From NCBI GenBank assembly GCA_012959765.1, contig DUCO01000049.1, positions 94,949-158,948 on the forward strand: a stretch of DNA of 64,000 bases, read 5' to 3'. Made by a program: the position numbers and the translations under genes. The DNA is from Dehalococcoidia bacterium (GTDB taxonomy: Bacteria > Chloroflexota > Dehalococcoidia > Lucifugimonadales > Lucifugimonadaceae). The notes beneath the pieces were generated by a model. It saw nothing but the letters and a program-made list of their open reading frames with translations. It was not told the origin of the DNA and did not search any database. Shown here in pieces: positions 1 to 64,000 of the stretch (its first letter is position 1; every line of letters starts with the position of its first letter).

Positions 1-937
1 CAACTGATCGGCCTTCGTGGATTCGCCTGATCGCTTCTCCAAGAAGCGGTGCGATTGAAATTACTTTGATCTTTGAGTTTACTTTGTCTTCGGGCAAAGG
101 CACCGTGTCGGTTATTACCAATTCTTTGATATGTGGAACGTCGGTAATTCGTTTTGACGCATCACCCGGCAGGACACCGTGAGTGGCGACTACGTAGATA
201 TCGCCACCACCCCGAGAAGTTATAGCGTCCACTGCCGAAAGCATCGTTCCGCCTGTGCTGATCTCATCGTCGAAGAGAATGATCGGGTGACCATCCACAT
301 CACCAATTACGTTCATACTCTCGACGCGGTCTTCATTTCCGAGCCGACGCTTCTCAACAATGGCCAGAGGTGCGTTTATCGCCCCAGCAAAGTCGCGCGC
401 CTTTTTGGTGATACCGATATCGGTTGCGACCACAACGGGATCTTTGAGATCACGATTCACAAAGTACTCGACGAGTCCCGGCATTGCGGTTAATTCATCA
501 ACCGGTACCTGGAAGAACCCTTGCACCTGTCCAGCGTGAAGGTCGATCATTACTACGCGGTCGGCGCCGGCAGTTTCTAGAAGATCGGCAACAAGACGGC
601 CAGTGATCGGCACGCGGGGTTGGTCTTTCTTGTCGGTTCGGGCGTAGCTGTAATAAGGAATTACCGCCGTAATACGACCCGCTGAAGCACGCTTCGCGGC
701 GTCGATCATGATCAGCAGTTCCATGATGTGATCATTCACCGGCTCAACGTCCGACTGCAGAATGAATACATCCTTCTGGCGAACATTCTCGAGAATACGC
801 ACGAAGGTGTTGTCGTTGGTGAACTTGAACACCTCGATCTGGCCGACTTCCTGCTGAAGGTAGTCGCAGATGTTTTGCACCAACTCAGGGTGCGAGTTTC
901 CAGCAAAAATAACCGGTTTTCCGTTAACCCCGTACAT
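1..937 (-). CDS. prs: ribose-phosphate pyrophosphokinase (3' end cut by window edge)
   Basis: Absent from the ORF track because it runs off the edge. Manual translation from the ATG at complement 935-937 gives MYGVNGKPVIFAGNSHPELVQNICDYL... It carries Prs motifs DLHAGQVQGFF and the PRPP loop ILFDDEISTGGT. Confidence 0.85.
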   Translation of the reverse strand, partial: MYGVNGKPVIFAGNSHPELVQNICDYLQQEVGQIEVFKFTNDNTFVRILENVRQKDVFILQSDVEPVNDHIMELLIMIDAAKRASAGRITAVIPYYSYARTDKKDQPRVPITGRLVADLLETAGADRVVMIDLHAGQVQGFFQVPVDELTAMPGLVEYFVNRDLKDPVVVATDIGITKKARDFAGAINAPLAIVEKRRLGNEDRVESMNVIGDVDGHPIILFDDEISTGGTMLSAVDAITSRGGGDIYVVATHGVLPGDASKRITDVPHIKELVITDTVPLPEDKVNSKIKVISIAPLLGEAIRRIHEGRSV

Positions 938-1765
938 TAGTTCCCCTTGAAATCCGGTCGTCGTTTTTCACGCAAAGCCACCATACCTTCAACATGATCG
1001 TTTGAGGATAGCGTGATTGCTTCCACCGCGGCAGACATTTCGAGAGAAGTTTCGAGATCCATTGACATCCCTCTGCGCATCATAGTTTTGGCCAAACGAA
1101 TCGCAATTGGTGGCCCGGAGGCAACTCGGCGCGCCATCTTTTCAGCAGTGCCAATCAGATCTTCTTCAGATACCACTGCGTTCAGGAAGCCGAGACTATT
1201 CGCTTCGTCGACTTCCATGAAGTTACCCATACACATCAGTTCTGCCGCCTTGGCGGTGCCGAATATTCGAGGGTAGAGCCACGTTCCGCCGTAACCGGGG
1301 AAGAGCCCGACATGAATGTACGCGGCCATGAAGCGTGCCGATTCGGAAGCGACTCGCATGTCGCACGCACAGGCAAGGTCGAACCCGGCGCCAACGGCCG
1401 ACCCGTTGATCGCCGCTATTACAGGTTTTCCCATCTGGTAAATGCCCAGAATCACCTTGCGAGCAAGCTTGAATCCTCTCTGCTCCACCGGGTCCTGGCT
1501 TGTGTGGGCCGTCGCCTGAGCCACCGACCATTTCATCGGTATCGGCACCCGAGCAAAACGCTTGACCAGCACCTGTGAGAATCACGGCGCGTATCGAATC
1601 GTCAGCCGCTACCACGTCGAGCGTGTCGGCCAAAGATTGAAGTAGTTCGTTACTGAGTGAGTTGAGGCGGTCGGGGCGATTGAGCGTGATAGTCGCGAAT
1701 CCGTGGTCACGGCTCACATCGAGTATCACGTTGGGAGTTGTCGAAATATCGGCAGTGTCTGGCAT
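937..1765 (-). pseudogene. enoyl-CoA hydratase/isomerase (crotonase) family, frameshifted
   Basis: ORF 1223-1765 gives the N-part (..AVILTGAGQAFCSGAD..). ORF 937-1572 gives the C-part (..KPVIAAINGSAVGAGFDLACACDMRVA..). They are in different frames, and one 1-nt shift somewhere in 1450-1555 joins them. Confidence 0.7.
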
Positions 1766-1940
1766 GCCGGGATTCTAGCACCAGCCCGGATCCGAAATGG
1801 CAAGATATTTTAATGGTCTCGAACTGATTTCGAGTCCAACTCTAGACCTGCGAAAATATCTGAGCACTCAATGTGCAGCGAAGATAATTTCCGCTTCTAG
1901 GCGCAGTGTTGTTCGACCGGTAAGCCGAACAACCAATCAT

Positions 1941-1962
1941 AAAAAGCGGAATGTCGCTTTTT
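1941..1962 (-). terminator. hairpin with flanking A/T runs (possibly bidirectional terminator)
   Basis: AAAAAGCG-gaatgt-CGCTTTTT lies directly at the stop of the 1961-2155 gene. A second 8-bp inverted repeat GTTGTTCG..CGAACAAC sits at 1908-1933. Confidence 0.5.
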
Positions 1963-2155
1963 AAGCAGCCTTCTGATCGGTGTACGGAAGCGGGGTCGCC
2001 GGTGCATCCAGCGGCTTTCCGAAAAGTCTTGCCGCCATTTCAGGCGAAAGGTCTTTCGAGAACCCACATTGCAAACACTTCAAGAAAGTGCCGTGCATGT
2101 CGCTATCGGCATTAATGTCGCCAGAGCATCGAGGGCAGGATTTGAGGTACAGCAT
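1961..2155 (-). CDS. small zinc-ribbon protein (two CxxC pairs), function unknown
   Basis: 64-aa ORF MLYLKSCPRCSGD...FLKCLQCGF followed by a terminator hairpin. Confidence 0.5.
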   Translation of the reverse strand: MLYLKSCPRCSGDINADSDMHGTFLKCLQCGFSKDLSPEMAARLFGKPLDAPATPLPYTDQKAA

Positions 2156-2334
2156 CTTCTTTCTCTTTCCCGTTTTTCAGGATCGAATTGAAAGTGCGTA
2201 CAGCCTATCCGTCTAAAAAATTCCCACGAACCGTCCCCACCGACACTCTTAATGCGTGCCTGCACCTAATTTTTCGAGACCTTAGTTACTTGCCACGGGC
2301 GGTGCCCGAGTTATTGGAGCGGTGGGTGAGCAGG

Positions 2335-2682
2335 CTAGATCAGTTCGTCGTATGCGCCCTGCTTAAAGCCGAAGATAATCTGTGAATCGTCGGTAAGAAT
2401 CGGTCGCCGAATCAGACGTGGCTCATTTACCATCATCTCAATCAACTCTTCTTCGGTAGCCTTGCCTCGGAGATCGCGATACGGCTTAGAACTCGGACTT
2501 CTCCAGGCGAACATCTCGTCGACCGACGAGAGTTTGCTCAGGTTTTTTATCTCGTCGCTCGAAAATTTTTCTTTGAAGAAATCTCGAAAATCGTACTCAG
2601 TACTTGAATCATTGAGAGCCCGACGGGCCTTCGAACACGTACTTCAACGAGACCAGCAGTAAAATTTCAGTTCTGTAGACAC
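2335..2682 (-). CDS. ArsC/Spx/YffB-family thioredoxin-fold protein with in-frame TGA (candidate Sec, UxxC)
   Basis: Manual translation gives (GTG)STELKFYCWSR-TGA-STCSKARRALNDSSTEYDFRDFFKEKFSSDEIKNL...VNEPRLIRRPILTDDSQIIFGFKQGAYDELI-TAG. The length is 348 nt (116 codons). The TGA lies at complement 2644-2646, the position of the first Cys of the family CxxC. Confidence 0.6.
2614..2632 (-). other. candidate SECIS-like hairpin downstream of the in-frame UGA
   Basis: Counting the U of UGA as 1, pairs G19-C29, C20-G28, C21-G27 and C22-G26 (plus G18-U30) close a G23-U24-C25 loop. An extension G15-C33/A16-U32 is possible. Confidence 0.4.
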
Positions 2683-2825
2683 TAATAAATCTCCGGATTT
2701 CTCTTCAGATTGTCGTCAGCTGGATGTGGGATTTTCCGGCAGGCTTCTGGTGAACAGAATGCTAAACCGCTTTCACACTATCCGCGATGTTCCGATAGGC
2801 TGAACCGTAACAGCAAAGGCACTCG

Positions 2826-4247
2826 GTGAGTAATCGTATCGGCAATACAAATGACGAGATTAACGACCTATCGCGTTGGTCTGCCTTCAAACGCGCCCTT
2901 CCAAACCCTCGAAGCCGGTCACGAAACTTATCTAACCTGAGCCTTTATGCGTTCGGGCTCTCGGGTGTGTGGACTGGAGTGGGCGTTGGAATTCTCCCAT
3001 TCAAAGTTCTTGAAGCGCTTGATGCGGGTCGAGTAGAAATACTCGGATACGCGCTCGATAAAAACGGCGCACTCGGCATTTTGTCACTACTTGGACTGAT
3101 GGTAGCGGCGGTCGCCCAGCTTGGTGCTGGCTTGCTAAGCGACCGTGATTCCAGATTAGGCAGTCGGCTGCCCTACCTGTTAGTTGGCGCTTTCGGTCTG
3201 GCGGCGATCACTGTTCTTTTCGGTTTCGCCACATCGTTCGTGGCCCTCATGCTTGCGATGATGGCAATGCAGATGTTCGGGAACATTGGGCAGGGGCCAG
3301 CGAACGCCTTGATCATCGATCATGTGCATCCAACGAAAAGAGGCCAGGCGGCAGGTGTGCTCAATCTCTGGCAATTGCTCGGCGCCGGGGCGGTCACCGT
3401 GATCGTGCTCCAGTTCATGGCGAGATACGATGCGGTGGAAGCGCCACAATGGCTGTGGTTCTCGATCGCCCTGATGATCACCGTTTTAGTGCTGAGCACC
3501 CTGTGGACGGTGCTGGTGGTTCGCCCGTCGAGTGGCCTGTTTATACCGAACATAAGACGGACCGACTCCACCGCGAAGAAGCAGGACTCTCCCGCCACGA
3601 AAGCTGTAAAACCTCGAATTAGCGGAAGTTATGTGGCATTCCTGGTGGCGTTGGCGTTCGCTATCGCTGCAATGTCGTCGATGCAGATATATGCCCTATT
3701 TTTCCTGCAAGACGTTGTTGGCCTCGAGAATCCAGCAGCTGGAGCCGATCGACTGGTAATCGTTATTGTGCTTGCGGCTGCACTCACTGTGCTTCCTGCC
3801 GGGTACCTTGCAGATCGACTCGGCAGGGCAAGTCTTTTCGTACTCGCAGGTGCCACCGGAGTAATCTCTTCCCTGCTTTTGTTATTCGTCGATTCGATCG
3901 GGCCTGTGCTCGCGATCGGGGCAATCGTCGGAATTTCAGTCGGCTTGTTCATGACCCTAACGTGGGCGGTCGCCAACGATCTTGTGAGCCGTGGCTCTGC
4001 TGCAAGAGAACTCGGGTACACAAGCTTTGCGACACTCGGCGGTGCGGCTCTGGCACGATTCGCCGGGATTGGCATCGATGAGCTCAATCATGTGTCTGAG
4101 AATCTGGGCTACAAGGCGATAATCATTTCGGTAGCTATTGCCTTTGCTCTGTCAGCCGTGATTCTTGCAAAAATCGGCGGTAAGCCGGGCGTTGTCGAAA
4201 AACCGTCTGATTTCGAACAGGTAGCTACCGCTCCAGCGCCTGACTAG
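2826..4247 (+). CDS. MFS transporter
   Basis: 473-aa ORF with about 12 hydrophobic helices split by a central hydrophilic loop. Confidence 0.8.
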   Translation: MSNRIGNTNDEINDLSRWSAFKRALPNPRSRSRNLSNLSLYAFGLSGVWTGVGVGILPFKVLEALDAGRVEILGYALDKNGALGILSLLGLMVAAVAQLGAGLLSDRDSRLGSRLPYLLVGAFGLAAITVLFGFATSFVALMLAMMAMQMFGNIGQGPANALIIDHVHPTKRGQAAGVLNLWQLLGAGAVTVIVLQFMARYDAVEAPQWLWFSIALMITVLVLSTLWTVLVVRPSSGLFIPNIRRTDSTAKKQDSPATKAVKPRISGSYVAFLVALAFAIAAMSSMQIYALFFLQDVVGLENPAAGADRLVIVIVLAAALTVLPAGYLADRLGRASLFVLAGATGVISSLLLLFVDSIGPVLAIGAIVGISVGLFMTLTWAVANDLVSRGSAARELGYTSFATLGGAALARFAGIGIDELNHVSENLGYKAIIISVAIAFALSAVILAKIGGKPGVVEKPSDFEQVATAPAPD

Positions 4248-4330
4248 TCGAGTATTCACTCAACTGGCCGATATACTTGCCACCTCGAATCTTTAACGGG
4301 CACAGCCCTAGCAATCTGGATCATCTGTAA

Positions 4331-5290
4331 ATGGACGTGTTTCTCGCGAGCCCTCGCGGCTTCTGCGCCGGAGTCGACCTTGCCGTCGACATCGTCGATC
4401 TCGCCATTCAGCAATACGGGATCCCGGTCTACGTAAAGCACCAGATTGTCCACAACCCCAAGGTTGTTGCCGATGTCGAAGCGAAGGGCGCAATCACGGT
4501 CGAAAACGTCGAAGAGGTTCCCGAAGGAGCCGTCGTCGTTTTCTCAGCACACGGCTCGCCGCCCTCTGATTACCAGATTGCAAGCCGCCGGGGTCTCACC
4601 GTGCTCGATGCAACATGCCCACTCGTAACCCGTGTTCACAACGAAGCCAAGAAGTACACCCGAGAGGGAAAGAAAATTGTGCTTGTGGGCCACGCGGGGC
4701 ACCAGGAAGTGATCGGAACAACGGGCCAGGCAGAAATGGAGCTTGTCGATGAACGGCAGGATTCCAAACTGCCCGATTGGTCCAAAGATTCCGAGGTCGC
4801 AGTCCTCACCCAAACCACCCTTTCGGTAAACGACACCGCCAGAGCAATCGCCAGAATAAAAAAGCGCCACCCGAACGCAGTTGTTCGAAACGACATCTGC
4901 TACGCCACAACCAACCGGCAGGCTGCGGCTACCGAGCTTGCCGATATGACAGAACTGGTTCTGGTAATTGGTGCTCAGAACAGTTCGAACTGCAACCGAC
5001 TCAAAGACGTTGCCATTAAAAAAGGCGTGCGCGCTCATCTGATAAACGGACCTGAAGAGCTGGATCATTCATGGCTTTATGGGGTTGAGAAAATCGGTAT
5101 TACATCGGGTGCCTCGACTCCCGAGAAACAGGTGAAAGCCGTTATCGAAGCTATTTCGCCAGATAACATATTTCGCGTTGGCCCCGGTGAAGATAAGACC
5201 ACGTTTGCAATACCTCGCAACCTACGTGGCATGGTTAGCGGCGGAACCCGCCAGAGCAAAGAAGATTTGATTCTCGATGAAGATAACTAG
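4331..5290 (+). CDS. ispH: 4-hydroxy-3-methylbut-2-enyl diphosphate reductase
   Basis: MDVFLASPRGFCAGVDLAV..., ..SAHGSPP.., ..TCPLVTRVH.., ..ICYATTNRQ.. are typical IspH/LytB blocks. Confidence 0.9.
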   Translation: MDVFLASPRGFCAGVDLAVDIVDLAIQQYGIPVYVKHQIVHNPKVVADVEAKGAITVENVEEVPEGAVVVFSAHGSPPSDYQIASRRGLTVLDATCPLVTRVHNEAKKYTREGKKIVLVGHAGHQEVIGTTGQAEMELVDERQDSKLPDWSKDSEVAVLTQTTLSVNDTARAIARIKKRHPNAVVRNDICYATTNRQAAATELADMTELVLVIGAQNSSNCNRLKDVAIKKGVRAHLINGPEELDHSWLYGVEKIGITSGASTPEKQVKAVIEAISPDNIFRVGPGEDKTTFAIPRNLRGMVSGGTRQSKEDLILDEDN

Positions 5291-6398
5291 CGTCGAATGC
5301 CTAGTGCTCGATGAAGAGTACCCGTACGTAATCCTTCACACAGACGATGGATTCACAGGATTCGGCGAGTGTTTTCGTCGCGCACCTTACGTTTCCAAGG
5401 TCGCAATCGAAACGGTGTTTGCACCTCTTGTAGTCGGCAAGTCTCCGTTCGACTCTGAAGAGATATGGGATCTGATGTTTAAGGCTGGCGCGGTCGCGGG
5501 TCCTCTTGGTGCGTTGCTAACGGCGGCGGCCGGCGTCGACCTGGCGCTGTGGGATCTCAAAGGGAAGATTCTCAACACCCCCATCTACAACCTGATCGGC
5601 GGTAAGCGTCGAGAAATGATCAAGGTTTACGCAAGTTCACTTGCCCGTGACCTCGCACCAAAAGATGAGGCCAAACGGGTTGCCCACTTCAGGGATCAGG
5701 GGTTCTCCGCTTACAAGATGCACTCGGCCATACCGGGCAAGATCGACGATCCGGGTGACCTCACGATCGAAACTGTGAAGGCGATTCGTGAAGAAGTCGG
5801 GTACGAAATGGATGTGCTGGTCGATGTGAACAGCGCTTACTCTGTGCATCACGCAATCGAAATCGGACTCCAACTTCAGGACCTCGGCGTGTTCCATTTC
5901 GAGGAGCCAGTTCACCTCCGCAACTACGCCGGGATGGCCGAAGTTGCCGACGCACTTGTGATGCCAGTAGCTTCGGGTGAGAACTCTTTCACCCGGTGGG
6001 AGCACCTGACTCTCATCCGAGAAGGCCGACCCGATATTGTGCAGCCCGACGTCGTGAAGGTTGGGGGAATCACCGAGTTCCTGCGCATCGAGGCTGTGCT
6101 CACAGCCCATGGCGCAACTATGACCACCCACAACACGCAGCCCTACGGATCGACCGCTGCCCACGCTCACCTGCTCGCCCCGAGCAACAACTTCCCGTAC
6201 GCACAGGAATACAACATCGAAGAAGTGGGCATCCGAGACAACGACTCGATTCTCGATACGCCGTACGAGGTTGAAGACGGCTTTATTCGTATACCAGACG
6301 GCCCCGGACTGGGACTCGACTACAACCTCGAGAAGATGCGAGCCCGCAGCAGCGATCGCCCGTCGGCGTTGGCCGACGTTTGGGGTCACATGCAGTAG
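5277..6398 (+). CDS. enolase-superfamily enzyme (mandelate racemase/MLE type, acid-sugar dehydratase-like)
   Basis: N-terminal capping domain MKITSVE..DDGFTGFGE. Barrel metal-ligand blocks VDVN, FEEP and SGEN, followed by QPDV.KVGG. Confidence 0.85.
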   Translation: MKITSVECLVLDEEYPYVILHTDDGFTGFGECFRRAPYVSKVAIETVFAPLVVGKSPFDSEEIWDLMFKAGAVAGPLGALLTAAAGVDLALWDLKGKILNTPIYNLIGGKRREMIKVYASSLARDLAPKDEAKRVAHFRDQGFSAYKMHSAIPGKIDDPGDLTIETVKAIREEVGYEMDVLVDVNSAYSVHHAIEIGLQLQDLGVFHFEEPVHLRNYAGMAEVADALVMPVASGENSFTRWEHLTLIREGRPDIVQPDVVKVGGITEFLRIEAVLTAHGATMTTHNTQPYGSTAAHAHLLAPSNNFPYAQEYNIEEVGIRDNDSILDTPYEVEDGFIRIPDGPGLGLDYNLEKMRARSSDRPSALADVWGHMQ

Positions 6399-6525
6399 GG
6401 TTTTCGTTGATTGTCATTACGAGGAGTCGTCGACGTGGCAATAACGATCATTGGCTCTCAGTACTCGAATCTGCCAACCGCAACTACGAGCCGACAACGC
6501 TTTCCGACGGTCTCGTTTTTCAGGA

Positions 6526-7890
6526 CTACCCATGATCAATCCGCGAAAACCCTGTCAGCAACTGCGGCCACTTCAGAATCGATAGCCCAACGGCGATGAG
6601 CCCGCCCGCGGCGTACCCGCTGATAGTCATATTCACACCGTACTGCTCGATCAACCAACCGCCGATTACGAGTCCCATTGGCAGGCCGTAGACCGCCAGC
6701 ATGCGTATACCCATCACTCGGCCGCGCATCTCGAATTTGGTGAAGGTCATTAGCACCACCGACATCGAGATCATGCAGAAGCTGATCGAAGCCCCGATCA
6801 AGGCAAGCAGCGGTAGACCCACGGCGTTCGAGTCGGTCTGAGCAAACAGGATCAGCAGCACGTACCAGCCGACCATGGTGAACATCATGAAGCGTTCGGG
6901 GCGTCTTGAATTCACGACAGATGCCATCAACACCGACCCGACCAGCGCACCTGCAGCAAACACGGAGACCATCAGAGCCAATCCGTTCTCATCGTGCCCG
7001 TACACATCACGGGCAACTACTGGCAGCAAGCCGTTAGTCAGCGGGAAGGCTGTGAGATTTACCAGAAACGCCATGAACATAATCGGCTGAATCACCGGGG
7101 ATCCAACCATGTACTTCATGCCCTGTTTCATTTCAGTAAACGGGTTTACGTGCTTCACCGGAACGCTCGATCGAATCGAGCTGATTCCGAGTCCGAACAG
7201 AACACTGAACGCATAGAACGCAGTTACGCCAACGTACGCCCAACCAAGCCCGAGTCGTGAAAGCAAAGTTGCGCCAAGTAGTGCGCCTACGATTCGCGCA
7301 GTGTCCTGCGTTGTTCTGGCGAGACCTGACGCATTCATCAGCAGCTCGCGTGGCACGGTGTCGGCAATCAGCGACTGGCGAAGAACGTTGTCTGAAGCTC
7401 GAACAAGCCCGCTGAAGCCGGCAATTACAAATATGTGCCACGGCTGTAGAAGGTCGGTTGCGACAAGAATCAGCAATGCAAGCGCAGCCAGCCCGGCTCC
7501 GGTGCGCATGATGATGAGCAATGCTTTGCGGCTCATGCGATCTGCCAGAACTCCAACCAGTGGGGCTGTCAGCGTGCCGGAAAATCTCAGTGCGCCCAGC
7601 AGTCCCACGAGGAACGGCGAGTCGGTGGCGACGAGAATGTACCAGCCCAGAATCAGAGTTTCCATCTCTGATCCCCAGGTCATCATCGCATCGGCCGACC
7701 ACTGGAAACGGAAGCTACGGATTCTGAATGCGGCGAATGGGGTAACTCGGGCTACCGGTTCTCTTGGCACACGTCTGGCCGAGCCGGATTCCGGTGCTGC
7801 AGAGTCAGACGTACCGACTGGTGATGAAGCATCTGCTGAGTGCGAATCGGACGATGGTCCACTCGAACTTCCTGATCCGTCAGCTACCAT
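6526..7890 (-). CDS. MFS transporter (start uncertain; low-complexity N-terminus)
   Basis: 454-aa multi-helix ORF. The first ~40 aa are Ser/Gly/Asp-rich, and an internal GTG near 7771 is an alternative start. Confidence 0.75.
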   Translation of the reverse strand: MVADGSGSSSGPSSDSHSADASSPVGTSDSAAPESGSARRVPREPVARVTPFAAFRIRSFRFQWSADAMMTWGSEMETLILGWYILVATDSPFLVGLLGALRFSGTLTAPLVGVLADRMSRKALLIIMRTGAGLAALALLILVATDLLQPWHIFVIAGFSGLVRASDNVLRQSLIADTVPRELLMNASGLARTTQDTARIVGALLGATLLSRLGLGWAYVGVTAFYAFSVLFGLGISSIRSSVPVKHVNPFTEMKQGMKYMVGSPVIQPIMFMAFLVNLTAFPLTNGLLPVVARDVYGHDENGLALMVSVFAAGALVGSVLMASVVNSRRPERFMMFTMVGWYVLLILFAQTDSNAVGLPLLALIGASISFCMISMSVVLMTFTKFEMRGRVMGIRMLAVYGLPMGLVIGGWLIEQYGVNMTISGYAAGGLIAVGLSILKWPQLLTGFSRIDHG

Positions 7891-7896
7891 CGACTC

Positions 7897-8520
7897 GTGA
7901 ATTTCCCTTTGCCAAATATGCCAGAGCCAATCGGTGCGGATCGAAAGCTCGTCGCGCTGTTCGTTTCGCTCGTGGCATTCGCCGTTCTTGCAGCGTGCGG
8001 TTCCAACTACCCGGCACCGGTGTTCATCGAATCACCAGAATGCGCCGATCTGGAACACGGCGTGCTGCCCGTAACAGACTTTACTCTCTCGACCGACGGG
8101 ATCGACGTGTCTCTGCAGGTCGAAATCGCCAATAATTCCAGCAAGCGGACACAGGGGCTCATGTGCCGAGAGTCGATTCCGCCCGATACCGGCATGTTGT
8201 TCACATACGAGTCTGATCGCACGAGCGGCTTCTGGATGTACAACACATACGTGCCAATCGACATCCTGTTCATCGATTCATCTGGCAATGTCAGCGATAA
8301 AATCACCATGATGCCCTGCCCGCGGGAAGAGCTGACGGACGACGATTGGAAGTTGAAGTGTGCCACCGATGCCAGCTCTTATATCCCAAGCAGCGAATGG
8401 CGATACACGCTGGAAATTCCGGCTGACTGGCTTTCGAGTCAGAACATTGGCGATTCAGTTGTGCGTAGCATGAACGTCTCGTGGCCGGGGTTTGAGATGG
8501 ATGATCCTGCGGCTGAGTAA
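7897..8520 (+). CDS. DUF192-family lipoprotein
   Basis: Signal peptide plus lipobox LAACGS. DUF192-like core ..RTQGLMCRESIPPDTGMLFTYE..FWMYNTYVPIDILFID.. An alternative start is the ATG at 7918. Confidence 0.7.
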   Translation: MNFPLPNMPEPIGADRKLVALFVSLVAFAVLAACGSNYPAPVFIESPECADLEHGVLPVTDFTLSTDGIDVSLQVEIANNSSKRTQGLMCRESIPPDTGMLFTYESDRTSGFWMYNTYVPIDILFIDSSGNVSDKITMMPCPREELTDDDWKLKCATDASSYIPSSEWRYTLEIPADWLSSQNIGDSVVRSMNVSWPGFEMDDPAAE

Positions 8521-8607
8521 CATTGCTTCCCAGTGCACGCCCCCCGGGTGCCAGCTAGCCAGAATCAACGCACGCAGATACGCAAGACGATAGGAAACGC
8601 ACAATAA

Positions 8608-10581
8608 TTGGCTAACCGCAAGCAAAAAGCAGTTCTGGCAGTAATCGACGGACTCGGGTTCAGCAGGACTCGATCAAAAGACGTGGTCGAAGCCGTTTGG
8701 GCAAAGCTCGCTCCCGCAGACCAGGAGTTGCTTGAAGCCACGGCAGACCGTATAGGTCGCGACTCCAGCTGGGCGAAGAACCTTCTCTACCCGGTTCATG
8801 TCGAGTCGCTGGATGCCGACACTCCTACTAAAGAGGCATTGGCGTGGATAGCTGATTCACAACTTTGCCGTGGGTTCTTGAACGCCGATCTGATTGAGCG
8901 GATCGAACTGCTTGTTGAAACTACAGCCGACGAGCAGCGTTACGTTCCCTGGGCTTCGGGAGCAAGAAATCTGTGGGCGCTGCGGAACGAGAATCTGTCG
9001 ATTCCAACCAGCGCTGCCGGGATATGGGCGGGATTCGAAGATCTCGCTCCGGCGGTTCAGGGCAACTCTGAAACCGGGCATCAACAGATCGGAAACACCG
9101 AACTGGCACCACAGCTTCCGCTTGAAATAACCAACTCAATCGCCAGTGGCGAGTTCTTCGAAGGCGATGCCTTGAATTCGATAATCGCTTCGGCGAAAGA
9201 CCGCAAAGCTATCCTGAACTTCTGCTTCCTACTTTCTGGAGTAGGCGGTGCCGACGGACGGGTTCACAGCGCATGGAATCATCTCGAAGCGTTTCTGGAG
9301 TTGGTGTTCGAACGGCACGGTGTATCGCCCGATCATGTTCAGATGCAGGCGATTCTCGATGGTCGAGACTCTGCGGAGGACAGCTCGATCGTTTCGTCTG
9401 AAGGCTCAGGGGATTTTCTCGGGCAGCTTCAGGTTCTGCTGGGCAAGTACGATGCTGAGTCGTCGCTGGCGTGGGTGGTTGGACGATCAACCGCTATGGA
9501 TCGCGACTACCGAGAAGAAGCAGCAAGAACCGACTTCGATCTGCTAGCAGGATTTAAGGGCGAGCAGGTGTCAGGTTTTGACGAAGTACGTGCCATCGTT
9601 TCCAGTGTTCACGAATCTGGCAAAACCGATCAGGACATCCCGCCGATTTCGATTCTAAGAGCCGACGGATCGGTGCCGAAGATTTCGGCCAACGATGCCT
9701 TTGTCGATCTCAACTTCAGGTCGGATCGCCAGCGTTCAAAAATAGGGTTTCTCGCGGGCGCACGCGCATTCCTTGAAGCCGAAGGTGAATCTCGTGGGCG
9801 AAAGTGGGACGGCTCATGGATCGATCACAACCTGAACCTCGATATATCCGGAATCGCTGAATACCACCCCGTTTTCGAAGCCGAACACGGAGTGAGCGTT
9901 GCGTTTCACACCGAACCACTCGCCGCTAACTTTCTTGCACAATGGCCCGAAGTCGTTGGCGACGACGAGTACACCCTCGTTGCTGAAAGCGTGAAGTCGT
10001 CGCACATGGGCTACTTCTTCCGAGGTCGCCGGGAAGATCCGGTCGCCGGTGCCAACGAAGTTCGTCTCGTCACTCCCTCGCACGGTGAAGAAGATGGCGT
10101 GAAGTCCGACACCGACTTTTACCTGTACCCCGGCATGCGTGCTAAAGAAGTGACAGCCGATGTGCTGAAGGCAATTAGTGCTGGCACTTCAAGACTGATC
10201 TGCTGCAACATCGCGGCTCCCGACATGGTCGGTCACCTGCTTCCAGCACGATACGAAGAAGCCAAAGCTGCCTACCGCGCCGCGGCTGATGCACTGGTCG
10301 AAATGGCACAGACGGCTCGAACCGCAAGAAGCTTCTTCGTTGTGACTTCCGATCACGGCAACATCGAAAACGACACCTCGGCCCATTCGGTAAACGATGT
10401 CCTGACCACAATCGTTCGACCCGACTCAGCAAAGTCGGAAGTTGCCATCCCGGTCTTCCAAGCTCGCTTGTTCGACATCGCCCCTACGCTGTTCAAACTC
10501 ATGGGCGCAGCACAAAACGGGGCTCCCGCGGCAGGCCCAGCCGATCAATCCGTGGGTAGACCGCTGGTCGTCACTGGGTAA
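8608..10581 (+). CDS. divergent, long cofactor-independent phosphoglycerate mutase-like protein (alkaline-phosphatase superfamily)
   Basis: Blocks AVLAVIDGLG, GNSETGHQQIGN, AMDRDYREE and VTSDHGNIEN resemble iPGM. The 657-aa length exceeds typical iPGM. Confidence 0.6.
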   Translation: MANRKQKAVLAVIDGLGFSRTRSKDVVEAVWAKLAPADQELLEATADRIGRDSSWAKNLLYPVHVESLDADTPTKEALAWIADSQLCRGFLNADLIERIELLVETTADEQRYVPWASGARNLWALRNENLSIPTSAAGIWAGFEDLAPAVQGNSETGHQQIGNTELAPQLPLEITNSIASGEFFEGDALNSIIASAKDRKAILNFCFLLSGVGGADGRVHSAWNHLEAFLELVFERHGVSPDHVQMQAILDGRDSAEDSSIVSSEGSGDFLGQLQVLLGKYDAESSLAWVVGRSTAMDRDYREEAARTDFDLLAGFKGEQVSGFDEVRAIVSSVHESGKTDQDIPPISILRADGSVPKISANDAFVDLNFRSDRQRSKIGFLAGARAFLEAEGESRGRKWDGSWIDHNLNLDISGIAEYHPVFEAEHGVSVAFHTEPLAANFLAQWPEVVGDDEYTLVAESVKSSHMGYFFRGRREDPVAGANEVRLVTPSHGEEDGVKSDTDFYLYPGMRAKEVTADVLKAISAGTSRLICCNIAAPDMVGHLLPARYEEAKAAYRAAADALVEMAQTARTARSFFVVTSDHGNIENDTSAHSVNDVLTTIVRPDSAKSEVAIPVFQARLFDIAPTLFKLMGAAQNGAPAAGPADQSVGRPLVVTG

Positions 10582-10786
10582 AGTTTCAGGCGTTCACTCT
10601 GTAGAAACCTCGGTTCGAACTGGTGTGCACTCACAAGATGGGTGTTAGCCCCCACTTGACTGAGGGTGGGACCACGGTAATTTCTGGTGTCTCGGTCTTC
10701 CGAAAGACCTCCACAAGGGACCCGGTGAAAAGCGCAACAGGCGTTGAGCCTTCACCCACATCCCACCGGCTCGAGTTGATAAACGC

Positions 10787-11047
10787 ATGGTTTCAAACAC
10801 TGAAACAAATAGCCTTGGACTCAGATACGTATCTATCGCAGATAATCTGCAGCAACAGATCGAATCAGGCGAAGTCCAAAACGGCGAGCGACTGCCTAGC
10901 CAGCACGAGATGGCAAAGCAGTTCGGTGTTTCATTGACCACCCTCCGATCAGCTGTCGACCTCCTCGAACAACGAGGACTGGTTCGATCAGCTCATGGTC
11001 TTGGAACGTTTGCGCAGTCACCCGAGCCGGGAAACGACACTCCCTAG
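10787..11047 (+). CDS. GntR-type winged-helix DNA-binding domain only
   Basis: ..GERLPSQHEMAKQFGVSLTTLRSAVDLLEQRGLVRSAHGLGTFA.. There is no effector domain. It ends at TAG 11045-11047, in frame with the next ORF. Confidence 0.6.
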   Translation: MVSNTETNSLGLRYVSIADNLQQQIESGEVQNGERLPSQHEMAKQFGVSLTTLRSAVDLLEQRGLVRSAHGLGTFAQSPEPGNDTP

Positions 11048-11050
11048 GTA

Positions 11051-11371
11051 TTGCTTGTTGATGATGACCCACAGGTGGTCGACCTTCTTTCAGCAATACT
11101 CGAAGACGAAGACATCGCCGTGACCAGCGCATCATCCGCTGCCGACGGCATCGCCAAGCTCGCAACTACAAGCTCCCGAGCTGTGTTTCTTGACCTGATC
11201 ATGCCCGGTGGCACCGGCATTGAGCTGCTTAAGGCAGTCGAGCTGCAGAAAATAAAGACTCCCGTAGTGCTGGTAACAGGCGCAGGCGACGCGGATCTAA
11301 TCAACGAAGCAATGGACCATGGTCCAATCACCCTTATCCGCAAGCCCGTTCGGGTCAAGCAGGTAAGATAG
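11051..11371 (+). CDS. stand-alone response-regulator receiver domain
   Basis: Receiver blocks LLVDDDP, VFLDLIMPGGTG, VVLVTGAG and IRKP. The TTG start lies one codon after the upstream TAG and in the same frame. Confidence 0.65.
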   Translation: MLVDDDPQVVDLLSAILEDEDIAVTSASSAADGIAKLATTSSRAVFLDLIMPGGTGIELLKAVELQKIKTPVVLVTGAGDADLINEAMDHGPITLIRKPVRVKQVR

Positions 11372-11424
11372 GTTCTCGAAGTACTCGGCGTTCAGAAACA
11401 GGCAAGGGCCTAGGTATAAACGCA

Positions 11425-11898
11425 ATGAGCACAGAGAATCGACAGGCAATAATCTCCCCCGCCACAGCCCATAAGTTTGAACTTATCGGCCGTATTTTTT
11501 CAGGACTGGCACACGAACTAAACGGTCCAATTGGCATCGCCATGGGATTCTCTGAACTGGCTAAAGAAGCAATCGTTGCAAAGCTCGCCGGCACACAGAA
11601 CAGCCGAGAGAGCCAATTCTTATCTGAACTGACGGAACGAGAACGAGAAGTTCTCGACTGTATGGCACGTGGTCTCTCAAACGCAGCAATTGCTGAGGAG
11701 CTGTTCATTCAGCCCCGAACTGTTGAGCGACACATCGGTTCGATCTTCTCGAAGATGCGTCTGCAGCCACAGCCCAAGGCCCACGCTCGTGTTCAGGCGG
11801 TACTTGCGTACCTCTCGGACACCGGAAGGCTGAAGGAAGGTTCGAAGGCTGGAGAAGGCGACGATTCGATGATCGGCGCGATTGGAATGATGGGCTAG
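11425..11898 (+). CDS. histidine-kinase H-box (DHp fragment) fused to LuxR/GerE HTH
   Basis: The N-terminus FSGLAHELNGPIGIAMGFSEL is an H-box. The C-terminus LTEREREVLDCMARGLSNAAIAEELFIQPRTVERHIGSIFSKM is a LuxR HTH. No ATPase domain is present. Confidence 0.65.
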   Translation: MSTENRQAIISPATAHKFELIGRIFSGLAHELNGPIGIAMGFSELAKEAIVAKLAGTQNSRESQFLSELTEREREVLDCMARGLSNAAIAEELFIQPRTVERHIGSIFSKMRLQPQPKAHARVQAVLAYLSDTGRLKEGSKAGEGDDSMIGAIGMMG

Positions 11899-11965
11899 AC
11901 ATCTCCCCTGCCCCACAAAGGCACAACGTCACCCATCCAACAAAACTGACCTCTCAGGCGTAAGA

Positions 11966-11999
11966 AGGCCTCTTGTGGGTGGACAGGAGGCCTTTTTTT
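11966..11999 (+). terminator. rho-independent terminator
   Basis: AGGCCTC-(14 nt)-GAGGCCT followed by TTTTTT. Confidence 0.7.
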
Positions 12000-12049
12000 A
12001 AGATTGCGTTAGCTCCGGGCGGGCATTCGCCCTTGGTCGCCGCTGCAAT

Positions 12050-12081
12050 CTCCCCCTCTAACTCACCCGATCCGGGGGAGG
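12050..12081. repeat. degenerate GC-rich hairpin repeat (CTCCCCC..GGGGGAG)
   Basis: CTCCCCCTCTAACTCACCCGATCCGGGGGAGG. It shares the upstream GCTGCAAT motif with copy 12137. Confidence 0.4.
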
Positions 12082-12136
12082 ATAGGTAGCTCAGGACATT
12101 TGAGGCGAATATGGTCGCAAGCTGCAATTGTTGTTA

Positions 12137-12174
12137 CCCCCTCTCCCCGGGGAGAGGGCTGGGGTGAGGGAGAA
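12137..12174 (+). repeat. REP-like hairpin repeat, copy A
   Basis: CCCCCTCTCCCCGGGGAGAGGGCTGGGGTGAGGGAGAA. The 10-bp stem is CCCTCTCCCC/GGGGAGAGGG with a conserved tail. Confidence 0.8.
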
Positions 12175-12340
12175 AGTCTGGCGCCCTGGAACTAACTTAC
12201 CGACAGCCAACTGTCATCCTGAATCAAGTTCAGGATGACAATTTTCGAAGGCAGTGCAACAGGACGCCGATCGCTTTCCAGCGACTCGAGCCAACGAATC
12301 ATCCAACTCCCCACTTATCGCAGAAAAAGTGCCACTGGCA

Positions 12341-13111
12341 CTACCAGGCTATTTCGCCGCCGTCGATTACCAGCTCGGTGCCTGTCACCCAAGATGACTC
12401 CTCGGATGCCAGATAGAGAATCCCGTAGGCAATGTCGATCGGCAGCCCAAGCCGCCCCATCGGGGTCATTGCCAGCCGAGCGTCACGGACTTCCTTTTGC
12501 GAATGAATATCTTGAGTCATCGGCGTATCGGTAAATCCGGGATGAACCGAGTTCACTCGAATGTTGTCCGGAGCGTACTGCACCGCCGCTGCCTTGCTAA
12601 ACGTTCGCGCTGCGCCTTTCGAAGCGTGATAGGCGGCTCCGGCGGGCGACCCCACAATGCCAAATATCGACGAAACGTTCACAACTGAACCGCCACCGTT
12701 CTTGCGCATTGCCGGAATCGCAGTCTTGGTGCCCAGCATGATCGCTGTCGAGTTCACCGCAAAAACTGTGTCCCAGTTCTCGACTATCGTGTCTTCAACC
12801 GTCGCTCTGCCCTTGGCGCCCGACATTCCGGCGTTGTTCACTACGATATCGAGTCGGCCCCACTTCGCCATCACCTCTGCAACAACCTCGACCCACCGGC
12901 TTTCCTGCGTAACGTTGAACTGCCGATAAATGGCAACCTCGCCGTTCATGTTCAGCTCGGCCTCAAGCGCATTGCCCTTGGCGTCGTCGATATCGGCGAT
13001 AACCACTTTGGCGCCCTCTTGGGCGAAGAGCCGTGAAGTAGCCTCGCCGATTCCCGAAGCGCCACCGGTCACGATGGCGGTTTTACCTTGAAGTCTGTTG
13101 CCTGATGGCAT
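12341..13111 (-). CDS. short-chain dehydrogenase/reductase
   Basis: TGGASGIGEA Rossmann motif, NNAG, and the S..Y..ASK catalytic block (YHASKGA). Confidence 0.85.
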   Translation of the reverse strand: MPSGNRLQGKTAIVTGGASGIGEATSRLFAQEGAKVVIADIDDAKGNALEAELNMNGEVAIYRQFNVTQESRWVEVVAEVMAKWGRLDIVVNNAGMSGAKGRATVEDTIVENWDTVFAVNSTAIMLGTKTAIPAMRKNGGGSVVNVSSIFGIVGSPAGAAYHASKGAARTFSKAAAVQYAPDNIRVNSVHPGFTDTPMTQDIHSQKEVRDARLAMTPMGRLGLPIDIAYGILYLASEESSWVTGTELVIDGGEIAW

Positions 13112-13161
13112 TTTTATTTCCTTGTCTGATCTGGTTGGACAGCTAGATGGAGATTGCTCAT

Positions 13162-13245
13162 CCCTTCTCCCCAGGGAGCCGTGTCACCGACTCGACCCAA
13201 GTGCGAAGGCACGCTCGGTCGTAAATATTAGGTTGAGGGTGAGAG
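13162..13245 (+). repeat. REP-like repeat copy B, split by a ~49-nt insert
   Basis: CCCTTCTCCCCAGGGAG (13162-13178), then the insert, then TTAGGTTGAGGGTGAGAG (13228-13245). Together these match the unit at 49770. Confidence 0.5.
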
Positions 13246-13271
13246 TTTTGAAGCAGATTGCGGTTGTACGT

Positions 13272-13309
13272 TTCTCCCTCACCCCAGCCCTCTCCCCAGG
13301 GAGAGGGGG
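13272..13309 (-). repeat. REP-like hairpin repeat, copy C (inverted orientation)
   Basis: TTCTCCCTCACCCCAGCCCTCTCCCCAGGGAGAGGGGG is the reverse complement of copy A with 1 mismatch. Confidence 0.8.
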
Positions 13310-13325
13310 TTTAAGCGAAGACACC

Positions 13326-14441
13326 CTACTCATCCACAACATTGTTCTTCAGTGCGTCGGGGTTAATTTCGAGACCAAGCCCCGGCCTATCTTCAAACGG
13401 CTTCCACGTTCCGTCATCTCCGTATGGCGGCACCTCTGTCCACCAGACGCCGTTGCTCTGCTCTTCTGCGCCAAGCACTTCGACCACCTTCAAGTTCGGT
13501 GTCGCCATGGCGCAGTGCAGATGAACAAGCGACACGGCGTGGGGAGCAACTGGAAGATTGAACGCATCGGCCATCGCAGCAACCTTCATCCACTCAGTTA
13601 TACCCGTAACTCGATGAACGTCGGGCTGAACAATATCTACGGCCCCTGCCATCAGTAAATCCCTGAAACCGTACTTGGTGTACTCGTGCTCTCCAGTTGC
13701 AACCGGAATCGTAGTTGCCTGCGAAACCTGCGCTAGTCCGGGAATATCGTCAGCGAGAACCGGTTCTTCGAACCACGCCACATCGAACTGCTCGAATATC
13801 TGCGATATTTTTATCGCCTGTTTGGCCTTGTAACCGTTATTGGCATCGACGTATATCTCCACATCGTCCCCCACAGCCGCCCGTACCGCGGCAAGCCGCT
13901 CGACATCTTCTCGCTCCGACTGGCCAAAGTCTTTGGCAACTTTCATCTTCACCCGTGGAATGCCGCGCTCGACATACGCAGTCTGCTCGGCGACAAGCTC
14001 GGCCTCAGAGTAGTTCGTCCACCCGCCTGATCCGTAGATCGGCACAGTTTCGTGCGCCGGTCCTAGCAGTCGATAAATCGGCTGGTTCAGAACCTTACCT
14101 TTGAGATCCCACAGGGCGATATCGATAGCCGCTATCGCCTGAAATGCCAGCCCCTTGCGACCAAACCCACGCACTCTCCAGAACATGTCCTGCCACAGCT
14201 TTTCGATCATGAACGGGTCTTGCCCAACCAGAATCGGGCTCAAGTTCTCATGGATCACTTCTCGAATAGCGCGCTGTCCCGGTGCCATCCCGAGACCGAT
14301 AACGCCTTCGTCAGTGTGAATGTGAACGAACAGCTGGTTGCGACCCGTTGCGCTCGGATCAATCGGCGGAATCGTTGCATCCTGAATCACAAACCCGTTC
14401 GGGTCGCGCAGCATAGTGGTTTTGATCTCTGTGATTTTCAT
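13326..14441 (-). CDS. enolase-superfamily enzyme (mandelate racemase/MLE type)
   Basis: MKITEIKT.., KMKV, YVDANNGY, FEEP, TGEHE and QPDV blocks. Confidence 0.85.
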   Translation of the reverse strand: MKITEIKTTMLRDPNGFVIQDATIPPIDPSATGRNQLFVHIHTDEGVIGLGMAPGQRAIREVIHENLSPILVGQDPFMIEKLWQDMFWRVRGFGRKGLAFQAIAAIDIALWDLKGKVLNQPIYRLLGPAHETVPIYGSGGWTNYSEAELVAEQTAYVERGIPRVKMKVAKDFGQSEREDVERLAAVRAAVGDDVEIYVDANNGYKAKQAIKISQIFEQFDVAWFEEPVLADDIPGLAQVSQATTIPVATGEHEYTKYGFRDLLMAGAVDIVQPDVHRVTGITEWMKVAAMADAFNLPVAPHAVSLVHLHCAMATPNLKVVEVLGAEEQSNGVWWTEVPPYGDDGTWKPFEDRPGLGLEINPDALKNNVVDE

Positions 14442-14631
14442 TCGGGTCCCGCCACAAATAGTTGTCGCTCTTTGGGCGACAGATTACCTCGGTCGCGAGG
14501 AATTGGGTATTGGGAAAACTGGTTTTAATCTGCACTTGGCGTTAATTGACAGTGCGCACCAATCTCATTGGTCGTAGGCTCTTCTATCTAAATACTCCGC
14601 CAGTGCCAGCAAACCCCTGTTTCAGCTACTC

Positions 14632-15903
14632 ATGACCACACCGAACCCAGAAAGCCCGAAGACCAAAAAGGGTGGCATATTCTACGGCTGGTGGGTGTCA
14701 CTCGCTGGTGCGATGAACATGCTTGTGAGTTCAGGGCCAACGTTTCAGGCTGCGAGCACACTCTTTCGCGCTGTTGAAGACGAGTTCGGCTGGTCGCGAG
14801 CCGTAGTAACCGGTGTAGCGTCGTTTGGTCGCTTCGGCGGTGCATTATTGGGCCCCCTTGAAGGATGGCTGACCGACAAGTTTGGCACCGGGAAAATGGT
14901 GGTGATCGGATTCACAATCGGTGGCCTCGGAATGATCTTCTACTCACTGTTGCAAGGTCCGGTCCAGTACTACCTCGCCTATTTCGTAGTCTCGCTGGGT
15001 TTCTCTCTTGGCGGATTCGTACCCTCGATGGCAGCAGTAAACGCATGGATGCCGCATCGGCGAGCGACGGCGATGGCGGTCGTTATTGGCGGATCGAGTT
15101 TGGGCGGAGTGTTCGTACCGGCGATTGTTTGGGGCATCAACACACACGGCTGGCGCGAAACGACTCTGGTAATCGGGTTGATCACACTCGCTGCTGGTCC
15201 TCCCCTGGCCTACATAGCGGGCAAAAGAGCGCCTGAATACAGCGACCTGATGGAACAAGTTGCCAAGCCTGAAGAATCCAAAGAGCCACGCAGGCTAACC
15301 CAGCACGATTTCACCGCCAAGCAGGCACTGAGAACCAGAGCGTTCTGGTCGATATCGTTTACTCACACACTGACGAACTTATCGGTAGGGGCGATCTCAT
15401 CGCATATCTTCTTCGTTCTCACCGATGACAACGCCGTAAACCTCAGCGACGCCAGTGCAGCGACGATCATCCCGATCATGGCGCTATCGGCGTTCGGGTT
15501 CCAGATGCTCGGCGGTTTCGCAGGCGACCGCATCAGCAAGCGATCGATCCTACCGATCCTCATTCTGATGCAAGGTGCCTCACTGATCGTGCTGGCTGAG
15601 GCTGGCGGCTACTTCGGGGCACTGGTGTTTGCTCTCATATGGGGATTCGGCTTTGGTGGGCGAACACCGATGTTGCATGCGATGCGCGGCGACTACTTTG
15701 GTCGCAAGCACTTCGGGGTGATTCTGGGGATGTCGGCTTTTCCGATGGCGATGGGCATGATGGCAACGCCGTACATCATCGGAAAAATTCACGATAACAC
15801 CGGTACCTACGTTCCTTCGCTCTACACACTCGGCGCGTTTTGTGTGGTTGCGGCTCTAACGATTACGCTGGCAACAAAGCCGTCGACTCCGATGCAGAGA
15901 TAG
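14632..15903 (+). CDS. MFS transporter
   Basis: 423-aa multi-helix ORF with a central hydrophilic loop. Confidence 0.8.
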   Translation: MTTPNPESPKTKKGGIFYGWWVSLAGAMNMLVSSGPTFQAASTLFRAVEDEFGWSRAVVTGVASFGRFGGALLGPLEGWLTDKFGTGKMVVIGFTIGGLGMIFYSLLQGPVQYYLAYFVVSLGFSLGGFVPSMAAVNAWMPHRRATAMAVVIGGSSLGGVFVPAIVWGINTHGWRETTLVIGLITLAAGPPLAYIAGKRAPEYSDLMEQVAKPEESKEPRRLTQHDFTAKQALRTRAFWSISFTHTLTNLSVGAISSHIFFVLTDDNAVNLSDASAATIIPIMALSAFGFQMLGGFAGDRISKRSILPILILMQGASLIVLAEAGGYFGALVFALIWGFGFGGRTPMLHAMRGDYFGRKHFGVILGMSAFPMAMGMMATPYIIGKIHDNTGTYVPSLYTLGAFCVVAALTITLATKPSTPMQR

Positions 15904-16418
15904 CTCTCATTTTGGTCGTCGGCGCATCGTCTGCAGATCAAGTCGCATCAAATAATTCAAGGTGCTGTCGAGGGAATCGCGAGCCGTCCCTCCGCTACCT
16001 CGGCAGCGTCTTCATTTATATCCATCATCCGACCTCGTCCTGACGTCTACGGAGCGAAACGCTGGCAAATACACGACCAAGTTCAAAATCTCGAAACAAG
16101 CCGGGCTCTAAGTCGAAGGCGAATCAAAACGATTCAGCACCTCGCAGTCTTATCCGCGCGCTGGTTTTCTCCGCGGTCGCCATAGCAGCTGTGCTGACAT
16201 TCGCAGTAATGGCTAACCTCGCATTAGGGCGTGTTATCCACTGGGACATCGTGAGTGTGCTCGGAGCGATCTGCTTCGTGTTTTTGACCATCGGGCGCAA
16301 GTTCCGCACGATCTAGCCTGCTGATACTGGCGACGGGCGCGCCACGGCTCTCAGATCTCCACACCGAGTAGATCCGCACTCTTGCTGTTCTACTGGCCGA
16401 CCTGCTAGCTTCGTACCT

Positions 16419-16847
16419 ATGACCAGCAGCAAGTCGCCCAAAGCCGCGTTCGATAATCCACTCGATACGAAGATTTCAGCTTCCACCCGATTCGCCATCG
16501 AGCTGGCAGCCTGGATTGCCGGACCGTGGGCAGCGGCCGATCTGGCTGGCAACTGGCTCGTTACGATTCCGGTGCTGGCGATATTTGTCGCACTTCCGGG
16601 AGTCTTTTCGACCACCGGAGATAAACGACACGTTGTGGTTGCTGTTCCCGGCAGGATTCGCCTGTTTATCGAGATACTGCTCGCCGCCGTCGCCATCTAC
16701 TCATCACTTGTCGTTTGGACCTACATCGGAGCGATCGCCGTGGCGGTAATCGCTCTGGCTATGTTCGTGGCCGGCGCACCACGGGCTAAGTGGTTATTCA
16801 GCAACAAACCTCCTCACTGGCCACTGCCTACCAGACAAGCCGGATGA
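16419..16847 (+). CDS. small integral membrane protein (DUF2568/YrdB-like)
   Basis: 142 aa with about 4 helices. The RFAIELAAWIAGPW and RLFIEILLAAVAIY patterns are suggestive. It ends in TGA, with a TAA 8 codons later. Confidence 0.45.
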   Translation: MTSSKSPKAAFDNPLDTKISASTRFAIELAAWIAGPWAAADLAGNWLVTIPVLAIFVALPGVFSTTGDKRHVVVAVPGRIRLFIEILLAAVAIYSSLVVWTYIGAIAVAVIALAMFVAGAPRAKWLFSNKPPHWPLPTRQAG

Positions 16848-16889
16848 GTTGAGCCAGACAGGAAGAGCCAATAAAACCTCATCCCAAAC

Positions 16890-16934
16890 TGACTCAACGC
16901 ACGTAGAATTAGCTGGTTTGAGTCATTTTCATTT
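16890..16934 (+). terminator. hairpin with trailing T-rich run (terminator or leader structure upstream of fhs)
   Basis: TGACTCAA-(20 nt)-TTGAGTCA followed by TTTTCATTT. Confidence 0.3.
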
Positions 16935-16977
16935 CGGCAGGCTGGGCCGAACAAGCTAGCTTCCCACAAAGAATTAC

Positions 16978-18612
16978 ATGCGACCAATTGCTGATCTTGC
17001 GGCCGATCTCGGCCTCGACCCTTCCGCCCTTGAGCCCTACGGCCACGACAAAGCGAAGATTCCACTCGACGCTTTTCCTGACCGAGACGAAAAGGCCAAG
17101 TTGATCGTGGTAACAGCGATCACCCCTACTCCGGCAGGCGAAGGAAAATCGACGACCGCTGTCGGACTCACCCAGGGATTAGCAAAAATCGGCAAGAAGC
17201 CGGTGCTGACAATCAGGCAACCCGCGCTGGGTCCAGTATTCGGGCACAAAGGCGGCGGCACGGGCGGTGGCAAGTCGACAGTCCAGCCGGCAGTCGACAT
17301 CAATCTTCACTTCACCGGCGACTTTCATGCCATAGAGTCGGCTCACAACCTGCTGGCGGCTATGGTCGACAACGCCGTCTACCGAAACGCCATCGACGAC
17401 TTCGATGCGACCGGAGTTACGTGGCGACGTGTGACCGATGCTGAAGAACGCTCGCTTCGCACGATTATGACCGGTGCAGGGGGCAAATCAAACGGCCCGG
17501 TTCGAGAAGCCGGATTCGACATCAACGCTGCCTCGGAAATCATGGCGATCTGCGCACTTGCAAGCGGCTATGAAGACCTTCGACAGCGCATCGGCGACAT
17601 CGTTGTTGGCTGGAAGAAAAACGGCAAGACTCCGGTAACAGCACGAGATATCAAGGGCGTCGGCTCGCTGATGGCGCTGCTTCGAGATGCCATCAAGCCG
17701 AACCTTGCGCAAACCGCTGAAGGCCAGCCAACAATCGTTCACATGGGGCCGTTCGGCAACATCGCCCACGGCTGCTCATCGATTCTTGCCGACGTACTGG
17801 CCGTCAACTGCGGTGAGTACGTCATTACCGAGGCCGGCTTCGGGGCCGATCTTGGTTTTGAGAAGTTCATGGATATCAAGGTTCGCCAGGGTGGTCCAGA
17901 GCCGTCGGCAGCAGTTGTAGTTGCGACCATACGTGGACTCAAATGGCACGGTGGCGTTGCACTAAAAGACATGGGCGCCCCAGACGCCGAAGCCGTACGG
18001 CGTGGCACCGAAAACCTTCGCAACGCACTACGTATCGTCGGTATGTACGGTCTTCCATCCGTCGTTGCGATCAACCGATTCCCCACCGACTCTCCAGAAG
18101 AGATTGCGGTTGTGAAAGAGGTGGCGATGGACGCTGGTGCAATCGGCGTCGAAGAGGCAAAGGGCTTTGATGAGGGTGGCGACGGCATGACCGAGCTCGC
18201 AGCAGCGGTCGTGAAAGCCGCCGATGTACCGTCGGACGTGAAGTTGCTTTACGAAGACGATGACGATTACTTCGGCAAGGTCGAGCACATGGCCAAATCG
18301 CTGTATCTGGCGGGCGATGTCAAATGGGGTCCGATGACCCGCACGACCGCTAGAAAGTTCGCAGCAAACGGCTGGAACTATCCGGTTTGTATCGCAAAAA
18401 CACATCTTTCGATCTCGGCTGACCCGAAGCTGAAAGGTGCGCCAACCGGTCACACGCTGCCCATCAGGGAACTGCGTATTCTTGCCGGGGCGCGCCAGAT
18501 AGTCACTCTAGCTGGCGATATCATGACGCTGCCGGGTCTTCCATCTTCGCCCAATGCGTGGGATATTGACCTGAGCGACGATGGCGAAATAACCGGAATC
18601 CTAAGCACCTAG
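16978..18612 (+). CDS. fhs: formate-tetrahydrofolate ligase
   Basis: ..VTAITPTPAGEGKSTTAVGL.. P-loop and full-length FTHFS similarity (544 aa). Confidence 0.9.
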   Translation: MRPIADLAADLGLDPSALEPYGHDKAKIPLDAFPDRDEKAKLIVVTAITPTPAGEGKSTTAVGLTQGLAKIGKKPVLTIRQPALGPVFGHKGGGTGGGKSTVQPAVDINLHFTGDFHAIESAHNLLAAMVDNAVYRNAIDDFDATGVTWRRVTDAEERSLRTIMTGAGGKSNGPVREAGFDINAASEIMAICALASGYEDLRQRIGDIVVGWKKNGKTPVTARDIKGVGSLMALLRDAIKPNLAQTAEGQPTIVHMGPFGNIAHGCSSILADVLAVNCGEYVITEAGFGADLGFEKFMDIKVRQGGPEPSAAVVVATIRGLKWHGGVALKDMGAPDAEAVRRGTENLRNALRIVGMYGLPSVVAINRFPTDSPEEIAVVKEVAMDAGAIGVEEAKGFDEGGDGMTELAAAVVKAADVPSDVKLLYEDDDDYFGKVEHMAKSLYLAGDVKWGPMTRTTARKFAANGWNYPVCIAKTHLSISADPKLKGAPTGHTLPIRELRILAGARQIVTLAGDIMTLPGLPSSPNAWDIDLSDDGEITGILST

Positions 18613-18652
18613 TCTCTATCACGAGCCAACAGTCCAGAGCCCAAGAATCAGC

Positions 18653-19000
18653 ATGACATCCGAAGCCCAACCGACATTCACCTGCAAAGTTTGCGCCGAA
18701 GTGCTGACGCCGAAATTCTTGCCGTCGAGCGCACCGAATTGCCCGAGTTGCGGCGCCGACACGAAGCCGAATCAGGTGGCGATAGACGCCGGGCTAACCA
18801 CGTTCTGCCCGAACTGCCACACCAAGGGCAGCGTGTACGAATCCGACGCCTGCACCAACTGTGGCTCATCGTGGGGTCAGTGGTCGGGAAGCGATTCAGT
18901 CGAGCAGGTTCCTTCGAACGCGAACGAGAACGACCGGGTGATCTACAAGTCGAGTCGTGGTCCCGAGGGCGGCACCGTTCCTCGCTGGAAAATCATTTAG
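18653..19000 (+). CDS. Cys-rich zinc-ribbon protein (four CxxC pairs), function unknown
   Basis: CKVC..CPSC..CPNC..CTNC in 115 aa, followed by a terminator. Confidence 0.5.
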   Translation: MTSEAQPTFTCKVCAEVLTPKFLPSSAPNCPSCGADTKPNQVAIDAGLTTFCPNCHTKGSVYESDACTNCGSSWGQWSGSDSVEQVPSNANENDRVIYKSSRGPEGGTVPRWKII

Positions 19001-19008
19001 GTACTCGG

Positions 19009-19028
19009 GGTGCCCTGGCACCGTTTTT
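19009..19028 (+). terminator. rho-independent terminator
   Basis: GGTGC-cctg-GCACC followed by GTTTTT. Confidence 0.55.
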
Positions 19029-19164
19029 GATCCAATTTTACGGTTAACCCCGTTCAATATCTGGTCATTACTGATACCCGGTATCACAAAGCTACGCATA
19101 CACTGACCGAGATCGCGCAAGCCATGCCACCTCGACTCCCTCTCGGAAACGCTACCTCTCAGTA

Positions 19165-20097
19165 ATGCCTCACCCATCTAAATTTCTGGTTCTCTTGCTG
19201 GCACTGCTGGCCCTGACCGTGATCGCCTGCGAATCACGGTCGGATGAACCGCTCGACGGTGAAATCTCTGCCATCACAACCACCTACCCGCTGACCTACA
19301 TGGCTCAGCGAATCGGTGGTGACCGTATCGCCGTAACTCAACTCGTGAAGCCGGGGGTTGAAGCGCACGACTTCGAGCCTGCGCCATCGGATGTACTGGC
19401 GATTTCCACGTCAAACTTGTTTGTTTACAACCACCCTGCCCTCGAAGCCTGGGCACTCAACGCAGCGTCCGCATCAGCATCTGGCAGCGAAGCATCCTTA
19501 ATGACGATCCAGACGATCAATCTCGAGTCAGCGGGTGAGGATCACGGTGGGCAGGCAGTCGATGATTCCAACTTCGATGCACACGTCTGGCTGAATCCGC
19601 TCAAGGCTCAGGATCAGGCGAGTCGAATCCTCGCTGCGTTAGTCTCACTCGATCCCGACGGTGCCAAAACATTCATTCGCAACGCAGATGCCCTGAATGT
19701 TGAATTGCGGGCGATGGACGAGATCATCTCTGATCAGCTCAGCGGGTGCGCTCTCGATAGTGTGGTCGTTTCGCACCTGGCGTTTGGTCATATGGCTGAG
19801 CGGTACGGCTTCGGGCAGATCGGGCTCGCCGGACTATCGCCCGAGTTCGAGTCTGGACCAGCCCAGATCGCCACAGTGATCGACCGCATCAACGAACTGG
19901 GAATTCAGCACATCCTGCAGGAGCCGATCGTCAGCAACCGCCTAGCCGAGACCGTTTCAGCTGAAACAGGCGCCGAGCTTTTGGTGCTGCATCCGCTGGA
20001 GGTCAGAACGAAAGCTGAGGCCGATGTGGGTAGCGACTACTTCGATATCATGAAGGAAAACGCCGAGTCGCTGCGTAAGGCTTTGCAGTGCGGCTAG
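19165..20097 (+). CDS. metal (Zn/Mn) ABC-transporter substrate-binding lipoprotein, ZnuA/TroA family
   Basis: Lipobox VIACES plus HDFEP, DAHVWLNP and the flexible acidic/His loop typical of cluster A-I binding proteins. Confidence 0.8.
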   Translation: MPHPSKFLVLLLALLALTVIACESRSDEPLDGEISAITTTYPLTYMAQRIGGDRIAVTQLVKPGVEAHDFEPAPSDVLAISTSNLFVYNHPALEAWALNAASASASGSEASLMTIQTINLESAGEDHGGQAVDDSNFDAHVWLNPLKAQDQASRILAALVSLDPDGAKTFIRNADALNVELRAMDEIISDQLSGCALDSVVVSHLAFGHMAERYGFGQIGLAGLSPEFESGPAQIATVIDRINELGIQHILQEPIVSNRLAETVSAETGAELLVLHPLEVRTKAEADVGSDYFDIMKENAESLRKALQCG

Positions 20098-20108
20098 CGG
20101 TGCATCTG

Positions 20109-20678
20109 TCAGCCACCAAGCTCGAATCGCCCTAGTCGCTTCCATGTGCCGCCGAAAGCAACTCCGTCGCGTCCCATCAGTTGGATAGCGCCGACCTGCA
20201 TTTCATCAACAAAGTCCAGATCAGCAAACATCGATTTGGCGATTCGAATACCCTCAGGTTCAACCTCGTTGACGATGCTCATGTGCGCCTTGTACGGATC
20301 ATCTCGATAGGCAGGTTTGCTCAGTGGAAAGATGCTGGCGACCAGATCATCATGAAGTGCTTGAATCTCTGGATTTACGGAGAATCCAAGTATCACAGTG
20401 TGATCGGAGCCCATGAACTCCATTCCCTCGGTGCCAAGTACAAACGGATCATGCCGCGCGACAACCGTGCGGATCATATCGATTATCCCGTCAAGGCTCT
20501 GAATGCCGTAGAACGTGCCTTTAACCGTGATGTGAGCGGGAATTTTCGCTCGGACTTGCTCGGCGGCATGCTCGATCTCCAGCGACGGCCCAGCTAACTC
20601 ATCTGGAGCAGGAATTGCGATTACATAGCACGAGTACCCGAACTCGTCGTTTTCGAGATTTCTGGAGTCGATGGGCAT
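20109..20678 (-). CDS. 2H phosphoesterase / LigT-like protein
   Basis: Two HxT/S motifs (PAHITVKG and KAHMSIVN). It ends in TGA with a TAG 4 codons later. Confidence 0.5.
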   Translation of the reverse strand: MPIDSRNLENDEFGYSCYVIAIPAPDELAGPSLEIEHAAEQVRAKIPAHITVKGTFYGIQSLDGIIDMIRTVVARHDPFVLGTEGMEFMGSDHTVILGFSVNPEIQALHDDLVASIFPLSKPAYRDDPYKAHMSIVNEVEPEGIRIAKSMFADLDFVDEMQVGAIQLMGRDGVAFGGTWKRLGRFELGG

Positions 20679-20703
20679 ACTTTCGAACCGATTCTGCCCC
20701 GCT

Positions 20704-21705
20704 CTAGTGCGAAGCCCTGTAGTGAGCAGCCAGCAAGTCTTCGCCCCAGTCGTGTGTGAAGTCGCGGAGCACCGAGTGGATGTGGTTTGCGCCGTTCTGG
20801 GTGTTGTCGTACTCGATCAGGAATCGTGGGTGACGAATGGCGTAGTAGTGTCCCTCGCCTACCTCGGCGGGACCCGCCCACGCAAACGTAGTGCCATCGA
20901 ACCCGGCTGCTTCCAGTTCACGCCAGTAGTTCGACGAAAGATCGTCAGCAGCACGAGTTATATAGTGCTTCACGAGTTTTACGAGCTGATCGCGCTGGCC
21001 ATCGCCAAGCGCACTGAACTCAATGCCTTTAGGGGCAATGTTGGGATCAAATGATCGAACGTTAGTCGTCAAAATATCGGCTGGAGCAATCGCATCAACC
21101 ACCGCCATCTTGGTCTGGTCGCCATCGAGAGACGTCAACAACGCCCTCGCCCAGTCCTGCTCCTCAACCAGCGTTCGCTCGCCAATACGGTCGCCATGTC
21201 GAATCTCAGCCGGGTTTGCGCCGAAGAACAGTGGAAGAATCGCAACCTGATCGCCGTTAATGATGTTTGCCGAAAGCCCAATGTGGTGGCCGCCGACCCT
21301 GAATCCCCACGGCTCATCAACGCTTCCTGGAGATCCGAAAACGCTGAACCAGTAGCGGTCGATGTTCCGTTCCCAGTTCGACTTGCCGTCCTGGATCATC
21401 TCCCACTCGCCGAGAATCGTCTCAAGCTCGATGATCCTGTGAGCCGTCACACTACCCCGAGCGCTGTACGCAGTTTCCATCAATCGGAAAGCAGCATCAC
21501 GTTGGGAATCGCTCATCACTCGCACCCGCAGTCCGTCTCGCTCGATCGGCGTGTAAGCCCACATGTAACGTTCGTCGCCAGCAAATTCGAACGAAGCTGT
21601 GTTGCGCTGCGAATCGTCCAGCGAGTTCAGGAAATCGTTTGCTGCCACCGTCATACGCTTTACAGCTTCGGTGGCTAATGATGGAACAGGCGCCGTGGTA
21701 GTCAT
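20704..21705 (-). CDS. DUF3500-family protein
   Basis: ..ASFEFAGDERYMWAYTP.., ..GGHH.., ..HYYAIRHPRFLIEYDNTQNGANHIHSVLRD.. pattern. Confidence 0.7.
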   Translation of the reverse strand: MTTTAPVPSLATEAVKRMTVAANDFLNSLDDSQRNTASFEFAGDERYMWAYTPIERDGLRVRVMSDSQRDAAFRLMETAYSARGSVTAHRIIELETILGEWEMIQDGKSNWERNIDRYWFSVFGSPGSVDEPWGFRVGGHHIGLSANIINGDQVAILPLFFGANPAEIRHGDRIGERTLVEEQDWARALLTSLDGDQTKMAVVDAIAPADILTTNVRSFDPNIAPKGIEFSALGDGQRDQLVKLVKHYITRAADDLSSNYWRELEAAGFDGTTFAWAGPAEVGEGHYYAIRHPRFLIEYDNTQNGANHIHSVLRDFTHDWGEDLLAAHYRASH

Positions 21706-21801
21706 CGTTTTTCCTTTTTACGTTAAACGTGAACTTTAGGGAGTGCCCACTATATGCCCGGTAGACACCAAGTTGGGAGTGTTACAAAAAAATGAAACTG
21801 G

Positions 21802-22632
21802 TTACCCCCAGGTGCCGAACAATCGTTCGCAGGTCGCACCGAGGATTTGGCTATAGAGTCCGGGGTCGATTGCTGGCTCGATATGATCGATGATCTCCCA
21901 CCCCTCGGCGTACCCGGTTTGCTCAACAATGAACGGGAAGTCAGTGCCCCACATCAGGCGGTCGCTACCGTATGCCTCGATCAGCTGATGCACCCAGTGG
22001 AACAGGTCGATGAACGGAAACTCTTCATTCGAAGCCCGTGGAAACTCAGAAAGCTTCACGTTGAGATTTGGGTATCTGGCCATCGCAAGCAACCACTCGA
22101 ATTCAGGCACAGCCGAGCCATCTCTGTTGGGTTCGCAGTGACCGAAATGATCGATGATGGCATCGGTCTCCGGATATACAGCCGCCAGTGTTTCGATCTC
22201 TTCATAATGGTTTGGGCTCACCAGATATCCAACCGGGATCCCGAGCTCTCCGGCACGCTTATACAGCGCCCTACCAACATCACCGTTCATCAGTTCGCCC
22301 TCGCGATATAACGCCGGGTTGAAGCGAACGCCGCGGTATCCGCGGGCTACGAGTTCGTCGAGCATGCCTACCGGGTCTTCCGCCTGCGGATCGACGAGGC
22401 ACATGCCAACGAACCGGTCTGGCCAGTTCGCAATCGTGTCATCGACATAGCTGTGATCAAAGCCGTGAACTATTGGCTGAACGATCATCGCCCCAGCGAC
22501 ATCTGCGCGGTCCATCAGGTCCAACAGGAACTCAGCGTCGCCCCGTGCTCGAGGTTCAGCGGTGCCCTCCCGATACGGGTAGGTGTCGGGGTCATGCGCC
22601 CAAACGTGAAGATGCGAATCAATCTTTTTCAT
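21802..22632 (-). CDS. amidohydrolase-2 family metal-dependent hydrolase (lactonase/decarboxylase-like)
   Basis: MKKIDSHLHVW N-terminus, DHFGH block, and C-terminal WGTDFP. Confidence 0.8.
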   Translation of the reverse strand: MKKIDSHLHVWAHDPDTYPYREGTAEPRARGDAEFLLDLMDRADVAGAMIVQPIVHGFDHSYVDDTIANWPDRFVGMCLVDPQAEDPVGMLDELVARGYRGVRFNPALYREGELMNGDVGRALYKRAGELGIPVGYLVSPNHYEEIETLAAVYPETDAIIDHFGHCEPNRDGSAVPEFEWLLAMARYPNLNVKLSEFPRASNEEFPFIDLFHWVHQLIEAYGSDRLMWGTDFPFIVEQTGYAEGWEIIDHIEPAIDPGLYSQILGATCERLFGTWG

Positions 22633-22928
22633 GTTGTTAGCTCGAACAGGTTCCAGCTCAGTATTCCTGCTTGGGAATCACTTAAAAAAGTGAGCGTGCG
22701 TTTGGTGGTGAAGCTTACGTGATCTCGGCCAACTCAGAAAGAGTCGGCTGAACGAGTTCAAAATTTTCGTCACCGATGTGAGATAGGCACGCCCAATTGC
22801 TTCATTCGGTGCGAGCGGGTGATACATTCCCTGCCAATACCTACCACCAATTACCGCTCACACTTCGCATTCGCCAGTTCGCAAGACGTCCTGTGCGCCC
22901 GGTTTCAAACAATCAGAATCGAGATTTC

Positions 22929-23768
22929 ATGATCAAGCTCAGTCTTCAGTCCCTTTGCTACCGCGACACTTTTAACGCCGGCAAAATTACGATGCTCGAG
23001 ATTATCGATAAGGCGGCTGAGTACAAGATGGATGGTGTTGACCTGCACTTCACCCACTTCGCGTCGACCGACGACGACTATCTCGAAGAGGTAAAGCAGG
23101 CGTGCCTGAAGCGTGGACTTCACATTTGCTACATCGGCGTGTCGAACAATTTTGGCAAGGCCGGCGAAGAGCTTCGAGAGCAGATCGACCTTATGAAGAA
23201 GTGGATTGATGTCGCTGCCAAGATGGGCATCCCGATGATTCGGGCTTTCGGCTCGTGGATTCCAGAAGGCGAAACCGAAGAAGAGGCGTGGCCTCGTTTG
23301 GTTGCTTCTACGAAGGAAGTTGCCGAGTATGGCCAGTCGAAGGGTGTCGTGGTCGGTCTGCACAACCACAACCACGGCTGTATCCCCGCCACTGGCGATC
23401 AGGTGATCCGCCTGCTCGACGATGTCGACAACCCCTACTACTCCCACATTCTCGACACGGGCCAGTACCGTGGATCCCCGGGTGCATCGTTTGGTGAGCG
23501 CGGCCAGGAAGACCCGCAGTGGAACTTCTACGGGTCGATCGAAACGTCGGCTCCCCGCGCCGTGCATGTACGAGCCAAGATCTACCGAATCGCCAGCGGA
23601 AAAGAGGCGTGGCTCGACTACGATCGAATCATGCCGATCATCAAGAATGTGGGCTACAACGGCTGGATGTCGATAGTGTTTGAAGGCCAGGACGAACTCG
23701 ACGAGCCGACAGCCGTTCCTCTGGCGAACGACTACATGCGTTCGATGCTCGCCAAGCACGAAATGTAG
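22929..23768 (+). CDS. xylose-isomerase-like TIM-barrel protein (sugar phosphate isomerase/epimerase family)
   Basis: Start taken at the in-frame ATG at 22929 (MIKLSLQSLCYRD). It shares blocks HNHNHG..P.TG.QV.R.L and LDTGQ..GSPGA with the next gene. Confidence 0.8.
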   Translation: MIKLSLQSLCYRDTFNAGKITMLEIIDKAAEYKMDGVDLHFTHFASTDDDYLEEVKQACLKRGLHICYIGVSNNFGKAGEELREQIDLMKKWIDVAAKMGIPMIRAFGSWIPEGETEEEAWPRLVASTKEVAEYGQSKGVVVGLHNHNHGCIPATGDQVIRLLDDVDNPYYSHILDTGQYRGSPGASFGERGQEDPQWNFYGSIETSAPRAVHVRAKIYRIASGKEAWLDYDRIMPIIKNVGYNGWMSIVFEGQDELDEPTAVPLANDYMRSMLAKHEM

Positions 23769-23798
23769 TCGATCTTCCGATCAAAAGGCGTTTCATTC

Positions 23799-24623
23799 AT
23801 GAATCCAATCTACCTTCAGACGCTTTCGTTCCACGACATCTACGGAAATACCGATGAGTGCATTCTCGCGGGCGCCGAGATGGCGGCTGATCTTGGCATT
23901 GCCGGAATCGATATCGAAGACCGACTGCTGAAGAGCTATGAACCGGCTTATTTGCGGGAGCTGGCTCATCAGATCGAAGGGCTTGGCGTACGGATCGGGT
24001 ACTGCGGGCTAATCGTGCCGTTCAACGACCCCGTTTCATCAATTCCAGGCGAAATTGATCGTCTGAAGGAGTTGATCAATGCGATGCCGCATCTGGGAGT
24101 CGACTCGATACGAGTTCCCGGGAATGGCGTGGTCGATGGGCAGTCACTCGAATTTACGTTCGACACGGTTCGGGCGAAGTTCCAGACGATATGCGACTAC
24201 GCGGCTGAAGCCGGAATGACTATCTACCTTCACAACCACAATCACGGCTCAACGCCTTCGACGGGTGAGCAGGTTCTGCGCATGCTGGGTGAAGTCGACA
24301 GCCCAGCACTTTCGTATGTTCTCGATACCGGCCAGTTCCAGGGCTCCCCGGGCGCCGGTGGGTTTGGCGGTAACGGTGCTCAACCCGAACTTTACGAGTC
24401 GATTGAAATGTGCGCGCCTAAGGCATCGATGGTGCGATCTAAGTTTTATTTTGCTGCGGCAGGCGATGAGCAATGGCTCGATTATTCGCGTATAGTTCGC
24501 ACCCTGAAAAACGCAGATTTCACCGGCCCGATATCAATCGTTTACGAACCCCGTGGCGACATTCTTTCGAAAGACGCTCTCCCGGCGGCTGTTCGATATC
24601 TGACCGAACTGTTCAACGAATAA
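23799..24623 (+). CDS. xylose-isomerase-like TIM-barrel protein, tandem paralogue
   Basis: Same conserved blocks as 22929-23768. Confidence 0.8.
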   Translation: MNPIYLQTLSFHDIYGNTDECILAGAEMAADLGIAGIDIEDRLLKSYEPAYLRELAHQIEGLGVRIGYCGLIVPFNDPVSSIPGEIDRLKELINAMPHLGVDSIRVPGNGVVDGQSLEFTFDTVRAKFQTICDYAAEAGMTIYLHNHNHGSTPSTGEQVLRMLGEVDSPALSYVLDTGQFQGSPGAGGFGGNGAQPELYESIEMCAPKASMVRSKFYFAAAGDEQWLDYSRIVRTLKNADFTGPISIVYEPRGDILSKDALPAAVRYLTELFNE

Positions 24624-24704
24624 TGGATACGGTTGTGCCAGTTCGGCTACTTCAAACGTCACGCAACCGCACCCAGTAAAAACAACAAAAAGAGGAAATC
24701 CCGA

Positions 24705-25361
24705 ATGGGCACGTTCTACGAAAACTCCGTGGTTCCCGATCACCTGAAGCGAGAGTTCAATGTTTACGATCGGATCAAAGAACTCAACGTCGATCTCGGC
24801 TTGTTCGATGACAATGTAGCCAGTCTCAAGGGCGCAGGCATCTGCGGAATTATTTTCCACGAGTCCGGGCTGGTTTACCTTTCGGGCCATGGCGTGGGTC
24901 CCGGGCAGATGTACGACGACCCCGACCGAATTAAAGAGGGTCAGGACGCCGCTGAGTGGGTCGCCAACTCGATGATAAAGCGTCTTCACTGGGCTTTGAC
25001 TTGCGGTGGCGAAGGTGGCGACTTGAACGACGTTATCTACACCGTGAAGGCTATCGGCATGGTTGTATCGACCGACGTAGCGTTCAATGGTGGCCCCGCT
25101 GTGATGAACGGGTTCTCCGAACAATGGCAGTCGGTTTTCGGTGGCGGCAAGGGTAAATTTGCTGTCGATGGCGAAGACGAAAGCTACTCAGGTGTTCACG
25201 CCCGAAGCGCTATCGGTGGGTTCACAGGTCGCTTCTCGATCGAGCCAGAAATCATCGTGGCAATTCCGCCAGAACTTGCAAAGGCGATCATCCAGAACCG
25301 CGGATGGGTATTCCCGCTTCCGCCGGCAATGCTCGACAAGGTCAAGGCCGATCAGGGTTAG
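24705..25361 (+). CDS. RidA/YjgF-like protein (atypical, extended)
   Basis: Start at ATG 24705 behind AGAGGAAA. Blocks ..LVYLSGHG.. and ..GVHARSAIGGF..RFSIEPEIIV.. resemble the YjgF fold. Confidence 0.5.
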   Translation: MGTFYENSVVPDHLKREFNVYDRIKELNVDLGLFDDNVASLKGAGICGIIFHESGLVYLSGHGVGPGQMYDDPDRIKEGQDAAEWVANSMIKRLHWALTCGGEGGDLNDVIYTVKAIGMVVSTDVAFNGGPAVMNGFSEQWQSVFGGGKGKFAVDGEDESYSGVHARSAIGGFTGRFSIEPEIIVAIPPELAKAIIQNRGWVFPLPPAMLDKVKADQG

Positions 25362-25373
25362 ACGGCTTACCGT

Positions 25374-25399
25374 CTAGGTGTGGAATCTAGGTGTGGAAT
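25374..25399 (+). repeat. perfect 13-bp tandem duplication
   Basis: CTAGGTGTGGAAT x2, immediately after the stop-overlapping hairpin TAGACGG-ctta-CCGTCTA (25359-25376). Confidence 0.8.
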
Positions 25400-25406
25400 T
25401 TCATTT

Positions 25407-25537
25407 CCTGAGCGGAGTCAACGGAGTCGAAGGATCTCGACTGATTTACGTTTCATTTCAGGGCGTAACGTAAATACTTTCTGCCTGGCGTCGTTTCCCG
25501 CGAGGTCCCTCCACTCCGCTTCGCTGCGGTCGGGAAA
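25407..25537. repeat. long imperfect inverted-repeat element (MITE-like or structured RNA)
   Basis: The left arm GAGCGGAGTCAACGGAGTCGAAGGATCTCG pairs with the right arm CGAGGTCCCTCCACTCCGCTTCGC. The right arm is enclosed by TTTCCCG..CGGGAAA. Confidence 0.4.
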
Positions 25538-25594
25538 TGGGGTCTTGCAGAACCACCTTCAAGCCAAATCGAACCGGTCAGCCCGGAGCTAACG

Positions 25595-26263
25595 CTAAGA
25601 CGCTGCTCGCATTAGCACTCGGCGGTCTTCTTCGCTTCGAGGTCGATCGCCGAGTTCAGCCCACTGGCGTTGAACACCGGGTTCTGTCCAGGTGAGTCCC
25701 CGAACTGCCGACTCCACGGTCGCTCGGATGTGACCGGGGTTCTCAAGTGATGCCCGTGTGATGATCGACCACTTCTCAGATCCGTAGACCCAGAGTGCTT
25801 TGAAAGCTCGTGGGTCGAGGGCGGGTGTGTAGATCATGATTCCGGTAGCTGGAGAGTTGGCGACTACAGCTCGGGCGACGTTCAATCCTTCGAGTTCCCC
25901 GCCGCATGCGAGTTCCACAATCGCAAGATCTGCCTGCAACATTGCCGTCATGGCAACCATCGATTGCGAGTTCTCCACGGTTCCAGCAATCATGATGCTG
26001 TCCATGGGATCGAGGCACTGGTGAAGCTCGTGATCAACTTCGAAACCTGCGTAGATGACGATTTTGCCTGGCGCACCGATTTCTGGACGTTCGTTTACAC
26101 GTCTAGTTATCGGCTGCTGCAATACACGTGTCGGTGCCCGGCGAACACCATTACGTGAGACCACGGCACGTGGGGCCGTTGAGCGTGCTGCTGGTACGCG
26201 TCTTACGATACGACCCACCACACGCCTTCTTCCAGTATTTGGGAATCGAAGGACCTTTGACAT
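25595..26263 (-). CDS. hypothetical protein with Arg-rich N-terminus and receiver-like (pseudo-receiver) domain
   Basis: Start chosen at the ATG at complement 26261-26263 behind GGAGGGG. The receiver-like pattern is KIVIYAGFE...DLAIVELACGG...IMIYTP, with Glu at the phospho-acceptor position. Confidence 0.4.
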   Translation of the reverse strand: MSKVLRFPNTGRRRVVGRIVRRVPAARSTAPRAVVSRNGVRRAPTRVLQQPITRRVNERPEIGAPGKIVIYAGFEVDHELHQCLDPMDSIMIAGTVENSQSMVAMTAMLQADLAIVELACGGELEGLNVARAVVANSPATGIMIYTPALDPRAFKALWVYGSEKWSIITRASLENPGHIRATVESAVRGLTWTEPGVQRQWAELGDRPRSEEDRRVLMRAAS

Positions 26264-26607
26264 TTCCCCTCCAAAGACTCGAAGTACTCCTATTACTGTG
26301 CCGGTTGGTAGCCACATGCGAATCGTTCAACACCGCGGAGCCGATTAGGGAAATAGAGGATTCTTCATTGCAGGTTTGGCGTACTCAATTACGCAATGCA
26401 ATCGAGAAATTGGGGGTGCCCAGCTGGAAAGTAAGAGTCTGGGGGATTCGAATCGCCAGCGTCGCACAGAGCACCTGCTGGGGATTTGGGTAACGCATCG
26501 AGGCCGAACTTGTGTTCAGCGTTCGTATTACTACGGGTGATTCGACTCGTCAGGCATTAGAATATGCGAGTAACAATTTGAGTTAGCCGAACGAATTTTG
26601 GAGCCCC

Positions 26608-27543
26608 ATGCGCATACTAGTTTCGGGTGGTTCTGGGATGGTTGGTAGTGAACTGATCAACACCCTTGCTTACGATGGCCATCAGGTCGTCCAACTAGTA
26701 AGGCGCGCGGTGAACCCCGAAGCTCGCATCTCCGAGTTCGCATGGGACCCCGATCACGGCGCGTTCGATTCACGAATGCTGGGGCGAATCGACGCCGCTA
26801 TACATCTGGGTGGTGTGTCGATCGCCGGAGGACGCTGGAGCTCAGAACGCAAGCTTCTCATCCGGGAAAGTCGCGTTCGCTCCACTCGACTCCTGTCACA
26901 GGCGCTGGCCGGGCTAAACGACCCGCCTTCGGTGTTAATCGTCGCTTCGGCTGTCGGCTTTTACGGGGATCGAGGTGAGGAACCGCTTACTGAAGAATCA
27001 CCTCCCGGAGAAGGATTTCTTGCCGATACCGCGGTTCGATGGGAAGCTGCTGCTGACACCGCACGAGAAGCTGGGATACGAGTTGTTAACGCTCGATTCG
27101 GGCTAATAATGTCCCGAAAAGGCGGCTTACTAAACAGGATGAAAATCCCGTTCCAAACTGCTCTCGGTGGAAAGCTAGGGAGCGGGCGCCAGTGGTGGCC
27201 CTGGATTTCACTTCCCGACGTTATAAACGGACTTTCCTACCTGATTGGCAACGAACAGTTATCGGGTCCGGTGAACTTCACTGCTCCTACACCTGTGCGC
27301 AACGAAGAGTTCACAAAGCTGATGGCGAAAACTCTCTCACGTCCAGCGTGGTTCGGCGTTCCTTCACCGGTGATCAAGTTCATTTTCGGTGAGATGGGCA
27401 GTGAAATGATGCTCTACAGCCAGAGGGCGTTCCCCGAAAAACTACGGGCAGTGGGATTCGAATGGCTATTTGAAGATCTGGACGAAGTGCTTCACGAAGA
27501 ACTGGTCGCTGCACGCTCCGACAGATGGGGCGGTACTTCCTAG
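26608..27543 (+). CDS. TIGR01777/YfcH-type NAD-dependent epimerase-like protein (with DUF1731 C-terminus)
   Basis: MRILVSGGSGMVGSEL Rossmann N-terminus and an overall YfcH-like layout. Confidence 0.8.
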   Translation: MRILVSGGSGMVGSELINTLAYDGHQVVQLVRRAVNPEARISEFAWDPDHGAFDSRMLGRIDAAIHLGGVSIAGGRWSSERKLLIRESRVRSTRLLSQALAGLNDPPSVLIVASAVGFYGDRGEEPLTEESPPGEGFLADTAVRWEAAADTAREAGIRVVNARFGLIMSRKGGLLNRMKIPFQTALGGKLGSGRQWWPWISLPDVINGLSYLIGNEQLSGPVNFTAPTPVRNEEFTKLMAKTLSRPAWFGVPSPVIKFIFGEMGSEMMLYSQRAFPEKLRAVGFEWLFEDLDEVLHEELVAARSDRWGGTS

Positions 27544-27589
27544 CGTTGTGGCTGCTCCGCTTCCTGAGAGGAGTGACCAAAACCCGAAT

Positions 27590-30268
27590 CTAGGCTTCAG
27601 CCATCATCTGGCGCAGCACGTAAGGCAACAGCCCACCATTGCTGTAGTACTCATTCTCGATTGCAGTGTCGATTCGAACTAGCGTCTCAAACTCTGTGAC
27701 CTTGCCATCCGTTGATGTGGCAGTCACCGTAATCGTCGACCCTGGTTCAACCGAATTGGCAACACCCGGAATATCAAACGTTTCTGTGCCATCAAGACCC
27801 AGCAAATCAGCGTTGTCACCATTCGTGAAAACGAGAGGCAACACACCCATGCCGATCAAGTTCGAACGGTGAATTCGTTCAAAGCTTTCGGCAATCGCAG
27901 CCCGAACACCCAGAAGCATCGGCCCCTTGGCGGCCCAATCTCGTGAGCTACCGGTACCATACTCCTTGCCAGCAAGAACGATTAGCGGAACGCCCTCGGC
28001 CTTGTACTTCTCAGCTGCGTCGTATATTCGCATCTGCTCGCCATCGGGCAGGTGAATCGTCCAGTCGCCTTCCATATCGGGAGTCAACTTGTTGCGTAAT
28101 CGGATGTTTCCGAACGTGCCCCGAACCATCACGTCGTGATTTCCTCGACGCGAGCCGTACGAATTGAACTCTCGCCTTGGAACATCGCTACCAACGAGGA
28201 ACTGCCCTGCTGGCGTACTCGGTGGAATCGGACCTGCTGGCGAAATGTGATCGGTAGTAACCGAATCGCCAAATCCCACAAGCACATGAGCACCGGTTAT
28301 TTCAGATCGAACTGCCGGCACATCACCAAAGTCATCAAAATACGGCGGCTCCTGAATGTAGCTCGACTCTCGATCCCAGTTGAAGTTGAGACCGCTCGGC
28401 GCAGGAAGTGCCTGCCACTCGGCCGACCCGTCAAAAACCGGGGCGTACTGTTCCTTGAACATATCGGCAGTAAGCGACTTAGCGATCGTTTCGGCAATAT
28501 CCGACTGCGACGGCCAGATATCTTTCAAGAACACATCTTCGCCCTGCTGATCCTGCCCGATTGCTTCGTGAATTAGATCGGTATCGACCCGTCCGGCTAT
28601 CGAGTAGGCAACCACCAGCACCGGTGATGCCAGGTAATTGGCCTTCACCTGCGGGTGTATCCGACCCTCAAAGTTTCGGTTTCCACTCACAACAGCAGCG
28701 GCGGTCAGATCATGGTCGTTCACTGCATCAGAAACCTGCTGTGGAAGCGGTCCGGAGTTGCCAATACACGTTGTGCAGCCATAACCAACAGTGTTGAAGC
28801 CAAGTGCGTCGAGGTCTTCGTTCAACCCTGCTGCCTCAAGATAGCGAGTAACGACCGTCGACCCGGGTGCAAGGCTTGTCTTCACCCACGGCTTGCTGGT
28901 CAGTCCGCGCTTGCGGGCGTTTCGGGCAAGTAACCCGGCACCGACCATCACCGACGGGTTCGATGTGTTCGTGCAGCTCGTGATAGCAGCAATAACAACT
29001 GAACCATCGCCAACAGCTCCCGGTGCACCCTCAATTTCGACGTCGTGCTTATCGTCTGAAGCATCGGCAAATGATGAACTGAAGTTCGTGCTCACCTCAT
29101 CGAGAGCAAGTCGATCCTGCGGTCGCTTCGGGCCCGCCATGGCGGGAATTGTGGTGGCAAGATCGAAGTCGAGTGAGACGGTGTACTCAGGATCGACTGC
29201 GGGATCGTAGAAGAATGAGTTCGCTTTGGCGTACTTCTCTGTGCGCTCCACAACCGCATCATCTCGACCTGTGTCTCGCATGTACTTCAGCGTCTGGTCG
29301 TCGATCGGGAAGAATCCACAGGTTGCGCCATATTCGGGAGCCATGTTTGCGATAGTGGCTCGATCTGCCAGTGGCAGGTTTTCGAGTGCCGGTCCGTAAA
29401 ACTCAACGAACTTCTCGACAACGCCCTCTTTGCGAAGCAACTCGACAATGCTCAGCACGAGGTCGGTTGCAGTTGCGCCTTCTGGCAGGTTTCCGGTAAG
29501 TCGCACACCAACCACTTCTGGCACAACCATGTAGTAGGGCTGGCCAAGCATTACGGCCTCGGCTTCTATCCCGCCTACGCCCCAGCCGAGTACACCCAAA
29601 CCGTTCACCATCGTGGTGTGTGAGTCGGTGCCAATACAGTTGTCGGGGAAAACAATCCTGCTGCCATCAGCACCCTCTTCTTCGAGTACTGCTTCAGCCA
29701 GGAACTCGAGGTTCACCTGGTGAACAATTCCAGCTCCGGGCGGAATGATTTTTAAATTATTGAACGCACCCTGCGCCCATTTGAGCAACTGGTAGCGTTC
29801 GGTGTTTCGTTCAAACTCACGCTCGATGTTCATCGCCAGTGCGCCAGCGTTCGAGAAGTAGTCCACCTGCACCGAGTGGTCGATAACCATGTCGGACCGA
29901 ACAATCGGGTTGATGATCGAAGAATCTCCCCCTGCGTTAGTCACAGCGTCTCGCATTGCAGCGATGTCGACAACCACTGGAACCCCGGTGAAATCTTGCA
30001 GCACTACTCGACCCGGCATGTAGGGAAATTCGCTGGCTGGCTTGGCATCGGGTCGCCACGAAGCGACAAGCTTTACGTGATCGTCGGTAGCAGGGCCGCC
30101 GTCTGCTTTGCGCAGGGCGTTTTCCAGCAGCACCCTGATCGAATACGGGGTTTTGGCGATATCGACCAACCCGGCGTCTTCTAACACCGATATGTCGTAG
30201 TAGTTGACCTCGCCGCTTGTGGTTTCGAATGATCGCTTTGCGTCGAATGAAGTTGATTCAGGTGACAT
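27590..30268 (-). CDS. acnA: aconitate hydratase A
   Basis: Full-length aconitase similarity (..IGTDSHTTM.., ..CTNTSNPSV.., ..GCTTCIGNSG..). Start taken at the internal ATG (MSPESTSFDA..), which gives 892 aa. Confidence 0.9.
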   Translation of the reverse strand: MSPESTSFDAKRSFETTSGEVNYYDISVLEDAGLVDIAKTPYSIRVLLENALRKADGGPATDDHVKLVASWRPDAKPASEFPYMPGRVVLQDFTGVPVVVDIAAMRDAVTNAGGDSSIINPIVRSDMVIDHSVQVDYFSNAGALAMNIEREFERNTERYQLLKWAQGAFNNLKIIPPGAGIVHQVNLEFLAEAVLEEEGADGSRIVFPDNCIGTDSHTTMVNGLGVLGWGVGGIEAEAVMLGQPYYMVVPEVVGVRLTGNLPEGATATDLVLSIVELLRKEGVVEKFVEFYGPALENLPLADRATIANMAPEYGATCGFFPIDDQTLKYMRDTGRDDAVVERTEKYAKANSFFYDPAVDPEYTVSLDFDLATTIPAMAGPKRPQDRLALDEVSTNFSSSFADASDDKHDVEIEGAPGAVGDGSVVIAAITSCTNTSNPSVMVGAGLLARNARKRGLTSKPWVKTSLAPGSTVVTRYLEAAGLNEDLDALGFNTVGYGCTTCIGNSGPLPQQVSDAVNDHDLTAAAVVSGNRNFEGRIHPQVKANYLASPVLVVAYSIAGRVDTDLIHEAIGQDQQGEDVFLKDIWPSQSDIAETIAKSLTADMFKEQYAPVFDGSAEWQALPAPSGLNFNWDRESSYIQEPPYFDDFGDVPAVRSEITGAHVLVGFGDSVTTDHISPAGPIPPSTPAGQFLVGSDVPRREFNSYGSRRGNHDVMVRGTFGNIRLRNKLTPDMEGDWTIHLPDGEQMRIYDAAEKYKAEGVPLIVLAGKEYGTGSSRDWAAKGPMLLGVRAAIAESFERIHRSNLIGMGVLPLVFTNGDNADLLGLDGTETFDIPGVANSVEPGSTITVTATSTDGKVTEFETLVRIDTAIENEYYSNGGLLPYVLRQMMAEA

Positions 30269-30467
30269 ATTTCGTTTGCTGCTCTTACCGAAGGGTTCCA
30301 ATAATTCGAAGTGGTTGGCCCGAGATGCCTCGCTTGCGGGGCGAACAACGCCCACAGACCGAACATTTCGGGTCACCACTCTATCAGTGGCAATAGCGTT
30401 TTCTGAGCAACATTTTCCCCAGACCGGCTGCTAGCATCCATGCTTCGCAACCAAGCACGCAGGCCAA

Positions 30468-31784
30468 ATGACAAACACGCCCAGCACATCAACCGATCCA
30501 AGAATCGCACTGGTACGCGTAACACCGTTCTTTTATGGATGGGCGATCGTGGTTGCGGCTGGCTCGACGGTGTTCGTTCGCAACGCCGCTGCCACCCTGA
30601 CTATCGCAGTGTTCGTCTTCCCGATGAGCGAAGATTTGGGCTGGAGCCGAACTCTCATCGTGGGCGCGGCAGCAGCTGCGGGCGTCGTTTCGATGTTCGT
30701 GTCACCACTCGCAGGCTGGATTCTCCAGCGATGGGGTGCGCGTGTGTTGATGGCCACTTCAGTGATCCTGCTGGGAGCGGTAATTCTCTCGCTACGCTGG
30801 ACCGCCAGTCCCATCACGTTCTATCTGCTGTTCGGTACTGGAAGACTTATGTTCCAGGCGCCGTTGCAAATCGGTGGTTCAACCGCCGTAGCACAGTGGT
30901 TTGTGCGCCTGCGAGGCCGCTCTTCCTCAATGCTCGGTGTGTCTCATTCGCTTGGCATGGGGCTGTTCCCGCTCTTCGCCCAGCTGTTCATGAACGCGAA
31001 TAACGGCGACTGGCGCATGGCGTGGTTCTGGATGGGCATCAGCGTGTGGGTCATAGCGCTCCCGCTCACGCTGCTCGTATTTGTAAACAAGCCCGAAGAC
31101 GTTGGACTGACACCCGACGGCGATGCACCTGATTCCGGTTCGTCTGATGGCGATGAACAAGGCGCAGCTTCTGGCAAAACAGCCGCTGAGCAAGAAGAAC
31201 AGTGGACACTTAAAGAAGCGATGCGCACGCCTACCTTGTGGACTCTTGCGTTAGTCGGAGGGCTGGTATTTTTCATTCACACCGGCGTCAATATTCACCA
31301 GGCAGCGTTCTTGCGTGACCATGACATCAGTGCGTCGATCGCGGCGTCTGCTCTAACGGTGATGGCTCTGGGTACAGCGATCGGAAGCATCCTGTGGGGC
31401 AACCTGCTCGATCGCTTCCCGGTGAAGATCGTCTACTCAGCCACCGCAGGCTGGCTCGGTGGCATGGCGCTGCTGTTCCTGCTCGTTGATTCAGAAGTGA
31501 TGGCGTTCACAGTAGCTTTACTCTTCGGTATCGGTCTCGGTGGGTTACTCGTGGTTCCGCCGGTTGCAATGGCTCACTATTTTGGGCGAAATTCACTTGG
31601 CGCAATTCGAGGTGCGACCGAACCGTTTGTCAGCGGTGGACAGGCACTTGGGGCAATCGGCGCCGGGCTGATATTCGACTACTCAGGTTCATACTCGGCT
31701 ACGTTCCCCACATTCACCGTCGCAGCCATCATTGCGATCATTCTGCTCATCTTCACCAGACGGCCTAAAAAGAAGACCAGCTAG
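30468..31784 (+). CDS. MFS transporter
   Basis: 438-aa ORF with 12 predicted helices and an acidic central loop. Confidence 0.8.
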   Translation: MTNTPSTSTDPRIALVRVTPFFYGWAIVVAAGSTVFVRNAAATLTIAVFVFPMSEDLGWSRTLIVGAAAAAGVVSMFVSPLAGWILQRWGARVLMATSVILLGAVILSLRWTASPITFYLLFGTGRLMFQAPLQIGGSTAVAQWFVRLRGRSSSMLGVSHSLGMGLFPLFAQLFMNANNGDWRMAWFWMGISVWVIALPLTLLVFVNKPEDVGLTPDGDAPDSGSSDGDEQGAASGKTAAEQEEQWTLKEAMRTPTLWTLALVGGLVFFIHTGVNIHQAAFLRDHDISASIAASALTVMALGTAIGSILWGNLLDRFPVKIVYSATAGWLGGMALLFLLVDSEVMAFTVALLFGIGLGGLLVVPPVAMAHYFGRNSLGAIRGATEPFVSGGQALGAIGAGLIFDYSGSYSATFPTFTVAAIIAIILLIFTRRPKKKTS

Positions 31785-31849
31785 CCGGTTGCGAAGATGC
31801 GATTCGGCAGCTAATCTCGCCTCGATAATGAAAGGCAACGGTATCTCGA

Positions 31850-32359
31850 TTGATCAATGGCGTTCTTCATCCCAAAAACGTGGTGGCACAGCTCGTACAG
31901 CAGGGTGTTTCGCACTACGTAACACTCCCCGATTCTGAAACGGCGCACATGTACGCAGCGTTGATGGCCGAACCATCGATAACGATCGTGCCGGTTTCCC
32001 GTGAAGGCGAAGCTATTCCGGTGGCAGCAGGATTGTTCGTTGCGGGCCAGAATCCCGTGATTTCTATTCAGAATGCAGGCCTGTACGAAGCCGGAGACGC
32101 ACTTCGAGGTCTTGCACTGGGAATCGGACTGCCACTGGTGATGTTCATCGGCTACCGGGGTCACAACCGCAAAGGCGACACCCCTGATTCCGCAGCAACG
32201 TTCTTGGAGCCGTACCTGCACATGTGGCGGGTCGACTATCTGGTAATCGAATCGGATGACGACCTCGATCGAGTTCCGCTGGCGTTCGAACGGGCGGCAA
32301 AGACGAACCAGCCCTTCGCAGTTGCGATCGGCACCGAATATGCGAAAGGTGATGAGTAA
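31850..32359 (+). CDS. ThDP-dependent sulfopyruvate/phosphonopyruvate decarboxylase, alpha subunit-like
   Basis: ..VSHYVTLPDSETAHMY..VSREGEAIPVAAG..SIQNAGL.. resembles the ComD N-terminal pyrimidine-binding half. Its stop overlaps the next start (TAATG). Confidence 0.7.
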   Translation: MINGVLHPKNVVAQLVQQGVSHYVTLPDSETAHMYAALMAEPSITIVPVSREGEAIPVAAGLFVAGQNPVISIQNAGLYEAGDALRGLALGIGLPLVMFIGYRGHNRKGDTPDSAATFLEPYLHMWRVDYLVIESDDDLDRVPLAFERAAKTNQPFAVAIGTEYAKGDE

Positions 32360-32967
32360 TGATCACCTACGCAGATGCTTGCCGAGTGATCAACGATTCG
32401 CGTGGTGAAGCGGTCAGTGTCTCGACGATGACACAGACTAAGTATTGGAATCAGATATCTAGCGAACCGGATCTGGACGTTGGGATAGCGAACGCCATGT
32501 CGAAGGCCTCGTCTGTCGCACTTGGGGTTGCGCTGGGTGATCCCGAGCGACCCGTCATTTGCCTCGACTCGGATGGCTCGTTGCTGATGAACTTCGGGAC
32601 GCTTGCGACTATCGCCGGGATGGCACCTAAAAATCTGTACCACTTCGTGTTCAACAACGGCATTTATTCAGTCACAGGTGGGCAACCGCTTCCGGCGCCG
32701 GGAGTCGAGTACGCAAAAGCAGCCGATGCCTGTGGATATGCGTCAGTACACCGTTTCGACGATGTTGAGTCGCTCGACAGTGCCCTGCCCGACATTCTTG
32801 CGAGCGATGGCCCCGTGTTGATCGAAATTATCGTTAATGGCGAGCCGCAAACCGAGGGCGTCGATCAGACCTGGGAATCGAACGCACGCTTGCCACAGCA
32901 GTTGCGTGCACTTCGGAAGAGGCTAACTGGAACCGACGACTGGGGACCCGGCGGGCCGTACATTTAG
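32359..32967 (+). CDS. ThDP-dependent sulfopyruvate/phosphonopyruvate decarboxylase, beta subunit-like
   Basis: ThDP/Mg motif region ..ICLDSDGSLLMNFGTLATI..FNNGIYSVTGGQ.. Confidence 0.7.
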   Translation: MITYADACRVINDSRGEAVSVSTMTQTKYWNQISSEPDLDVGIANAMSKASSVALGVALGDPERPVICLDSDGSLLMNFGTLATIAGMAPKNLYHFVFNNGIYSVTGGQPLPAPGVEYAKAADACGYASVHRFDDVESLDSALPDILASDGPVLIEIIVNGEPQTEGVDQTWESNARLPQQLRALRKRLTGTDDWGPGGPYI

Positions 32968-33017
32968 GCCGGCTAGGCCGGCGAAAAAACCAGGCGGAAA
33001 AGAACAGAAAACGCCCG

Positions 33018-33308
33018 TTACTTCTCGTCGGCGTCGCGTTTTCGACGTTTTGGTCGAGCCCTTGCGACTATCAGTCCGAACAGTCCAGCGATAGCTAACA
33101 GATAATCAGCACCTGCGACCACACCGCCAACGGCTTCTTCCCCGCCGGTCGGCACGTTGCAGCCAAACACGGTTAGCGCCGGTTTAGGAGCCAGTGAGGC
33201 TTCTGCTGCTGCTTCTTCTTCAAGATCGTCGTCAGCTCGCATTGCTGCAACTGTCGCCGCAATTTCATCATCGGTTATTACGTCGTATTCGCCGTCAGAA
33301 TCGCTCAT
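33018..33308 (-). CDS. hypothetical acidic protein with C-terminal membrane anchor and basic tail
   Basis: 96 aa. The N-terminal half is D/E-rich, followed by ..NVPTGGEEAVGG-VVAGADYLLAIAGLFGLIVA-RARPKRRKRD. A GAGGA motif lies upstream. Confidence 0.35.
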   Translation of the reverse strand: MSDSDGEYDVITDDEIAATVAAMRADDDLEEEAAAEASLAPKPALTVFGCNVPTGGEEAVGGVVAGADYLLAIAGLFGLIVARARPKRRKRDADEK

Positions 33309-33346
33309 TTAATTCCTCATGAAAACGTGGCAATGCCACCCGGCAT

Positions 33347-34147
33347 TTAAAGCGCCGCTCCGCCGTCCACCGTGATCATTGATCCGGTGATCATCGCCGC
33401 ATCATCCGTGGCGGCGAACATAAACGCATTCGCGATGTCTTCCGGCTGCTGCAATCTACCCAGTGGCGTATTGTTCAGCCGACGTTCGAAGTTCTCGGGA
33501 TTATCGATACTCGTCTCCCAGCTGTTGGGACTGTGCTCGTTGTTGCCACGAATGAACGGCGTATCGACGTGACCGGGCGAGATAATGACGCAGCGAATGT
33601 TGTCTTTGGCGAACGAATGGGCAGCGGAGCGAGTTAGACCGACCATCGCCATCTTCTGTGCCGCGTAGCCAGGGCTTCCGCCACCGGGTCGAATCGACGC
33701 CAGCGAGCCCATATTCAAAATAACGCCAACGCCCGCTTTGCGCATGGACGGCACGACGGCTTGAATCCCAAGGAACGACCCGTTGAGCCCGACTTCCATG
33801 ATGAGCCGGAACTGCTCTTCGGTCTGCTCCTCGAATCCAACCCTGAAGTTTGCCCCAGCGTTGTTGCACAGCAAACTCACCGGCCCCAGCTCGGATTCCG
33901 TTCGGACAACCACTTCAGCCCATGCGTCAGCGCTTCGCACGTCGAGCTCGACAGCTATCGCTCTCCCGCCCGCCTTAGTGATCTGAGTAGCCACTTCCTC
34001 GGCAGCTTCCAGGCGATTGTCGGCAACACACACCGCCGATCCCTCAGCAGCGAACAGGCGTGCCTGAGCACCACCCATTCCGCCGCCACCGCCTGTGATG
34101 ATCGCCACTTTGCCTTTGAGCCGTCCGTTTGGTTCTGTTGTTGCCAT
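33347..34147 (-). CDS. short-chain dehydrogenase/reductase
   Basis: TGGGGGMGGA, NNAG and Y..QK catalytic blocks. Confidence 0.85.
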   Translation of the reverse strand: MATTEPNGRLKGKVAIITGGGGGMGGAQARLFAAEGSAVCVADNRLEAAEEVATQITKAGGRAIAVELDVRSADAWAEVVVRTESELGPVSLLCNNAGANFRVGFEEQTEEQFRLIMEVGLNGSFLGIQAVVPSMRKAGVGVILNMGSLASIRPGGGSPGYAAQKMAMVGLTRSAAHSFAKDNIRCVIISPGHVDTPFIRGNNEHSPNSWETSIDNPENFERRLNNTPLGRLQQPEDIANAFMFAATDDAAMITGSMITVDGGAAL

Positions 34148-34152
34148 ATTGA

Positions 34153-35298
34153 TTACCCCAACACCAATCCGCCGTCGGCACTGCGTGACGATTCACCAGT
34201 GCCAGCGTCATACGGGTGTTTTGCCATTTCCTCGACGTTTATGTCGATGCCCAGACCCGGTGCTTCCGACGGGATGAAATACCCGTCCACCACAGGAGAA
34301 ACGTTCGAAACGATGTCTTCCCTGAACGTCCCGACTTCAGGATTGAATTCGTTCACATTCCAGTTCGGAGTCGCCGTGGCGATGTGAGTATTAGCCATGT
34401 TGGCGATCGGCCCCAAAAAGTGATGCGGCGCCATCTTGATGTGGAAGCTTTCGGCCATCGCAGCGATCTTCTTCACATGGGTGAACCCGCCCGCAAGACC
34501 GATATCGGGCTTCAGGAAGCTCACACCCGGCAGCGTGCAGTATTCGCGGAACTCCCACAGCGTGTTGTTCCGCTCACCGATTGCCAGCGGAATCTTGACC
34601 TTATCGCCAACGCCGCCCATCGACATCACCGAATCGGGTGCGATGGGGTCTTCGTAGAAATACGGCAGGAACTTTTCGATCTGCTGGGCGAATACGACTG
34701 ATGATCCGGGGAACATGTTTCGGTGAATTTCGATCCCAATGTCGAAGTCCCAGCCAACTTCTTCTCGCACCGCTTCGACTATTGCCGTGTTTTGCCGAAT
34801 CAGATCGCCGTGAGCCAGCTCGCCCCAGTTGTTCGGGAACGGCGTCATCTTGAGTGCGGTGTAGCCATCGTTCTTGGCCATACGAGCCGCTTTAGCGAAG
34901 CTTTCGGGAGTCGATAGCGGACCCACCGAGTCGCTGTAGGAGCCAAGTAGAACAATCGCCCGGACTTTGTCTCGAACCTTGCCACCTAGAAGATCCCAGA
35001 CCGGCGCGCCAAACCGCTTGCCTTTGATGTCCCACAACGCAATGTCGATCGCCGACAGCACGGCCGTAATCGCCGGACTGCGGAACGAGTACTTGCGATA
35101 GGCGGTGTTCCAGATGCGGTCGACATCACGAGGGTCAAGCCCTCGAATGTCGTCTTCAATCCGGTGCGCAATCACCTCGGTGGCGTCTGCGTAGCTCCAG
35201 AAGTTGCCCTCGCCAACGCCGTAGGTGCCATCGTCGCAGGTGACTCGAACGGTCAACCACCTGAATACCAGCCAGGTCTCAATTTTTTCAATTTTCAT
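34153..35298 (-). CDS. enolase-superfamily dehydratase (D-galactonate/D-mannonate dehydratase-like subgroup)
   Basis: MKIEKIETW.., ..DIALWDIKGK.., IEIHRN, YEDP and IGERN blocks. Confidence 0.85.
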   Translation of the reverse strand: MKIEKIETWLVFRWLTVRVTCDDGTYGVGEGNFWSYADATEVIAHRIEDDIRGLDPRDVDRIWNTAYRKYSFRSPAITAVLSAIDIALWDIKGKRFGAPVWDLLGGKVRDKVRAIVLLGSYSDSVGPLSTPESFAKAARMAKNDGYTALKMTPFPNNWGELAHGDLIRQNTAIVEAVREEVGWDFDIGIEIHRNMFPGSSVVFAQQIEKFLPYFYEDPIAPDSVMSMGGVGDKVKIPLAIGERNNTLWEFREYCTLPGVSFLKPDIGLAGGFTHVKKIAAMAESFHIKMAPHHFLGPIANMANTHIATATPNWNVNEFNPEVGTFREDIVSNVSPVVDGYFIPSEAPGLGIDINVEEMAKHPYDAGTGESSRSADGGLVLG

Positions 35299-35317
35299 TT
35301 GTTATTCCGTGATATTG

Positions 35318-35355
35318 CCCCCTCTCCATGGGGAGAGGGTTGGGGTGAGGGAGAA
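35318..35355 (+). repeat. REP-like hairpin repeat, copy D
   Basis: CCCCCTCTCCATGGGGAGAGGGTTGGGGTGAGGGAGAA. Confidence 0.8.
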
Positions 35356-35426
35356 GCTTTGATAAAGAAATTTGCTATCGATGGCTTTGCCCGCAGTTTC
35401 GATAGCTCAGTCCCTAACTGGAAACT

Positions 35427-35462
35427 TTCTCCCTCAACCTAACCTTCTCCCCAGAGAGAAGG
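35427..35462 (-). repeat. REP-like hairpin repeat, copy E (variant, inverted)
   Basis: TTCTCCCTCAACCTAACCTTCTCCCCAGAGAGAAGG forms an inverted pair with copy D. An inner hairpin GCTATCGA..TCGATAGC lies between them. Confidence 0.7.
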
Positions 35463-35480
35463 AATTTACCTAAATCATTG

Positions 35481-36473
35481 CTACTTATGCAGCCCATACA
35501 AACTCGTGTCAGTTACCGTTTCAATTAGCGACTGGATGTAGCCGTTGGCGAACGCCTTTGCACGGTGCCCGTACGCCGTATCGCCGATAGTCATCGGAAC
35601 GTGATCGTCCATGAAGAAGCCATCGAAACCGTTCTCAGCGTAAATGCGTATCGCCCGGTACATATCGACGTGGCCCTTGTTCACAAACGTCTCGTGGAAC
35701 TTCGGCACGGTGCCAGCGACGTTACGGAAGTGAACATACAAAACACGTTCACGCTTCACGAAATATTCGATCATGTCGTAGATGCTCTCGCCGTTGTCCC
35801 GATCGGCACCCGCCATCTGAGAGAACGATCCCTGGCAAAGCAGAATCGAGTTGTACGGGCTGTCGACAATGTCGATCAATCGCTTGTAATTCTCGAAGTT
35901 GAACACCAGTTGCGGAACGCCACCAATCACCTCCATCGGAGGATCGACCGGGTGAATCCCGAGTTTCACGCCATACATTTCGGCTACCGGAGTCGCCTCT
36001 TTGACCCAGGTCTCAAGACATTCCCACGCCCGGGCCAGTGATAGACCCCAGTCGATAACGCTCGGCCAGTGCTCAAGCTCGGCATCGTAGGCAGTGCCAA
36101 GCGCACCCCAACCGATATCGATATGACCCGTGCGGTAGAACCGCGGGTATCGCCAGCTCATGGTGTACATCGGGATACCGGCATTACCGATGTTCTTGAT
36201 AGTTTCGAGCATGTTCGAGAGCTGCTCGTCGAAGCGAGGTCCGCCAGCGATCATGTGGTGCCGCATATCGATCGGCGTATTCTCAATCGCCGTCAGTTCC
36301 AGTCCCCACTCGTTGACACCGTTCTTCAGTCCAACAAGATCGCCGAGCTCCCAGACTCCGTTTCGCACGGCCACGGGGGGAGTGTTCAGCACAACATCCT
36401 GCACGCCAAGCTGCGCCATGAAGCGCAGGGCTTCCCTGTTTGCGGAGCTGTTGAGGCCCATTCCGATCCTCAT
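35481..36473 (-). CDS. UxuA-like (mannonate dehydratase family) protein
   Basis: ..LYVHFRNVAGTVPKFHETFVNKGHVDMYRAI..FFMDDHVP..FANGYIQ.. are UxuA family C-terminal blocks. Confidence 0.75.
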   Translation of the reverse strand: MRIGMGLNSSANREALRFMAQLGVQDVVLNTPPVAVRNGVWELGDLVGLKNGVNEWGLELTAIENTPIDMRHHMIAGGPRFDEQLSNMLETIKNIGNAGIPMYTMSWRYPRFYRTGHIDIGWGALGTAYDAELEHWPSVIDWGLSLARAWECLETWVKEATPVAEMYGVKLGIHPVDPPMEVIGGVPQLVFNFENYKRLIDIVDSPYNSILLCQGSFSQMAGADRDNGESIYDMIEYFVKRERVLYVHFRNVAGTVPKFHETFVNKGHVDMYRAIRIYAENGFDGFFMDDHVPMTIGDTAYGHRAKAFANGYIQSLIETVTDTSLYGLHK

Positions 36474-37495
36474 TAGTTGGCTCCTTTCACGACTTTGCTC
36501 ATATCAACCGGACCGCCGTAAGCGACTTCCTTTTCGACCGCTTCGATCACCCCGGCGATGTAGCCCTGAGCGAACAAACGCGAACGGTAGCCGCCAAGGT
36601 TTCCTGGGAAGTCGGTGTCGTCGACCATCAGCGGACAGTGATCGTCGATAAAGTTTCCTTTGAATCCGGCGTCACGGTATGTGCGCATCGCCTTCTTCAT
36701 GTCGACATAGCCGGTGTTGATGAACTCCTCGTTGAACGCGGGAGCCTTGCCGCTGACGTTGCGGAAGTGAACGTAAAGAATCTTGTTTCGCTTACCGAAG
36801 TAGTCGATCATTTGGTAGATATCTTCGCCGGGCATTTCTGAGAACGTGCCCTGACAGAACTCGATAGCGTTGTAGTCGGAATCAACGATCTCGGTGAGTC
36901 GCTTGAACGCCGCAAAGTTGCGGAACAATCCGGGCACACCACCACGCTGAGGAACTGGCGGGTCGTCGGGGTGAATGCCACAAAGCATTCCAACCTCTTC
37001 GGCAACCGGCGTCACAGCCTTGATCCAGTACTCAAGGGCGTCCCACATGGTTTCTTCGTCCATGTCTTCGCCAAACGTCGAAGGACGTCGTGAGTTCTCC
37101 CAGTCGTAGTCGTAGCCGGTGCCCATTGCGCCGCCACGCACCATCGTCGGTTGCGCCCTGCCCCAGCTGTTTGGCATCCAGTTGTAGCCGTAGATCGGGA
37201 TGCCTGCACGACCCATGTCGCGAACCTGAATCAGCAGATCCTCGATCAGTTCGTCCTGTTTGGGACCACCAAAAATCACATCGTGATAGTCGAAACTTGG
37301 CGAAAAACCGCCTTCGATAGCAGCGAGTTTCAGACCGTACGATTCGATCTTCATTCGCATCGCCACGTAGTCCTGGTACTTCATGTGCGGACTACCCGCG
37401 CCGCCGTAAACCAGGATGTTTTTGATGCCGTATTGCGCTGCCGTTTGCAGCACTTCTTCACCTGCGGGGTGGAAGATCGCAACCATCGGTTCCAT
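36473..37495 (-). CDS. UxuA-like (mannonate dehydratase family) protein, tandem paralogue
   Basis: ..LYVHFRNVSGKAPAFNEEFINTGYVDMKKAM..FIDDHCP.. Its stop overlaps the downstream paralogue's start (TAATG at 36471-36475). Confidence 0.75.
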   Translation of the reverse strand: MEPMVAIFHPAGEEVLQTAAQYGIKNILVYGGAGSPHMKYQDYVAMRMKIESYGLKLAAIEGGFSPSFDYHDVIFGGPKQDELIEDLLIQVRDMGRAGIPIYGYNWMPNSWGRAQPTMVRGGAMGTGYDYDWENSRRPSTFGEDMDEETMWDALEYWIKAVTPVAEEVGMLCGIHPDDPPVPQRGGVPGLFRNFAAFKRLTEIVDSDYNAIEFCQGTFSEMPGEDIYQMIDYFGKRNKILYVHFRNVSGKAPAFNEEFINTGYVDMKKAMRTYRDAGFKGNFIDDHCPLMVDDTDFPGNLGGYRSRLFAQGYIAGVIEAVEKEVAYGGPVDMSKVVKGAN

Positions 37496-37655
37496 GCGTG
37501 AATTCCTTCAGCTTCCCTTGCGATCCGTCTATCGGTCGCTTCGGGGTCATCATTCTTACTTGTAGCTCAGATGCAGGAATGTAGCACCGAATGGGCCAGT
37601 GGTACGGGTGAACAACTGTTGAATTTACAAGTAAAAGCGGAGGAATCGCTTAACT

Positions 37656-37683
37656 GAAAATCGGGCGACTGAACAGCCGCCCG
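37656..37683 (-). terminator. rho-independent terminator after the VOC gene
   Basis: On the minus strand, CGGGCG-(10 nt)-CGCCCG is followed by ATTTTC. Confidence 0.45.
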
Positions 37684-37713
37684 GTTTCACGCATTTCACA
37701 CGAAGATGTAGGT

Positions 37714-38504
37714 CTATCCACCCGGCGAGTAATCGGGATTCCCCTGCATAACGGCAAACTCAGCCCCCTGTGGATCTTTCATAATTGAGAATCGGCCAGG
37801 TGGGATGTCCATCGGTGGGACGATCACAGAAGCACCTGTTGAGGTGCCCTTCGCAAACGCCGCGTCGCAGTCATCCACGGCAAAGTAAACCAGCCAAGGA
37901 TTCGCTAACTCGGGCATCTGCTCCATACGCTGAATGACACCAGCCACCGGAGCACCGTCGACCATCATCATGGTGTGGCCGCACATGCCGGGATCGGCAA
38001 AGAACGTAACGCCTAAAACTGCCTCGAAAAACGCCTTCGACTTGTCGGCATCTGAAGACATGTACTCGTTCCACGAAATGGCACCGGTTCCTGCACGATG
38101 CGCGGTCTCGACTCGCCTTTCGCCTCCCACAGCGCCACAACTCCACCTGCCGGATCGCCAACAACTGACATCCGCCCCACGCCCATCACGTCGAACGGCT
38201 CCGCCATCACCATGCCACCTGCCGGTGCGACCTTTGCGGTCGTAGCGTCGACGTCGTCCACCGAGAAATATGTTGTCCATGTAGGCGGCATTCCCGCTGC
38301 TATCTGGTCTGCAGGTTGTTCGTAGATGCCCGAAGCATCAGCCCCTTGAACCCTCTGCATCGAATAGACGCCCTCTCCTGCTGGCATCCGCTCGGCTTCC
38401 CATCCGAGAATTCCGCCGTAAAAAGCCTCCGCCCCCGTTACATCTGTCGTTGCGAGGTCGACTCACGATGGTGTTCCGTGGGCGTATTCCGTTCGCTCTG
38501 GCAT
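37714..38504 (-). pseudogene. two-domain VOC (glyoxalase/bleomycin-resistance) family protein with in-frame TGA and a frameshift
   Basis: ATG at complement 38502-38504 behind GGAGG. The sequence reads MPERTEYAHGTPS-TGA-VDLATTDVTGAEAFYGGILGWE.. The first domain (ORF 38013-38387) and second domain (ORF 37714-38280) are in different frames, with the shift around 38075-38115. Confidence 0.7.
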
Positions 38505-38695
38505 TTGTCCGCCTCCATTACTGATTATCTGTACAGACAGGACAATCCAGTCCCGTGCATCCGATCTGTGAAGCAACACTCTACGAGAACGGCAATCCAG
38601 TCGTGAGCAAAGGTGTCATTTAAAACCGATGGCCGTAATTGACTGTTATCTTTTCTGACCGTATTCAACACCGAAGCCTTCAGAAACTGTTATCA

Positions 38696-39265
38696 ATGAA
38701 AATTCGATCGACTCTTCTACTTGTATTCGCAACTGTGATGTTCGTAATGCTTGCAGCGTGTGGTTCAAGCTCCGATTCAGGAGTTGCTTCGAACCTTGAA
38801 AAAATCACCCCTTCCGAGCAAATCTTGGTACTAGATGACCTGCTCGATGCCGGGTTCAAGAAGGGCAAGACGTTCGATGTTGAAGGTCTGACAGGTGCCG
38901 TAAGCGCCTATTACGGCTTCTGGGGAGTCGATCCCTACGACCGCAAGGAGTTCGAGGCGCGCTTCTACGAATCGCACGCTGATGCGGTTGAGCTTGGCAC
39001 CATGTTCGCCGATGAACGCACCGGCCCTGACGCCCTGATCAAGTCGGGTGAATCGTCGTGGGACGAAGGGTCTAAAGAGGCTCGGGCGTGCACACGAAGT
39101 GCCGGTGGCGACTCGTCGAACTGCCGGATATCGAAGTACGGCGATTACGTTATCTACGGAAACATGATTCTCGTGTGCCAGGGTCGTGATTCTTCAACGG
39201 CGCTAGAACAGTGCGCCGCCCTGATGAGTCGAGTGGTGCCCGATCAAACTGCAGACGCGGGATAG
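38696..39265 (+). CDS. lipoprotein of unknown family (paralogue 1)
   Basis: Signal peptide plus lipobox MLAACGSS. It has four further conserved Cys and is alignable over its full length with the next gene. Confidence 0.6.
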   Translation: MKIRSTLLLVFATVMFVMLAACGSSSDSGVASNLEKITPSEQILVLDDLLDAGFKKGKTFDVEGLTGAVSAYYGFWGVDPYDRKEFEARFYESHADAVELGTMFADERTGPDALIKSGESSWDEGSKEARACTRSAGGDSSNCRISKYGDYVIYGNMILVCQGRDSSTALEQCAALMSRVVPDQTADAG

Positions 39266-39297
39266 ACTGCTTCAAACTAGCGAGTCGACTGAAGATT

Positions 39298-39861
39298 ATG
39301 AAATTACGATTGTCTGGTATTTCGATTCTCCTGCTGGCAACAGCGTTGTTCGCCGTGGCATGCGGGGCAAGCTCTGATTCCGAATCGGCGACCGGCGTCG
39401 CGAAAATAACGCCTTCAGAAACTGTTTACACGCTCGACGATCTGCTGGAAGTCGGCTTCAAGAAAGATAAGACTTTCGATGTCGAGGGTCTGACTGCAGC
39501 GACTCACGCCTACTACGGCTTCTGGGGAGTCGATCCGTACGATCGCAAAGAGTACGAAGCTCGCTTCTATGCGTCACATGCCGACGCCGTGGAATTCGGT
39601 GTTGTGTTCGCCGACGAACGCACCGGAGAGGACGCCGTTATTAAATCGGGCGAAACGATGTGGGAGGAAGGTGCGAAGGACGCTCGGGCGTGCGTTCGGA
39701 TATCCAGCAACGCAAGTTGCCATCTTTCGAAGTACGGCGACTACGTTATCTACGGCAATATGATTCTGATCTGCCAGGGCCGTGATTCATCGACTTCGCT
39801 GGAGCAGTGCGGCGCATTGCTAGGTGCGCTGGTGCCGGGGTTCGGTTTGAGCGCGGGTTAA
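39298..39861 (+). CDS. lipoprotein of unknown family (paralogue 2)
   Basis: Lipobox FAVACGAS. Blocks shared with paralogue 1 include AYYGFWGVDPYDRKE.EARFY.SHADAVE and SKYGDYVIYGNMIL.CQGRDSST.LEQC. Confidence 0.6.
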   Translation: MKLRLSGISILLLATALFAVACGASSDSESATGVAKITPSETVYTLDDLLEVGFKKDKTFDVEGLTAATHAYYGFWGVDPYDRKEYEARFYASHADAVEFGVVFADERTGEDAVIKSGETMWEEGAKDARACVRISSNASCHLSKYGDYVIYGNMILICQGRDSSTSLEQCGALLGALVPGFGLSAG

Positions 39862-41018
39862 TACAACCCGGTCTCACCTGGTTCTGGCGGGATGATGTAA
39901 AGCCCTGCGCCTTTACGCCGTGAGCCGGGCATGCCGGTGCCTTTTGTTGCTGGTGGGTTGGCCTGCATCTCAGCGATAGCTTTTTCGTCGATCGCGAAAC
40001 CCCAGCCCGGTGATTCGCCCATCTCGATAAAACCGTCAACGACTCGATTGTCGATCGTCACACCAGTAGCGGGCTGAAGATCTTTCATCTCCTGCGCCAG
40101 GTGATTCGGAGCAGCCGCAGCGGCGTGCGCCATGCAGCTTCCCGGCTGGCCAATTATCGAAACAGGAAGCTCGTACGCCTCGGCGAAGTGGGCGATCTGC
40201 AAGAAGCTCGTCAACCCCAGCGTTCCGAACTGCACCACATCTACAGCTTCGTTGTGAATCAGCGGGTAGAACTCGTCGATCCCGTTAATGTTCTCGCCGG
40301 TCGCAACCGCGGTCTTGATACCTCGTGAAATCTGCCTCAAGCCCCGATAGTCCCAGCGACGTCCCGGCTCTTCGGCCCACGTCAGATCAAACTTTTCTTC
40401 GATTCTTGAGATATAGCGAATAGCCTGTTTAGCCGACCAGTACTCGTTCGAGTCGATCATCAAAAGCGGCTCTTTGGCGTTCTGCTTGAGAATGTCTCGC
40501 ATGATCTTGAGCCGCCGCATGTCGGAATCGAAATCGAGTCCAACTTTCAGTTTCCCACCGTCGATTCCGAGATCGGCATATGTCTGGTAAAACGCTGCCA
40601 GCTCGTCGTCGGTCATGCCCATATCGAGCCCCGATGCGTAAGCCTTCACTCGCGGCTCGTGTGCACCAAGCATTCGCCACAACGGCTCGCCGGCGTCTTT
40701 CGCCTTGATGTCCCACATCGCCGCGTCGAGTGCGCACATTGCGCCGTACATCGAACCCTCGACTCCGCCCTTGAAGCCAACGTCCGACATCTCTTTCCAG
40801 AGGCCAATTACGCCACGGGGATCTTTGCCTTCGAGAATCGGGAACAACTTTTCGACGTCGGGTGATGAAGCTGGAGCGATGCCGGTTATTCCGGCGTCGG
40901 TTTCCAAAAAGAGATAGGTCGCACTCGATACATCGTCAGGCGCAACGCTGTTGGCGTCGCCGCTCGGGTGACCACGGTGAAACGACCATGAAAGTGTTCG
41001 ATATCCAGTTATCCGCAT
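39858..41018 (-). CDS. enolase-superfamily enzyme (mandelate racemase/MLE type)
   Basis: ..DAAMWDIKAK.., KLKVG, MIDSNEYW, AEEP and TGENI blocks, plus a ~35-aa C-terminal extension. Confidence 0.8.
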   Translation of the reverse strand: MRITGYRTLSWSFHRGHPSGDANSVAPDDVSSATYLFLETDAGITGIAPASSPDVEKLFPILEGKDPRGVIGLWKEMSDVGFKGGVEGSMYGAMCALDAAMWDIKAKDAGEPLWRMLGAHEPRVKAYASGLDMGMTDDELAAFYQTYADLGIDGGKLKVGLDFDSDMRRLKIMRDILKQNAKEPLLMIDSNEYWSAKQAIRYISRIEEKFDLTWAEEPGRRWDYRGLRQISRGIKTAVATGENINGIDEFYPLIHNEAVDVVQFGTLGLTSFLQIAHFAEAYELPVSIIGQPGSCMAHAAAAAPNHLAQEMKDLQPATGVTIDNRVVDGFIEMGESPGWGFAIDEKAIAEMQANPPATKGTGMPGSRRKGAGLYIIPPEPGETGLY

Positions 41019-41073
41019 TCGTTACTCCGTACTCCGTCGTTTCAACAGTAGCGATTCGATCTCTAGTGCAGCG

Positions 41074-41679
41074 CTACAGTACTCCAGCGTCGACTAATGC
41101 GGCGCGCAATCCTGCGGCAGTTCCGAATAAATAGCCTGTCCAGCCTAGTTGAACCGCTGTCGCGATCATCTTTTCTCTATCGTCGACGAAAAAGGCTTCT
41201 GCTGAATCCACCCCAGCGAGATTCAGTGCGTACTTGTATATCTCCGGTTCTGGTTTTACGGAGCCAGCCTCTGACGCGTTCACCACGTAGTCGAACAGCT
41301 CGTCAATCCCAAGAGCTTTCAGATCCTGATTGAGCCTGGAAGTTGCGTTGGTGAAGAGGGCGACTTTCGTTACAGCCTTGCACTCCTTGATGATCGAAAG
41401 CACCTCGGGAACAAGTTCGCCAGTAAAGCTGCTCCAGTGGTTCACCACACCTTGAGCGTCTTTGTCGGGGTACAGGGTGGCCAATCGGGAAACCACGTTC
41501 GAGCGCCACTCCTCGTCGGTTATTACACCCCGAACTGCTGGATCGACGCTGTCTTTTGAGAATGCTGCCTCACGTACAGCATCAAGCGGGATTCCAAATT
41601 TTTCCTCGATGCCGTAAATACCGGGATCCCAGTGACGGAGCACGCCATCGAAATCAAAAAACACACATTTTACTGTCAC
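41074..41679 (-). CDS. HAD-superfamily hydrolase
   Basis: Motif I FFDFDGVL, motif II FTNATS, KPEPEIY and FVDD. Confidence 0.8.
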   Translation of the reverse strand: MTVKCVFFDFDGVLRHWDPGIYGIEEKFGIPLDAVREAAFSKDSVDPAVRGVITDEEWRSNVVSRLATLYPDKDAQGVVNHWSSFTGELVPEVLSIIKECKAVTKVALFTNATSRLNQDLKALGIDELFDYVVNASEAGSVKPEPEIYKYALNLAGVDSAEAFFVDDREKMIATAVQLGWTGYLFGTAAGLRAALVDAGVL

Positions 41680-41729
41680 TAACTGCAGAAACCTCGTTCC
41701 ATTTCTTAAAACCTCTCCATACGCCTCGA

Positions 41730-42335
41730 TTAAAGTACCCTAGCGTTGATCAAACTGGCATGCAGTCCTGCCGTCCCGTCGAACACATGCCCTGTCCAGC
41801 CGAGCTTCACAGCGGCCTCAACATTTTCGGAACGATCATCGGTGAAAAACGCTTCTTAGGCATCGATGCCAACTAAATTAAGAGCGTGTACGTAACTCTC
41901 CGGCTCGGGTTTTATCGAACCGAACTCCGCAGTGTTCACGACATGGTCGAAGAGTCCGGTCAAGCCCAGCGACTCGATTTCTTGATTCAAGGTCGAAGTA
42001 GCGTTGGAGAACAGTGCAACAGGAACTTGAGCTTTGCAGGCGCGAACGATCGCCAAAACATCTGTAACGAGTTCGCCATTGCGACTTGCCCAAAATCGCA
42101 GGGCGGATCCGAAATCTTCAACTGGGAATCGCTCGGCAAGTACTCGACCAACTTCGGCGCGCCACGACTCGTCTGACTCCCGACCCCGAATTGCCGATTC
42201 ATACCCCGAAGGATCGAACGCTATCTCAACGAAGGCGTCGAGCGGAATTCCAGAATAGTCGCTAAGTCCATCAAATTCATGTTCCCACGTTCGAACTACC
42301 TCATCGAAGTCGAAAAACACGCATTTGATCGCCAC
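41730..42335 (-). pseudogene. HAD-superfamily hydrolase paralogue with in-frame TAA
   Basis: The same-frame continuation after TAA (41856-41858) reads EAFFTDDRSENVEAAVKLGWTGHVFDGTAGLHASLINARVL, colinear with the neighbouring paralogue. Motif I is altered to DFDEVV. Confidence 0.65.
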
Positions 42336-42853
42336 TAGCCGTCAAAACCTCGTTGCATTCCTCTTATATAAGCAACCTGGCCCAGGTGCTGCGATTCCTC
42401 AGCGATGATGTGCCCGAGAATCCAGCCAATGTTCAACGCCTCGTTTCGATAGGCGGCAAATACGTCTCTGTCCAAATCGGCACGTTCAAGAGCGTCAACC
42501 ATCGCCAACATTGAAGCGTGTGCTGCGTCGTAATACTCGAACACCAACGCAATATCTACCGAAGGAAAGTCACGAACCTGATCGGGCGTTTCACCCCTGC
42601 CATACTTATCGGTAGGCATTCCCAGCTTCTTGGCCCAGCCATCTCGAACCCACAGCTCATCGTTGCCGAGAACAGTCGAGTTGGCCCAGCGATCCGACAC
42701 CCGCGCCATGTGCCACACGGTCCACAAAATGTGATTCGACTCAGGACTCGGCTGCCACATCAGTTCTTCAGGCGTTAACCCTTCAACCGTCTGCTTCAGC
42801 TTGCCGTAGTACTCGTTCAATCCGCTCTTGATGGGATCTCTGAACGTGCCCAT
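42335..42853 (-). CDS. DinB-family protein
   Basis: His triad context WTVWHMARV..., ..GHIIAEESQHLGQVAYIRG. Confidence 0.75.
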   Translation of the reverse strand: MGTFRDPIKSGLNEYYGKLKQTVEGLTPEELMWQPSPESNHILWTVWHMARVSDRWANSTVLGNDELWVRDGWAKKLGMPTDKYGRGETPDQVRDFPSVDIALVFEYYDAAHASMLAMVDALERADLDRDVFAAYRNEALNIGWILGHIIAEESQHLGQVAYIRGMQRGFDG

Positions 42854-42868
42854 ATCTTGTCTCCTAAG

Positions 42869-43381
42869 TTATCCGTCGAGTCCACGGATTATTCCACGAA
42901 TGAACGCTACTTGTCCCAAATGCTGCGATTCTTCGACGATAACGTGCCCCAGAATCCAGCCCCATGTTGTCGACCGATTTCCCCGAGAATAGACGTTCGA
43001 CATGTCTATAGAACTCATATTGTCTATCACTCCAAATGCCGCTGCTCGAACATCATCGTAATAGTCGACGAGAATCTCTGCTGAAACGGCAGGCAGCGCA
43101 CGCACCTCGTCGAGTTTGTTGGCGTAGCCGTTGCCCTCAACCGAAATTCCTGTCTTCTCGGCCCAACCTGCCGAGTCCCAAACAGTATCGCCACCGGCAA
43201 TCGAGCCGTTTATCCAGTTGTCTTCAACACGCGCCATGTGCCAGACAAGCCAGATAATCGTGTTCGAGTCGAGGCTCGCCTGCCAGCGGAGTTCGGCATC
43301 GGTTAGTCCTTCGAGCTTCACTTTCAGCTCATCAAGGTACTCGGTCATTCCACTCTTGATGGAATCCTTGAACGAATTCAT
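42869..43381 (-). CDS. DinB-family protein, tandem paralogue
   Basis: WLVWHMARV..., ..GHVIVEESQHLGQVAFIRG. Confidence 0.75.
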   Translation of the reverse strand: MNSFKDSIKSGMTEYLDELKVKLEGLTDAELRWQASLDSNTIIWLVWHMARVEDNWINGSIAGGDTVWDSAGWAEKTGISVEGNGYANKLDEVRALPAVSAEILVDYYDDVRAAAFGVIDNMSSIDMSNVYSRGNRSTTWGWILGHVIVEESQHLGQVAFIRGIIRGLDG

Positions 43382-43492
43382 TCTTGATCCTTGCTCATCG
43401 ATTGGATTGTCTCGACTTCCCGAGTGGAGTCATCGGAACCGAGGGATTTGGTGTGGGGACGCGCTCGCTCGAATGTCGTCTTTGCAACTTCC

Positions 43493-44371
43493 CTAAACAA
43501 ATTTCTTGTGCAGATCATCTAAATCAAACCGCCCCGCTGTGTCGCTTAGTACGGCGATGTTCTTGTCGACTTCCTCTGGGGTGCGCATGCCAACCAGCGC
43601 AACGTCGATCAGTTTATTCGAAAGAACGAACTGCAACAACGCTGGCGAGTAGTCGAAATCATCGTCGGGACGTGCCGCTTTCATCCAACGCTGGAACACA
43701 CTGGCCGTGAGAGATCGCATAGTTACGATGCCCATGCCCGCCTTGTCTGCTTCGTAGATCGACCCAAACGGACGCGTTGGCTCGTAGGTGTGTTGAAACA
43801 CGAGGTTGTAACAGGTTTGCATCACGTCGAAGCGACCCGACTCGATGAACTCGTACACCGGCGGGTTTTGATCCTCGGTAGTGAAACCAATGTCCCTGAT
43901 TAGGCCTTCGTCGCGAGCCTGTTCGAGGACTTCGAGAGTGCCGTTCTTGCGAAGGGTTTGGTCTCGGGCTTCGGATGTGTAGGTCGTGCCATGGACCTGC
44001 ACAAGCTCGATCTGATCGAGCTTGAGATTCCTTAGGGAGTTCTCAATGGATTCGCGAGGGTTCGCTTCGCTATGACTGACCTTCGTAGCGAGGTAAAGAT
44101 CGGCGCGTTTGTTGGCGATTCCGGCGATTTCGAGCCCCTCACCGAAAATCTTCTCACTCTCGCCAGTACCGTAAGCAGCAGCCGTATCGAAGTAGGTAAT
44201 CCCCGATTCAACAGCGTGAGCGATAGCCGCAACAACGCCTTCACGCTGCTCAGCATCAACCGGCGAAAACGGATCAAGGTAGTTCGTTAATCCAGCCGGG
44301 GCTCCGCCGAATCCGATTCGGGGTGTGTTGAAACCGGCGCGCCCTAGTCGCGCCGATTCAAGAAAATCTGG
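43493..44371 (-). pseudogene. aldo/keto reductase lacking an in-frame start (probable 1-nt lesion near the 5' end)
   Basis: The frame is open from 44371 and encodes ..RLGRAGFNTPRIGFGGAP..ITYFDTAAAYGTGESE.., continuous with ORF 43493-44002. The first in-frame ATG/GTG/TTG is at 44002. A TTG at 44359-44361 is in the -1 frame. Confidence 0.55.
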
Positions 44372-44428
44372 CTATCTACCTGCTCTCGCCCTCCATAATC
44401 AGTGGCCTAGCCACAAAACGTAGCCTCG

Positions 44429-45427
44429 CTACCCCTGTTTCGTAACTGCTTCGATCATTGCCTGGATGTAGCCGTTGGCGAACGCTCGACCCCGGTGGCC
44501 GAAGTGGGTGTCCTGGTGGGTGTGCGGAACGTGATCGTCGATGAAGAAGCTGTCGTAGCTGTTGTCGTAGTACGCCTTCATCGCTCGGTACATATCGACG
44601 TGACCCGTGTTGATGAACTCCTCTTTGAAGTCCTCCGGGTTCGGCGCAGAAACGTTGCGGAAGTGAACGTATAGAACCTTCTTCTTCGCGACCATCTCGG
44701 CAATAAATTCATACAGGGCGTCGCCTTCTGAATCGAACATTTCGGAGACGGTTCCCTGGCAGAACTCGATGGCGCAGTTGTCGGACGGATAGATGTCTAA
44801 GTAACGACGGTAATTGTCGTACGAATTGAACAGCATCGGAATGCCACCGAGCTGCTGCACCGGTGGATCGCACGGGTGAATGCCGAGTCGAATGCCCTCT
44901 TCTTCAGCAATCGGCGTAATTATCTTGATCCAGTACTCGAGGTTCTCCCACATCTCCTCTTCGGTGTATTCCCGACCGTGCGTGAGCGGTAGTTTCTTGG
45001 CGATTTCGTAGTTGAAAGCAGTCGCCGCGGAACCGCCTCGAATCAACTCGGGCGGAGTTCGCCATACATGCGAAGGCATCCAGTGATAGCCGAAAATCGG
45101 AATGCCAGCCCGGGCGATATTTCGCACCGTGGTGATCATGTTGTCGACTTGCTCGTCACGCTTCGGACCGTTCAGCATGATGTGGTCGTAGAACTTGGTC
45201 GGCACGTTTTCGAGGGCGGAAAGAGTGAGCCCGTAGTTCTCGACATTCCTGCGCAGGTTCACCAGATCGTGCACCGCCCACGTACCGTTGTCACCGGGGA
45301 GATTCGGCGTGTTGAACACGATGTCGTTCATGCCGAACTGCTGCGCGTACAGCAGAAATTCAGGTGTTGCCTGGTTGATTTGTCCGAGTCCTGCACGCAT
45401 TGGCTTCGTCTCTCCTGATCTGTTCAC
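44429..45427 (-). CDS. UxuA-like (mannonate dehydratase family) protein, third paralogue
   Basis: ..LYVHFRNVSAPNPEDFKEEFINTGHVDMYRAM..FIDDHVP..FANGYIQ.. Confidence 0.75.
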   Translation of the reverse strand: MNRSGETKPMRAGLGQINQATPEFLLYAQQFGMNDIVFNTPNLPGDNGTWAVHDLVNLRRNVENYGLTLSALENVPTKFYDHIMLNGPKRDEQVDNMITTVRNIARAGIPIFGYHWMPSHVWRTPPELIRGGSAATAFNYEIAKKLPLTHGREYTEEEMWENLEYWIKIITPIAEEEGIRLGIHPCDPPVQQLGGIPMLFNSYDNYRRYLDIYPSDNCAIEFCQGTVSEMFDSEGDALYEFIAEMVAKKKVLYVHFRNVSAPNPEDFKEEFINTGHVDMYRAMKAYYDNSYDSFFIDDHVPHTHQDTHFGHRGRAFANGYIQAMIEAVTKQG

Positions 45428-45584
45428 ATCGCAGATAACGTGATCTACATTAACTGCCCGTCAACTTACACCCGGAACGTTCTGAGTGGTAGTCATAGTG
45501 GCCGCTTGCAGCACAAGTACCAAATGCCATAGTCTCCATGCGTAGAGGGTTGGACGACAACGACCTAAAGAGGGACAACATCAC

Positions 45585-46169
45585 ATGACAAGCGATTCAC
45601 AGATTTCGCCAGCATCCGATTACCCGGTGAGTTTGAATATTGACTACAGCGGCAGTGGGAGAAACCGGCTAACAGTATTCTTCAGGATCATCACGTTAAT
45701 TCCAATCATCCTTATTCAGAGCGGTCTACAAATCCTGGTTTTTCCAGTACTTCTGATGATTTTATTTCGTCAGAAATACCCACGGTGGTGGTTCGATTTC
45801 AATCTGGAATTGACCATGTTTTCGACACGGGTTGGCGCGTACTGGATGCTTCAAACAGACGAGTATCCGTCGACAGATGAAGAGCAATCGATCCACCTGA
45901 CTCTGGACTATCCAGATGCAAGCCAACTCAACCGTTGGCTCCCGCTTTTCAAGTGGATTCTGGCGATACCGCACTACATCGTGTTTTCGATTTTGCTGAC
46001 GGTGGCATTTATTCTGGTCATCGTGGGGTGGTTTTCGATTGTCTTCACGGGCAAGTTCCCACAGGAAATCCATAACTACCTTGTCGGGGTCAACCGCTGG
46101 TCGCTCAGAGTTCAGGCATACGCGTTCCTGCTGACAACCGATAAATACCCACCGTTCTCGCTGGATTAA
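45585..46169 (+). CDS. DUF4389-family membrane protein
   Basis: ..RLTVFFRIITLIP.., ..RWLPLFKWILAIPHYIVF.., ..FTGKFPQEIHNYLVGVNRWSLRVQAYAFLLTTDKYPPFSLD. Confidence 0.75.
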   Translation: MTSDSQISPASDYPVSLNIDYSGSGRNRLTVFFRIITLIPIILIQSGLQILVFPVLLMILFRQKYPRWWFDFNLELTMFSTRVGAYWMLQTDEYPSTDEEQSIHLTLDYPDASQLNRWLPLFKWILAIPHYIVFSILLTVAFILVIVGWFSIVFTGKFPQEIHNYLVGVNRWSLRVQAYAFLLTTDKYPPFSLD

Positions 46170-46562
46170 CCGTCACGGCACGACTGAGCTAAGTCTTCGA
46201 AAATCCGCGTTTGATGGAGCATTTGTGCTGCTTCAACAAACGCCTTGTCGCGCGCTGAAATACAACCGGTAACCTCACGTTGAAAACTCATGAGCCACCT
46301 TCCCACTAAATAACCTGCAGGGAAAGATCGTCACCTGTGTTTCACCGAAGCTTCGACTTAACGGCAGTTCGGCCAACCAACCATCGAATGACACTGGCGA
46401 CGTGCCGTTAAAATGGGGGGGGCATGCCAGTCGAAAGAATCCGCCATCGCCGCAGTTCGCTGTCGCAACTAGTGCCGCATCCCATGAGCTCTGTACGCGA
46501 TACTTCGTGCATCGATCGCCTAAGACACAGCAATTCGGCTTTGCCGATTCACGGAGCAGTAA

Positions 46563-47078
46563 TTGACTCGAGTTCTCGTCGCATATGCCACCCGCTTCGG
46601 ATCCACTCGTGAAATAGCTTCGGCAATAGTTCACGAACTCAACGCTTCAGATGGCATCGATGCGCAATCCGCCGAAGCCAGCGGGTCATTAGACCCCGAT
46701 CAGTTCGATGCCTTCGTAATCGGCTCACCTCTGTACGGTGGTAAGTGGATTTCAAGCGCTGGAATGTTCGCCGCAATAATGTCGGAACGGATGAACGGCA
46801 AGCCGGTTGCGTTGTTCTCGATCGGCACGACCGGGGTGATGAAACCTGAAGCCGGTGATGCCGAGCACAAAGCGTTTATCGAGAGTCTTTCCGAGGTTGC
46901 ACCAAGTTTGAATGTTGTTGAAGACGCCGCGTTCAACGGTTACTTCGAGCGCGCCAACCTGCCGTGGTACCTGAGAATCATCGATCGCTTTGCGCCAACG
47001 CCGCAGGGCGACCACCGCGACTGGCAGGCGATACAGACCTGGACGAAATCGCTGGTGCCGAAGCTTTCGGGTGAGTAA
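46563..47078 (+). CDS. flavodoxin-like protein
   Basis: TTG start behind GGAG. MTRVLVAYATRFGSTREIA.. is a flavodoxin N-terminal FMN loop. Confidence 0.7.
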   Translation: MTRVLVAYATRFGSTREIASAIVHELNASDGIDAQSAEASGSLDPDQFDAFVIGSPLYGGKWISSAGMFAAIMSERMNGKPVALFSIGTTGVMKPEAGDAEHKAFIESLSEVAPSLNVVEDAAFNGYFERANLPWYLRIIDRFAPTPQGDHRDWQAIQTWTKSLVPKLSGE

Positions 47079-47091
47079 ATTTAATCAACAC

Positions 47092-47922
47092 ATGTTTATC
47101 GACACCCACGCACATATCCACCAGCACGATCCTGACGAAATCTCAGACATCATCGACCGTGCGATCACGGCGAATGTCGGGGCGATCATCACAGCCGGAA
47201 CTACCGTTGAGGACTCGCAAAAAGCAATCGAACTCGCCCAAACGCACGCCAGCGTGTTTGCCGGGGTCGGAGTGCATCCAACCGACCTAACCCATTCCCT
47301 TACTTCAGGAGACCTCGCGAACCTCAGCAAATTCGCAGAGTCGCCCGAAGTCATCGTGATGAGCGAGATTGGTATAGATCACCAGAACAGATCGCCGGAT
47401 TTCGATTGGCAGGCCGAGTCGTTTCACGCCCAGATCGAAGTCGCCAGATCACACTCCCTTCCCATCGTGTTCCACATCCGAGAGCAGGGTGACGACTACG
47501 ACGCCCATTCTGCCCGTGATGCCACTATTTCAATCCTGAAGGAAACCAACGCTGGTGAACTGGGCGGAACTGCGCACTACTTTCAGGGCAGATGGGACTT
47601 CGCAAGCCAGCTTCTTGATCTTGGATTTCACATTTCATTTGCGAAAACCCTCACACGAATCACCGATCTGGAAGAGACCGCAAGAAAAATACCCGACAAC
47701 CGGATTCTGCTCGAAACAGACGCCTATCCACAGACCTTCAAGAAGAATCGTGCAAAGTGGACTGAGCCCAGGGACATACCGGTAGTCGCTGAAAAACTGT
47801 CGGCTTTACGAGGGAGTTCAGTTGGCGACATTCAGAATCTGGCAACATCAAACACACTCAGCATGCTCGGTCGCCGGAGTGAAATCGTAAGTGCAGTTCT
47901 CGATTCCCTGGCAACTCGGTGA
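47092..47922 (+). CDS. tatD: TatD-family metal-dependent hydrolase
   Basis: Start at ATG 47092 (MFIDTHAHI). It also has GVGVHP, SEIGIDH, PIVFHIRE and LETDAYP. Confidence 0.85.
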   Translation: MFIDTHAHIHQHDPDEISDIIDRAITANVGAIITAGTTVEDSQKAIELAQTHASVFAGVGVHPTDLTHSLTSGDLANLSKFAESPEVIVMSEIGIDHQNRSPDFDWQAESFHAQIEVARSHSLPIVFHIREQGDDYDAHSARDATISILKETNAGELGGTAHYFQGRWDFASQLLDLGFHISFAKTLTRITDLEETARKIPDNRILLETDAYPQTFKKNRAKWTEPRDIPVVAEKLSALRGSSVGDIQNLATSNTLSMLGRRSEIVSAVLDSLATR

Positions 47923-47977
47923 CCGCACGCAAGTGATTCCGCTATAAAATTCTTTGCTGCGCGTCGTTACGCACAGG

Positions 47978-48000
47978 CTGTAGCTCGTCACGAGCTACAG
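47978..48000 (+). other. perfect 10-bp stem hairpin (no U-tract)
   Basis: CTGTAGCTCG-tca-CGAGCTACAG lies between tatD and the DUF1802 gene. Confidence 0.5.
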
Positions 48001-48027
48001 CCTAGTTAAGCAGCCAGGATACGTTTA

Positions 48028-48615
48028 TTGCTTCATAAATCATCGAACATAGGTCTAAAAGAGTGGGCGGTTACGTCCGGCGCACTCGGTCGTGGCCACC
48101 AGATTTTCATGCTGCGAAAAGGCGGTATCCGAGAAGATGGACGCCACTTCAAGATCGAGCATGAACAGTTTCTGCTCTACCCGGGCTTATTCCACGAAGG
48201 CGAACTTCTTCTGAAGTCCGATTATCGAGGGCTACTCGATGAAACAGCGAACGCCGATTTCACCAAAGAAATCTCGTTCACTGTTTACTGCGAACTCGTC
48301 GAAACTATCGAAATCTCTGAAGAAAACCAGGTACGAGCGCTCGATGCGTTCCACATCTGGTCAAAAGAATTTCCGGTAAAACGATTTAGCTGGAAGCCTC
48401 GCCACCCACTCAAACTGATGATTGTTCGAGCATACCGACTCGACAAGCCAGTAACCGTGGCCGTTACCGATGGCTACGCCGGGTGCAAATCCTGGGTCGA
48501 TCTGAGCGACGAAATAGATATCACCAATTTAACTCCAGCCCTAACCGATGCCGAGTTTGACGACCATGTATCGAAAATCCACCAGGCGCTGGCCACAACG
48601 CCAGTGAACGCATAA
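48028..48615 (+). CDS. DUF1802-family protein
   Basis: ..LKEWAVTSGALGRGHQIFMLRKGGIRE..FLLYP.. pattern. Confidence 0.6.
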   Translation: MLHKSSNIGLKEWAVTSGALGRGHQIFMLRKGGIREDGRHFKIEHEQFLLYPGLFHEGELLLKSDYRGLLDETANADFTKEISFTVYCELVETIEISEENQVRALDAFHIWSKEFPVKRFSWKPRHPLKLMIVRAYRLDKPVTVAVTDGYAGCKSWVDLSDEIDITNLTPALTDAEFDDHVSKIHQALATTPVNA

Positions 48616-48658
48616 TTTAGTCTGAACCACCCTTCAGTAATCATTCAGGAACAGCACG

Positions 48659-49732
48659 TTGAAATACCGCCAGCTACAGTCGACCGATCTCACCGTTTCA
48701 GAAATTGGATTCGGTGTTTGGAGCGTGAGCATGAACTGGTGGGGCGAGGTCAATGAGGCCGATGGCATCAAACTGCTTCATAAAGCCGCCGATAAAGGAA
48801 TCACGTTCTTCGACACCGCCGACACTTACGGTGCTGGCTACGGTGAGGAGATCATGCCAAAGGCACTGGGCGACCGACGCAAAGACATCGTGATCGGCAC
48901 CAAGTTTGGTTATGACATCGAAACCCCTCGTGAAGGTCACAAAGAGCGCCCTCAGGTTTGGGAACCTGAGTTCGTCAAGCGTGCCTGTGAGAACAGCCTG
49001 AAGCGTTTACAGACCGACTACATCGATCTCTACCAGTACCATAACCCTCGCCTCGACGCGATCCAGCGGGAGGACACTCTTGGTGCGCTGGAAGAACTCA
49101 AAGCCGAAGGCAAGATTCGGCACTACGCAGTAGCTGTCGGACCCGACATCGGCTGGCTCGAAGAAGGTCTTTACACGATCAAGGAACGCAAAATTCCTGC
49201 CGAAGTAATCTACTCAATTCTCGAGCAGGATCCTGCCGATGTAATGATCGAAGCGGCTGAAGAAGCAGGGGTCGGAGTGTACTCACGTGTACCGCACGCA
49301 TCGGGGATGCTCGACGGCAAGTACACCAAGGACACCGTGCTCGACGAGAGCCCGTTCGACGCTTCAGATCACCGCGCGTACCGACGCATGCACTGGCTGA
49401 AGAATTCGATCAAGAAGCTGCAGCAGATCGATTACATGTTCGCCGGTAAGCCCGCGACTGTTGGCCAGATTGCGATCAAGTTCGCGCTGATGCCTCAGGT
49501 CATGGCTTCATGCCTACCGACGATGACATCTGAAGAGCAGATCGACGAGTATGCCGCTGCCTGCGACATTGACGACATTCCGATGGATGAACTCGAACGG
49601 CTAGCACCGATTTACGCTGATAACTTTGGTGTTGGCGACCCCGATCCGCAGAAGTCGAGCACTTCGGGCACAGGATGGGTCGACCACAACGGCGCTCCAT
49701 TCGAACGCAAGCTAATGGTCCCCGGCGAGTAG
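48659..49732 (+). CDS. aldo/keto reductase
   Basis: MKYRQL..., ..FFDTADTYG.G..E.., ..IDLYQYH.., and a C-terminal extension. Confidence 0.85.
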   Translation: MKYRQLQSTDLTVSEIGFGVWSVSMNWWGEVNEADGIKLLHKAADKGITFFDTADTYGAGYGEEIMPKALGDRRKDIVIGTKFGYDIETPREGHKERPQVWEPEFVKRACENSLKRLQTDYIDLYQYHNPRLDAIQREDTLGALEELKAEGKIRHYAVAVGPDIGWLEEGLYTIKERKIPAEVIYSILEQDPADVMIEAAEEAGVGVYSRVPHASGMLDGKYTKDTVLDESPFDASDHRAYRRMHWLKNSIKKLQQIDYMFAGKPATVGQIAIKFALMPQVMASCLPTMTSEEQIDEYAAACDIDDIPMDELERLAPIYADNFGVGDPDPQKSSTSGTGWVDHNGAPFERKLMVPGE

Positions 49733-49741
49733 GGTTTTTGA

Positions 49742-49770
49742 GATACGGAAAGGCTGCAAATTTCCGTATC
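49742..49770 (+). terminator. 10-bp perfect hairpin after the AKR gene (abuts REP copy F)
   Basis: GATACGGAAA-ggctgcaaa-TTTCCGTATC. The loop carries the GCTGCAA motif also seen next to copies at 12042 and 12121. Confidence 0.45.
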
Positions 49771-49806
49771 CCCTTCTCCCTGAGGGAGAAGGTTAGGTTG
49801 AGTGGG
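49770..49806 (+). repeat. REP-like hairpin repeat, copy F (variant)
   Basis: CCCCTTCTCCCTGAGGGAGAAGGTTAGGTTGAGTGGG. Confidence 0.7.
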
Positions 49807-49857
49807 CACACCAACGTTGTTTCAAATACAACTGTTAACCCCAGCCCAACACCCGCG

Positions 49858-49895
49858 TTCCCCCTCACCTAAATCCTCTCCCTAATGGAGAGGAC
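49858..49895 (-). repeat. REP-like hairpin repeat, copy G (variant, inverted)
   Basis: TTCCCCCTCACCTAAATCCTCTCCCTAATGGAGAGGAC forms an inverted pair with copy F. Confidence 0.65.
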
Positions 49896-49985
49896 TTTAA
49901 GAAGTGGAAACCTTCATTCCCTTTGTCCCGTGTTCCTTCGATCTCAGGAGAAAGTACAGGAACAGATCATCGCCCGAATCCCACC

Positions 49986-50609
49986 CTAACGGTGCCGCTT
50001 GTTACGCCTGCGATGCGAGCTTTTTCGGCTCTTGCTGCTAACCAGGAATCGTCGCTTTGAGCGATGCTTCTCGACAGCCATCTCGAACGCCGATGGCACG
50101 GAACCGTTCGCCACGGCAACGACTTCCTTCTGCTCGCGAGCGGGCTTTGGCGGCAGCGGTGCATCACCGTTTACTCGTCGCAGTTCGCCTTCGACAAAAT
50201 TGAAATCGCGCTGCGGAATGATGTGCAGCATGCCAAAAAATGCCAGCGGCCAGAGATCGGGCGACCACTTCTTCACATACTCGAGGGTCGGCCCTACCTG
50301 GTACCCATCGACGTAGTCGGCTTCTTCGAGCACAACATCGGGGTCGATCTCTACACGATGTGGGAACGTTTCCTTCTCGCGGTGATGCTTCCAGATCGGT
50401 TCGTGATCTTCGAAGCTTTCCGAAGTAACCGTGGCTGTGGCTGCGAATCCCTTTTTATCGGAAACGTAGTACAAAACCCGATCTTCAGGCCCCATCCGAA
50501 CGGCCTTTTTACGGTTTTTAGTGTCGATGCCCTGCAACGAGAAACCACGAGCGCGGGTGATGTCCAGATTCTCCTGGTTCGTCACTAGCATCCAGTAGGT
50601 TTTGCCCAA
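49986..50609 (-). CDS. EVE/PUA-like domain protein with highly basic C-terminal tail
   Basis: YWMLVTNQENL...GPEDRVLYYVSDKKGFAATATV.. is an EVE-like pattern. The tail is KHRSKRRFLVSSKSRKSSHRRRNKRHR. Confidence 0.45.
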   Translation of the reverse strand: MGKTYWMLVTNQENLDITRARGFSLQGIDTKNRKKAVRMGPEDRVLYYVSDKKGFAATATVTSESFEDHEPIWKHHREKETFPHRVEIDPDVVLEEADYVDGYQVGPTLEYVKKWSPDLWPLAFFGMLHIIPQRDFNFVEGELRRVNGDAPLPPKPAREQKEVVAVANGSVPSAFEMAVEKHRSKRRFLVSSKSRKSSHRRRNKRHR

Positions 50610-50760
50610 TTTATCGGCTCATTCCCGATCATTTCCAACACCGTTAACGCCACCAATGATATTTGAGTTGACAGTAGTCGTGTGCAGATTTCGATAAACT
50701 GTGGGCCACAGCAACGCTGCATTTCAAACTTCTATACACCCGATTCTTTGTGAAACCCAG

Positions 50761-51246
50761 ATGAACACCGATATTGAGACAACCGTAACTTCCTTCTTGG
50801 ACTCGACCGCCATTCCCTACGAAGTGGTCGAAATCGATCCTGATTTCGCTGATACAGCGGCGTTCTGCGAGAAGTACGACTTCCCGATGGAAAAGTCGGC
50901 AAACACGATAATCGTGGCATCGAAGAAGAAGCCCAAAACCTTCACTGCGTCGGTGGTGAGAGCTACCCACAGGGTCGACGTGAACCACGTGATCAAGCCC
51001 ATGATGGACGTCGGGAAAGTATCGTTTGCGAGAGCAGAAGAGACTGCCGAGTTGACCGGCATGATGATCGGCGGCGTTACCGCGCTGGCTCTACCGCCCG
51101 AGCTACCGATTTACGTTGACCCGGGCTTGATGAACTTCGACTACATCATTCTTGGTGGTGGGAGTCGCTCGACCAAGATCAAGATTTCGCCTCAGATATT
51201 CGACCACGTCCCGAACGCACAGGTAGTTGAGGGTTTGACTGGGTAG
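50761..51246 (+). CDS. YbaK/aminoacyl-tRNA deacylase (editing domain) family protein
   Basis: Start at ATG 50761. It carries ..KSANTIIVASKKKPK.., ..MIGGVTALALPPELPIYVD.. and ..IILGGGSRSTKI.. Confidence 0.7.
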   Translation: MNTDIETTVTSFLDSTAIPYEVVEIDPDFADTAAFCEKYDFPMEKSANTIIVASKKKPKTFTASVVRATHRVDVNHVIKPMMDVGKVSFARAEETAELTGMMIGGVTALALPPELPIYVDPGLMNFDYIILGGGSRSTKIKISPQIFDHVPNAQVVEGLTG

Positions 51247-51250
51247 CAGT

Positions 51251-52389
51251 CTAAAGCCGTTCCGGCTCGCCACTTGCGGCCGAACGATACGCCGCTGAGA
51301 TCACTTTCGAAGGCCCGAGCGCTCGTGCTGCGTCCATCACTGGCGCGCTGCCCTGCTCCAGACAATCCAGAAACGCCGTGATGTCATCGACATACCAGCG
51401 AGTTTCGTCAGCCAACGGAACATAAGTAGTCTTGCGGGGCAGCCCTGCAGCCTGCTGAGTCGAACGCCACATGCCCATCGGATCCTGCGGATGCGGAGGT
51501 GGCAGCTTTGGCGGCTCGGCTGTCGAGTAGATTTCGAGTCTCGGCTCCCACGCATCGAACCTCTCAGTACCAAGCTCGCCAACTATCGTGATCCGGTGCG
51601 GACCTCCCGCCGGATGACTGTTCCACCCAATGCGGCCACCAGTTGCGGTGGCAACAACACCGCCGGAGAACTCCATCATCACCGCGCCAAAATCCTCGGT
51701 GTCGTTTTGAACATGCTGCTCGAAAAAGTAGTTGCCGGTTCTGCTGAAACCGTTTGCGGCTCGGCGTCGGCCAGCCAGAGACACAAACCGATCGTGTAAA
51801 CGCCAAGATCAAAAAACTCCCGCTTCGATTCGACAAACGTGAACTTTGCAGGCTCGGCTGTTTCTCGTCTTGGGGTGTTCGCAGCCGCAGTTCCACCCGG
51901 CCCTTTGGCGAACAGAATGTCGGTATGGACCGCGAGCAATTTGCCCAGTCGGCCCGACTCAACACACTCTTTTGCCGCTTTTGCCCAAGGCGTGTGCACG
52001 AACGAGTACATCTGCGAAGTGACGTTTGATTTAGATATCGCCGACAAAACTTCGCCCGCTCGCTCGGCACTGGCAGCAAGCGGTTTGTCGAGGTACAGAA
52101 TCTTGCCGGCTTCAGCGCACGCCACTGCCATCCGGTGGCGACGCTCAACGTCGGCGCACATGCTCACAACGTCTACCTCAGGCAACGCCAGAGCCTTCTC
52201 GATTCCTTCAATATACGGCACGCCGTACTGTTCAGCCAGGCCAATGTTTAACGCCCGACGTCGATCATCGATATCGACTTCATCGGCTATGGCAACGATG
52301 TGAGATCGTTCGTCAGCGTCGAAGCCTGAAGCGTGATTTTCTTGATGAGTCTGCAGTCCGCCGATGCAGAGAACCCCGAGCGACCTCAT
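51251..52389 (-). pseudogene. Gfo/Idh/MocA-family oxidoreductase, frameshifted
   Basis: The N-part ORF 51679-52389 and the C-part ORF 51251-51784 are in different frames. Homology-consistent sequences join around 51735-51755 (..LWLADAEPQTVSA / TGNYFFEQH..). Confidence 0.7.
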
Positions 52390-52814
52390 CGGTCGCCCAC
52401 TTTAGAAACAGTTGCCGCGCCGCCGAGTGTTCCATCGAAATAAACTGCACCAGATGACCCAAGCAGCATGATTTCGGGTCCAGTCCCAGATTCGGATTCG
52501 CTTCCGGCAGGGTCAACAGAAATCAACGCGCTGGAGCCTGTAGGCCAAACAGCGTGAATAGCCGCATGAAGAAATTCGTCTCCCGTCCGATGTTCACGGC
52601 TGGGTTCCGAGCCAAACACTCGATTGCATGCTTCCAGCCCGGCAGCGAGTGAATCTTCGATCGAACCATCGGAGCCGACCCGATCAAGCCAACGCACAAA
52701 GCGGGGAAGCCCAACGCCCCCATCGACCACGGCACCGGTCAGTGCGTCAGTAAGTCGGGCAGTGTAGGCAGAGGTCTGCGGGATTTCAGGCATGGCGAAA
52801 TGATAACGCCACAC
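52386..52814 (-). CDS. hypothetical protein
   Basis: 142-aa ORF between pstA and the Gfo gene. Its stop overlaps the Gfo start (ATGA). I recognised no motif. Confidence 0.35.
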   Translation of the reverse strand: MWRYHFAMPEIPQTSAYTARLTDALTGAVVDGGVGLPRFVRWLDRVGSDGSIEDSLAAGLEACNRVFGSEPSREHRTGDEFLHAAIHAVWPTGSSALISVDPAGSESESGTGPEIMLLGSSGAVYFDGTLGGAATVSKVGDR

Positions 52815-52820
52815 GCCGTT

Positions 52821-53714
52821 CTACTGTTCCGGGCGAACCTGGTACTTGTTGCGAATCCAGATCGCAATGCCGTTCATCGTCAGCAGCAAACCGAGAAGAA
52901 CGATGATCGCTGCAGCCGCAATTCCACGGAACTCTGGGTTCTGGTGACCGATCCAAGTGAAAATCTGGAGTGGCAAAACTGTGAAGCTGGAATCCGGGGT
53001 AGTCGGCACGAAAGTCACGACAACGAGGGACGAAATGATCAGAATCGGAGCCGATTCGCCAATCGCCCTCGACAGCGCCAGGATAATCCCGCTCATCATG
53101 CCCGGCATCGCCTGCGGTAGAACGACCGACTTCACAACCTGCCACCTGTTCGCACCCATGGCATAGGCGGCGTCACGGTAGCTCGCTGGTACGGCCTTGA
53201 TGGCCTCCTGCGAGGCGATCACAACGATTGGCAACACCAATAACGTCATGGTCAGAGCACCGGCTGTGACGTTCCGAGACCCGCCAAACAGGAACTGCAC
53301 GAACATCGCCAGACCCAGCAATCCGTAGATCACACTCGGCACGCCTGCGAGATTGGCGATGTTCAATTCAATCAGGCGATTCAGCCTGTTCTTGGTTGCG
53401 AATTCTTCGAGATAAATAGCTGTGCCAACACCCAGCGGAATGGTGAATAGAGCAGTCAGGCCAGCGATCCACAGCGTGCCGCCAAGTGGTCCAAGAATTC
53501 CCGCCTCAGTCGGCTCATACGACGAGTAGCTGGATATGAAATTCCAGTTCAAATACGGCAATCCGTCGGCCAGAATGTCGATCAGCAAGGCAGCCAGCCC
53601 CAGAATTCCGATCGCCACGGACATCACGAATCCAACAACGAACAAGCGATCTCGCCACACTCGGATGGTGTGCCACGTATTTCGACTACGATTCAACATG
53701 TTCGGCTTGTTCAT
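52821..53714 (-). CDS. pstA: phosphate ABC transporter permease PstA
   Basis: 6-TM permease with an EAA-like loop ..YAMGANRWQVV... Confidence 0.9.
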   Translation of the reverse strand: MNKPNMLNRSRNTWHTIRVWRDRLFVVGFVMSVAIGILGLAALLIDILADGLPYLNWNFISSYSSYEPTEAGILGPLGGTLWIAGLTALFTIPLGVGTAIYLEEFATKNRLNRLIELNIANLAGVPSVIYGLLGLAMFVQFLFGGSRNVTAGALTMTLLVLPIVVIASQEAIKAVPASYRDAAYAMGANRWQVVKSVVLPQAMPGMMSGIILALSRAIGESAPILIISSLVVVTFVPTTPDSSFTVLPLQIFTWIGHQNPEFRGIAAAAIIVLLGLLLTMNGIAIWIRNKYQVRPEQ

Positions 53715-53716
53715 GG

Positions 53717-54667
53717 CTATTCGTATTCCTGCCTGAACCGGGAAATTACCCAGCGACCGATGATGTTCATCAGAAGTGTCATGGTGAACAGCAGCAGGCC
53801 AACTGCGAAGATGGTCTTGTACTCGAACGAGCCCTGTGCAGCCTCACCACCGCTGATCTGCACGATGTAGGCCGTCATCGTCTGAATGCTCTCAAGCGGG
53901 TTCAGGGTCAGGTTTGGCTGGGCGCCGGCGGCGATCTTCACGATCATCGTTTCACCGATGGCGCGTGACATAGCCAGAATGAATGAGGCCACGATTCCCG
54001 ATAGCGCCGCTGGCATGACGACCTTGGTGGCCACTTCGAACCGGGTTGCGCCAAGGGCGTAGGCGGCGTCTCGAAGCGAACGAGGAACGGCGACCATGGC
54101 ATCTTCACTCAGAGTTGAAACCATTGGCATGATCATCAAGCCCATCACGATTCCCGCTGAAAGTGCGTTGAAAATACTTACCTGTTCGGCTCCGAACAAA
54201 GTCTGGAATATCGGGGTCACAAACGTCAGCGCAAAGTAGCCGTAAACAACCGTTGGGATACCTGCCAGCACTTCGAGAATTGGCTTGAGGATTCGTCTGA
54301 GCTTCTCAGGGGCGTACTCGGAAAGGAATATCGCCGCTCCCAATCCCAGAGTAAGTGCAACTATTCCTGCCACCACCGCTACTAGCAGAGTGCCACCCAC
54401 CAGTTCCAGAACACCCGATTTTTCGGGCGAGAGGTGAGGTGCCCACTCAGTGCCAGTTAGGAACTTCCAGATCGAAACCTCTGCGAAGAACCCTGCGCTT
54501 TGAGACACCAGCAGGATAACGACTCCAACAGTCGTGAAAATCGAAATCAGCGCTGCCAGAAACAGCAGCACCGTGACAGCTTTCTGCTCGGTTTTTTGAC
54601 GACGGCGCCTACGGGCGACCCGTTCGATCAAATCCTGATTAGGTTCGAGATTAGTAGTCGTTGACAT
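53717..54667 (-). CDS. pstC: phosphate ABC transporter permease PstC
   Basis: Permease with ..[12 protein letters not shown].. loop, directly upstream of pstA. Confidence 0.9.
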
Positions 54668-54731
54668 CGTGCTCGATGCGGCCCTTTTCAGGCATCACGG
54701 CGAAGGTCGCCAGAAACATCGCTCAAGGTCG

Positions 54732-54758
54732 AAAATAAAAGTCTCAGCACTAGTGAGA
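54732..54758 (-). terminator. possible attenuating hairpin between pstS and pstC
   Basis: On the minus strand, TCTCA-ctagtgc-TGAGA is followed by CTTTTATTTT. Confidence 0.35.
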
Positions 54759-54866
54759 TCCAGTTGGACTCTAATCTCTAGTTTCTGTGTGAATTGTTAA
54801 CTCACCGTTACAGATTTTGCTGAAAATCCAGTTCAAAGCAGGTAATCGCAACCGAGAAACGTCTGA

Positions 54867-55793
54867 TTAGTCGAGAAGCCCGAGCTGGGTTTCGTATTCG
54901 ACTTCTGGCAGGCCAACGTACCCAACCAATGCAGCCAGTTCGCTCGCATTGTTCAAATAGAACTCGATGAACGACTTCACGTCTGGGCGCTCCAACGATT
55001 CGTTGTTTACGTAGATGAACATCGGCCTCGAAAGCGGACTGTAGCTGCCGTCGTTGATCGATTCAGCGGAAGGGGCAACACATCCGTCTCCATCATCGAC
55101 AGCTATCACGTTTAGTACGTGCCTGTTGAACGTGTAGTAGGCAAACCCAAAGTAGCCCATAGACGCCTGATCGCCCGATACGCCCTGAACCAGAACGTTA
55201 TCGTCGGAAGACGCCGTATAGTCACCTCTACTCAGGTCTTCATCGCCGTTTATCGCATCGGTAAAGTAGTCGAAGGTACCTGAATCTGAATCCGGGCCAT
55301 AAAGCCTGAGAACCCGATCAGGGAAATCGTCACGAATCTGGTTCCAGTTGTTCACTTTAGAATTTGGTTTCCAGATCTTCTTTAGCTCAGCAGCAGTCAG
55401 GCAAGTTGCGAAGTCATTTGAAGAGTGAATAACAACCGATAGACCGTCGTACGCAATGGTGAATTCTGTGAACTCGATCCCGTTTTCTGCCGCCTCAGTT
55501 CGTTCGGAGTCCTTTATCGGGCGGGAAGCGTCGGAAATATCGGTTTCGCCTTTGACGAACCGCTTGAATCCGCCACCGGTACCTGAAATACCCAGTGGAA
55601 TTTGAATTCCAGGGTTTTCTTTCCTGAACTCCTCGGCCACAACCTCGGAAATCGGGAATACGGTTGAAGACCCATCGATAAGAATTTCTCTCGACGCGCC
55701 GCCACCACTACAGCCGATCAACATCAAAACGATCAGCATCATCGGTGCGATGATCAAATATTTTGATTTGTGTCTAGATGCCATTCGAATCAT
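54867..55793 (-). CDS. pstS: phosphate-binding lipoprotein PstS
   Basis: Lipobox LIGCSGG. The block ..[18 protein letters not shown].. is typical of PstS-family binding proteins. Confidence 0.85.
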
Positions 55794-55854
55794 TCTGATG
55801 TCGCCAGGCGACCGTTATTCTGGGCCCAAGTTCGGTTGTGTTGCAGTTACTTTT

Positions 55855-55932
55855 CGTGACCGTGCACTTAAAGACTCGTCGACCTCCATTAACTCGACGT
55901 TAACTGGAGGAGCGTTCTCGTGAACTTAAAGA
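55855..55932 (-). promoter_or_regulatory. candidate Pho-box-like direct repeats plus operator-like inverted repeat upstream of pstS
   Basis: The 14-mers CGTGCACTTAAAGA (55861-55874) and CGTGAACTTAAAGA (55919-55932) differ at 1 position, and CGTGAC lies at 55855-55860. On the minus strand these read GTTCACG/GTGCACG/GTCACG. They flank the inverted repeat CCTCCATTAAC-tcgac-GTTAACTGGAGG (55883-55910). Confidence 0.25.
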
Positions 55933-55998
55933 AACTGATGCTGAACGAAAGAAACCGGGCAAACCGCTTGCGCGCAGTTCGTGTGAAGAGGCAGAAAA

Positions 55999-57339
55999 TT
56001 ACGGTTGGATGCCGGGAACAGTAAAGGCGAACTCACTGCCCTCACCCACAGAACTAGTGGCAGAAATCACGCCACCATGAGCATCGACAATGTGGCGTGC
56101 TATCGAAAGCCCCAGTCCGGTTCCGGGTTGCGACCGAGCCGGGTCGGTCTTAAAGAATCGTTCGAAGATGTGCGGCAGATGCTCCGGGTCAATTCCCAAT
56201 CCGGTGTCCTCAACACTGAACCAAACAGTACCGTCGTCGGCCCACGCCTTGACGGTGATTGTCCCCTCAGCCGGGGTCCACTTCACAGCATTACTGATCA
56301 AATTCGTGAATACGTGATCGATTTTTTCAGCGTCAACCGAAACCGGGGGAAGATCCGGTGAGATGTTCGCAACGAGTTCCAGTTCCGAGTCAACGGCCAC
56401 CGCCGAAAACTGCTTCATCGCAGCCTCGACGAGTTTTTGCGGAGCGACGTCAAGGAATTTCATTTCCGACTCGCCCGACTCAAGCCTGGAAAGCTCGAGC
56501 ATCTCGGTTATCAGCATATCCATATGCTCAACGTCTTCGCGAATCATGGTCAAAAACTGATCCCGATCCTCAGAATCGTCGATCGCCCCGTGTTGCAGTG
56601 TTTCGGCGGAAGCCCGTATGCCTGCTAGAGGCGTTCGCAGTTCGTGCGAAGCGTTCGATACGAACTCTCTACGGGTAATGTCGAGCCTTCGAATGTCCGT
56701 AAGGTCAGTCAATAGCAACAGAGCCCGTACTACATCGGTATCGGGTCGTGGATACGGTGCGGCCATTGCCATGAGGGTTCGTCGATTGTCGAAAAGTTCA
56801 ATTTCCGCAGCAGTTTGCTGTTCCGTTTCGATCGACATTTTGACGACACGAATGACATCAGGATGATTTGTTAGAGAAGTCAGCTGCATGCCGGGTTCGA
56901 CTTCTCCCACCGTACCGAGCATCTCAACGGCAGCCGGGTTCGCCGACTCAATTACGCCCTCATCATCAACAACCACAACGCCCTCTCGCATCGAGTCGAG
57001 TATCGACGCCAGTCGAATGCGTTCAGCGGTGTCTTCGATGATGTCGTCGGCAACCCGATCAACAAGTCGATTCACAGCGCGAGCCAGCCTCGTGAGTTCA
57101 GCCGGGCCAGTCGGGTCTAATCGGTGATTTCGGTCTATCGATGTTGCGCGAACTACGTCTTCAGTCAAATCGGAAAACTGTCGGGTAAGTCGCAACGAAC
57201 GGTAAAGAACAGCAATCGTGGCAAGAACGCCCGCCAGAATCGTTCCCGCAACGCCAGACATCAGCGTTCCGGCCGCAACAAGCGCAATCAGCAAGCTTGT
57301 CTCGATAAGCATTCGCCATCTTAGGGAGATGTTGCCCAA
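55999..57339 (-). CDS. phoR: phosphate-regulon-type sensor histidine kinase (TM-PAS-HisKA-HATPase)
   Basis: H-box FVSNASHELRTPLAGI plus N/G boxes, adjacent to phoB and pstS. Confidence 0.75.
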   Translation of the reverse strand: MGNISLRWRMLIETSLLIALVAAGTLMSGVAGTILAGVLATIAVLYRSLRLTRQFSDLTEDVVRATSIDRNHRLDPTGPAELTRLARAVNRLVDRVADDIIEDTAERIRLASILDSMREGVVVVDDEGVIESANPAAVEMLGTVGEVEPGMQLTSLTNHPDVIRVVKMSIETEQQTAAEIELFDNRRTLMAMAAPYPRPDTDVVRALLLLTDLTDIRRLDITRREFVSNASHELRTPLAGIRASAETLQHGAIDDSEDRDQFLTMIREDVEHMDMLITEMLELSRLESGESEMKFLDVAPQKLVEAAMKQFSAVAVDSELELVANISPDLPPVSVDAEKIDHVFTNLISNAVKWTPAEGTITVKAWADDGTVWFSVEDTGLGIDPEHLPHIFERFFKTDPARSQPGTGLGLSIARHIVDAHGGVISATSSVGEGSEFAFTVPGIQP

Positions 57340-57405
57340 CTACTATTACCCCAACTTTAATATCGAAAGTTCACGCCTGAACCCCGGGTGTTCAAACGCC
57401 TATGT

Positions 57406-58128
57406 TCAAACGCTTATTCGGTAGCCAACCCCACGCACTGTACCGAGCAACGTAGGCTTCGACGGATCCTTCTCGATCTTGAGCCGAAGCCACCTGACGT
57501 GGACGTCTACGGTGCGAGTGTCCCCAGAGTACTCGAAACCCCACACATCCTGTAGTAGCTGGTCGCGGGTGTAAACCCGGCCGGGATTCGCCGCCAAATG
57601 TGCAAGCAAATCGAACTCTCTGGGGCGTAAATCCAACTGCTTGCCGTCGAGCGTGACACCCCGAGAACCCCGATTAATAACAAGGTTGCCAAGATCGATC
57701 ACCTGATCTGCGGTCGATTGCGAAACCGACTTGAGCATAGCCATTCGCCTGATCTGGACACCGACTCTCGCCAGTAGTTCTCGCATGCTGAAAGGCTTCG
57801 TAACGTAATCGTCAGCACCTGATTCAAGACCACCAACTCGATCGAGTTCGGCATCACGAGCGGTCAACATGATGATCGGAACAATCGATCCGTCACCGCG
57901 AACCGCCTTGCAAACCTCGAGTCCGCTCAACCCTGGAAGCATCAGATCCAGCACGATCACGTCTGGGCTGTATTGCCGAGCGCTTACCAGACCTTCACCA
58001 CCGTCATCGGCTACAAGTACTTCGTAGCCTTCAGCAACAAGGTTGTAGCGCAGTGCTTCCCGCAGAGTTCGATCATCCTCAACTACAAGAATCTTGAATT
58101 TTCGATCAGATATGGGAAATTCAGGCAA
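57406..58128 (-). CDS. phoB: OmpR/PhoB-family response regulator
   Basis: Receiver (ILVVEDD.., VIVLDLMLPG) plus a winged-helix output domain (..TVDVHVRWLRLKIE..). It ends TGA ACA TAG. Confidence 0.85.
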   Translation of the reverse strand: MPEFPISDRKFKILVVEDDRTLREALRYNLVAEGYEVLVADDGGEGLVSARQYSPDVIVLDLMLPGLSGLEVCKAVRGDGSIVPIIMLTARDAELDRVGGLESGADDYVTKPFSMRELLARVGVQIRRMAMLKSVSQSTADQVIDLGNLVINRGSRGVTLDGKQLDLRPREFDLLAHLAANPGRVYTRDQLLQDVWGFEYSGDTRTVDVHVRWLRLKIEKDPSKPTLLGTVRGVGYRISV

Positions 58129-58250
58129 CGAATAATCTCAGTTGAACTCACCCCATGCTGAAGCACGGAACCGAAAGTGAGCTGCGTGTGGAGATTATAC
58201 GTTCCCGTTACAAAATTCTTAGTCGAATACGGGAGCCAGAACCGGGCGTG

Positions 58251-60118
58251 TTAAGCAGCGATCGTTCCGGTGGACTCGCTGCCAGTGTCGTCATCGGTGA
58301 ATTCGCGCGGTAGCTTGATCGTCACAGTCTTGCCTTCGCCAGGCTTACTGGTTACCGCAATGTTGCCACTGTGGAACTCGCCGATTGTTTTGCAGAAGTA
58401 GAGACCGATTCCAGTACCCGACTCTGCCCGAGTGCCTTCATTATCGGCCCGGAAAAAGGCTGCGAAAACGTGGGGGACATCTCCGGGATCGATCCCGATA
58501 CCCTGATCTGCAACTCGAATTTCCACACCATCGTCACCGTCGGACTCAACAACCACTGTGATTTCAGTATTTCCAGGAGAATACTTCGAGGCGGTCGTAA
58601 CGAGGTTCGAAATTACCTGCGACATCCGAGTCTGGTCGGCGAACATTTCGATCGGCTCTTCAGGTAGATCAAGGGTCAGAGTCTGCTTGGCCTCCGAAAG
58701 GATCGGCGTAAATGATTCCGTAAGCTCTACCAGTACATCGAGAATATGGAATCTCGTCGGCTCGAGTTCAAACTTACCTTCTTCAATGTGAGTAGCGTCG
58801 AGCAAGTCATCTATCAGAACGGCAAGTCATCGACCACTGCGCTGAATAATTCCCAACTGGCGTTCTTGCTTCTCGATCAGGTTGCCCAGCTTGTTGCGTT
58901 TCAGCATATCGGCGAACGCCAGAATGTTTGTAAGCGGTGTTCGCAGCTCGTGAGAAACCGTTGTTAGGAAATCTGATTTTGCCGTGGCAACACGCTGCAA
59001 CTCGCGGCTTTCGGCCTCTCCACGCTCCCACTCAAGGCGGGTTTCTGCCAGTTCCATAGAACGGGCTGCATTTCTGCTGCGGCGATAGCTCCTGCAATGC
59101 TCGATGCAACGGTGTTGAGCAGTGAAAAATGGTGCCGCAGGTAGTGTTGTCGAGTAGAGCCAATTACGGAAAGCGTTCCGACAATCGACCCACCGACCTT
59201 CATCTCTGAAGTCAAAATATGATGGCGAGATGGATCGCTGGTAACAGAAGCCACACCGTAAGACCATCGGTCTACGGTTTCGTCATTGACTCCGGTTGCC
59301 AGCGATATTGAAACACCATCTGCTGGAATAATTTTCCAAAGATCATGCGCTAAATCGGGCATGGACCTTTCGATATCCAGCGAAGAACTGATCGTTTTGG
59401 CGAGTGCGGAGACGGTCTCGCGTTCGATTAGTTCACGACGCAGTCGCTTGTGCAAACGCAAGTTAGCGAAAGAACCAGCAACTGCATCAGCCAGTATTTG
59501 TGCGGTGTAGACGTTGGCGTCGTCGTAGGTTTGGGGCATACGAGATGCGACCATCAACACGCCAATTACAGTGCCGTCTGCAATGATCGGGACAGTGATC
59601 ATTGAGCGCAGTCCCGATCTGTACATCCACCAGGCTGGAGACTTGCCATCGCTGGCGGCCTGCTCAACCTCGCACATTGCTGCTGACTTGGTCGAAAACA
59701 CCTCTGGCTGGGGCACAGCGTCGAGGCTTATCGACCAGTCGTCGGACAATCCGTTGACCCTTGTTCCACACTGGATCAAGTTCTCAACGGCCCACTCGGA
59801 ATGATCGACCTGTGCCAAACAAAAGCAATCGAAATCGATCAATTTTGCCAGGTGGGCCGAAAATCTCTCCGGGTGCTTGGGTAACTCGAAGTTATCTCCG
59901 AGAATTTGTCCGGTTTCCAGTAGAAGTTTGGTCGTGTCGTCTCGACGCGATGTCCAACCGTTAACCTTTGACAGCCAGCTTTGAAACCGGCCAGGGTGGT
60001 TTGACTTCGAGGGGTATGTCGATTCGGCTTGTGCCGTAGGGGGGGCTGGGACCGTGTAACTACCGGGTAAAAACCAGTGCTGCTGCACCGGCATATATCC
60101 AGTATTCAGCCCTAACAC
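58251..60118 (-). pseudogene. GAF-domain sensor histidine kinase interrupted by one frameshift and one in-frame TGA
   Basis: ORF 58964-60118 holds the GAF region. ORF 58827-59267 holds the H-box region, TAKSDFLTTVSHELRTPL. ORF 58251-58805 holds the HATPase domain. The first join needs a frame shift around 59067-59085. The second join is in frame across TGA 58827-58829. Confidence 0.7.
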
Positions 60119-60266
60119 CGGTTGCGCCTATGGCCAGTTGGCTTCCGTGGGATCACATAAAGGTTCGCCACAGGTAAGACTACTGGCTCATCGGCTCAGA
60201 TGTGACCCCTATGGCTCACTGCGGTTTACGCATGGGTGGTCACACGCACTGTTACCGCCCCCTAGT

Positions 60267-61334
60267 TCAAACCAACTCAGTTTGCCCGGAATCAACTGAA
60301 CGATATGCCGCGTCGATCATCTCCACGGCTCGCATACCGGCCCATCCAGGAGCCCAATTGGTTGAGCCCTTGCCGCTCACGATATCCGCAAAGTTAGCCG
60401 TTGGGCCTCCGCCGAAATACGCACCGGCATCAGGTTTGAGGTCCATGTCGAAATTGTTGCCATCATGACGAAGTACTTCGAGTCTCGCTCGATCACAGTC
60501 GACAGTCATCACACCCTCAGAGCCGAATATACGTACGTCGAGTTGGAACTGCTGGTTATCGGGCAACGCACCTGCCCCGCTGAATGAGCCTATCGCACCA
60601 CCCTTGAACCGAACGGTGAACGAGTCGTACAGCTCAACCTTGCTGGTTGGAGCAGATGTGAGTGCCGCTACCGATTCGGCAGCAAGACCGGTGAGCCAGT
60701 AGGCCAATCCTGCCGAGTGCGACATTTGAGCCAGTGCGTACCCTCCACCGGCAACCACAGGATCGGCCCAGGTATCGGCATCGGGCTCGAACATGTTGTC
60801 GCCCGCTCCACCACCGGTCGAAAGAAATTTCTTGCCCTCAAGAAGAGCGCGTACGGGCGATGCCATGTGACACATAACGAACTCAATATCGCCAACCGCA
60901 CCTTCATCCATGCGACGCTTTGCCTCCTGGATGAAAGCGCCGTAATGCCATCCATATGGAACCATCAACTCGACACCCTGGCGCTCGGCCTCTTCAACCA
61001 ACGCCCGGGCTTCACTGGCCTTCGTGGTCATTGGCTTCTCGCAAAGCACGTGTAAGCCCTTTTTGAGGGCCGCCATTGCGTGTTCGTAATGGAGTGTGTG
61101 GGGTGAAGCGACTACGACACCTTTGAGACCGGGAGTTTCGAGAAGCTCTTCGTAGCTCTCTGTGGCATGAGTGAACCTGAATCTGGATTTGACCTGTTGC
61201 AGCTCGTCGGCACCAAGTCGGCACACGCTGGCAAGCTCTATGTCGTCACGTTCTACCAACACCGGCAGGTGATTTGCAGTTGCCCACCAGCCTGCGCCAA
61301 TAAGTCCAATTTTCGATTTTTTGGAGTCTGTCAT
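60267..61334 (-). CDS. Gfo/Idh/MocA-family oxidoreductase
   Basis: KIGLIGAGWWA Rossmann N-terminus and EKPM block. Confidence 0.85.
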   Translation of the reverse strand: MTDSKKSKIGLIGAGWWATANHLPVLVERDDIELASVCRLGADELQQVKSRFRFTHATESYEELLETPGLKGVVVASPHTLHYEHAMAALKKGLHVLCEKPMTTKASEARALVEEAERQGVELMVPYGWHYGAFIQEAKRRMDEGAVGDIEFVMCHMASPVRALLEGKKFLSTGGGAGDNMFEPDADTWADPVVAGGGYALAQMSHSAGLAYWLTGLAAESVAALTSAPTSKVELYDSFTVRFKGGAIGSFSGAGALPDNQQFQLDVRIFGSEGVMTVDCDRARLEVLRHDGNNFDMDLKPDAGAYFGGGPTANFADIVSGKGSTNWAPGWAGMRAVEMIDAAYRSVDSGQTELV

Positions 61335-61338
61335 TCAG

Positions 61339-61560
61339 CTATTTCTCCTTCTTGTCGTTTTCGGCCAGCCCCAACATGTCTATCACGTCCTTAAGGGCTG
61401 AATCGGTCACCTGCTTCTTCGAGCCTTTGCCACGCTGCGATTTCGGTTTTCGCTTCTTTTTCACCTTTGGGCGTGCTGCCTCAAGACGACGCGCCTGGCA
61501 TGTTGTGCAGGTACACGTCTTGGGATGTTTGCTATCGGTGCGGTGGTGACGTTCTCTCAT
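61339..61560 (-). CDS. small, very basic hypothetical protein (CxCxxC)
   Basis: 73-aa ORF ending 4 nt before the Gfo start. It contains ..KTCTCTTCQARR..KVKKKRKPKSQRGKGSKK.. Confidence 0.35.
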   Translation of the reverse strand: MRERHHRTDSKHPKTCTCTTCQARRLEAARPKVKKKRKPKSQRGKGSKKQVTDSALKDVIDMLGLAENDKKEK

Positions 61561-61665
61561 GATTCGAGATTCTAGTCGAACGTCGCGCCGTGCGAGACAG
61601 CTTCAACGGTCTTGCTGACGACATCCGAAGCAGCGAAATGCCAAACTACCTCGTAAAATCTTCCG

Positions 61666-62261
61666 ATGATCATCCACTTCGTGCGTCATGGACAGCCCCA
61701 GATGGGCCACGACGGTCTTTATGTACCCAACGCTGGCCTGAGACCGAACTGGGACGCCAGCAGGCAGCACAGCGCATTGCGTCGCTCAACCCCGACGCCT
61801 CGTTCACCAGCAACGTGGCGCACGCGATAGAAACAGCCGATAATTTCTTCAGTATCACGAGCCAACAGGTACACCAGATACCCAATCTGGCCGAACTCAA
61901 TACCGGCAACATCTGGGCCACGCCGGTTGAGTTCAAGCGCCAGGTAGCTACCGGCGATTATCAGCTCGACTACAAAAGCATTGGTGGCGAAACGATCTCC
62001 GAATTCAGAAGTCGCGTTAGAAACGGGTTCGCCGAGTTGCTGCAAACCAGTGCATCACGACGCCTGAACGTAATTGCAGCGTTCCTGCACGAAGGAGTGA
62101 TCGGGACGATCATCGACCATCTTGAAGGTCGCGATCAATTCGACTCAAAACGACGCGAGATGATGCCGTACGGTTCGCCAATAACCGTCGACACAGAAAG
62201 CAACGCGCCGCACTTCCCCGGATTCTGGGACACAGATCATCTGGATGTAATTACTGGTTAG
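61666..62261 (+). pseudogene. histidine-phosphatase (phosphoglycerate-mutase-like) family protein, frameshifted
   Basis: The frame from ATG 61666 gives MIIHFVRHGQPQMGHDGLYVPNAGL, which includes the RHG motif. The rest (..ELGRQQAAQRIASL...GGETISEF...AAFLHEGVIG..) lies in the frame of ORF 61590-62261. The shift is around 61738-61745. Confidence 0.6.
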
Positions 62262-62279
62262 TTGCCGAGTAGCCGCCAG

Positions 62280-63710
62280 CTAGTGAAACGCAGGGTGGTA
62301 CCCACCGGTGTCTCGTTCGATCATCTGGTTCACATCAGAAATCGTCAGTGGGTTTTGGGGCCAGTCTTCGGGCGCAACATGTGATAACCGAAGCAGCAGT
62401 CGAGCCAGTTGGCCTGCGTATTCCTTCAACTCACGCACGTTCAGCTTGTTCGCCGCATCGCCAATTTCATGATGGAAGTTCGCATCTTCGTGTCGACCCC
62501 AGAATCGCCATCGCCACGTAATCGAAGCATCAACGGCCTGTTCAACGAACGGGAAGTGATCTGAATGGGCGTCCATGTGATCGAGAACGTGGCACTTCAA
62601 GCCATCGTCCATCGTGTCGAGCTGCTCCTGCATGAACCGTCTCAGGTGCGGGAATGCCAGAACAATGCCCTTCATGTGACCGGTCGAAAGCTCGTCCAGA
62701 TTTATGTTAAGCAACGGTGCAAACTCTCGATTATCAGCCCCATCTAAGTAGTGCCGGGCGACGTAAGTCTTTGAGCCCTGCAGGTGCTGTTCTTCCGCAC
62801 TCCAGGTAGCGAAACGAATCGACATTCCCGGCTTCACCCCGAGTTCACGACCCAGCGCCGCCATAACTCGCGCCGTTTCCATCACGCCGATAGTTCCCGA
62901 TGTGTTGTCGTTAGCTCCGGGAGTTTTGAGCACGGTGTCGTGGTGACCGGCAAGGATCAGGTGTCGATCCGGATGAGTTTCGCCTTTGATTTCGGCGATG
63001 GTGTTGTACGCCTCGGAATCGAAATACTTCGCATCTACAGAAACTCGAATACGAGGCGATGTGCTGGCGATTCGCTGCAAGTACGCCCCGTCTTCCGAAC
63101 TGGTCTTCACAACCGCAATGGCGTCCTTCTGAGGTCCAACATTCAGCCACTCATCGGAGTTAGCGTACTCCATCCGACCGCCCGTTTTGGGCTCGATGGC
63201 GACCACACAGGCCGCACCAGCGTTGGCGAGCCGCAGAATACGAGCGGTGAACGGCTCGGCTGCTGTGAACGGTTCGGGCTTTATATTGGCGAGCATCACC
63301 GATCCCTTGATCCGATTCCCCAGCGCATCCACTTCGTGCGCAGAAGCGAAACCAGCGTCTACCAGCGGAGTCGTCACGTCGATCGCCTTGCAACGAAGAA
63401 ACGGAAGCGAGGCGATTTTTCTGTCGTTGTCGTCCGGCAGGGTTATCGATACATCGCCGTGATTCCACGTTTCCATCGTGAACGGCTCAATGTCCGCTCG
63501 GTCAAGGCCGGCGGTTTCCATTTGAGACCGGATGTACTCAGCTGCCCTGCGATCTTCCGGTGAGCCGCCCCAGCGGGGTCCAATGACATCGGCAAGCTCG
63601 GTTAGGTGCTGCTTGATTAGCGATCCCGACCATGCTTCGCCCATCAGGAATCGATCTATTTCGTGCCAGTTCAGTTCCAAAAGAATCACCTTTGCGCCTG
63701 ATCCACTCAC
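62280..63710 (-). CDS. M28-family zinc aminopeptidase (with PA-like insert)
   Basis: ..LAGHHDTV..GANDNTSGT..FATWSAEEQHLQGS.. Confidence 0.8.
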   Translation of the reverse strand: MSGSGAKVILLELNWHEIDRFLMGEAWSGSLIKQHLTELADVIGPRWGGSPEDRRAAEYIRSQMETAGLDRADIEPFTMETWNHGDVSITLPDDNDRKIASLPFLRCKAIDVTTPLVDAGFASAHEVDALGNRIKGSVMLANIKPEPFTAAEPFTARILRLANAGAACVVAIEPKTGGRMEYANSDEWLNVGPQKDAIAVVKTSSEDGAYLQRIASTSPRIRVSVDAKYFDSEAYNTIAEIKGETHPDRHLILAGHHDTVLKTPGANDNTSGTIGVMETARVMAALGRELGVKPGMSIRFATWSAEEQHLQGSKTYVARHYLDGADNREFAPLLNINLDELSTGHMKGIVLAFPHLRRFMQEQLDTMDDGLKCHVLDHMDAHSDHFPFVEQAVDASITWRWRFWGRHEDANFHHEIGDAANKLNVRELKEYAGQLARLLLRLSHVAPEDWPQNPLTISDVNQMIERDTGGYHPAFH

Positions 63711-63914
63711 GCGGACGGCTTACTCGTCAATCGCTCCAAAAAGGAGATGCGCAGTATATTACGCACGACTAAGCCGTGTTTGGACTCGAGTTCGATATCA
63801 ACTACTCATGGATTTTTGGCGAGTTATGAGCAGTAATTTGCTAGCCTCGAACTAGAAATCGGGAGTGCTTCACACTGGCACCACTTGAAAGATGACATGC
63901 AAAGGAGACCAGCG

Positions 63915-64000
63915 ATGATCGTCACAACTACTCGGGATGTTCCGGGGCGAGAGATTACCGAGATCGTTGGGCTTGCCCGGGGCAACTCGGTTAGAGCACG
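63915..64000 (+). CDS. YbjQ/UPF0145-family protein (3' end cut by window edge)
   Basis: AAAGGAG RBS followed by MIVTTTRDVPGREITEIVGLARGNSVRA. Confidence 0.7.
   Translation, partial: MIVTTTRDVPGREITEIVGLARGNSVRA

Follow-up and report, generated by a model that had tools for sequence, protein, structure and literature searches.

The minus strand of the window, by which we mean the whole 64-kb stretch of DNA analysed in this work, carries at positions 2335-2682 a candidate selenoprotein gene of the ArsC/Spx/YffB fold, wherein a single in-frame UGA most probably encodes selenocysteine (Sec) in place of the first Cys of a CxxC redox motif. We put the probability that this TGA is a Sec codon, and the gene accordingly a genuine Sec-encoding gene, at about 0.9. 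The reading draws on the retention of the TGA among the orthologues, on protein-level selection at both sides of it, and on a SECIS-like hairpin that is preserved through compensatory base changes. The Sec insertion itself, and its dependence on SelB, are inferred from these comparative data.

Results

A complete ArsC/Spx-type reading frame interrupted by one UGA

The coding sequence comprises 115 codons, from a GTG start at 2680-2682 to a TAG stop at 2335-2337, and its product would consist of 114 residues plus a Sec at position 13. Conceptual translation of minus-strand 2335-2682 gives VSTELKFYCWSR-TGA-STCSKARRAL...GAYDELI, followed by the TAG, and the sole interruption of the frame is the TGA of codon 13 at complement 2644-2646, the putative U of a U-S-T-C redox motif. 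The first-pass annotation, which worked from the sequence letters and a program-made list of open reading frames, had described a complete 115-residue frame of the ArsC/Spx/YffB type in a region where the ORF track offered nothing convincing, and had placed a single TGA at the first-Cys site of the CxxC motif. Our translation reproduces this frame at the same positions; the ORF list indeed holds just a 59-aa fragment here, at 2335-2514; and the TGA aligns with Cys10 of Spx and with Cys in the homologues.

A Shine-Dalgarno sequence, GGAG, is located at 2691-2694 on the minus strand, 8 nt 5′ of the GTG, and the start codon that it precedes stands 12 codons 5′ of the TGA. All of the 11 aligned orthologues carry GGAG, GGAGG or GGAGA 6-10 nt 5′ of the start, the start codon being GTG, ATG or TTG at a fixed position, and the intergenic DNA outside the Shine-Dalgarno sequence and the start codon is unconserved. 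After the TGA, the first in-frame start in the window gene is at codon 57.

The gene order around the locus is conserved and comprises a divergent MFS transporter, the ArsC-like gene, a 64-aa zinc-ribbon-like ORF, enoyl-CoA hydratase, PRPP synthetase and SecA. This conserved neighbourhood contains no ars genes, and nothing in the genomic context points to a role in arsenic resistance. A search of the window and of the relatives' flanks for other ORFs read through a single TGA returned none that was convincing; one recurrent candidate downstream, 'MPIATCTxxS[TGA]SxC', was rejected as an out-of-frame reading of the real 64-aa zinc-ribbon-like ORF.

The TGA is retained in all orthologous copies and both of its flanks are under selection

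Genome and metagenome scans yielded 38 orthologous copies, namely the window gene, those of 10 species-level genomes and those of 27 metagenome contigs, which together represent 30 unique coding sequences. TGA occupies codon 13 in 38 of the 38, with the same length and frame, and a reversion to Cys at this codon occurs in none (0/38). The 10 species-representative genomes belong to marine Dehalococcoidia/Chloroflexota and include that of the cultured SAR202 member Ca. Lucifugimonas marina JH545, which is complete (NZ_CP046146.1) and whose orthologue is L006. Two further sequences retrieved by protein look-up, one from a clade of about 70% identity that uses a TTG start (P0020) and the other designated L055, keep the same TGA arrangement. 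The flanks of the TGA read LKFYCWSR*STCQKARRAL across the orthologues, and the homologues at 43-49% identity, a set consisting of L012-L015 and ten database proteins (P0041, P0050-P0052 and P0054-P0059), read C-S-T-C in the aligned columns.

The first-pass annotation had proposed to compare the codon among relatives, TGA against TGC or TGT together with conservation of the downstream hairpin, and had named a base-call error as a competing explanation. The comparison came out in favour of the TGA, which is present in the 38 copies as well as in the P0020 clade and L055 and is accompanied by a hairpin kept with compensatory changes (see below), and the base-call error is ruled out by the occurrence of the same TGA in many independent assemblies.

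Selection was detected at the protein level on both flanks of the TGA, in a single frame. In the 12 codons 5′ of the TGA the amino acids are invariant and the codons vary synonymously, with a mean synonymous entropy of 0.99, and the peptide that these codons encode aligns with the segment that is strand β1 in the Cys-type fold. The synonymous variants seen in this segment are TCT/TCC/TCA/TCG, AAA/AAG, TAC/TAT and TGC/TGT. Therefore, the synonymous variation 5′ of the TGA, together with a Shine-Dalgarno sequence that is conserved ahead of a variable start codon, indicates that translation starts 5′ of the TGA and runs through it in one frame.

The gene is absent or truncated in public annotations

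On public MAG contigs that contain the same sequence (JAPOGP010000204.1 and its siblings), no gene has been called over the ORF. When the protein database was searched with the conceptual protein, 61 homologues were obtained, and 49 of them are fragments of 64-89 aa that start after the TGA and span the C-terminal 51-77% of the query; another 10 are full-length proteins of the Cys type, at 43-49% identity, and in a single full-length entry, P0001, the TGA is translated as W. The internal starts assigned by gene callers differ among the orthologues, being L, M or V at varying positions. A homologue list dominated by such fragments is what would be expected where a conserved in-frame stop blocks the gene callers. 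Nearly all public annotations thus lack the gene or carry it in truncated form, and as a consequence SAR202 proteomes are without a conserved redox protein.

A covarying SECIS-like hairpin lies downstream of the UGA

Counting the U of the UGA as position 1, a SECIS-like stem-loop occupies positions 15-33 of the mRNA (window positions 2614-2632, minus strand), with its apical loop G23-U24-C25 at window positions 2622-2624, and it begins 11 nt after the UGA. The helix is formed by the pairs G15-C33, A16-U32, R18-U30, G19-C29, C20-G28, C21-G27 and C22-G26, and is interrupted by an invariant A17/C31 mismatch. The first-pass annotation had predicted the inner part of this structure, namely G18-U30, G19-C29, C20-G28, C21-G27 and C22-G26 around the G23-U24-C25 loop, all of which is present in the window sequence; the window helix is in fact longer than the one predicted, as A16-U32 and G15-C33 extend it beyond the A17/C31 mismatch.

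Across the alignment all 175 cells are paired, and every pair is kept in the 30 unique sequences, wherein G23 and U24 are invariant as well. Compensatory changes occur in three of the pairs: 15-33 is GC in 21 sequences and AU in 9, with both changes being synonymous, 21-27 is CG in 29 and UA in 1, and 18-30 appears as A-U, G-U or G-C; the pair 19-29 is either G-C or G-U. The observed covariation score was reached by 0 of 500 shuffles, slid registers were just 29-53% paired, and RNAalifold independently predicted the identical helix. Synonymous entropy falls to its minimum at codons 19-24, at 0.46 versus 1.24 in the rest of the gene, which indicates that selection acts there on the RNA besides the protein. 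A hairpin in the corresponding register is absent from the Cys-type homologues. Among the 2194 TGA sites on both strands of the window, one has all 7 pairs in register together with G23U24, and this is the codon-13 TGA; shuffled windows contained on average 0.15 such sites. As a single sequence, the region does not fold with a better energy than its shuffles (z = -0.02); this z-score is uninformative, and the support for the hairpin accordingly comes from the comparative data and not from thermodynamics.

The hairpin is short, with 5+2 bp and a 3-nt loop, and has a minimum free energy (MFE) of -8.7 kcal/mol. The published consensus of bacterial SECIS (bSECIS) elements specifies an apical loop of 3-9 nt with G in the first two loop positions, an upper stem of 4-16 bp, 16-37 nt from UGA to loop, and an MFE <= -7.5 kcal/mol (PMC13188914, Fig. 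2 legend). The window element, having a GUC loop that begins with G, an upper stem of 5 bp (plus the 2 outer pairs) and 19 nt between UGA and loop, lies within every one of these bounds. A comparison with SECIS models had been suggested in the first-pass annotation, and its outcome was divided: the published consensus accommodates the hairpin, but the Rfam covariance models do not recognise it, since neither a scan of the whole window at gathering thresholds nor a permissive E-value scan of 2500-2720 detected a SECIS family, the latter giving one chance snoRNA match (E = 2.7).

The resemblance to the SECIS element of E. coli fdhF, which had been noted from the placement of G23/U24 at the fdhF spacing, held when checked against the MG1655 sequence, in which the apical loop GGUC corresponds to positions 22-25. 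Both stem-loops are situated inside the coding sequence, carry G23-U24 in the apical loop at the same distance from the UGA, and are irregular at position 17, with the A17/C31 mismatch in the window hairpin and a bulged U17/18 in fdhF. However, the window hairpin has 7 pairs as compared with approximately 17 in the full fdhF element, its loop is the 3-nt GUC rather than the 4-nt GGUC, and the stems are without sequence similarity. If it functions as a SECIS, it would provide a compact bSECIS (19 nt) that is supported by covariation, resembles fdhF in its geometry and comes from a distant phylum.

The product is related to Spx, YffB and ArsC proteins

With the TGA read as Cys, the conceptual protein matches the Pfam ArsC family PF03960, the profile against which the first-pass annotation had wished to see it aligned, at 51.9 bits versus a cutoff of 24, with residues 8-113 covering profile positions 1-78 of 79. 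The best NCBIfam model is TIGR01617, the Spx/MgsR-type arsC_related model, at 73.2 bits versus a cutoff of 75.05. The other models also score below their cutoffs: the Spx models NF002459, NF009885 and NF009210 at 35-44 bits (cutoffs 123-159; in one case 43.7 against 123), the YffB-type ArsC family reductase model NF008107 at 42.3 (121), the glutaredoxin-dependent ArsC model TIGR00014 at 34.6 (106), and NF041106, which describes an ArsC family (seleno)protein, at 33.5 (85). Sequence matches in the PDB comprise an ArsC-related protein, Spx and YffB, and in the alignment U13 corresponds to Cys10 and C16 to Cys13 of Spx. In an AlphaFold (AF2) model of a Cys homologue (pLDDT 87) the motif lies at the β1-α1 junction, and in Foldseek searches this model superimposes best on Spx, with a TM of 0.87, and on YffB (1RW1), with 0.84, whereas the match with the true arsenate reductase R773 ArsC is weaker (TM 0.73, rmsd 3.9).

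The similarity with Spx/MgsR (PDB 1Z3E, 3GFK and 6GHB) extends to the motif itself, as the [U/C]-x-x-C-(R/S)-K-A-R of the window protein matches the C10-T-S-C13-R-K-A-R of Spx residue for residue, and an LxRRPI motif is common to both (LIRRPI in the window protein, LLRRPI in Spx). Unlike Spx, which has 131-132 aa, the window protein has 115 aa; it is about 16 aa shorter and is without the Spx C-terminal extension. In addition, the column of Spx Gly52, a residue known to be needed for binding of the RNA polymerase α-CTD, holds Ser in the window protein and is adjacent to a 2-residue gap. Spx is a regulator of Firmicutes, whereas the window protein is from Chloroflexota, and we know of no Sec-containing Spx.

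ArsC-like proteins themselves have been listed as a bacterial selenoprotein family since 2006 (PMC1794560), and the marine GOS selenoproteome included 77 sequences of 'Arsenate reductase 1 (UxxS)' and 42 of 'Arsenate reductase 2 (UxxC)' (PMC2398784); the corresponding TIGR00014 (UxxS) and NF041106 (UxxC) forms are tabulated in a 2026 review (PMC13188914). With R773 ArsC/TIGR00014 and its Sec form, Arsenate reductase 1, the window protein shares the Pfam family and the structural position of the catalytic Cys/Sec, but its motif is UxxC and not UxxS. With the ArsC-2 (UxxC)/NF041106 selenoproteins it shares the superfamily with its thioredoxin-like fold, a length of about 110-115 aa, a marine distribution, the location of UxxC at the β1-α1 junction, and a SECIS directly downstream inside the coding sequence. 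Nevertheless, it has 19% identity with the GOS ArsC-2 example, which is an NF041106 member at 116 bits (the ArsC-1 example is TIGR00014-like, at 97.9 bits), and its motifs WRSPSSKPYR and EPRLIRRPIL are not those of the GOS ArsC-2 family; in the part of the GOS dataset that was covered, neither signature was found. The low identity and the low NF041106 and TIGR00014 scores thus point to a further Sec-bearing clade of the ArsC superfamily.

Selenocysteine machinery in the window and in the lineage

Neither the 64-kb window nor approximately 350 kb of relatives' loci, which are largely syntenic with it, yielded selA, selB, selD or a tRNA-Sec. ARAGORN detected no tRNA, and hence no tRNA-Sec, in the window and 38 related loci; no SelA, SelB or SelD was detected when 40 window ORFs were compared with the NCBIfam and Pfam models; and tblastn searches with E. 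coli SelA, SelB and SelD returned no matches in the window and all the relatives' loci. Published data (PMC5649159, Table 1 and Table S4) give COG1921 SelA, COG3276 SelB and COG0709 SelD for each of the five bins assigned to 'Chloroflexi; SAR202 clade' (16, 22, 87, 90 and 127); these bins are sponge-associated, whereas the window gene is carried by the pelagic clade. In BSepDB, two MAGs of Dehalococcoidia, having 46 and 49 selenoprotein genes, rank among the ten richest bacteria (PMC13326102).

Discussion

We propose that translation of this gene would start at the GTG at 2682 behind the GGAG Shine-Dalgarno sequence, and that the ribosome would meet the UGA at codon 13, where the mRNA hairpin of positions 15-33, with its G23-U24-C25 loop, may act as a bacterial SECIS element. 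The hairpin would recruit SelB-GTP-Sec-tRNA(Sec), so that Sec would be inserted rather than translation being terminated, and the remaining 102 codons would be translated. The predicted product is a small cytoplasmic protein of the thioredoxin fold, in which Sec replaces the first Cys of the CxxC motif (U13-S-T-C16) and which may cycle between the selenol/thiol state and a U13-C16 selenenylsulfide.

A different account of the same UGA is SelB-independent read-through, in which Trp, Cys or some other residue would be inserted by a near-cognate or suppressor tRNA, and the hairpin would slow termination or have another RNA role. In favour of this account one could cite that the Sec genes were not found in the window and the approximately 350 kb of relatives' loci, and that the database entry P0001 has W at the TGA; that W, however, is most simply the result of an alternative code applied by a gene caller to a 995-bp contig. 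The residue found in the aligned homologues is the redox Cys and not Trp, and Trp in place of the first Cys would inactivate the CxxC motif in a gene that is nevertheless under strong purifying selection. Moreover, the hairpin is of the SelB type, with a GU loop at the fdhF spacing and agreement with all the bSECIS criteria, and SelA, SelB and SelD have been reported in bins of the SAR202 clade (PMC5649159). We consider SelB-independent decoding improbable on this evidence. Less probable still is that the TGA belongs to a pseudogene, is an assembly or base-call error, or merely separates a 12-codon leader peptide from a truncated protein with an internal start, although fragments or nothing are indeed what gene callers give. 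In a gene under purifying selection, a lesion or an error would hardly recur as the same TGA across many independent projects, in all 38 copies with 10 species-level genomes among their sources, and in the two look-up sequences besides. As for a leader peptide, the 12 upstream codons are conserved as protein with synonymous variation and align with β1 in the Cys homologues; no internal start is conserved, and a product starting at codon 57 would be without β1, the redox motif and helix α1. This group of explanations is effectively refuted by the conservation.

Stop codons are used in unusual proportions in the window, TAG ending 27, TAA 13 and TGA 4 of 44 long ORFs, and this raises the question of whether TGA has been reassigned or left unassigned in the lineage, as in codes 4 or 25, and is here an ordinary sense codon. 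However, the 56 ORFs defined by the standard code, which cover 51.5 kb or approximately 17,000 codons, have no in-frame TGA, and taking TGA as sense lifts the coverage just from 51.5 to 52.3 kb while creating ORFs that are out of frame and hold as many as 17 TGAs. The TGA-terminated ORFs of the window (4-5) would be extended by just 2-5 codons, and in relatives TGA ends 8 of 31 and 10 of 30 long ORFs (18/61), which are normal rates. With TGA serving as an ordinary stop elsewhere in the window and in the relatives, and being absent in frame from 51.5 kb of ORFs, the reassigned code was rejected, and we assign it practically no probability.

Returning to the Sec-encoding gene, the most likely role of its product would be that of a thiol/selenol-disulfide oxidoreductase. 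A regulatory role like that of Spx has a low probability; it is suggested by the fact that the closest relatives in both sequence and structure are the Spx/MgsR redox-switch regulators. If the protein were such a switch, with RNA polymerase or some other partner as its binding target, this would make it the first selenoprotein that regulates transcription or redox signalling, and selenium availability would be tied to stress signalling in a highly abundant deep-ocean clade. More broadly, it could be envisaged that the gene represents a third, independently evolved Sec lineage of the ArsC/Spx superfamily, apparently fixed in the sampled pelagic SAR202 relatives and possibly employing U13-C16 as an Spx-like redox sensor, but we regard this combined interpretation as unlikely.

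The clade fits neither of the curated Sec-ArsC families, but features of this kind are well known and no new mechanism is involved. As UxxC selenoproteins of the ArsC-like kind entered the catalogues in 2006-2008, the selenoprotein is not of a novel type; nothing reported here alters the known workings of selenoproteins, and the biological value of the finding is modest. Its practical value lies in annotation, as the curated selenoprotein models NF041106 and TIGR00014 fail to capture the protein. The candidate gene would also flag Sec use across pelagic SAR202, including JH545, the only cultured representative, and the presence of the orthologue in JH545 would therefore provide a culturable system in which to study selenium dependence in an abundant deep-ocean clade. 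Our literature search found no paper that combines SAR202 with a selenoprotein, and selenium is unmentioned in the JH545 cultivation paper and its supplements. The name UBA1141 occurred in the literature search in the BSepDB paper only (PMC13326102).

Conserved elements downstream of the selenoprotein gene

Directly downstream of the selenoprotein gene, the 115-codon ArsC/Spx/YffB-fold CDS, and on the same minus strand, lies a 64-aa ORF (MLYLKSCPRCSGDINADSDMHGTFLKCLQCGF..., 1961-2155) that is preceded by its own RBS and carries a zinc-ribbon-like CxxC...CxxC pattern, for which no Pfam match was recorded. Across the orthologous loci of marine Dehalococcoidia/SAR202 this ORF keeps the same place, and it varies at third codon positions. 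A second candidate for the Sec-containing "U-x-x-C" motif was rejected as an artefact, namely this 64-aa ORF read out of frame.

Between the stop codon of the selenoprotein gene and the zinc-ribbon-like ORF, a stretch of about 65 nt (GTGGCAAGTAACTAAGGTCTCGAAAAATTAGGTGCAGGCACGCATTAAGAGTGTCGGTGGGGACGG, approximately 2230-2295, minus strand) lies outside any ORF, yet is conserved across the orthologous loci. It had no match in Rfam at gathering thresholds, and it may serve as a promoter or operator, or form a small structured element. Further downstream, a conserved GGTGCTAGAAT motif (approximately 1764-1788, minus strand) precedes the enoyl-CoA hydratase gene in nine of the 10 aligned loci, and resembles an extended -10 element (TGnTAnAAT-like).

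The enoyl-CoA hydratase gene itself, which is found downstream of the selenoprotein gene, occupies 937-1765 of the minus strand as two overlapping ORFs in differing frames, with ORF 1223-1765 matching the N-terminal part and ORF 937-1572 the C-terminal part of enoyl-CoA hydratase family models. In relatives it is one undivided gene of 271-279 aa, and the split in this genome is probably a frameshift, which would reflect faulty assembly or mark a pseudogene.

Stop-codon usage and catabolic paralogues

Among the 44 window ORFs of at least 200 aa, a small sample, TAG terminates 27, TAA 13 and TGA 4, a TAG-dominant and TGA-poor usage that is unusual at the GC content of about 55%, while the relatives' loci appear more even (TAG 14, TAA 9, TGA 8). 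A code change was rejected as the source of this bias.

At 13326-14441, 34153-35298, 39858-41018, 5277-6398; 35481-37495, 44429-45427, the window also holds multiple paralogous enolase-superfamily (MR_MLE) dehydratases and UxuA-like mannonate dehydratases, together with several MFS transporters, a set that agrees with the expansions of catabolic paralogues that PMC10444878 describes in SAR202.
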